From Klebsormidium nitens (Eukaryota; Plantae; Klebsormidiophyceae), in contig DF237612.1 of NCBI GenBank assembly GCA_000708835.1, positions 1-46,212 on the forward strand: a DNA stretch of 46,212 nt, written 5' to 3'. Numbering within the stretch: the first letter of the stretch is position 1; each line of letters starts with the position of its first letter. Below, one piece after another: positions 1 through 46,212 of this stretch. A model generated the notes under the pieces. It had not been told where the DNA came from. It was given only the letters and a program-made list of their open reading frames with translations, and searched no databases. The position numbers and the translations under genes were made by a program.

Positions 1-2133
1 AAGATCCTAGACCGAGACCGGACTCTTATATCTTCGGACTGTTGGCGTTGCCGACCCATTTATTCCGGGCTCGTGTGTGTGTGTTGTATACACGCTTAGG
101 CATCATGCGCAGAAACAATTTCGGGCCGGTTCGGGCTTCATCAAAAAACGTTCTATTCTAGTTACCGAGCAATTACTAACAACAAAGCAGCATGTTTTAG
201 CACAAGAGTATGGCTACAAGCATGCTACCCTATCATGGTGTAAATTACTGGGTATGAAGTCAAACGAATTTAGCAATCAGTGGTCACTGGGACTATGACG
301 CTATGTTATTTAAATCATCTACTGCATATGGTCTTCACTTCTTCTCCGGGTCTTTCGGGGGCGGGCATGGCAGGTTCTGGAGTATCAAGTACAAATAGGT
401 ATCAGATCATGGGTACGACGTCAGTACTGGCCAGTCCAGCCAGCGTGACTACTACTACGGGTATATTTAAACACTCAGAATCTCTATCTGCCATGTGTCA
501 TTGACATATTTGAGGTATTGTGGCACACGCAAGAGAATGAGACTTAGCCAACTCTTGATTGGCAACAACAATTCATTGATCTTGTAGATTCGAGTCGTAT
601 TTTTGGAATATCTTGTAGAGTTTTTGTAGTTCCGAGTTGTTACCAATGCACAATTGATACTGCTGGGCATCATTAGCCTAAAGCATCAAGTTTGAAGCAC
701 GCTTAAACTTCATATGAGTACATGTACAAGCATTGCATCATCAGCACTCGTTCAAGTTGTTTCATTGCATAAGTGTAGCATAAGCTATCAGGCCCCTCAG
801 AAAATTCCGCGTCATGTGGGCTCAAAGTGGCCAGAGTAGTATGGTTCGACAACTAGACGGCTAATCACACCAACTTTGGTCACCTGGTGAACGGGAGGCT
901 CTCCAAGCGCAGCGTACTAAGCGATCAATGCGACAATGATGGGGGCCCAGTCCTCACTGACATGGAACGCTCATGCAAATCTGATTGAAGATAAGGAATG
1001 TGCCTGGCATTTAACCGACTTTGCAGCCCGCCAGCCAATCAGCAACCATAACGTACTTACTTTGAGCATATGAAGCCTCCAAACTCCCGAGGGCCAATCT
1101 TCCGAGGGTCGATCTCCCCTCTACACTGCCGACTAATACCAACATTTGATCACAGCACACAGCCTTCTTCCTTCATGCAAACGAGCAAGTTCGATCAAGT
1201 TTCTACCGTCCGCATACCCAACCTACCACATGCTCGGTTGGAGTACATGTCAAAATGGACAATCAAGCTCGGGACGGTTTTTCAAGCGTTATTGACCAGG
1301 GTCCTAACTCAAACCTTCAGAATCAATCAAATCTTGTTGCTCGATTTTCTGTCTCCCTTTTCTGAGTGTGCTTGCAGTGCCAACACTGTCGCCCGGTCAG
1401 AACTTATCGGGGTTAAGAAGCCAAGCTGAGCAGCAAATGCGAGTTAGACACAACAGGCAAGTGACATGGAGACGCAACGGTTGCGCAGCATGTCCAAGAT
1501 TTGAAAGAGAAATTGCACGTCAGCAACAAAGCAATCTGTAGTAAACACAGGCTGACTTTGGAAGAGCCTGCGACGTTACTCAAAACAGCGCACAGTGAGG
1601 ATAGAAAACTGCGGAGAGGCTCGTCGATGGAGAACCAAGTTGACGAGCCCCTCAAAGGTGAACCGGCTGACTGGACGAGTCCCGCGCACCGGCTCTCAAG
1701 CAGAAGGAAGCAACTTCCGGTTGTTACAGTTAAAGTCTTCGCTTTGAGAACCCAGCTTTTCACGACTGCTCAAATTAAACGGTTGAAGTTAAGGTCGGTC
1801 ATAATAAAGACCATGTAAGTGATTCGGGCATCTACAAGAGGGATGCACCATCCAGATTCAAAGGGGCCGAATCCCCTCGAAACCCAAACCCACTTCCTTA
1901 ACCAAATGTCTGCAAACAGCAGTTCCCTTTGCGTGTATCAAGTCCTCCAAAACCGAGAAGCCGCCTCAGGCCAAAACACAGCAGATCATTAGCACTCGTT
2001 CCTTCTCCACTCAAAGACCGTTTCCCGCTCCATACATCTTCGCACAGCGTCTTTCAGGACCGCCAAGAGAAGAAGCATCTCTGTGGCGTGGAAGGAAGCG
2101 CAAACTGAGCACTTATTCTGCTACCGGGCAGGC

Positions 2134-5100
2134 CTATCGAATCTCGCCATCCTCGCTGTCCAGTTCGCCATCCTCCCGGTTCTTCTCCCCGCCCTCCGCA
2201 CGGCCCCCGCCCGCGTCCCCGTGCCGCGACCGGTGCCACTTGTGACGCCCCTCGCCCTCCGACTCGCTCCCGTGGCCGTGCTGAAAACACAAAACCAATA
2301 TCGTATCAAAACAAACCTATGATAAGAAAGATCAGACTTTGTAACGATGATCAAAGGTCGTTAAACGCAACGTGCGAGCTTGAAAGTACAGCTCGTATTT
2401 AGAATTACCGGATCAGAAAAGAGCCGCTAGCTAGCGTTCTCCATGCACGCATTTCTTGCGGAAGAAGGTTAGCAGCCATCCGACAGCGACATTTCGTTCT
2501 ACCCAGCACGTTCGAGGCGGGCCAACACAACTCTGAGCACGATCACTTCGGTTAAAGAGTGCGTCTCTGTCGGCCGGCAGCCGGGATGTTAGTTTCGGCG
2601 TATTTCCAGCGCTCCTCAGACGAGAAAATAACAAACAAACGCAAGAAAAGACCGGCATTCGCCCCGTCCACATCATGTTCGCAATACAAGCCCGTGCGGA
2701 CGGCACAACATAAGAACAAGAGACAGGAGCCCAGAAGTTATGATCCAGGCGCCCTGCTATCGGCCATGACTCCCGCTCCTTGCATTAATACCTAGGATAA
2801 GTCGGCAAACGACGACCGCAATAAGACACGCAGATATCCACACTCACCTTCTTGGCGCTCTTCTCCTTCTTCTCGTCGCGGCTCTTGTGCCGGTGCTTCC
2901 GCTCCTTCTCCCCCCCCTCCTCCGGTTCTCCGCTCGCGCTCCGATGCCGCTTCCGGTGCCGCCTTTCCCGGCGCCGCTCCTCCGACTCGTGTTCCTTTTC
3001 GGGGGCGTCCGCGTCCTCCATCTTGTAGTCTTCCTCCGGAGGGGGGGGGACGTCGCGCTCCTTTTCGCGTCCCCGGTGCTCCTTCTCGCGGCCGCTGCGG
3101 CCCTTGTCGCGCTTGCGCTCGCGGTCCTTGTCCTTGTCTTTCTCGTGGTCTCGCTTGTGGGACTGCAGGGGAGAAAGCTTGTGTGAAGGCCTGAACATCT
3201 AGCGACATCAGGGAAGTCTTATGTTTTGTTTCTTATGTTTTGTTTCACGTCTCTTGTTAGTGAATGGAGGTGGTGCTTGAGACCGGGCGTATTTTACAGT
3301 AGCGTATTTTACACAGGAAAGCACGCAGGTAGGAGCTTGTGTGTTGTCGTGATCGTCCAGGGACCCTCAAAAACAGTTTGCAAGCGCTTTCAGGGCGTTA
3401 GGTCTTCCTAGCAGAGCTTCGAAGCGTCCGTGCATGACCATATTCCCAGATTAAAGGAAGGGAGATATAAGAAGTTTGGCGCACGAGACAGCGAACAATG
3501 TCCTTCTATGCCATCACTCTGAAAGCTCGACTCGAGCAACGCAGTCAAGCGTCTTAGCAGGGTGTCGCTCCTCATTCTTCTCTTTTGAGATAAGAAGAGA
3601 GCCACGGACACAACTTACAACCATGACCCCTCAGCATCTGCCCCAAAGCTGCTCACAGCTAAAATCTCAGTCCTCACCTTGTCCTTGTCCTTATCCTTGT
3701 CGTCCTTCTCGCGGTGGCGCTTCTCCTTCTCCTCCGCCTTCGCCTTCTGGCGGGCCAAATACTCCTCAAAGATGCGGACGCGGTCCGGCTCCTCAATGAG
3801 CCTGCCGAAAACAGCACCCCGTGTCAGATATCACTGGAACGTTTTCAAGTCTCGGCCAACATAGTAGAAAGCGAGGCAACTGAATTTCGTATCTAAAGCA
3901 GCTTCTCAGATGCGCCAAAAGAGGTCCTTGACCCACAATTTGCAGCTACGATGGCTTATGCATCAAATGGCTTATGCATCGTTGAGTCCTGCTGACTACA
4001 AGGTAACCCCAATCTCGTGCCCCAACTCCTTATTTCGCGGAGGCTCGTTCCGAAGTCAGCCAACGTGCATGCGACAATCCTCTGCACTTTATCGTTCGAG
4101 CAGCATTTCTCGCATCCTGGCAGGACGCCAGCTTTTACGACATGATTGGGGTGGAGGAAGGAATAACGGCGGCTCACGCACTTGTACGCAGGGTCTTTCT
4201 CGACCAGCGGCTTCAACTCGGCCCACGTAGAGTCGACATACACGGCCTGCACGTGCCAAAAAGAGCACGGATTTGACACGTGGCAAGAAAGCGGACACAC
4301 GTTTGACACGTGGCAACAGATTGGGTCCATTGAGAGGAGTTTGGCAGCAACTCATTCAGCACCTCTACTTCCTCCGACGTTTCGATGCTCATTTAGGATC
4401 GGACGGTCTATTGAGGCGGCAACTTGTCGTGGACCTTTGTAGGAAAAGGATGCAAGGGCTTTTCGATTTCAAGAACCTATTTCACTTCCGATTTCCAGGA
4501 AATTTCCCGTGGCCGAACAGACTGACCCTCCGGCTTTGCATATCGGGCCCAACTACACTGAAAGGCAGACTTCCGCTCTTTAGCTAATCTGCAAGACTGA
4601 TCCTCTACTTTTTGGACCGTGCAGATAAAACGAAGGGGTCCAATTTGTGTTGAGCACTGCCATCCGCTTCACGCTCCCTGATCGAAGCGCAGTCACCATT
4701 TTTTGACCTACAATTTTTTGTGAACCCCAAGATGCGCGAGAACGAGCAAGTGAAGATGAACGTGCTGCGGCACTCACTCTGGTGGCACGCAGGGCCTCGA
4801 CAAAGTCCTCGTCGAGGCGCTTCCTCTTCTTGACCTCTTTCTCCTCCTTTTCCTTGGCGCGCTCCAGCAGATCCTTGAAGATCAACTGCGCGGAATGAAG
4901 CAAAACAATCAGCTGTCAGCGCAAGCGCTTTGGAACAAGATGCGACCGAATCACCAGAAATGCGGAACAGAGCGGCATTAACCATGCACACAAAATACAA
5001 GCAGGAGCAGTCGAGCACAACACGAGAAAAAGCAGATGAAGCATGGGTGACAGAGCATCGCTTGTCAGACTGGAATTCAAACATGCAGAATGCAAGATAT

Positions 5101-8100
5101 GCGGCGTTCTTGCACTAAATGAAAAAGGACTCGCATCACTGGTGACTTGAAGAACGGTTTCGGAAGAAAGTTTCTAAGAAAGAGTAGCCTGTCTGCTGGC
5201 CCTTCCACCCCTGGGTAGTGGTCGTGATGTCAGCAGGGGCGCAGGATGACGCGGGGGGCGTACCTTAAGGTTCGTTTCTGAGATGGCCGCCAAGTCACCT
5301 GCTTGCGCCACCGCAGCCTGGAAGTCGCCGAACTCGGTGGCCGACGTTATTTTCAGCGCCACCGCCCCCTCCTTGAGCGCGTCCTTCACCTTGGCCTTCT
5401 CGTCCCGCAGCTGCAAACGCACGTCCGTGATTAGGGTTTTGATCTCTGATCTAAACGAAGTTTTCTAAGTTGGATTCAGTGCCTGTTAATAAAGAACGAT
5501 AAGACTTACGTCCCATACTTCAAACACCTGTCGATTTTTCTCATTTAAACGTTCCGTTCCCACCCCCATCGCACTATCACCAGCACAAAGGGCTCTGACG
5601 GGCGAAGTCGCCCTTCATATGAGAGCGTTCTTGACCTTGGCCTTGTCGTCACATAGCTGCTAAGATATTTCAAATCAGCGCAGTCAAAGTGTCGGTTTCC
5701 ATGCTGCAAGAGGCTTTCAATCGGGCACGTAGCTTGGTCACATCACGTCTTCCGACCCTTTCCTCGTGTGAACGAACGGAAGAGGTGTGCGCAAGTTTGC
5801 TTTACCTCGAACTGCCTTCGGAACTGCAAAGAAGTATCCATGACCACCAAGGCCGCTTCCGAAACCAGCACAGCTTCAAAGTGCGCAAGAAGACATTCTG
5901 AAAGCAAGAAACGAGGACAGGAAACCAGAACCGCCTGCCGGAAATCAAAGGCAAGCTCGGAGGCAGCGCACCTGGGTCGTAAGCTCTTCGATCAGATCCT
6001 CGAAGAGCTCCTTCGGCGTCGATCCTCCTGCGTTCCCCGCAACTGCTGCATAGGCGGGGGCCTCCTTGACCTGAAATCAAACAAGAAACGCCTTGGTCAG
6101 AAAGACGGTCCTAGAAACGTTTCGGGTTACACTACAGATCGGATCCTTGCCATTGCTTGCTCACACTGCAGAAGAGAGGTTCGCCAGATTATAGAAGGAC
6201 AGTAATTGGAAGGGTCCTTGGGCAGATCAATCTCAGTTTGCAAGTAAAGAGAACAACGAACATGGAAATTATGCTTCACGGCAAAGCTGCGCTTTCTAGG
6301 GGACTGATGTCTGTCGGTATAAGCTGGCAATGTCCAAGTGGCGCAGAGCCTTGGCTTTCCAGGTGGTCTCTCTACACAACCTTCGTAAGAGGCAGCTGGC
6401 CACCTTAGAATGGTCAGGACAGTAAGCTGGCAATCAGAGACGTAATCTGATTCCGGAAACTAAGCTGGCAGTCCTCCAAGTATGCTTGTGCTTTGCCTTG
6501 TGCAGGTCATTCCCACTTCATCTTTGCAGACAGCATTCGGCTGGCTCCATTGATAGATATAGATTCTCACAAAGACGACATGCTTGAACAAGAAACGCGC
6601 AGACACTACAGATTTGCCAATCACAGGCGACTTGCGGAGCCCTTAAACTCTTACCTTCTCGAGATAGTCCTTCCACTTGGTCTTGGCCGACAGCTCCCCT
6701 GCTGCCTTATGCTCGTTCATCAGGTCCCGGAACGCGTCCCGGTTCTTGCGCTCCTGGCGCCTCTTTTTCTCCTTCTCTAGTTGCTTCACCTCCTCCTCCT
6801 TCTTCTCCAGGTCCCGGATGTACTCCTGCAGAGAAAAAGCCACGCTTGAGAACGCCTGGCCGTCACTTGGCAATACGAATCTTGCAGTGCGTCAGTTGAC
6901 TGTCTTCGCTTTGTCTCCAGTGCACTTGTTGCTAGAGACAACGCGCTTCGCCGTGTATTCAGCACGGCGGAATGACTGACAGTCGACCCTGTTGCCGACG
7001 ACCTCGCATTGCAGAGACGGGCTACTCGGGTCAATCGAACAACAAAATGTGAAGCATATGCAGGGAACGGCCTCCCGGTTACTGAGCACCTCGGAAGAAC
7101 CTAGACTCGGAACCCTAATACTTCGAACTCAAAACCCTCTGCTATGCGTCCAACTAGAGAAGCAACCAGAACTCACCGTGAAGACGTCCATCTTGTCGAC
7201 CCGCTCCAGCTTAGTTGCGCTCTCGTCCTCCTCAAGCTTGTCAGCCACCTTCCTCCACGGCGTGGTAGACTGCAAAGGGGTGAGGCGTTAGCGCAACGTG
7301 ATCTCATTGTTCCAAAACCAGGGTTTTCTAGGTCTTCATGATTGACTCCGCTGCCGACTCGGACACCAATAATCTGTTCGAGCTCGATGCGAACGGCCTG
7401 TCCACTTGCTGAGGGAAAGATCGCATTGTAAAACGCTACTTGAGTTTCGTGCTATTTCTGTCAGAAAGGAAAGCCAAGACCAGCTTTTGTAAACAACGAC
7501 GCCATCTCAGATGCTACAATATCAATGATAAAAGACCACGTTGATGAAGTGGCACGTCCTGACAAAGACCCGGCAAGCGTCTATGTGGCTATACCTTACT
7601 CGGTGTCTTGCTTCGTCGTTCTATTCGCTTCCTGTCTGGTAGGACAATCCTACCTTGATGAAGTCGCACGTCTCAAGGAAGGCCCGGAATGCGTCCATGT
7701 GCTTCTTGCGCTCGCGCTTCTTCTCCTCTTTCTCCTTCTTCTCCAGGTCCAACAGATAATCCTCGAACATGTCTTCCCGCTCGCGATCATCCTCGAGGGC
7801 CTTGAACCGCGGGTCGTTCTCGAACATCACCACCGCTTTGCTGCGGGGGGGGAGAAACAAGGGAACGCTTGGGGGGGTGTCCTGGACATTTCTCGGGAAC
7901 GAGTCTGAGCGGACCGTTCAACATCACAACCGCCTTGCTGCGGGAGCGCAGGACAAGGGTAAGTCTGGGGGTAGTATCTCGATTCTTTTCCAGAACCAGA
8001 CTGAGCGGTTTCACCATGGTCTTGCTGACCGGCAAAGGTGATACAGGGGAACTTTAGAAGGAGGGCCGGAACTACCTCCTTCAATCACGTACAATGAGGT

Positions 8101-11100
8101 AAGCGAAAGGGGACAATCTGAAAGCCTGAATCTTGCCCACTTGTATCGCCTTAGTGAGCACCTGGGGTCTTCCTCCCATCACAGAAGCTGATCCTTCTGA
8201 GAAGCCCAGGAGTTCTTCCTCGAGGTTAGACAAGCTAGCTTTCGGTCTAACAGCAATTGGGGGCTTTCCCACCGACGCATCACGAGAATCTAGAGTACTT
8301 ATGAAGCCCAGGTTATGAAGGAACAATTCGCCCAAGACGGGTTGGGTTATCAAGGAGCTTCAAAGTCGGCACGGGTGCGGAGCAGGAAACTGTTTCAATT
8401 TAGGATTTCGTGTGAAGCATCGTTCTTGTAAGAGACTACAAATGTCGTCCAGGTAAATGGTTCGATACAGACATTTCAGGTTAAGCATCGTTCTTTATAG
8501 GATTTAAGAACATAATCCACTATTCTAATAAGCTATCCTCACCTCCAGCGCGTGGTGGCGGTGAGGAGCGTGGACGTCTGCAGCATGGTGAGAAAGTCCT
8601 CGCGCGCCTTCTTCTGCCGCAGCCGCTGCTCCTCCTTCTCCGCCTTCTTCTTCTGCGTCTGGTACTGCGCACACAAAGAAACAGCGAAATAAGAAGCTGG
8701 CAAGCATCAAACTAAATGACGGTCAGCTGCTCCTCCTTCTCCGCCTTTTTCTTCTGCGTCTGGTACTGCGCAAACAAAGCGGAATTTCGTGAGATTGTAA
8801 ATGATACGCAACAAAAGAGTGATCGAGCCTGCCCGTCATAGCAAAAAAACCGTATTTGGTGTGCTTTCTCCGCCTTCTTCTTCTGGGTCTGATACTGCGC
8901 ACACGAGAAGGGGCCAGCGTCGGAGCGTTAAAAACATTGCGACAAAGCAGGTGGCCAAATAAATGAGCATTCGCCTGTAAGTTCTGCCGGTCTCTCCGCC
9001 GTGTTCTTCTGGTACTTAGGACACGACAAAAGCGAAGATGATACCTAGCAGAGCAACAGAGTACGTCTTTGTTCACGGATCAGCGGATTGGCGGATCGGT
9101 CACTCCTCCTCCTCTTCTTTCTTCACCTGCGTGTGGCACTTGATGTGGAGCGAAGTGAGATTCTGGAGAGATCCTTTGCAACATAATATGCCTTCGAAGG
9201 CAACAGTGAAGACAAGTAATCAGCCCCAAAAAACTTGAGTAGCACTTCGACTTTATGAACAACTTGTGACTCATCGCAAGATGGAAAAGCAAGAAGCTGG
9301 GTGTGGGCCACGTTGAACTGCGCTGCCACGTGTGACTGTTGAATAAGTGCCATACTAGTTGAGCGCCCTTTCTCAAGTGAGAACAGGAAGAACCTTCTCC
9401 AGGTCATCAGAACAGCACACCGACCCCACACGTCCGACTACAGAACCGAGCAGGGAACTGTGAGCTTTCAAAGAAGGAAATCCCACTCCGGAGTTCAGCT
9501 CGGCAACATCCAAGTCCCTCTTTTTTTGGGAGCACGCTTGCAAATCGTTCAAAGATTGAAAGAACTGCGCTTTTCGAGTTACCTCGTTGAAGGCCTGCTT
9601 CTTCTCGCCGAGCGTCTTGAGTGCCACGTAGCGCTTGTCAGTGATGATCTTCTTCATCGCCTGCTCCCACGTCCAGTCCAGCCCGATCTTCTGCGACTCC
9701 AGCATCTCCTTGAACGCATTCTTGGCGTCCTGCACGGGAAAGGACGTGCATTTATAAATTCAAATTCAGAGAGTTTATTCAATGTCGAAAGCTTTATTGC
9801 AGTTGCAAGCCTTGAAATTTGCTTTCGCTTGTAGAAGCTTCCGAGTTGGCAAGGATTCAAAATCTCAAAGCCAAGCAAACAAACTTCGGCTGTATAAGGA
9901 GGCGGACACTGCTATCAACGTAGATAGCAGGCAGTTATATCCGAAGCTTTTTACATTTGCGCTGGGGCGGTGTAAGATGCTGGAACATTTACCCCTGCTG
10001 AGCTGCTGCTACGAGCGACACTTGCAAACGACTACTGGAGCTCAACCGTACAACCTGTTCTTCAGCTCAGGACACACCAAGCCGGACTTTGCTACGTTTT
10101 CTACAACAGCCAGCAACACGAAGGAGGTGAATATTTGCAGGAGCGATCAAAACGTTACCTGCTTGTTAGCGAACACCAGAGGCTCGTTCTTGAGGGTCGG
10201 CTTGACCTCCTCTGCGGGGGTAGTGTTGATCTTCCCCACAACGGGCTGCGCCTTCTTCGCTTCCTGCCAGAGGAATGGGAGATGGGGAATCAGCAACAAT
10301 AAACCTTTTTGTACCAGAATCAAAAGGAGAGTGCGTTTAACCGCCAGGAAACCGTGCACACATGCACCTTGTAACGAGTGCGCTGCTCATCCAACACGAA
10401 ACACGTTCTCCGAGCAACATTACTCTTTCGGCAGCCAGAAACGGGTGCTTATGAGCCAGGTCAAAAGCCGCCACTTGTCAACCGGCTCATCTTTTGCTCA
10501 GATGTGGCCAACGCGTACACAAGGAAACCGCAGAGGGTATACATTCAAAGACCCGCGGCCTTCGGCCCCCGCTAGCAAACTTTGCGACCCGTTCTGCATC
10601 TTCATCCGCAGATGCCCTTGACCTGCGTCTCAACGTGCAGATCGACCTTACGAACAACCTGCAGTTCGGTCTGCGTCTTAATCCGCAAAGAGACCACAAC
10701 CTGCTTCTCAACGTGCAAATCGACCAGCCTCGCTCACCTTCAGATTCTCAGCGGAGGCGCGCCCATTGACCGACACGCCATTCCCGGCCTGCTCGGGCGT
10801 CGGGAGCATCGGCGCGGGAGACAGCGCGGCCGGCGAAGCGCCAGTGAGCGGGGTCACAGGAGACGGGACGTAAGGCGCCATGGCGGGAGAAGGGGACATG
10901 GCCGGGGGAGGTCGGAAGGCAAGGGACGCACCGGGACCTGAGAGGGGTAAACTCGTGTCTGAGCCAACGGCACTCGAAGATATCATGGTGTGAAGACAGG
11001 GTGAGATTGACAAGGCGGAACTGAGAAGGCGTGATATAAAAAACATGCCACTTGAAAAGGGTGGCTTGACTCCTGCAAGTGCTCTACTTACGTATCAACA

Positions 11101-14100
11101 ACCGTACGACTGCAAAACCATGGGTAATGCAAACAACCTCTGGGACTACAAACAATCTCTACGACTGCAAACAAAGACTACGACTGCAAACAAACTTTCA
11201 GGACTGCAAAGAAGCTTTAGAACCGCAAGCGAAATTTGAACCGCAAGCAAAAACCGAGTCCGCAAACAAAGCCAAGTCCCTCACCCGCCCCCAGGGGCGG
11301 TCCTCCCACCGCCGCCGCCTGCGCTTCTTTCGCTGCCTTCAGGTCCTCCGGCAGGGTCCACGTGGACAATTTCGTGATCTTGTTGAAGTAATACGTGCGC
11401 CCGTCGGGGTTGGTGTGCTCCTTCCAGATGTTGAACGGGTTCTTGAGCTCCTCGGGCGTCATCATTTCGAACGGCTTCTCCCACACGGACTGCTTCGTCA
11501 CCTTGTTGAAGTAGTAGGTGCGCCCGTTGGGCGACTTATGCTCGGTCCAGAGGGCCGCGCCGGCGGGGGCCATGCCGGCAGGAGGGGCGCCGGAGGGCTA
11601 CAGGAGTGCACAAACGACGTAAGCATAGCTTGCATAGTCCCGTGATTGATTCATGGAGCTGGACGAGGGCGCGGGGGAGGGCTGTAGTAGTGCATATTGA
11701 AGTGAGGATTCAGTGGACAATCCGATCCAATCAAGTTTATGACTGGTGGAGTCCAAGAGATTTGGCAAAGGTCTAGGCAGATATGCTCAATGAGCAGCAG
11801 CGGGAGAAACGTTCGAAGTGGCGGTATTGTCAGGAATGACATCGAAACCACCGACCGGGGTCGAACAGGTGCGCCAGACAAGGGCTCGAGTAAAGAAGCA
11901 CAATCAAACTTCTCAGCCAGGTGCAATCATGGTTCATAAAGTGCGCTTCTTTGGAAGGACGTTTCTGCGGAGGCCAGCATAACGGCCCAAAGGTGTTCTT
12001 TGTAAGGCAACATCCGGCAAGCCAACCTACGCAAGGTCTCCTAAATGAGGTTCCAGAAAGTATGGCTTTGCCAAAATGTACGAATAACAAGATGCTCGTA
12101 CACAACAACTCCGGCAGGGAACTCACCGGCGCACCGGCTGTTGGCGAGAACGACCCGGGAGGGGCCCCTGGGGAGCCCCCGAGGAAAGGCGGCCTCGCTC
12201 CCTGAGGGAAGCCCGGTTGGCCGCCCGGGGGAGCGCCGCCTGGGGGTCCAAAACCCGGTCGAGGAGGGAACTGCCAGGATATGAATCGGAGATTAAGTCA
12301 TTGGGAAATCTGTGTCAGTCCCAAGTCCCCGAAGGCAGTTGACATCAGTCGGACCCTTCTCTTAGAACATGCGGCATCTCAATATATTTACCGGATCAGA
12401 CGTAATTGTTGTTGAAAGATCCCAGATCATATCAAGATCCGCTAGGTTTCAGCAATTGCATTTCTTCGGGAGTTGCTAGAGGAGTCAACTCTGCTGCTAA
12501 GGGAGTCATATCGCAACCAAATTTTGCTGCGACGGTTCGTACATAAAAAGCACCTGAAAGGTCCCTGGCGGGGGAGTCCCTCCAGGCCTGGGAAGAGGGG
12601 CAAGAGAGGGGGGCGCTGCAAACCCCGATGGCCCAGGGGGCGCCTGGCAGGAAAAAGCCCGAAACAGATACGCTTTTGAACAGGCACGGTTTTGTACCTT
12701 TGTCAAATTCCACAGACTGGACAAAACGACCCACTTATGAAACCCTCTTTTTATCACACAATCTTGCGGGAGGGTTCGATTTTCAGAGCCACCGGAACCC
12801 CGTCGTTGTCAAAGATGGGCCTGTGCACAACACTGCTCTGTTTGTCAATCCTGGCGCACAAACTCTCAGTAGTATGTCATGTGGACACCGACGACTCATC
12901 CATCGTTGGGACAGCACGGAAGGACTCAGGAAAAGGGGCGACAAGTCGGGTATGACGAAAAGCCCAACAAAATAACGAAACTTTCAAGAACGGTTCCGAA
13001 ACTCACCCCAGTTGGCGGAGGTCCAAGTTGTCCCGGTGCTCCATACCCTCCTGGCGCAACAGGAGGCCGAGCTCCTGGGGGATACTGGGCCTGCCCGGGG
13101 GGGCCGGTTTGGCCTGGCGGCCTGGCTGGAGGGGCCCCCGGATACGACGCACCGCCGGGATACCCGCCACCACCAGGAGCTGCGGAAGAGGGCGAAGAAT
13201 TCCGGATCAAGCTGTGGCGACATAACTTGCTTGAAAAAGGGCAGCGACTCCTTACTTCAAACAGGAGAGACGGCGCACCGGTGCTTTGATGCTTCCAACC
13301 GGGTAATCTGGTTGAACCCTCTTCACAGGGAATTCGGGTTCGGTCATATGCAGGGTCAAGAAGTTGCAGCACGACTTTGCGATGCAATAGGTTTGTAACT
13401 CCTGAGGTTTGACAGCATGCTGCATTCTCAGCGATGAAGCGTCCCACTGGATACTTTGTTCGAAATATACTGAACCTTGTGATGTAAGGGCCCTGCCAAG
13501 ATGCCACTGAGAAGCTAGTGCTAGCACTGGTAAACATTGAGAAACTGCAACCTCCGTCCTGTGACCTTGGACTTTATAGGCGAGCAAAGCAAGGCGCTTT
13601 GAATTTTCCGGATGCAGAACAAGGGAGACATACCGCCGCTGAAGCCCGTCGGCGGTGCTCCGAGTGGCCGCTGGAACTGACCCTGCAAAGGTGCAATGGA
13701 TGTTTGATGCCTTGGAGAAATGAATCACAATGTCAATGTCGGATGGTTCGTCTGGGCAGTCTTCAAAGGCTAAGGGACGTCGACGGCTGCTCAACCGCGA
13801 CGGCTGCTCGACCTCTTGCTCAAAGGCGAGCAGCAACGTACTGCTCCTCCCCAGTGTGGCCCAGTTCCACCAAGAAGCTTTTGCTGCTCAAGGAATCCCA
13901 ATCACTCAAACCATGTAAGGAGATGGTGCGGAAGCCCGCGGTATATAGAGCAATTGGAGATGAGCGCACAAACTTGACAAACTCAAGGAGGAACCTTACG
14001 TTGCTTGCGAGAAGCCTGGCTGCGAGACCTATCTTTCGTTTAAGGACTTGGATCAAGCTGGCGCCAAAACCCCAATACTCCTACCGTGCCTAAATCCAAT

Positions 14101-14860
14101 CGTCCATTGCATCTCCTGCAAAACGGGCATGTTCAGAAAAAGTGCACTGATGGTCCTACCTGGGGAGGCCCTCCTGCCGGCCCCGGTGCTCCCGGAGGAC
14201 TCAGCGGGCCGCCGCCCGCTGGTGGAGGCTGACCTCCCGCGGCTGCAAAATAATTAAGAGTAAGCGTTGAAAACAAGAGTTCCTCGGATGTCAATCTGGA
14301 GGGTTGAAACTCGGTAGCACTAAGGTGCAGAACCACTAAGTTGGCAGATACCCCCAGTTTGCAACGCATCAAAACACATGGTCCTGCATTTGGAACGTCA
14401 GGGAATATGCGGAAAGAATGGGTGGTGCAAGGCAGACGCATGCCGACAACTTTTGTGCAGAGGACAAACCGATCATTACGGATCTTTGATCAGAGCGAGA
14501 CGTTTTGGACCAAACAATTTCGTTTTTGGGAAGGCTCAATTGTGCGACAGGGAGCGCCACTTAAATGCACCATTACCTGCACATGGAAAGTCTATTTGCT
14601 AACTCAATACGATGCGGTTTTCACAGACTGTTGAAACAAGCAGACAAGTCTGCTCGCATAGAGTGGCATATACATTCTACCCAAACATTCCAGCAGAATC
14701 GTAACACCAGCCTCCATGAGTTTATCATAAAGACTATACCATCTGTCGTAGAGGACTAGCATACTACCCTCAGGACTGATCACCACATGCGGAGCAAATG
14801 TACCAAAAACTTACCTGTCATCCAAGCGGGCAGAGTCATGCCCCGCCCTCGTCCCGCCAT
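2134..14860 (-). CDS. PRP40: PRP40-like pre-mRNA processing protein (U1 snRNP-associated; Pro/Gly-rich N-terminus, 2 WW domains, FF repeats, charged C-terminal tail), about 975 aa, 21 exons
   Basis: Hand-assembled GT-AG exons in transcript order: 14860-14815, 14242-14160, 13682-13634, 13179-13007, 12643-12554, 12270-12127, 11597-11285, 10937-10738, 10263-10159, 9729-9583, 8664-8543, 7840-7654, 7269-7177, 6825-6655, 6070-5972, 5410-5264, 4885-4778, 4246-4182, 3801-3678, 3162-2848, 2280-2134. Total 2928 nt, phases consistent, no internal stop. WW motifs [26 protein letters not shown] and [26 protein letters not shown]; FF motifs ([53 protein letters not shown]); ends [13 protein letters not shown], like plant PRP40A/B. 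Confidence 0.93.
7820..8030 (-). repeat. Three tandem units (about 87-97 bp) of acceptor plus PRP40 exon 12 start
   Basis: ccgcag|CAAAGCGGTGGTGATGTT (7840), ccgcag|CAAGGCGGTTGTGATGTT (7937), gtcag|CAAGACCATGGTG (8024); the intervening CGCTCAG.CT.GTTC segment is shared. Confidence 0.85.
8543..9014 (-). repeat. PRP40 exon 11 plus three upstream tandem copies of its acceptor and exon start
   Basis: cgcag|TA(C/T)CAGAC.CAGAAG at 8664 (true exon), 8765 and 8894, with a degenerate copy at 9014. Confidence 0.9.
11100..11275. repeat. Degenerate 18-20 bp minisatellite in PRP40 intron 7
   Basis: About 7 units of (A/G)CGACTGCAAACAAA / AACCGCAAGC.AAA. Confidence 0.75.
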
Positions 14861-15388
14861 CCTTCAGCGCCTCTCGCTCAAACAGCTGCTAATGCCTGCG
14901 ACGCAAGGTGCCCTCAATCTTACCACTTCCTAGCACGCTTTCTGTGTCTCTAGACCACTGTGACCGCTACTTTTCTCTTTTACACAAGAGCCGCCACTTC
15001 CTTGCATCTCTCCTATGCACTGACTGGCAGCGGCCAGCCTACAGGACTGAATTCCCCTTCAAATACAAGCTTAGACTGGAATGTGGACTGTAGGTAGCTT
15101 CATTCTTGACCTAGGTCTAACCCGGTTGAGAGCTAGTGTTGGTTAACGGCAACTAACAACCAACTCTGGGAGCCAGTTGATATTATGTAACGAGATGCTA
15201 ACACCAATTGATTAGTAAGGTCTTGAACTCGTAACCTTCAAATGGTTTGCGACCTTGTTAGCCTGGTAATGGCATGCTTCAGAAGCTTCTGCTGCTGGAG
15301 AGTGAACTCTGAAATTGAATTTAACAGAGGTGCAAAAAGGTCATAGAACGGAGTTGTAAAAGTGTTCACATGCATCTTTTACGCGTAA

Positions 15389-16166
15389 GGTAAGGTCCTT
15401 TTGTAGTGNNNNNNNNNNNNNNNNNNNNNNNNNNNNNNNNNNNNNNNNNNNNNNNNNNNNNNNNNNNNNNNNNNNNNNNNNNNNNNNNNNNNNNNNNNNN
15501 NNNNNNNNNNNNNNNNNNNNNNNNNNNNNNNNNNNNNNNNNNNNNNNNNNNNNNNNNNNNNNNNNNNNNNNNNNNNNNNNNNNNNNNNNNNNNNNNNNNN
15601 NNNNNNNNNNNNNNNNNNNNNNNNNNNNNNNNNNNNNNNNNNNNNNNNNNNNNNNNNNNNNNNNNNNNNNNNNNNNNNNNNNNNNNNNNNNNNNNNNNNN
15701 NNNNNNNNNNNNNNNNNNNNNNNNNNNNNNNNNNNNNNNNNNNNNNNNNNNNNNNNNNNNNNNNNNNNNNNNNNNNNNNNNNNNNNNNNNNNNNNNNNNN
15801 NNNNNNNNNNNNNNNNNNNNNNNNNNNNNNNNNNNNNNNNNNNNNNNNNNNNNNNNNNNNNNNNNNNNNNNNNNNNNNNNNNNNNNNNNNNCCGAACGGC
15901 AACCCCCCCCCCCCTCTCGCAGTCTTCTACCCAGTGATAAGCGGAGCCCCCCCCCCCTCCGGCTGTATGAATATGTGTATTTTGCGCTTATTTTGCCCCT
16001 AAAAACGGCATTTTTATACCGATATTGCGAGATATTCCGAGCCTGCGGCTCGACCATGGCAGAAACCCCGAGCCCCCCCCCCCTCCCGCTGCCCTTAAGA
16101 TTCCAAACCCCCAACCGCCATTCTCTGGACTGCACATAGGGGGTCAGCTTCAAAATGACCTTACCC
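15389..16166. mobile_element. Probable non-autonomous Harbinger-type element spanning the assembly gap
   Basis: Left end GGTAAGGTCCTTTTGTAG vs reverse complement of the right end GGGTAAGGTCATTTTGAAG. TAA flanks both sides (15386-15388, 16167-16169). The interior has poly-C runs and the N gap, so true length is unknown. Confidence 0.55.
15409..15891. other. Assembly gap (483 N)
   Basis: Run of N bases. Confidence 0.99.
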
Positions 16167-16886
16167 TAAGGTGCGTCATCATCTTGGGCCAATTTGCCAC
16201 CCGGGCAATCTGCTCTCCTCGGTGACGATCTACAGCTTTCTGGTTAAGAGTTGGGTAGCCGCAAGACAACCAGGTAGGTTTTAAGGGTCAGCTTGATCAC
16301 GGGTTAAAGCTTCCGAGCTTGATATGGTATACTGGACCTCGGTCTGGGGGCCTCAGTGCTGTTGCTGTTCAGAACCCGGTTTGGAAGTTGACCTGAGAAG
16401 GGCTACTGTTCGGTCATGTAGGAAGGCTGGCTGCTAGTTAGTTACTGCCCGGTAGATTCGACCAGTAAGCATCTAGGGTCGCTCGGTGCTTTTGTCCGAT
16501 TTTGGATGACGTGCTACCGCACGCGCAACGACGGAATCGTCGGCAATCTGGCGGCCGACAGTGCCGGCCTGGGTAACACGCGGCTGGTAACACTTTTACA
16601 ACTCCGTTCTTTGTACTACTTGCAATAGAGGTTGCCCTCATGGTGAGCAAAAGCCATTTGCAAAAGCCACTGTTCTGGGAGGTGGACGCCATCCAAGCAA
16701 CAGGTTTAGGGGCCAGCACTTGACAAAGCACTTCGGCATTCCTTTCTAAGGAGGAAAAGAGGGGCCTGCAGAAGCGATTACACTTTGGCAAGTGGGACTC
16801 CTTAACACTGAAGACAACTGCATTGACGTTGCAGCATTGCATTGATAACCATATTTTGAGAGCGGTACGTCTTTCACCTTCCCAAG

Positions 16887-19800
16887 ATGGCGGGCGTGCT
16901 GGCGGCGAAGTTGAATGCCAGTGGCTGGGCGAAATGCAGTCCCAGCAGAGAACTAGAAAGGGGCACATTTGGGCAGGCACGCAGCAATTCAGGGAGTCTG
17001 GCAGCGGTACAATGCAACATGAGTGGAGCTCAAAAGCGTTGCTGCCAAGCACTTTCTTTCCAGCGAAAACGCTTTGAAGCTTGTCGCCATGGCATTTTAC
17101 CAATGGGTTGGAGACGAGAAAAGGGTGTGGGAGCCCAAAGTGGAAGCAAGCAGAAGCGCGCTGTCATTGTGTGTGTGCAAGCGGAAGAGACTGAGGGAAC
17201 AAGCAGAGACCTTGCAGGTGATGTTCCAATGACGAAGGTCAAGCGACCAACGGCTGTCTGGGTTTTTTGAGTTTGTGAATGGAAGGAATTGATATGTATG
17301 ACAAAGACGGGGTTCCCTGAAGTGGCTGGCTGTCAAGCACTTCAATCACTTTGCCAGTCTGAGGAAGTGTGAACAATTAGACCTTACGATTCAATTAAGC
17401 GGCGCGTTTTACATTGCAGCGTGCAAAAGTAAGTGGTACAATTGTGCAAGAAGAAAGGTTTATATCCCTCAATGCAGCTTTGAATAGGCGCCCTCTCATT
17501 AGTGCCCTGCCACCATGTAAACATCAAATGTGCTGCAAACTATGCCTCTCTGAAATTCCTGGTTAGTGCTTTGCAAGGACAATCTGATGAGTATTCTACA
17601 CGCCGTATGAAAAGCCTTGCTGTCAGTTTGTCACAATTCATTTCCTTACCAAACACACATCTCTTGTCCAAAAGAAACACCTGTGTGCATCCTGTGGAAA
17701 GCAAGGCCTCTCCGAGTGTACTGCCTGAGAAGCGGGGGCTCACATAGACAACAGCGCATAAGCTGTTGTATCCAGGCAATACAGAAGACAAGAAGAAGCC
17801 TAATGTTCACAATGCCTTAATATGATATATATATCATATATTGAGCGGTTGCCTGCTTGGGCCGGGGCAAAAGCAGGCCCTGCTGCCTGCAACATGTTCC
17901 TGGCACACTGTGATTTAAGTTTTGAACACAGGTACTCTCTCATGTACATCTTCCAGATAATGTTCATAAACAGTAATCAAGTCCTCACTGAGACACTCAA
18001 GTGTAGAAACGTGTGTTTTTAGATTCAAACAAAATGCACCTTGCCTGCAGAGGATTTTGGAGAGGTCGAAAAGATCCTGGCGAGCCGCGTGTTTGACGGC
18101 CAGACACAATTCTTGATCACGTGGAAGGACGGTCACGAGGACACGTGGGAGCCCCCGGAGAATCTCGCAGAGGACGTCAAAGCCGCGTACACGGAACCAT
18201 GGTGGAAAGCTGCACGGAAGGGAGACGTCAAGGCACTTACAGAGTTTCTGCAGGTAGGGAGAAAGGGGAAGGTTTGTTTGAAGGAAGGAGTGGAAGTGGA
18301 AGAAAACAAAGGTCGGACAAAGAGGAATTATCTGGGGGAGAGAGGCAGGGGGTCTCAACGCTGGTGGACATGAAGGAAGATGGCTACTGAGTTTTCAATG
18401 GATTCAAAGGGGATGGAATCGGGAGGAAGTAAGGAAGCATGAAGTGCGGAGAGGGGCAAGCGTCTTTTGAATATAAGAAGTTGCAAACGTGGTGTTCTTA
18501 TGTCTGGAGGAGCCCTGAAACCTGGCGTGAAGTGGTGCAAGAGACAAGAGAGTCTAGCTGAGAAGAGGTCCTGCTAAGAGTTTTTGTTAGTAAAGGATGC
18601 ATGAAGCAGACAGCAGACTCTTGGCAAATGGAAGAGCTGCCAAGGTCGTATCAGAAAAAGGGAATCGCGTTGGATTGATCGGTTCATCGGTTCTTATATC
18701 CCTCCACTTGGCAGACCTTGTGATGCCATCTTCAGACAGAACGCAGATGTGGAACACGAAGGGCACTAGAGTCTCAACGGCTGTGACACGCCTTGTGCAG
18801 GACGAGGGGCGCGACGTCAACGCGGTTGACGAAAACCGAAGGACGGCGCTGCACTTTGTTGCGGGGCTCGGGAACGAGGAGGCGCTCCAGCTGCTTATGG
18901 AGGCGGGGGCGGAGGTGGAGCCTTCAGACAAGGAGGGGTTTACGCCCTTGCACATTGCAGCAGGTGAGGACGAAAAATGAAGTACTCCTCAACTTAAAGA
19001 ACAATATGCCCAGCGACTGAATCAAAGCCCTCGACCTAACGGAACGGGTCCAACGGATCACGTTTTCCACATTTTGCACACCTTGAATCCCGCATAGAAT
19101 CCATCGTCTCAGCACTGTCTTCTTATTGGTCACTGAGCTTGTTGTTCATTGTGCCGATCAGAATAAGGTTTTGGGGTTTCATTCTGGCGCGGGGCGAGAA
19201 CTGGGGAAATTTTGAGTCAACTTAAGGACGGGAGCAAAGACAGGAGAAAGTTGGATAAATGAACGAAGATATGTACGAAAGACAAGTATTGCAAATTGAA
19301 AGCCTTTGGAAAGGATGGACTCAGGGGGCTGCATGTTGCAGCAGGTCAGCCTGAAGATTCGTAATCCTTTCAAGCAATTTCCTTGAGGTTCACAAACATT
19401 CCCTGACTGCGCAAAAAACGGCACAAAAGGTTTGTAAAAGATAAAAGGAACGAGTCCTGTATGACTGCAGACAGGGAGGGTTCACTTCCCTGTACAAAGT
19501 AGAGTCTTGGAGAGGGTGTGTGCAGACCGCGTCGTGGTCTCCTTATTTGGCTCGAGGAAAGTGACGACTGTGATCGAGTGTGAGCAGGTTCAAGTCACGA
19601 CCCTTTCAAGGGGAGTCCAGTAGCGTAGAAAAATTCCACTCACATCGTCTGACGCTCCTAAAGTTCCACACAACATGATTGTGCAACGGTAAGCCGAGGT
19701 TCCGAAAAGACCTCGCAATGTCAGAAACTTCCTGCACACGAACAGTCTGAAGCTGCTTCTTGAGTTCTTGCAAGATAGACGCGGTTGGAAAAATACTGGC

Positions 19801-22072
19801 GCAGAATCAAAAAACGATGGAGAGTCCACCTAACACCGCAGTACTGATCTGCATCAACGAACACCTGCGTGCTGAGCTTCGCGCCGAACTTCTTCACTGT
19901 TCGTCTTTTTGCAGGGTACATGCACATCAACATCGTGAAGCTGCTCCTCGAGTTCGGCGCGGACCCTGAGGCCGCGGACAAGAACGGCCGGACGGTGCTC
20001 GACCTGGTGACCGAGCTGCTCGAGCGGACGCCCAAGATGAACCCCATGATGTTCGAACGGCGTATCGCTCTCGACCAGGTATGAGGACAATCCTTCGCTT
20101 TGAGGAGAGGAGAGGCTTTATGCGGAGAGAACGGATGGCCTAGCATCGGTTTTGGCGGCATCCGGAATTTGCGTCTCGGTTTTTGAGGGAGAGAAGGAAT
20201 CTTGATCGCTGTCGTTGTTTAATGGTCATTTGTTGCAACCGACCGATATGAGCCCTTTCTCGAAGACCGCAGGAAAGGTTCGACGCCCTTTCGCCAGTAT
20301 CGAGGAGAGGGCTGAGCCCCCCCTCCCATTTTATGCAGCCTTCTTTTAAAGAAGGCTGTAAAACATTCCATCGTGGCCCTGGCTCTACGGTTTTGATGCT
20401 GTAAAGATTGCTCTATTCAATCGTTTTCGAAAGGCGTGACGTTTCTTGCTGACCAACAACTATCAGATCGTAAGAAAGCTGAAGTCCTCACCTTGCCCAT
20501 CACCTGTTTACCGGGGATTGAGGTCGATCGTCCACGTCCGTGACGAACCGTCCTCTTGTATGACTTATCAATCCTCCACCGTAGGTTGTGAATATGCTGG
20601 ACGACGCCGTGTACGAAGACGTGTCCGTGGAGCAATTTCTGGACAAGCGGACGTACCGCAAACGAACGATTTGTTCCTGCTCATCAACTTTTCACTGGGA
20701 GCAACCGTCGAGATGCCGATTTCACAAGCGTCCATCTGTTGACATCTTTCTTTCCGCAGATTGTGAACATGCTGGACGACGCCGTGTACGAAGACGTGTC
20801 CGTGGAGCAGATTCTGGACAAGCGGACGGTCGAGGGCGGCACAGCGGGGGCCATGACCGAGTACCTCGTGCGGTGGTCGGACGGCACGGAGGACACGTGG
20901 GAGCCCGCGACCAATATCGCGGACGACTTGATACAGGTATGTTGATTTCTTGCTTTCTGAAAACAGCGGAGTCCAGCCAACAAGTACGAGGACGCGTTCT
21001 CGTACCAGGGGGGCTAGTTCCTGCAGAAAGTCAAGCCCAGCCCTTCCCCCTCAAGCAGATACGAGGACGCTTTCTCGTACCAGGGGGGCCAATTCCTGCG
21101 AAAAGCGGACCCCCTGCCGTTGCTCGTCCATGAAATGTTCTTTTGTGTATGCTTAATTTAGTCAAGCTTTTTTGTCTAGCAATCCGTGCTTAGAAGTATC
21201 TTAGGTTTCCATATGTCCAGATGTTTCTTTGTTTCTTTCCTCCTCTTTCGCACAGCCGTGGCCGAAGCAAAAAGTGTGGCTCGCAGTAGATGGCTTCAGT
21301 CTTCATTTCGTGAATGATTCGTCGCCTCCATTCGTCTGTTACTTCGATCAATCAGTAGTTTGCGATCGGGCCCGACAACCTGGTACCGTGTTTTCGTTTG
21401 CCTCTTTCTTTCTTTTTTCGGTATCGTCGCTTCATTGTTGGCGGTACAGCTTGGGCGGTGCACCGCTGCAAAGCAGAGAGATTGTGCGTCCTCTCAGAAT
21501 TGTTGCGTCCTTTCACTTGTATGCATAGCCGTCCGTGGCTCTGTTGCAGCTAGAGTGAACGAGAAACTGGCGCTAGTTTTGAGCGCAAGCCTCAACGATG
21601 AAAAGTATGTGGACCGTTCGTCAGACTAAGATGAGGTCAGGAGATGAAATTGGCGGGCGTTGAAGCCATTGTCTGGAGTGAAGACAGCCCGCCTCTTACA
21701 GGACAGCTTGATTGCGGGATTGTAAGCGTGTCCTTCTTGTCTTTAATTGGACGTAGAGACAAAGGTTGCGGTTCGTCGCTCGGAAAAGTCCGCAGCCATA
21801 GAGGAACGCGATCATCTGTGTGCTTACAGGACTTTGAGGCTGGACTCGAATATGGCGTTGCGGAGCAGATCCTAGAGAAGCGACGGAGGAAGAAGCGGAC
21901 GGAGTACCTGGTGAAGTGGCAGGATTCGGAGGAGCCCTCCTGGGAGCCCGCACGGAACCTCGATCAGGAGCTGGTCAAGGCATTCGAAGCCACGCATCCA
22001 AAGGAGAACGAGAACGCGGAGTCTAATGTTGAAAGTTCGAACGGGGCAGCGCAGTCGGCCGTAGCTTCGTGA
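16887..22072 (+). CDS. cpSRP43: Chloroplast signal recognition particle 43 kDa subunit (transit peptide, chromodomain 1, ankyrin repeats, chromodomains 2 and 3), about 426 aa, 6 exons
   Basis: Exons 16887-17217, 18051-18253, 18801-18963, 19915-20078, 20760-20936, 21830-22072 (1281 nt, GT-AG, phase-consistent). CD1 EDFGEVEKILASR..FLITWKDGHEDTWEP; ankyrins DVNAVDENRRTALHF and DKEGFTPLHIAAGY; CD2 EYLVRWSDGTEDTWEP; CD3 EAGLEYGVAEQILEKR..EYLVKW. Exon 1 is Ser/Ala/Arg-rich like a plastid transit peptide; the start codon is the least certain part. Confidence 0.93.
20581..20828 (+). repeat. Duplication of the cpSRP43 exon 5 start inside intron 4
   Basis: 20585-20653 matches 20760-20828 at 65 of 69 nt and has its own upstream AG (ccaccgtag). 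Confidence 0.92.
20985..21090 (+). repeat. Direct repeat (about 28 nt, period about 76) in cpSRP43 intron 5
   Basis: ACGAGGACGC(G/T)TTCTCGTACCAGGGGG occurs twice. Confidence 0.8.
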
Positions 22073-23487
22073 CTGATAGCGTGGGGCAAAAAATAGTTCG
22101 TTGCCAGGAAACGGCCTTCAATCTTGAAAGGCCCTTTTCATCCTGCGGAAGATCAGGCACCGAGAAAAGAGAGCCCAGCTTGAGTTTGGGAGTTGGGGCC
22201 GTAAACTTACATAAAGATGGAAACATAGTAGCACAGGCTCTTCGACCACTTCTGGAGAAGATCCGAGCAGATACCACCGTTGGAACCATTACAAGCCGTT
22301 GGGATGTCGGTCCTACAACCACCTTCATTGGTCTCCAATATACTTTGGAAAGTTCTTTATCTGCACGCTGAGCTTGGACTCCTCATGATCGATCAGGGGC
22401 ACATCCAGTCTGTGAGCTGAAGGGTCAAGCCACGTATTCAGCACAAGAATCAGGCCAGCGTGGGTGCGTGATTCATTTCCCCAAGTAATGACTCAAATAT
22501 CACCTCCATTTGTGCTTATATATAGGCCCAGATTGTACATGCTGTGTGGTACCAAAGATGCTCTGTTGTTAATGCGGAAGTGTCATCCTGATCGTGTGGG
22601 GCTCCGCCATTGTCATGCGCACACGTATACATGCATGATCAGCTTCATGCACTTGGATAAGTAGGGAAGAATATATATCTTGATAAGAATAGCTAAATTT
22701 GAACATCGCGCCATTGAGAATTTTTGTTATGACACGTTCCGTTCCCAAGTAGCCCCACACTGGACCGTCGATCTGATTCAGGGGCCTGAACGGACGGTCA
22801 CATGGGTAAGAGAAGTCCTTCCGGAAGGCCGGCTGAAATGGGAAGTCCGACGCCGCTGCAATAAAGTGGCCGCAACTTGCAAGTCGCATTTGCCGCGATC
22901 GCGGGCCCATGATGCATGTACTGGTACATGTACGTGTCGGGTACTGCGTATGGGTCTTACCGTGGCCCATCAGATGCTTGCAGTTCGCCGCACTGGTGTG
23001 ATCACTGATCCGCATTCGAGGATCCCCACCAGGCGCTGCAAGCTGCTGCAAGTCACGTTCACTGCGATGTGAATGATTGATGGTCACATGACTCTTGCCC
23101 CTGGTTCCCTGTCGCATTGGGCTCTGCCCCTCTAGCCCTCTGGCTGTGGAGAGCTTATTCTTCTATCGAATACCTGAATGGCGGGGTGCAATTGCACGCC
23201 TGCAACATCTGTACCATCATGGTCTTTAGGCGTGAGCGTCCTGATTCCTGTGTACAGCAAGGACCTTCGACCGTGAATTAGGGTTCCTGATCAATCAGCT
23301 CGGTGGCCTTGCCTTGCAGCTCAGCATGGGGCTTGCAACATTGTTTTTTCTACATGTGCCCCGACAATCAGCATTGCAGCATGGGACCTTCCTAGCTTTC
23401 GGAACTTCTCGTTGAGTGCTTTACTAACGGAACTGTGAGCCGTTGAGTCCGTCAAGTTCCATTGGCCTTCGCGGGAACATTGTAAAG

Positions 23488-26400
23488 ATGGAAAACAGGC
23501 AGCCTAAGCAGCTTGTATTCAAGGGCCGTCAGGAGACAGCGCTTGAGCTCGCTCCCAGCAACTGTGAAGCCGATGCAGAGCCGCCTGTTCTTCACATTGC
23601 ACAGGTTGCCAGCATCTCTGACGAGGACTGGCTGCACGATCATGACCTCGAGGATGCCCTTGTTGGTCAGAAGGCAAAGGTGTACACCTCTATACTTTAT
23701 GTTGTTTCACATCTTACAAGCATTTGGAGGGGGGGAGCTGCAGGATCAAACGTCGAGTCAGGAACAAAACAGGGTGCTAAGTTCGATCATGTCGACAAAG
23801 CAGACTTGAGCCCCCAAACACTCAATTCAAGAACCGATTTGTATGACGATCCAATCTTTAGCTCAATTTGCATTGCTCTAACAGCAGTACCTGGTTGCAC
23901 TGAGCTCAGGAGCTCTCGTTTTGCAGGCGTCAGCAAGCTGGGGTGTCTTCTTCGGTTTGACGTACACTTCAGTTGGGGTCGTCTATGGTGACCTAGGTAC
24001 GTAAGTTATGAGCGTTCTTTTGGGACTGCTTACAAAAGCTGGAAGAAGAAGACCAGTTGCTGGTCTTATGTGTTCAAATCCTGACTTCCAACAAAGCAGA
24101 TCTAGCTGCGCTTGGAGTCACCTTCTGTGCCCCTTTGCCTGCTTGTGCAAGTAGGATTCGAAGATGTTGCACAAGAGCGAACAAAACTTGGCACGGAAGT
24201 CCTGGCATCATTCTCCTCATGATGATCTTGTATCCCTTTCAGTCACTGAAAGGCTTTGCTTTGCTGCAAAGTTGCTGCTGCGCAACTTTTCGCAAACTTA
24301 CGCTGACCAACAGATCTCTACATGCAGGCACGAGCCCCATGTACTTGTGGCAGGTAAAACAATCTCTTGAAGTTGTAAAGTATCTGGCTTTCTTTCCTAC
24401 TCATACAGCACTGATGGAGATCTTGACTCGAATTGAACATGTGTTCTTATTCAAATTATATGCAGCTATGTTGCCTGAACCAGAAATGGTAGAACAATAT
24501 TGTCAGCACTAGCATTTGATCTCTCCCCTTTCATTGTCGTCCACCTGTAATTTGGTTGGCGTGGTGGCGCTTACGCTCAATGACAGAATTACCTGAAGAG
24601 TGCTTCTTTGATCTGCAGACATGTTTCAGCTTTCCAGCTACTGAAAGCGATATCGTTGGGGCCTTGAGCCTGGTTCTATGGACCCTCACGCTTATTGTGG
24701 TGTTCAAATACGTTGTCATCGTCCTGTGCGCCAACGACCAAGGAGAAGGTGAGCCTCACGCTATTTATCGCCTTTGTGTCATTGTGTGTGACAAGAAGCT
24801 GGCTCATCTTGTAGGCAGTAAGATGGACAGGGGAGCAGAACTTGCAGGCAATCTGGACAGCGAGCGGTTTCCTCTCCCAACTATAGTCAGCGTCAGATGA
24901 GCCCTTGCAGTACTCATTGTGCGGCCATGGAAGACACCTGTTAACAACCTAAAGAGAATATGCATACAAATCCAAGGATTTGCCAGAGCCCCTATTCATT
25001 CACCGCGATAGTATTCACGTACCAGGAACAGCCTATGCTGGTACTGTCAGACCCGTGCACATTGAGAACAACTACTGCAATCTTTTCTTTGATCCTTCAG
25101 GTGGCACCTTTGCGGTGTATTCCCTGCTCTGCCGCCACGCAAAGATCACACCTTTTGGCAACCTCCACGACTCCGACAAGGGCCTTTCGCAATACTCCAA
25201 GGAAGGCGCCAAGGAACGCAGGCGGCTTCCGAAGAAGCTTGCAGCAGCGCTAGAAGGAAGTCCGCTCTTGCAGAATGTTCTGTTGACCTTTGTGCTGTGC
25301 GGCACATGCGCATTAGCAGGGGACGGAGTGCTGACGCCCCCTGTTTCGGGTAAGCGCCTCAACTATGGTCCTGAGTTTATTTCGTCCATCGTACGGTCCT
25401 AGATATAGACAGGCTGTGTCGAGCCCTTGCTGTTTGAAATTCTTGTGCCTCTTGAAGGTAGGTGTGCCATCAAGTGTTCTTAAATATAAGTTCTACATAG
25501 AAGCTATTTGCAGGAGTAACGTCCATTGAAGCATACCAGCTCTTGAAATCCTTCTTGAGAAGATGTGTACATAAAGGATCTGGCCTGCAGTCCAAATGTC
25601 CAGATATTTTACGATTTTACCCTCGTTCGTGATTCTTCAGATATGCAAGTCAATCAGAAAAACTCACGAATCTGATTTGTCATTTTGCAGTCCTCTCAGC
25701 TATGACCGGCCTGCAAGTTCCTACCGTGCTTTTAAACGCGGATGGCTCAACAAAAATCTCGAATGGTAAGATACTGCATGAACGGCAGCCTCCTGCTCTT
25801 GTCTCGCTTGTTTCTTCCTCGTCTTGATACAAAGTTTTTCTTTGAGCAGCTCTTTGCATAGCCAGAAACCTCGAGGCAAAACATCGGACCTGGTATCCGC
25901 ACCTCAGATCCAGAGAAGCAATGAAAGACCCGTAAAGAATCTTCGCAGCCTGATACCTCTGTTCAATCAACTTGGAAGGATTTGCGAGACAGTCACATTC
26001 ATAAGCTTGATGTAGCTTTGAAAGCTTCGTCTGTTGTTAAGGCCTGTTTATGCCTTTGTTCTTGATTGATTGATTGTTCTTTGATTCGTAACTACCACTG
26101 GGTACCAGCTGAAGACAAATTTTCATTATGTTGTCCTTCTCTACTCTCTCAGGTGTGGTCATCGGAGCTACGTGCGCTGTCCTAATTGGGATTTTTCTAA
26201 GCCAGCAGTTTGGCACCAGCAAAATCGGCTACGTCTATGCTCCTATCCTCATTGTCTATTTCGTTGTTAACGCCTCGATCGGGGTGTATAACATATCGAA
26301 GTGGGAGCCTTCCATTTTCAAGGTGAGGATCCTCCATAAATTACTGCGTTGACGGGCTGATGCACATTCGCTCTGCTCGCTTTTTGTACGCTCCTCTTCT

Positions 26401-29400
26401 GTCGACACAGTTTTGCAAGAAGTGCATAATCTTGCCAGCTTTGGCAAGATTGAGCTACCTAGAGCATTGCAGATCCAAAAGCCTTCACATCAATCTCAAT
26501 TTCCGTTCCGATTTGCTAGGCGTTCTCTCCATCCTACGGCATCGATTACCTGGTGCGCAACAAGTTCAACGGCTGGAAGAGCCTTGGTGGCATCTGCCTA
26601 GCTATCACCGGCGTAGAAGCTCTCTTCGCTGACTTGGGGCACTTCAACGTGTCGTCAATCAGAGTGAGCCTTTTTGCACGAATTTCAGCAGCCTCCACCT
26701 TTAATCGAAGGCTCCTCTTTAAGCGCTTTTCTGCGGGCTACAGCTTGTATCTGCTCGTTGAAATGATGATAGAAGAGGCATGCTGAGAGGTGCAATATCC
26801 TCTGCGCGCAGTGATAACTCCCAACTTCCGCGAATTGGGAGTTATTCGCGGAAGTTGGGAGTTATTCTGCCTCATGCTCTAAACTTCTATGTCAGCTTTT
26901 CGAACTTAAACACTATGTACTGTCTCATAATTTTCTGCGTTTGATTCAGACCATCGAATCTACCAAGCGTCTGACTCGTCTCTGTCCACTCTCGGATCCT
27001 ACCCTTCTCTCTACGCTACAGGCTAGTTCAATGTTCCTCGTTTACCCCAGCCTGCTACTTATCTACCTCGGCCAAGGCGCGTACCTCTCGAAGAACCCTG
27101 GGGATGTGTCCCAGGCTTACTACAAGGGAATACCAACCCCGGTCTATTGGCCGGTCTTTGTCCTTGCCATGTTGGCATCCATCGTTGCGAGCCAGGCTAT
27201 CATTGCAGGTACTAATCCCTTGACCTGCAATTGGTTCATTTTCACCGAGGCAGACGTCTCCGTCTCGACCGAACACAAGCGGCCTTGGATATCTTCTCTC
27301 TCTGCGCATTTCATCTCCCCGCTGTATACGCTTCTGCTAACTTCTGAGCTAGCGAAGCCGAAACAGGCTCCCATTCCGCGGAACCTTGAGGAACTTTCGA
27401 TCATAACCAAGGCGATTGGCCTAACGATGTCTATCCTCCAGGCACTTTCTCTGTGCTCGCCCAGTCTGCCCGCCTCAACTGCTTCCCCCGGGTGAAGGTA
27501 GTTCACACGTCCAAGGTGGTAGAAGGCCAGATCTACATCCCCGAAGTCAACTGGATTCTGATGGTTCTCGGGCTTGCCTGCGTTCTGGGGTTCTCCCTCC
27601 CCCAGCCCAGCGACCAGCCAGTCAATGGCGAGGCACTCGGCAACGCCTTTGGCAAGTTGCTTCCCTTTCTTTCTTGATCAACTCTTGTTCTACTATGTGG
27701 CCCTTTTCATTCTATACCGGCGTGTATCAATAGCACTTCTTCAGTTTTGAGATCAGACAAGCCTCTAAAGTACAGCGGATATCTCGAGGGGCTCGAACCA
27801 GCCGCTTGCGCGAGCCTTTGCTTACGTCCCTCCGACTAATTGTTGGATTGCCTGCTGGGGGGTTCTGCTCCCGCTTAAAGTCTGACTGATTGCGTGCACT
27901 TCAAACAGCCTGCTTGTTACGAATACCTGAGCAGCTCTTTATTGTTTGTCACGGTTTGAAATGGAGATGATTAATTGATACGGCCGACTGGAAGCTTGGT
28001 AGGGGGCCTCCGTTCAATCTTCATTAGACCATGTACTCATGCACTGTTCGAGCAAAAACAAGCGTGACTTTCAAGCCTCGTATTGAGAACCTGTATCTTC
28101 AGTTGCAGTCGGGGAGCTCTGGCATGTTCACCATGCGCGACTGCTCCTGTTGAAACCCAAAGAAACTTACGTTTTTCTCCTAGCGAGAGAATGAGTCTTT
28201 CTGGGGCTTTTGTGGCGCAGGGATCGCGGTGATGTTCGTAATGGTCATTACGACGTGCCTCGTCACGCTTGTGATGCTGCTCGTATGGAACGTGCGCCCG
28301 CTGCTCGCCGCCGCCTTCTTCGGCTTCTTCTTTGTCTTCGAGATGGTCTTTCTCTCAGCCAACGTATACAAGGTGAGTCACCCAGTAAAGTTTCTTAGTC
28401 GGATGGATGTTGGCCGGACGTTCTTTGTAAGCGGGGCTGCTTAGGACCAGCGCGCAAGGCTTTATGCTTGAGCGTGAAGGGCTGGAGCAGATCAGCACTC
28501 AGCCGTATATGAGCAGAAATCTGGATTTCAGAGAATTGTTGCGAAGACTTGAAGACTTCTGCACTGCATAGAGGGCTTGCAGTGGTCTCGGCGGCTCAAG
28601 GTCCTCAATTTCATACTAGCTTCCCGCATTCGGTATTCAGCAGCCTAAGCGTAAAAGAATCTCCTTGGTCAACTAGTAGTGGTGGTGTTGTAGGGTACAA
28701 GAGTCTGCTACGAATTCTTTTGATTTGTCATTTGATAGCCCCTGTGCAACCCTTTCCGCGGACAAAACGGTCAATTTTCGGCTGCAGGTCGAGCACGGCG
28801 GCTGGTTCCCGCTCGCGATCGCCGTCATCGTGTTCGGCATCAGCTACGTCTGGCACTGGGGCTCGACGCAGCGCTGCTTGCACAGCGCCAAGCTGGGGAG
28901 CCAACTGGAGGACGTCATTGTTGCTGAGAAGAACGAGATTGAGGAGGCCCCGCAGGCAAGCTTGACGTCCTCTCCGCTTCAGGTCTTAAGATGTTTCGTC
29001 CGTTACCTTATTTTTATCAGCGAGGAACTGTCGGGTCCGGAAGGATTCTTCCTCTTTCTGTGACTCGCCTGGTGATCTGGATTCTCCGCGCTGAAAGGAG
29101 GCCTGTATTCAACAGATTATTATTTGTATTGGAGGCTAGTAACATGATCCAAAGCTTTTGTCAATCTGGAAAAGGAGGTTCTGTCAATCTGGAAAAGGAG
29201 GTTTCGAAGAACCGAATCTCATTTCCTATGAACCTGATCTCTGAACTGAAGCGCCACGCTCCTTCTTGCAGACAGCACCGTCCGACTCCGTCAAGGTTTG
29301 CCTCAAGAGCTCGGGCCACAGGATATATGCCGCTCGGGGGGCCGCCCTCTTCTACTGCGACACTCTACACCACCTTCCCCCCATCTTTGCATTCTCGCTC

Positions 29401-31236
29401 GAAGCCATGCCCACGGTCCACGAGATTACGGTGTTCCTGACCATTCGACAGGTGCGAAAATTTAGCTGCAGGCCTCACTCTTTGATGTCTGAGTCCGTTC
29501 GCTGGTCGATCAGCTGCCTCGCAACGTGTTGGCCCTAGGCTACAACGTTGTTCTCTCTCTACTTCATATCGAGCATTTAACCGGTCAGAAGGTCTTCTGG
29601 GTTCGATGCTTCGATTTGTTTGTTCTGATTTTCTGGTCTCGCACGATAAACTTCCGGGGGATCAAGGCTCTTTGACTCAAGTAAGTCTGAAAAGGGGTGA
29701 AGTCAGAAAAACTGATCTTTTTCCTCATTGTGTGTCTGTTGCCCCTGTAAGTTCATTCAAGAACCATTTTGAATTCACCATTTATATTTCCTTCACCCCA
29801 GTATCAGAAGCTTCCGTACGTACGTCTTGTCGGTACCGCATCATGCTTCGCTTATATTCCCACTCACGTCGCAGTATCCTCACCTACAAACCTTGCTCGG
29901 GCTTCTTGTCCATTTTACTCCCGTCCTCCCAAGTGAGCGTCTATTGCTTGCCTGGCAACATTCCTCTGCAAAACTTCGCGAACGACTTTTGACATAATGT
30001 CGGAAAGTGTCTCCGCGTATGGCCCGCTGCCGTTCAATCCGCTTATACCTACCTTCTCGCCCTTACTGGTCCTCTTACCTAACGTATTCTAGAAGGAACG
30101 CTCCCTCGTCATCATACTCTCCACATTTTCAAAAAGAAGTCCCGACTTATACTCTCCCCCTATGCCCGCTCATTCTGCACTTATATATCCCGCTTGTGTC
30201 TCCCCTCAGGTCCCTGTCCCCCACGTCCTTCAAAAGGAGCGCCTCCTGGTGAAGCCCATGGCGTACCCCGGCTTCTACTGGGTGCTCGCGCGCTACGGCT
30301 ACCTGGACCAGCCCAACCACTCCGCCGCTTTCGCGCGCCAAGTCCTCAAGACCATCGCGCACTATCTTGAGCACGGATCCAGCTGCCCGGACCTTCAGGC
30401 GCTGGATCCCGACGGGCAGGACCCCACGTGGTCGCTCTCTCGAGCCGCCTCCAGAAAGCTGAACCCGAGAATCGCCCTCGCCGGAACACAACTGAATGGG
30501 ACGGAGCAGAACGGAATGCCGGACCTCACGCTGACGGACGCCTCAAAGGCCCTAGGTCTTAGTCCGCCTCCTTCCGAGGCGTCGTTTGAAAACGTAGAAT
30601 CCAAGCCGCCCCTCTTCAAACCAGCCTCCCAAAAGCCAGCGAACACAACGATTGACGAGAACGGGATTTCCGCAGATGAGCAGGACCTGTTACCGGACGA
30701 TACTGGCGTCGAGATATCGGACTATGCACGACAGGTGAAGCTGCTGAAGGACGCGCAGCGCCAGCGCATCCTGTACCTGAAGACAAGGTCCGTCGTGAGG
30801 GCCGCGAAGGATTCCAGCGTCCTGCGAAAGTTCGTGAGTGTCACCGCTCGAATTGTCCCCTTCGTGTTTCCAAAGCTTGCCCTAGAGTCTCTTTATTTGT
30901 CACAGAAGTGTTGAAAGATGGTGTAGTTGGATTGCCCTCTGTCGTCAGATTCGTGTCCGGAAATGAAGAAGATGGCTGTGGTCAGAAGCCAGAATGTAAT
31001 CTACTGTATTCATAGCTTTTGACGTTCTCAAATATGGCGGCTCTCTGCCTAATCGCGGGCAAGAAACCGAAGAAATGTAGCCATATTTTGAGCTTTTGAA
31101 TGATGCTGACTTCCTCACTTGGCAGGTCTTGGAGTCAGCTTACAACGGCCTATTGAACCTGAGCCGGTCGCCAGCACATATTCTCAACATCCCGTACTCG
31201 CAGCTCTTAGAGTTGGCCATGGTATATGAGCTTTAG
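23488..31236 (+). CDS. KUP: KUP/HAK/KT family potassium transporter, about 895 aa, 15 exons
   Basis: Exons 23488-23679, 23927-23996, 24328-24353, 24619-24748, 25101-25349, 25691-25765, 26153-26322, 26520-26663, 27022-27208, 27442-27651, 28221-28372, 28788-28955 (or -28982), 29272-29451, 30210-30833, 31126-31236. Family motifs [74 protein letters not shown]. Phases are consistent using a GC donor at 27652. The exact start codon is less certain. Confidence 0.93.
26814..26865. repeat. Perfect 22-bp inverted repeat (hairpin, 8-nt loop) in a KUP intron
   Basis: ATAACTCCCAACTTCCGCGAAT (26814-26835), loop TGGGAGTT, ATTCGCGGAAGTTGGGAGTTAT (26844-26865). Confidence 0.92.
29159..29203 (+). repeat. Perfect 22-nt tandem duplication in a KUP intron
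   Basis: TGTCAATCTGGAAAAGGAGGTT at 29159-29180 and 29182-29203. Confidence 0.9.
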
Positions 31237-34200
31237 CTACATATTCTCACTGCTGTACTTATTGATCGCGAGGCATTACCTAAACAAGCACGCAAGTTTA
31301 TCGACTTGGAAGGAAGTTGACACACTGACATTCATTGAATAAGATGCGATACTACGTCGTCTGCCTCAAAGGAGCCAAGACGTACTTGTAATTTAGAAAA
31401 GCTCACTTCTGCACCCGCGGTGAGCTGTGCTCGTCTAACTGTTTTAGTATACAAGGTCGTGCTGCAATTTATCTGGTATACTATGTGGTGACATTGAACA
31501 TCAGGTTCGAGACATTCCGTTAATATTGACACCGTTGATGACCGTCGGAACTCTTGCAAGGTCGTTCTAGCAACTTGAAATTTCTATACCGTGACGCAGA
31601 CTCGGAGTCCACTGGCCACTAAGTTGAGTTTCTGCATGCCTGTCAAGTGGAAACCCTTGGCTCCACATGCCAGCATGACGAATTGCTTAAGCTCACCGTC
31701 AGTGCGACAGCTGCAGAGGCTGAGAATATATCAGTAATAAGCTCGCCGGCCATTCTAGATCCGGCTGCTCATATGTGAGAAGCTTAGCGTTATCCGACAC
31801 GATATCTTGACCGACTTTATGAGTGATATTCAATGTTGAATGCGGGCTCTCGTGCTTAATGTCGGACATGTCTTGACCGCGGTTAAACAAGGAAGCCGGG
31901 TACTTTAAACTCGGGGCCGGGCCCTGGCTCCAACCCAGAAATATCGTATATCGTCTATACCAAATACAAGCTGGCTCCCATGCAACGCGTGGGGTTCTTT
32001 GAGCTAGGCCGTATGGCCTAGTAGCCATAGGAGTTCCACATTAAGTGAAGCATGGCCGCCATATACCTGCAACTATGCTACCAAGCGGCCCGCAATCTCG
32101 TTGCGAAATGTAATGCAGTGCCAGCTCGGTATAGACCGCATCACGCCATGCCAAGCCTGGAAGTACTTGCAAACGCAGGCTTCCAAAAGTCTTATCAAGA
32201 TCTGCTTGCAAGCAATATTCTTGCCGTCCTGCCTCAATGCCCGGCTCGAGGCCATCCTAGGTCTGATTCCTAGTCAATAACTTGGTAGAACACCAAGTTC
32301 CTGCAAGCGATCTGCTGTCAGACTTTGTCTAGGCAAACTCGTTCCTTGGTGGTCGCGGATCGGAATCTCCAGTTTAGCGTTCCCTGCTCGAAACAGCATG
32401 TTAGCCTACTGGCGGGTCTCGAGTTCCGATCGGAAGCAGGCAAATTGGACACAGTCCGAGTTCGACCAGGCGCGTCCGCAAGCCGCTGCGTTGCCTATGC
32501 CGAGGCCTCGCATCGTCCAAGGCGCTCTGCACAGCCGCAATCGTCTTGGCCACCTGCAAAAAAGAGGTGAAAATGTGTAATCAGTACTTTGGGAGGGGCC
32601 TCGTATACTGCAAAAAGTTCGTCCTGACTTTCGAAGTAAGAGGACTTCTGAAACGAAGGGGGAAACGGCTCGTCGACATCAGAAGGGAAACAGAACCGCC
32701 GAGACACTGGTACCTGTGTCATCTTAACGCTATGACGTCGAGCTTCTGTGTCCGCATGTTCTGCATCGCGGGCGCCGAGTCTGGTCTGCCGTTTTAATGG
32801 CCGTTTGCATCTCGCACATTCGAGCTACAAAAAAGCTTCATTTGCCGACCAGAAGCAGAATGAGACGCCTCAAAGAGTCGTAGGCTCGAAAACTGGCAAG
32901 TGACTCGTCTCTATCTTCTCCCTAGCTAGCCGTTCACAATGGTCAAGTAGAAACGATCCGCCCCGGCGATTTCATTTCATCAGCATCACGGCCCTTTGAG
33001 ATCGTCATAAGCCCTTCCGAGGGAGCACACGGTCTCTCTGCATGGGGGGGGTACAACCCGGACAGTTTCCGTGTGTGCAGGAAACAGGACAGAGAGGAGG
33101 AAAGTGCAGGTTCAGCTTGTAGTAAGATTTGTGAAAAGGGGGAAGATGCGAAAATCGAGAGCTGAGAGTCGGCTAGACGCTTCAAGGTCTTTAAGTGCCG
33201 CCTCACCATTTTGCAGATTGTTCCTGTTCAGCAAGGGCGAGCCAAACTCGTGTGCATGCGCTCTGCTAGGACGAAGGCGTGTGACGACTGGATTGGGGCA
33301 GCTACGTGGTGCCTGCTGATCAGCAAGAAACGGTACAATGTTTGGTCCTGCTTGATCACAATCCGAAATCGTGGTCGATATCCGGATCGGGTCTGATGTG
33401 AAAGTCGAAGGTGCTTTTTCCAATAGACCATATGTGAACGAGAAGAAACATCTTTTTCAATCGCATCGAAGGATTCAACAGGAAGAAGCCTCGTGACTGC
33501 TTTGACAAGCTTTGGGTTCTCCTCCAACAGTAGATTTTTCAGGTTCGGCTTCATTAGGATCACAGAGACGCTGAACCGTACGCTGAAGTCTGCTCAGCCA
33601 CAATGCAATCTTCAAAAAAGGTTGCAGAAGCTTTCGTAAGCAAGCAAAGTAGTTCATCATTGGAGGGGACACTTACTCTTACACAAAAAGGGATGCCTAC
33701 GACCTGGCGCAAACAACGTTGTGTAGCGACTCCCATATGTCTGCTAAGAAACGCGCTCACAAGCCCAAGACATTGACAACTCGTCTGAAGAAATGGCAGA
33801 GATCGCGAAAGGCTCCTATCACCACGACTTTCCTATAACAGGATTTCCAGTCCAGTGGGGCTGAGTGTGCTTGAAGACATCAGGGTTGGAAAGTAGACTC
33901 CGACCTCAATAGCAGTTCCCTAATCTTCGCTGACAGATTTGCTCGGTTCCACATTCTGTGATCTGACCATAAGACGGAAGTGCTTCAAGAGAAATACGAA
34001 GTCATGGAAACAGTCCAGCGTCCTGCCAGAAAGCACTCAGATCAAAGGGCCTTTGTCGGCTGTGCATGGTCTCTCTCAGTAGAAGAATCAAGTTGGCCCG
34101 ATTCCCTTACATCGTACCTGATGTCTGGTGTTGTTCAAGCTAAAGGACATGCAGCGACATCATGAAAGCCCCACCAAAACGCTAGCGTAGGCAGCCACTT

Positions 34201-34439
34201 ACCGCGTGTGACAGTCGAATGCAGTCACCGAAATGCAGCGCAGCGGCAGTCCTCGTGGTGACTCCGGCCCCCTCCGAGGTCCTGTTCCTTTCCGCAGTCC
34301 TTTGCAATCACCTCCCCGACGTCGATGGACTCTGCTCTGGGCCCCTGCCCAGCACGCCCCCGCCTCTCCTCCTTTTCGCCCCTTTCTGCGCAGTTCCCTT
34401 GTTTCTCACCTGTTCCTCTGTTTTTTCCGCAATGCCACT

Positions 34440-35486
34440 CTATGCCTCCTCCTTTTCAAGCGCTTTGTTCCCAGAGATCCCTGCTTCCTCCGGCAACTCA
34501 ACCAGAGCATTGGCCGCCGCCCGTCTTTCCCTTCTCCACCTCGCGACTCCTGCACTCATACATTGCTTGCACGCATATGAGAGGCCGTCGGCCGAATACC
34601 GATGCCGGTAAAACCGATCGGCCGTTCTCCCCTCACCACAGATCGAGCACCGCTTCGTGCTCCTCTGCACAAATGCCCCACCATCATATTTCCGCCGCCG
34701 CTCATTCAACTTTCTTATCTTTTCGTTCGTACACAGCTTGCATATCATCTGCCGCCCCATTCTGTTCCTCTTGTTTACATGGAATTCCATCGCTGGCTTG
34801 ACCTCTCCACATTGCCTGCACTTCCGAGGTTCGTCCTGTGGCTCACGTGCGGGCTTCTTTGCTAAGCCTGCTGAAAGGCATCCCCGGCAATACAACTTCA
34901 ACAAGTCCTTCCTGGTCCGATCCACACAAAAGTCGCGCGCTTCTTTGGTGCGCCCACACCGGCCGCACTTCTTAGCATGCTCCCACGATTCCGCGACACT
35001 CATTTGAAGGTGACTGTGCTTTTGCCCAGCCCGCTTTGCCCGGCAGGCGGCCATGCATGCTCGGCACACATGGTACAGCCCGTCTGCGCTAGTGGTCGTC
35101 GCCTCAAAGTCTATCAAAAGCTTTGAATGCTGACACTCGGTGCAGTGCTTGAACTCGTCCGTTTCGCCGGCAACAGATCGATCAGGGCCAGGTGTATCTC
35201 GCTCCTCAAGTTGAGTTGCCTGTCCAACCTCGGTCAAAGAGGCGGTGATTGTCCTTCCATGAACGCCAGCAACCTTTCCTTTGTTTTGTGCATTACAGCT
35301 AGCACGCAAGCCAAAACGAAACAATTCTCCTGCTGCAGCTCTGAATATAGACCCCTCGGTTCTGGTCACAAGGTGAAGCAGCTGGCCTCTCCGCGTCCCA
35401 CACTTGTTGAAGCCGGTCTTAGCTGCGCACCTGGTTGACAGTGGCGCTGACGCCTTCTTGCAAATGAAGGACTGAGCAGCTGCCAT
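34440..35486 (-). CDS. Intronless four-repeat CX2C-X22-CX2C putative zinc-finger protein with transit-peptide-like N-terminus (paralog A), 348 aa
   Basis: Part of ORF 34440-35576. The start at 35486 (MAAAQSF..) was chosen because it aligns with the MATAQ/MATGQ starts of paralogs B and C. Four repeats in 34560-35144, e.g. CTECQHSKLLIDFEATTTSADGLYHVCRAC and CSICGEGRTADRFYRHRYSADGLSYACKQC, each with exactly 22 residues between the Cys pairs. Confidence 0.85.
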   Translation of the reverse strand: MAAAQSFICKKASAPLSTRCAAKTGFNKCGTRRGQLLHLVTRTEGSIFRAAAGELFRFGLRASCNAQNKGKVAGVHGRTITASLTEVGQATQLEERDTPGPDRSVAGETDEFKHCTECQHSKLLIDFEATTTSADGLYHVCRACMAACRAKRAGQKHSHLQMSVAESWEHAKKCGRCGRTKEARDFCVDRTRKDLLKLYCRGCLSAGLAKKPAREPQDEPRKCRQCGEVKPAMEFHVNKRNRMGRQMICKLCTNEKIRKLNERRRKYDGGAFVQRSTKRCSICGEGRTADRFYRHRYSADGLSYACKQCMSAGVARWRRERRAAANALVELPEEAGISGNKALEKEEA

Positions 35487-35956
35487 CGCAGAGCATAAGG
35501 CGCTCAGGCGAGGGGCGGTACTGCGGAATGGAGATGAAGTCGTCGCCTGGTAAAAATGCAAGATGCGATGCAGCAAAAGTTTCGAAGATGTTTGCAGGTT
35601 GCAACTTGCATGAGCTGCTCTTTGAATTTGAACTTGAAGTTGTGCACGTCAGCCAGCTGCCCGGAGGTGGGTTGGAGTCCACAGCCTGACGGGTTTGAAT
35701 ATCGGGTCTACATCGGATCACTGGGTTATATCAGGTTTGGGTAGCTGCCGATCAGAGCCGCAACGCTGCCGGCGTTGATTAGCAAGGCCGCAGCATCTGG
35801 CAGCATTGCCGGTTTCCAAGCTAGGCGTCTGTGACACGTAGTCTTGCGGGTTCATATATTACCGTAGATTTGCGCACTCGGTTAGTTTCACACCGTTAGA
35901 TTAAGAGTATAACGGCCGCCACCCCTGGTTCGAATAACGGATTATGCATACTGCAC

Positions 35957-35980
35957 GCTGATTGGCTGGCGCTGATTGGC
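35957..35980. promoter_or_regulatory. Tandem CCAAT boxes in the divergent promoter between paralogs A and B
   Basis: GCTGATTGGC at 35957-35966 and 35971-35980 (reverse complement GCCAATCAGC, NF-Y-type consensus), roughly midway between the ATGs at 35486 and 36440. Confidence 0.4.
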
Positions 35981-36439
35981 CTTAGCTCCCAGTCTAAGCA
36001 CTATAGCTTAGACTGACTCTCAGCCTAGACTTGAGCTGAGGAGAGTACAAAGGGTGGATTTCCCCACCTCTGCCCTCATTCTCAGACTTCACGGATTTCT
36101 TGTGATTGAGAGGCGCCCTTCTCTTGGAAGCTTATCACCTCCCGACCTCTTGTTGCTAGTATAAGCGGGGATCTTTCCTTGTGAAATTTGCCTCCGTTCA
36201 CAGCGTCTGCCTTACAGTCCAAGACTCTTGCAAGCCTTCTGAAGCGAGCCTATTACAGAAACGCTTTTCCGCCGTAAGTAGGCCGGGTAGATATCTTGAA
36301 TACTGGTTACTTAAACCTCAGACCTGGTCTCCAGCTCAGAACCTGCAGCACTCCACTTAGAAATGGTGTTCGCAGCAAATTTCTAGGCGCTAGGTGCAGT
36401 TCCAAGAAGCTCTGTGAGCTCCGTTCCCCTGTGCTCAGC

Positions 36440-37499
36440 ATGGCCACAGCTCAAGCTTCCCTTTGTGCGACAAGGGGAGCGGCACCACCTTTCAAGCAGG
36501 CAGTTAAGCGGGGCGGCATCAGGAGAAATGAATGCTGGCACCTGGCAGGATGGAAAGGCTGCGCACAACTCCCATCTACTTCAAACAGATGTGGCGCTGC
36601 AAGACTGCAGCGTATCTGCAAGGCTTTTCCAACAAGGCTTATACCTTCAGTGCCCCAATTGCCTCCTTGTGTAGCGCTCACCAGCAACGCCTTGCTTGAG
36701 GGAAGGGACATTGGCATATGTAATCAAAGGCAGGCCGTGGGTGTTCCTTTGATCTATAAGAGGCGGCCAGTGCAAGAAAACGCGCTGTCATCAAAGTTGT
36801 TTAGAAAACCAGTGGTGATCAGGGCAGAGCTTGGGGCTGGCTCCTCGGACATTGGCCCTCAAAGTCCGAGGAGACGATGCATCGAATGCGGGCATCTGAA
36901 GCTGCTGGTAGATTTCAAGCCGACAAAGACAAGCGCTGATGGACTGACGGACTCGTGCAGAGCCTGTCTGGCGGTTTGGTCTGCGAGGCGGCCGCTGTGG
37001 GCATACGAAGGAAGTGCGCGACTTTGTGTTGGACAAGTCGAAGAAAGACAGGCTGTCTCGTTGGTGCCGGGGGTGCCTTTTTGAAAGAGATGCAGTGAAA
37101 CCAAGGTGGGAGCCGCAAGATGGGCCGCAACGGTGTTCACGATGCGAGGAGGTGAAGTCCGCGCCAGAGTTCGATGTTGACAAGAAGCGGCGGAGCGGGC
37201 TCCAGATAGTGTGCAAAATGTGCCGCAAAGACTTGAATAAGAGTGTGACCTTGCGCCGGCAGGCGTTCGCAGGGCACGGGGTTGCTCCAAGGGCCAAGAA
37301 GTTGTGTCGGTCGTGCGACAAGGTCAAGAAACTGGGCGAGTTCTATGTCGATGTGACATCAGCGGACGGCCTCGGATACGCGTGCAAGACGTGCAGTTCG
37401 GCTCAAGCAAGAGCACGGTATCGGGCGAAGAAGAGGAAAGCGGCAGGGCCGCTCAAAGAGGCGGAGGCGTCACCTCCAGTACTTGAGCTGGGTGCATAG
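36440..37499 (+). pseudogene. Frameshifted CX2C-X22-CX2C repeat gene (paralog B)
   Basis: ORF 36296-37084 gives MATAQASL.. and repeat 1 (CIECGHLK..SADGLTDSCRAC). Repeats 2-4 are in another frame (ORF 37014-37499). Relative to paralog A, 68 nt of the repeat 1-2 linker are missing near 36985-36990. An assembly error cannot be excluded. Confidence 0.75.
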
Positions 37500-37619
37500 G
37501 TTTAGTCGGACTCAAGTTACAATCCAGATAGTACTTATGTTGTAGTCACTTCGGGAAAGTGTGAGCACTTCTCGAGCAGCGCCCTCTCGATTGCGTGTGC
37601 GCGCGGGCGCGTGTGCTAG

Positions 37620-39445
37620 CTGGAGGAACTAGACGTGGGCCCCTGCGAGGAGCAAGAGTTGAAGGTGCGGTGGGAGCTGCGGGTGGCTGAGTGCCAAAGG
37701 TGGTGGGGTGTGCAACTGAACAAGGACAAGTGGATCCGTGACCAGGTGGGTCAGTGGGCTAACCCAGAATGGTCTGAGATTTCCAGTCTCAGAACCCTTG
37801 TGCAGAATTAGATGAGTTAGTCTGGCTAAGTAGGTTATCGTGCACTTACAGTCTTGATTTTGTAGGATGGGAAAGAAGTTCGTATTTTGAAATTTTGAGC
37901 TGGTAAGTTGATCAATGTCTACGTGTTAGAGGCCCGTCATCTGTTGAATCTGGAAACTGTACGTCGAGGGGGCAAAGTACTGTGTGACTGGCTGGTTGAT
38001 TGAGTAAGCCTCTCGTACCTTTCGATATCTGTGTTGGCAAATGTGACATCTGTGGGAGGATTGAAAGCCTCGCCTTATGGATCCTCGGATTGCAATGTTT
38101 GAGAGTCGACATCAGAGAGAAAGGGCTGAGGCCAAGGGGCCAGGCTGGGAAAGCACTTCAGCTTTGTGAGTCTCTTCGCTTTTGAAATCATCGGGCTGAC
38201 ATTTTCGCTTCGTAAAATTTCTTGGAGGGATTCGGGTATGCCACTCACTGGATTCTACCCAGACAAAGGCAGGTGATTCTTCTTCGCCAATCAATCATCA
38301 GCTTCGCTCCGCAGAAGTCGGGCTTGGTATCCAGAACAGTGCTTCTCCTATAGAGTACACCCTTCTCTCTTCTTTGGCCAAGCCTTGTCTTCTGTTGATG
38401 GACAAGGCTTGTGTTTCTCCTGTCGACAGACAAAAACTGTAGTTGTGAACACGTTGATCCTCGTGTCAAAGGCCGAAGTTCTCAAAAACGGCGAAGTCAC
38501 TGACGCAGTCGAAGCTGTCCGAGTGTTGGGTATGACTTTGGGTCCCTTTCAGATCGTATTACCCTCCTTGTCAAGTGCAAGTCTCGCGGTTTCTACTGAG
38601 TTGATGGGAACTTTCAATTCTCGACTTGGCAAAGTTTAAGCAGAGTCTCGTTCTCATTTCTTGGAGGTATAGCTGTCCTCTCCCGAACGGCTTACAAACT
38701 TCCTTCCTTCCCTTTTTGACGTCAGGAACGCATGCGCTCCCTCGAGCTCCGGCTCGCGCAGCTGCAGGCGCAGCAGTCCACGTGGCAGGCGGAGAAGCTG
38801 GCCCTGAGTGGCACGTCCAGAAACTAGAGGCGGGAGAGCTGCGCGCGTGGGGAGCGCTCGCACGCGGTTCCAGGCGCAGGCCGAGAGACTCGATCGAAAG
38901 CTGCACCTGAAGGCGCTCGTGAACGCGGTTCTGGAGCGCCAGGTGAGGAGCATCGAACGGCTCGGATCTTTTCTTGGGTCAAACGGACCAATGATATCTT
39001 CGTCGACCTAACATGCGGCCCTTCTCTGGAGCTTCGAGAGCCGTTCACCGATCAAATGTCGCTTTTGAAGATCCCAGTTCTTACTCGATCCACCGTTTGC
39101 TGTCTGTGCATTAAAGGCAGCAACAACTGTCAAAACAGTGCCTTGACCCCCGATCATGGACGCTGAACAGATTCCGTACGTAGATTCTGGACACTAAACG
39201 AATTCCGTCCTCGTCTCCGTGCAGGTCCGGACGCTCGCATACGCTCAGCCGTGGGTCCGCCGTTGGACTCGACTGCGCCTCTGCCACCCCCGCCCCCCCT
39301 GTTTCACCACTGCGTACAAAGAAATGGAGCGACAGGAGATGTTCCGGCTCTGCTCAAGATGTACCATATTGGAAGAAGCTACAAGGCTGACACGTGTCAC
39401 TTGCCAGGCGAACAGAAGGAATTATGGGCTGCTTCGGGACTTTGA
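37620..39445 (+). pseudogene. Spliced coiled-coil-like gene remnant with frameshifts
   Basis: Exon-like blocks with AG/GT ends: 37620-37745 (LEELDVGPCEEQELKVRWELRVAECQRWWGVQLNKDKWIRDQ), 38726-38942 (ERMRSLELRLAQLQAQQSTWQAEKLAL / EWHVQKLEAGELRA / RFQAQAERLDRKLHLKALVNAVLERQ, needing two 1-nt frameshifts) and 39225 onward (VRTLAY.. then GPPLDSTAPLPPPPP after another shift). No start codon identified. Confidence 0.55.
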
Positions 39446-40944
39446 TCAATTCATCCATCGAGAACGGCAATTGCTAAACGTGCAGAATTCTTTTTTACCG
39501 TACGTCCTTTCATCAATGATAAAAAGAAAAGACCCCGGAAGAGCAGGGATATTAGAATAGGAAGCTAGTGGATATGTAGATTACGGTTTGCTTTTCACTC
39601 ATTGTCCGAAAGTTCAACCAAGCTAGAAAGCTCTCAGGCCAAGTCGCGTCACCATATACAGTGCCCGTCATGGTGGACCAGCATGCCGGGCCAGCGCTCA
39701 GGCTGCGCATGGCTTACGTGCCCATATGATCATTGATAGTTGAAAAATTAAAGGACATCATTGATAGTTGGAATGTTATTTGCAGTGTTGGTACGCACGC
39801 ACCTATAGTGAGTGCACTGCCTATGGACTCGGACGTATCTTATATAGTCGCATGCGGCCGCAAGTCAGGGCACGGATATGTTGATGCGCATGATCTGAAC
39901 TTTGAAGATCAACCGTGGCGGTGTGACGCAAATTAACTGCAGGGTCTCCGCTAAAGAAAGGGGCACACTGCCGCCGCCGCCGCCGGCAGTGCACTATGCA
40001 CATCAGCCGTATTCACCGGCACTCTGCGGAGCCTCTCATGTTGCATCATGCTCACGCTTACATAGTTGGTGAGTGGCCATGAACAAGAAGGATGCACTTC
40101 CAAGGCGCCTTACTTCTCCATCCCTCTTCCTTGGGTCCATTGGAATTCGGAATAATGAACAGTCCTATCCGGAATCACAATATGTTCTGTACTCTGTGGA
40201 CGGGATTGCCGACCAGTGTCACTTACCTACCTTATCCGGAGGTAATTACGTGCATTCCCGTCGACGCCGACCGGGGGTTTATAAGGTTTACCGAAGAGGG
40301 GCGGCCGCGCTCGAGCGATCGTGCCCCATCCTTTGCGGCAAAGCCATAATATTTCACAGCGGCTCTGGTCCATTCGGAAATTTTAAATACGTGTATACAG
40401 TGAACTTGCAATTGACCATATATGTCAGTTGCGAGTTGTATGTAGTCTTCAATACTCTAGCTTGTACTTGTATGCACTCAATCACAATCATTAGAGTATA
40501 TACTAGCTTGCACCTGACATGCACTAGCTAGCTCCGCCGCGACAGCTGGCATGCAGTGTACGGCCTACGGCGGGTATAAGGGATCAAGCGACGGTAATGC
40601 ACGCATATGTAATATGCAACATTTGAACGGTCAAACTTGAAAGCTACAAGTTGGCATCAAAGATCGACTCTGGCATGTCCGGGCCCAATGCTGATAGAGG
40701 ATCGATGGGTTCATGCTGCGGCACCTTAGACACCGTGTCACGATGTGCGCACTGAAGTACGCTATGCATACTATAAAAAACATCTGAATCCATCTCGTAG
40801 CGCAAGCATTAATCCAATCCTGTTGGACAGCACCGACGCCAAGTAACGTGTAAATGAAAACATGCGGGAGTGGTGCCGGTATGGACAAGAAAGTCACAAA
40901 AGCCTGGACTCTTTTTCCGAATGTCACGCGGTCCCATTTTGGCT

Positions 40945-41484
40945 TCATTTAGGCTTGATATGATTGACGGTTGATGTGCTCAAGAATCGAAGTGTCCTGA
41001 TTTCCGTAGTCCTTTCTTCGCTTCCCCTGCTTTTTCGGATGTCCTTCCGGCCCATCGCAAGCGCATCGTCCAGCAACTTTTCCAGTACCCTCGTCTTTTT
41101 ACTGCTTCCAACCCCCTCCCCATTTGCTGCCCAAGCACCCCCCTGTTCTCCGTTTGCACTCGACTCTCCGGCCGCTGGTTCTCCGTTCTCCCCCTCCGCT
41201 TCTTCTTCCTGTGCCTCTAGTTCTTTGTCCTTTCTTCTCGCCCATTTCTTCCGTCTCTGATTCTCTTGCCCCCTTGTCGTACGTACTCCCTGACTGCCCA
41301 GCCTGCTTTTCGTCCGGGGATCCCTCATCGCCCTCGCCAGTGACGTCAGCGCCTTCGTCGTCCGACTCCTCCGCCGCGTCTCCGTCTGGCGCCTGCCCTT
41401 CGTCCAGTACCCGCCTGCCACGTGGCAGGCTCTCCTCTTCGGCGGCTTCGTCGATCTCCCCGTAGCGGCGGACTCGCCATTCGC
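40945..41484 (-). pseudogene. Degenerate acidic/charged coding remnant
   Basis: After acceptor ttgtccag (41485) one frame reads EWRVRRYGEIDEAAEEESLPRGRRVLDEGQAPDGDAAEESDDEG... and then switches to KDKELEAQEEEAEGENGEP..KTRVLEKLLDDALAMGRKDIRK; one frameshift is needed. No family recognised. Confidence 0.35.
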
Positions 41485-44111
41485 CTGGACAAATCCATAA
41501 CGAGATTCACGTTAAAGAAGCGAACGCTGCTGAAAAAGTACCACAGCATTCAGATGCTAATAGATTCAACTGGTAGTGGACAACTGTCTTCGACCTCGCT
41601 TCTCGAGACGCCATTGCAAAACGTGTCCGCTCAGTGCACGCAAAAACCCCTTAGCTTGGTGACGTCAGGGGCTGTACCAGGTTATACCCAAGAAGAATCG
41701 GTAGGACGGCTTGGCGTTCCACGTGAGCGGGGACAAGCTGAATGAAGGAAGCGAAGGACTAAACCATGAAAGATCTTTGTTTGGAAACGCCCTGCACGTT
41801 GCATGAAAGCTTATCACGGGCCTCAAAAACCGACACTTTCAAGGGGATGGAGCTGGTTTTTAGGCTTTAAAAGGGGGTCCCCTGAGGACGTGAGAAGCGG
41901 CAAAAGTAAAGGAGCCCATTGTGCGCAGGTCTTACATGGACAAGGCTGAAAGCGGAGGATGCAAACCCCCAAAGACACAGCGACACAAAATCAACTGGCG
42001 GAGAGAACAGACCGCCTGTTGCAATAGTGTATTTCTCAGAGCGGCTCTTCAAAAGCACGCATCCGAAGCGGCCCTCGAACCTTCTCTGAAGGGTGCGCTG
42101 GGGAGAAAACCCAAACCAAGCCTGATCCGCAGTGCCTCTCCGCAAACACACAATCTAGATCAGCTTCGTGAAGAACCGTGCATGGGTCTGATGAACACTT
42201 CGATAAACGTACGTGCCTATGTATATCGTCCACGCAGATTTCACAAGTGTTTTGCTGAAGTTTGCCGCACTCTCGGGCAAGCGTAGTACGCCTCAGTACG
42301 CTTCAACAGCAGCGAAAAGGTCGGGCACTATGGTTCCAAAACCGAAGTCGGGCATGACTGGGGCCATGAAACGAAACCGACAAAAACTAATTTGCCCCAA
42401 ATTCGCGTAAGGGCGACCTTCGACTTTATAAAGGGCTAAGCGGATGAAGCAGGTTGGCTAGTTGCCAACCAAAAGCTCTCGAAGAAAGGTGAGCCCAGCA
42501 ATTGGCAATTTCCTTTTACTTGCCTTAGCGAGCTGCCATATTAGTCAAGAGACTCAATACGCCTGGGCGACTTGAAATTTCAAAGCGAGCAGGTAATAAG
42601 CTGCAAAATGCTCAGCATCCCGGACTGTCAAGGACGTCATTTAACCTCTTACAGTGATGCAAGCGGTTCCTCAGAGTGCGTCATGGCAGCGGGACTTAGG
42701 CGCAGAGTATGCAGATTCCCATAAAAGATCAAGGGTATACTCTGGAAGGGAGAATGGGGGATACAACCAAACATATAAGGTACTACTCACATTGTGCCAC
42801 TTGTCTCCATCCAGCGAGGCGAGATGCGTCGTACATCAGCTCTGCAAGAACGAAGGTGGGTAGATAGTCAGACTGGGACAACTGCCGCACGACGTCATGC
42901 TGATCAAGCAACCCGGGTTTGGTCCTGGTCTCACTATTCAGAAAAGTGGTTAAAGTCAAGCTCGGGTCTGTGTAAGAGTCGAAGGTGGATCTATGATAGA
43001 CCATCGTGGGCAGGGGGAAAAATTGGCTACAATTGCATCGATGACTGCACCACCGAAAAGCTTCGTGCCAGCTCTAACAAGCTTTGGACTCACAATGCAA
43101 CGGAACTGGCCCAAAAGTGCACACGATTCGGCTCTTAAAGTAGTGACTGACGCTAAGTTGCTCTCTGCCCTATGATGACATCTGCTCAGACATCGCACTA
43201 TCAACAACAAAGCGGGGATATTTCGGAGCGACGTACAGAGTCAAACTGGCAATTGAACTCTGAGGGGTCATTTTTCTTTCAAGAATATGAAATACATACC
43301 ACCTGAAAGCAGACAAAACAATGGACAAGATTCCTCCAGGTGTCCGCTGAGGAACGCGCTCGTACGTTTCGAAAGCAAAAGCAACAAGTTTACAGAGTGA
43401 GTACCTTCCAAGGCACTTCATTCAGAACCAGACCCAGCAAAGACCAGGAACATACAATTGAGGGCGAAGTCCCGCTCTCAAGCTGCCAATCAATCTTTGA
43501 CTACTTCAGTGCTGACATTAGCGTTTGGGCAAAAAGTCTCCTTCTCAAGGAGCTAGCGGTAATAGGAGCCTTTCGCGCTGGTCTTAAGCATTCCTCAGGA
43601 CAAAACCGCTTCGCCAGAAGGCCCAGAAATAAGACTCAGTCTGCAATAGACAGAGTCTGCTGCATGGCGTTCTGTCAGAAGCCCTGTTGCAACGAGGCCT
43701 TTCGTCGGCTGTGCACCGTCTCCCTGTAGAGTATTACGGTAAACCCGCTTTCTTCAACCAGGAACAATCATTGTTGATGCCTAAGCTACAAGACATGCAC
43801 TGTCAGGATCAAAAGCCTCGGCACAGTCTCTTACCATGTTTGAGAGTTGAGCGGCCACCAAACACAGTGGCCCCGCCCCTCCTTGTGACTCCGGCCCCTT
43901 CCGCATCCTTATCTTCCTGCATCGTTCGTCTTCTTGTCACCTTCCGCACTCTCATTGAATCTGCCCCTTGAGTCTCTCAGCACCCCGGGGACTTCCCTCC
44001 CCTGCGTTTTCGAGCCCGTTAACGTTCGCCCCTTCGGCGCATCCCCCTGGTTTCTCACCTCTCCTTCTCTTTTTCCGCACCCCCCGCCCATCTGATTGCC
44101 TCATCCGTTCT

Positions 44112-45272
44112 CTATGCCTTCTTTTCTTCAAGCACGTCTGGATTATTTTTAACCTCAACTTCAGCCAGAGCTTTGGCTGCTGCCCGTCTTTGCTCCTTCC
44201 ACCGCGCAAAGTATGCGGTCGTACACGGCTTGCACATGTACGAGAGGCCATCGGCCGGGCCCTTGCGCCGATGATAGTGCTCGGCCGCCTTCTCCTCACC
44301 ACAGGCCGTGCATCGCTTTTTGCTCCTCACAAACGCCCCATCCTTAGACTCCCGCCGCCGTGCATTCAACTCTCTTGTCACCTCGTTCACGCACTGGCTG
44401 CACTCCCTGCGCCGCCCTGTCGGGCTCTTCTTGTTTGCATGAAATTCAGTTGCTGGCTTGACAAGCCCACACTGCCAGCACTTTTGAGGTTCGTCAGTTG
44501 GCTCCCTGTCGCGCTTCGCTGCCTGGTGCGCAGATACACACCCGCGGCAATACTTGCTCAAGCAATCTTTCTTGCTGCGATTGACACCGAAGTCGCGCGC
44601 TTCCTTGATTTGCCCACACCCAATGCACGTCTTGGCGCGCTCCCACGATTCTGCGACACTCAAATCAAGGTGATAGAGGCTTTTTCCGGCGCGCTTTGCC
44701 CGGGAGGCGGCCGTGCATGCTCGGCACACATCGTAGCGCCCGTCGGAGCTGGTTGTTGTCCCTTCAAAATCTACCAGCGGCTTTGTGTGCCGGCACTCGG
44801 TGCATTGCTTGATATCCCCCGCCTCGCTCCCTTCAATCAAATCAGGGCCACGATTGGAATCATAGCCGGTGTCTATAGAGCTCAGCCCTGTTGTCTCCCC
44901 AGGTGATGCACGCTCTTTCAGTGACAAAATTTGCTCCTCAAGTTGACTGGCCTGCCCATCGTCACTGAGAGGAATGTCGACTGTCCTCCCTCGAGTGCTA
45001 GCAAGTTTTCCTCTCCAAGGGAAAGAAGGTTTCGTTCCTGCAACACTGCTGCCAGCAGACCAACCACGAAACAATTGCCGGTGAAAGAAGGAAGATTCTC
45101 CCAGAGCAGCTTCCAACGTTGACCGTCTGCTTTTTGTCACGCAGCAAAGCAGCTGCCGCTGGCCTCGTGGGCACCACTGCCCCTCGCGCTTGTTGCAATC
45201 GCTTCCAGCTGCCCACTTGGAGACTGGTGGCGCCGACAAATTGCTGCAGAGCAAAGGCTGACCTGTTGCCAT
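44112..45272 (-). CDS. Intronless four-repeat CX2C-X22-CX2C putative zinc-finger protein with transit-peptide-like N-terminus (paralog C), 386 aa
   Basis: Part of ORF 44112-45398; the start at 45272 (MATGQPLL..) is homologous to A and B. Four repeats in 44223-44804; repeat 1 matches A at 22 of 30 residues. Linkers SVAESWE.AK and REP.DEP.KC are shared with A. Confidence 0.85.
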   Translation of the reverse strand: MATGQPLLCSNLSAPPVSKWAAGSDCNKREGQWCPRGQRQLLCCVTKSRRSTLEAALGESSFFHRQLFRGWSAGSSVAGTKPSFPWRGKLASTRGRTVDIPLSDDGQASQLEEQILSLKERASPGETTGLSSIDTGYDSNRGPDLIEGSEAGDIKQCTECRHTKPLVDFEGTTTSSDGRYDVCRACTAASRAKRAGKSLYHLDLSVAESWERAKTCIGCGQIKEARDFGVNRSKKDCLSKYCRGCVSAHQAAKRDREPTDEPQKCWQCGLVKPATEFHANKKSPTGRRRECSQCVNEVTRELNARRRESKDGAFVRSKKRCTACGEEKAAEHYHRRKGPADGLSYMCKPCTTAYFARWKEQRRAAAKALAEVEVKNNPDVLEEKKA

Positions 45273-45679
45273 TGCGAAGCAGAGGGCCGTGTTGCGTGGG
45301 GCGCTTGGACACGAACCTGCGCCACCACCCTTCTGTTCAGAAGTCTTGAAGGTTGTATGATTTGTCAACACACCACAGCTCATCGCGGAGTGCGCCATAC
45401 CGGGTCGTCAAATGCCATTGCAAGCTGGCTGGAAAACAGGAGTAAGGACTGGGTGACAAACACAGCTTGATGGGTTTGGATAACTTGCCTGGGAGGAACC
45501 GATTAAATCGTAGTGATGTCAGCACCGGCCTGCCGGTTTTCGAGCTGGATGTCTGCCTGTTCGAAGCCCTTGGTAGGTTCAATGTGTGGGCGTGCCGGTT
45601 ACACGAACGTTTTGCCGTCTCCGACCAAGACATGGATATTGTAATCTCAAGGTAATATACCTAGGAAATCAGAGACTTA

Positions 45680-46118
45680 GGGCCTGTTCGCATGCCGCCA
45701 AGATCGACACATTTTCGAGTGGGTTGACTTTGGTTTGGGCTGTACGATTTCGGTACGGACGGATCGCTTGAAAACAGTGTTTTCGACGAGGCGTTCGATA
45801 GAGTGTTGGCAAGCCCAATGATTGAGCCCCAAAAAATGCATTTAAATTGCAAGGGAAAAAGATGGAAAATACAAAGCCCCTACCGGGCCTTGGCAGTCGG
45901 CATATTTAGACCATACAAGTGCTCGGTATGGAATGTTGGGACCAACAGATTCTGATAGGTGCCCCCGACCAGCAGGCAGATTCTGTTGGTTTTGATGGGA
46001 CGATCGCGCGATCGAATTGTACCTTTCCAACTTTTGGCGAAGTGTTGATCACACGCGGTGATGGGTTGCGGCCAAAACCGCCAGAATCTGTCGATTTTGG
46101 CTGCATGCGAACAGGCCC
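45680..46118. mobile_element. PIF/Harbinger (Tourist-like) MITE, 439 bp
   Basis: 34-nt terminal inverted repeats GGGCCTGTTCGCATGC(C/A)GCCAA(G/A)ATCGACA(C/G)ATT with 3 mismatches. TTA target-site duplication at 45677-45679 and 46119-46121. No transposase ORF. GGGCC termini with TTA/TAA duplications are characteristic of PIF/Harbinger elements. Confidence 0.85.
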
Positions 46119-46212
46119 TTATACACTAGTAGGGAGTTTAGGGGGAGAGCGGAGCTCGGAAGAGGAGAAACTTGCTAGGAATTGGGATGCCTCAAACTTG
46201 GTAAACCAGGAA

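Follow-up and report, generated by a model that had tools for sequence, protein, structure and literature searches.

What kind of protein is encoded by genes that place four cysteine units behind a long acid-poor leader, where did the units come from, and what might they do in an alga? The question is raised by three related genes, A, B and C, of Klebsormidium nitens (GenBank assembly GCA_000708835.1, contig DF237612.1), which were analysed within a window comprising the whole stretch of 46,212 nucleotides. The first-pass annotation had described them as three intronless paralogues of one architecture. Their places, and the leader and four units of A and C, are upheld here; B is not a single open reading frame, and the absence of introns holds for the coding regions and not for the transcripts (Table 1).

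Table 1 Positions of the features of genes A, B and C in the window
Feature	Position	Strand	Remarks
Gene A coding region	34440-35486	-	348 aa from conserved Met 'MAAAQ'; stop 34440-34442; leader and four zinc units
A leader, 114 aa	35145-35486	-	Acid-poor; Ser/Thr/Ala/Arg/Lys-rich; candidate organelle presequence
A zinc unit 1 (CX2C-X22-CX2C)	35055-35144	-	Cys invariant among homologues
A zinc unit 2	34878-34967	-	Cys invariant among homologues
A zinc unit 3	34731-34820	-	Cys invariant among homologues
A zinc unit 4	34560-34649	-	Followed by long basic helix (model helix 202-230)
A transcript exon 1	34202-35774	-	5' UTR, coding region, 238 nt past stop; contigs X3 record 16, X10 record 13
A intron 3' of stop codon	33312-34201	-	GT..AG; joints in 4 runs
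Second A downstream intron	32551-33203	-	GT..AG
A/B shared divergent promoter region	35775-36067	.	Core 35800-35999 without RNA contig cover
Gene B, whole	36440-37499	+	Two overlapping frames, not one ORF
Gene B frame 1	36440-37084	+	Leader and unit 1 (36878-36967); frame lost past 36990/36991
Gene B frame 2	37014-37499	+	Rest of unit 2, units 3 and 4, basic tail
B unit 2, second Cys pair	37065-37076	+	
B unit 3	37134-37223	+	
B unit 4	37305-37394	+	
B transcript exon 1	36068-37746	+	Colinear with genome; contigs X10 record 14, X3 record 18
B intron 3' of stop codon	37747-38726	+	GT..AG; splice 37746 to 38727 (loose contig end maps to 38727)
Gene C coding region	44112-45272	-	386 aa from 'MATGQ'; leader and four zinc units
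C zinc units	44715-44804, 44538-44627, 44391-44480, 44223-44312	-	
Predicted GT donor 3' of C stop	43826-43844	-	Conserved; homologous to A's 3' donor (alignment A6)

Organization and annotation of the three genes

Compared with A and C, gene B has a frameshifting deletion of 68 nt, with its junction at 36990/36991, through which the linker has been lost together with the first Cys pair of unit 2. RNA contigs follow the genome colinearly across the site, so the deletion is real; an intron or an assembly error was ruled out as the source of the frameshift on the same grounds. Gene B is a transcribed copy broken by a frameshifting deletion. In its orthologue at locus L001 of a related species the leader and unit 1 are open. 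The second frame of B has a pN/pS of approximately 0.5 against A and C, reported as proportions only because the Jukes–Cantor-corrected dS between B and A or C is saturated.

The orthologue of gene A at L001 shows 79% nucleotide identity. When the flanks of A and C were compared at the protein level, no additional shared coding exons emerged, and no inverted or terminal repeats were found around the three genes, apart from the A/C duplication itself. In the K. nitens annotation, C (KFL_006630070, 182 aa) and B (KFL_006630050, 162 aa) are represented by truncated, spliced models. With two of the three gene models truncated, proteome-based surveys will have missed the true build of the family. 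The first reading had suggested that the family could be uncharacterised, and this stands: our literature search found no paper on it, and the only label, 'Stc1 domain-containing protein', is attached automatically to K. nitens paralogues in UniProt.

Domain architecture and predicted structure

A and C each comprise four exact CX2C-X22-CX2C units behind a leader of 114–156 aa, which bears out the earlier report of an invariant 22-residue spacer. All 16 cysteines are invariant or nearly so among 39 homologues, and the domain contains conserved linkers (for example, 'EEAWERAK' and 'PxDxPQ'). AlphaFold, run with the alignment of 39 sequences, models the four units as one confident body (pLDDT of 95 and pTM of 0.84), superseding an earlier, poor model from four sequences (pLDDT of 68). 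The C-terminal region of approximately 230 residues is thus predicted to form a single compact body of four Cys4 modules, each of which would bind zinc. In the model, each module consists of a zinc knuckle followed by a second Cys pair that opens a helix, in a treble-clef-like arrangement, and the elements throughout are zinc knuckles, short strands and single helices. The domain is basic (pI of 9.5, with Lys and Arg making up 21% of residues).

The whole four-unit body was matched by no solved structure, and sequence searches of the PDB returned chance matches only. No Pfam family scored above threshold in the three proteins; zf-AD and DUF6510 were considered for B and rejected as weak matches below their cut-offs.

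Viral and other relatives of the zinc unit

The unit is the zinc module ('Stc1/YonG_N-like') located at the N-terminus of phage endonuclease VII and HNH proteins, a resemblance already noted for the cysteine motif at first reading and now supported by several searches. PHROG families of endonuclease VII, HNH and 'Lar-like' proteins (PHROGs 1035, 2340, 2255, 2633 and 5558) match at E values of 1e-17 to 1e-30. These matches are restricted to the zinc-module positions, stop before the nuclease and form three to four stretches per protein, each unit being significantly matched. Together with the 55 proteins found below an E value of 1e-30 in an exhaustive profile search, the PHROG E values place the similarity far beyond chance. 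The matches found by tblastn are the N-termini of named phage endonuclease VII and HNH genes, the nearest ESM Atlas clusters, in which YonG_N, Stc1 or HNH is present, are viral, and faint precomputed matches to YonG_N (PF27269) are present on relatives. The unit abounds in phages and giant viruses (more than 10,000 profile matches). To our knowledge, its role in these viruses has not been the subject of any study, and our paper searches likewise retrieved none.

The phage endonuclease VII and HNH proteins (for example, Mycobacterium phage Omega gp199, Escherichia phage Bas72_0041 and Gordonia phage HNH genes) share the K/F/DG signature, with up to 52% identity to the algal unit over one unit, and carry one or two units in tandem. 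In Omega gp199, two units precede an Endonuclease_7 domain (residues 111–202).

The best structural matches, obtained with Foldseek against BFVD, are giant-virus Zn-finger and HNH proteins (E values of 1e-13 to 1e-8, probability of 1.00, 160–250 columns) from Pithovirus LCPAC40x ('Zn-finger protein' and 'HNH endonuclease'), Clandestinovirus, Medusavirus and Tunisvirus; a Foldseek comparison had been among the checks proposed at the outset, as had the motif profile search that recovered viral and prokaryote-like arrays. The giant-virus and other leader-less arrays have tandem units with the 22-residue spacing of the algal proteins (profile E values of 1e-42 to 1e-21). However, the viral arrays have no leader and begin directly at the N-terminus; their number of units is variable, and a nuclease is often attached. 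The overall TM score between giant-virus and algal proteins is only 0.2–0.3, on which basis the viral arrays show neither the fixed packing of four units nor the conserved linkers found in the alga. Contigs of virus-like and prokaryote-like character frequently carry leader-less arrays of 4–12 units, and there is thus no need to suppose that the array arose within the alga. The viral kinship proposed at first reading therefore holds, whereas the proposed multiplication of a single module within the alga is not needed.

Two solved structures match in part. Stc1 (Pfam PF12898; PDB entry 2luy), defined by a tandem pair of zinc fingers in one LIM-like domain, has a related Cys4 module and is among the best solved matches (Foldseek probability of 0.44–0.90 and TM of 0.31). 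Leader-less relatives pass the PF12898 cut-off of 24.8 bits (29–66 bits), whereas A and C give no match at E<=1 and the A orthologue P0001 reaches 15.5 bits; the kinship with Stc1 is thus at the level of the superfamily. Matches to the Stc1 profile are confined to its second half (positions ~45–84). The best match to a single module is the zinc module of Hpy99I (PDB entry 3fc3, residues 61–106; Z of 4.7 and r.m.s.d. of 2.3 Å over 42 residues). The similarity is weak and limited to a small portion of a beta-beta-alpha-Me nuclease, the catalytic part of which is without counterpart in the algal proteins.

Leaders and cellular location

The leader is most likely a chloroplast or mitochondrial presequence, a candidate assignment made from its acid-poor composition and its lack of a signal-peptide core. 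The first 40 residues of 39 family members contain a median of one Asp or Glu, four Lys or Arg and seven Ser or Thr; the composition is presequence-like in approximately 85% of them, and several N-termini resemble classic presequences (for example, 'MLFRALLSLRSAAIRS'). In A, the same segment has no Asp or Glu and seven Lys or Arg. A signal-peptide reading was ruled out by the absence of a hydrophobic core. Across the family, the leaders are 60–190 aa long, which is longer than usual transit peptides, and poorly conserved (dN/dS of 0.43–0.70 for the A leader); they could simply be disordered basic regions.

Were the leaders disordered, the proteins might be nuclear or cytosolic adaptors that make Stc1-like protein contacts (partners could be, for example, chromatin factors or Argonaute), or they might act on nuclear DNA as transcription or silencing factors, perhaps in defence against viruses or transposons. 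Fission-yeast Stc1, the nearest relative of the module to have been characterised, links RNAi to chromatin modification as a nuclear adaptor with two fingers and not four, and its zinc fingers serve protein–protein contacts in the nucleus and not nucleic-acid binding. This alternative draws on the Stc1 tandem zinc finger being among the best solved matches, on the UniProt label, on the length and poor conservation of the leaders, and on basic helices and tails that could act as nuclear localization signals. Yet A and C lie below the Pfam threshold for Stc1, the relatives match only half of its profile, and first 40 residues so poor in acids and rich in Ser, Thr, Ala and Arg are unusual for nuclear proteins. 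On balance, we regard a nuclear or cytosolic adaptor as doubtful, although by no means negligible.

For the preferred reading, in which an organellar protein recognizes nucleic acid, the second part is suggested by the basic character of the domain and by analogy. The likeness to PPR, OPR and mTERF proteins is one of logic only: nuclear-encoded, lineage-expanded repeat proteins with a presequence (putative here) that possibly read nucleic acid. Those families consist of helical repeats with proven RNA or DNA binding, whereas the algal family has a zinc-module body of fixed size; helical hairpin repeats of the PPR/OPR type (35–38 residues) have no Pfam match in these proteins and are not present in the model.

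Absence of a nuclease domain

The phage proteins run on into a catalytic domain, whereas the algal proteins comprise a leader and four units and no nuclease. The nuclease region of Omega gp199 has no true counterpart in C, and no HNH or Endonuclease_7 Pfam domain was matched at E<=1 in the A, B and C proteins, in agreement with the earlier remark that no nuclease motif is visible. The algal proteins either lost the nuclease part or never had it. One could imagine that the phage arrangement was split in two and that the algal proteins are targeting subunits of a nuclease encoded elsewhere, with a part in repair, recombination or homing involving organelle or nuclear DNA, given that phages carry the module physically linked to nucleases of the junction-resolving or nicking kind and that the giant-virus relatives are often annotated as HNH. 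We consider this very improbable: no nuclease gene lies beside A, B, C or their relatives at loci L001–L004, and the data give no pointer to a partner nuclease.

Family extent, selection and transcription

The family comprises approximately 50 clusters at 50% identity, all with a leader and four units, and one organism has at least 15 paralogues. It appears, provisionally, to be restricted to Klebsormidium and its relatives, K. nitens being the named source so far. Word-indexed protein searches returned one match with C and three with the full-length alignment, few because the words came from the variable leaders; domain-restricted and exhaustive profile searches performed better. The related species with locus L001 keeps a divergent A/B pair in synteny. 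The domain is under purifying selection, with only moderate constraint (dN/dS of 0.34–0.41). Open reading frames between and beside A, B and C have no Pfam domain, and neither transposon nor virus domains were found nearby. A reverse-transcriptase gene is located 1.5 kb from a family gene in one relative.

All three genes are transcribed. RNA contigs from four studies cover A and B, and spliced joints prove that they derive from RNA; a single contig spans the coding region of A without gaps in four runs. For C, at least 93% of sampled words are present in 18 runs from seven studies, four of which are proven to be RNA by spliced joints, and both A and C are present in the RNA assemblies of seven studies. 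Contig depth falls to zero in the bin at 35800-35999 between A and B, and neighbouring transcripts are spliced, host-type RNAs.

The coding regions of A and B are unspliced, and the contigs over both extend beyond the stop codons and include spliced exons farther downstream, which were read singly. An intron more than 200 nt past a stop codon normally marks an mRNA for decay, and the 3' introns of A and B fit a low-level or regulated product. The 5' UTR of the A transcript contains three upstream ATGs. A contig merging two overlapping transcripts is an alternative source of the spliced joints of A.

That A, B and C are remnants of an endogenous virus or transposon without host function, their transcription being incidental (such as read-through involving neighbouring genes, in either direction), is hardly credible: the viral nature of the module, the intronless coding regions, the broken B, the unusual spliced 3' transcript parts and the nearby reverse-transcriptase gene of one relative would fit, but the constraint on the domain, the retention of the 16 cysteines in some 50 diverged clusters, the syntenic A/B pair, the presence of A and C in RNA from seven studies, and the lack of viral or transposon domains and terminal repeats around the genes all argue against it.

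Proposed origin and significance

The account that we favour, to which we give an even chance as a whole, is that A, B and C are local duplicates within a nuclear family expanded in Klebsormidium and its relatives, derived from a captured viral array that gained a leader, and recognizing organellar nucleic acid. Most likely, a ready-made array would have passed from a virus to the alga, an N-terminal leader would then have been added, and repeated duplication would have followed. The leader would direct import into chloroplasts or mitochondria, and the mature four-zinc body would probably bind organellar DNA or RNA as a non-catalytic recognition factor. A bolder version is offered tentatively: that a lineage of streptophyte algae captured a giant-virus array, provided it with organelle presequences and expanded it into dozens of genes, which may form a new class of proteins for recognizing organellar DNA or RNA, a zinc-based counterpart of PPR, OPR and mTERF proteins with a rigid body of four zinc modules.

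Here the zinc unit occurs in a stand-alone body of four, free of any nuclease and modelled with confidence, and the alga that encodes it is culturable and has RNA data; the ligand of the unit and the location of the protein are therefore directly testable. If the leaders are true transit peptides, the family would clearly exemplify the conversion of a viral module into an organelle factor of its host, with expansion in a single lineage close to the base of the line leading to land plants.

The zinc-module family in the window

Genes A, B and C, the three paralogues reported by the first-pass annotation, were all recovered as open reading frames and belong to a family that is, with high confidence, transcribed, under selection and expanded within its lineage. 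A and C both carry four exact CX2C-X22-CX2C units, preceded by a leader of 114 residues in A and 156 in C. A tandem duplication of approximately 9.6 kb takes in A and C, and A and B are divergent neighbours. Most of the earlier description stands. Two points need correction: B is a broken copy, and the transcripts appear to have 3′ introns. Relative to A and C, B lacks 68 nt (alignment A2; junction between 36990 and 36991), a frameshifting deletion that costs unit 2 its first Cys pair and also takes out the linker. The other 14 Cys of B are preserved, and compared with A and C it has a pN/pS of approximately 0.5, the synonymous sites being saturated; B is thus an old copy disrupted late, or now the source of a one-unit product. 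Among A, C and an A orthologue, dN/dS is 0.34–0.41 for the domain and 0.43–0.70 for the leader. A, B and C are host genes rather than a fresh insertion; no transposon or virus domains were detected in the ORFs between and beside them, and no terminal repeats around them.

Features of genes A, B and C in the window
Feature	Position	Strand	Remarks
A ORF	34440–35576	−	conserved start 'MAAAQ' at 35486
C ORF	44112–45398	−	conserved start 'MATGQ' at 45272
B, first frame	36296/36440–37084	+	ORF scan
B, second frame	37014–37499	+	ORF scan
A, 3′ introns	33312–34201, 32551–33203	−	splice sites canonical
B, 3′ intron	37747–38726	+	splice sites canonical
A, 5′ UTR	35487–35774	−	upstream ATGs at 35713, 35611 (35-codon ORF) and 35496 (25-codon ORF, out of frame with the main start, which it overlaps)
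B, upstream ATG in 5′ UTR	36363		single upstream ATG, 7 codons
Paired 'GATTGG' motifs	35940–35985		CCAAT boxes on the other strand
Truncated C model	44115–44651		KFL_006630070; predicted introns used
Truncated B model	37218–38824		KFL_006630050; predicted introns used

Transcription and gene models

At least 93% of sampled words from the gene C region (44000–45500) were present in 18 runs from 7 studies. RNA contigs from four of these runs were mapped over 32000–37999, covering A and B, and all four show minus-strand GT..AG joints that skip both downstream introns of A, which identifies them as RNA. Single contigs of A are colinear from 35774 to 34202 before passing through both joints to approximately 32100, so the coding region is unspliced; those of B are colinear over 36068–37746, including the deletion site, identical to the genome, and then jump to 38727. 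The genes had been described as intronless, which holds for the coding regions; 3′ of the stops, spliced exons appear to follow. Contigs run 238–247 nt beyond the stop codons before the first 3′ intron, and the A and B RNAs appear to have introns at this distance; alternatively, two overlapping transcripts were merged in contig assembly. An intron this far 3′ of a stop would usually target an mRNA to nonsense-mediated decay. The downstream exons of A and B, read singly, contain no long open frame. Contigs retaining the first 3′ intron of A are also present at lower depth (33287–34231), and alignment predicts in C a GT donor homologous to the 3′ donor of A.

Approximately 300 nt without RNA cover separate the divergent A and B transcripts, and the paired 'GATTGG' motifs between them suggest that the two genes may share a bidirectional promoter.

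The public K. nitens models are too short (182 aa for C and 162 aa for B). The predicted intron of the C model joins 'MAT' to 'ESWERAK'; that of the B model takes out the stop and is absent from the RNA contigs covering B. Gene A had no match among recorded proteins in the searches made.

Distribution of the family

An exhaustive profile search over 1.84 billion representatives returned 10,967 matches, 55 of them below 1e-30, which fall into two groups. Group 1 comprises approximately 50 clusters of 280–430 aa built as A and C are, with a 60–190-aa leader and four units at the same spacings; the linkers are also kept (for example, 'HLxLSVEEAWERAK' and 'PxDxPQ'), and each of the 16 Cys is fully or almost fully conserved across 39 aligned homologues. 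Among the sources, only K. nitens is named (KFL_002570150, KFL_000100270 and the window genes); run assemblies and two JGI samples supplied the remaining members. In SRR23617307, a syntenic A orthologue (79% nucleotide identity) is accompanied by a divergent B orthologue, and a second divergent pair lies at another place. The divergent pairs of this related species are approximately 200 nt apart (L002, 8458–10885; L001, 1–2095), so the head-to-head A/B arrangement recurs. At least 15 paralogues occur in one JGI organism, on eukaryotic-looking contigs of up to 83 kb. A reverse-transcriptase ORF is found there 1.5 kb downstream of one of the family members (L003/L004, 12477–13556); the window contains none.

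Group 2 consists of arrays of 4–12 units that begin at the N-terminus, without a leader; the members tested exceed the Pfam Stc1 threshold. The green alga Ostreobium is the source of one member. The contigs are densely packed, one prokaryote-like and one virus-like, the latter encoding a helicase, SNF2, RNase T and an FtsK-type ATPase. On the virus-like contig (L005, 8682–11386), two leader-less array genes lie approximately 0.7 kb apart with one small gene between them. This contig is a candidate relative of the algal family's donor.

Identity and predicted structure of the module

We conclude with high confidence that the family is built on a virus-type zinc module without a nuclease. A Pfam search of the three proteins gave nothing above threshold. 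PHROG profiles matched every unit (E values of 1e-17 to 1e-30; endonuclease VII 1035 and 2633, endonuclease 2340, HNH 2255 and 'Lar-like' 5558), restricted to the zinc-module positions of those profiles, and tblastn against phage genomes matched annotated endonuclease VII/HNH genes at their N-terminal ends; both agree with the likeness to phage nuclease N-termini that the first-pass annotation took as established. Its statement that no nuclease motif is present also stands: Mycobacterium phage Omega gp199 carries two units followed by an Endonuclease_7 domain (residues 111–202), which has no counterpart in C.

An AlphaFold2 model of the 240-residue C domain, computed from the 39-sequence alignment, has a pLDDT of 95 and a pTM of 0.84. 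Each modelled unit comprises a zinc knuckle, a short helix, a hairpin and a helix starting at the second Cys pair, and with a pTM this high the four units are predicted to form a single packed body, unlike beads on a string. No solved structure matched the whole body (Foldseek; best rows E > 0.01, TM < 0.25). The single module is similar to Hpy99I residues 61–106 (Z-score of 4.7 and r.m.s.d. of 2.3 Å over 42 residues). Against predicted viral structures, proteins of giant viruses scored best (Pithovirus LCPAC40x, Clandestinovirus, Tunisvirus, Medusavirus and Klosneuvirus; E values of 1e-13 to 1e-8 over 160–250 columns), ahead of phage HNH/endonuclease VII proteins, and the closest ESM Atlas clusters are viral.

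Origin and possible role

Giant viruses and phages both have such arrays, and giant viruses are known in endogenous form from green algae (PMC9693826); we therefore infer with moderate confidence that the array was taken ready-made from a virus. The proposal of a domesticated viral module with an organellar role is partly supported, in its viral kinship and lack of a nuclease.

With similarly moderate confidence, the leader may be a presequence, and the body may bind nucleic acids of the organelle. The leading alternative is a nuclear role, as an Stc1-like adaptor or in DNA binding; the single module also resembles the fingers of Stc1, a fission-yeast nuclear adaptor. The first 40 residues of the 39 members have a median of 1 Asp/Glu (approximately 4.6 expected at 11.5%), 4 Lys/Arg, 7 Ser/Thr and 5 Ala; many begin 'MA', and some resemble classic mitochondrial presequences. 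The mature domain has a pI of approximately 9.5 and 21% Lys+Arg. Judged by composition, leader and domain are compatible with organelle import and nucleic-acid binding. A signal peptide was rejected, as no hydrophobic core is present. B (36800–36830) and its L001 orthologue share a conserved stretch, 'V-I-R-A-(E/V)-L-G-A-G-S-S', approximately 20 residues before unit 1, which resembles a putative stromal processing site.

A literature search returned no paper on the family. The module itself is known; its fixed four-unit architecture and its host setting are new, and the family would be of high interest were organelle targeting and specific binding demonstrated.
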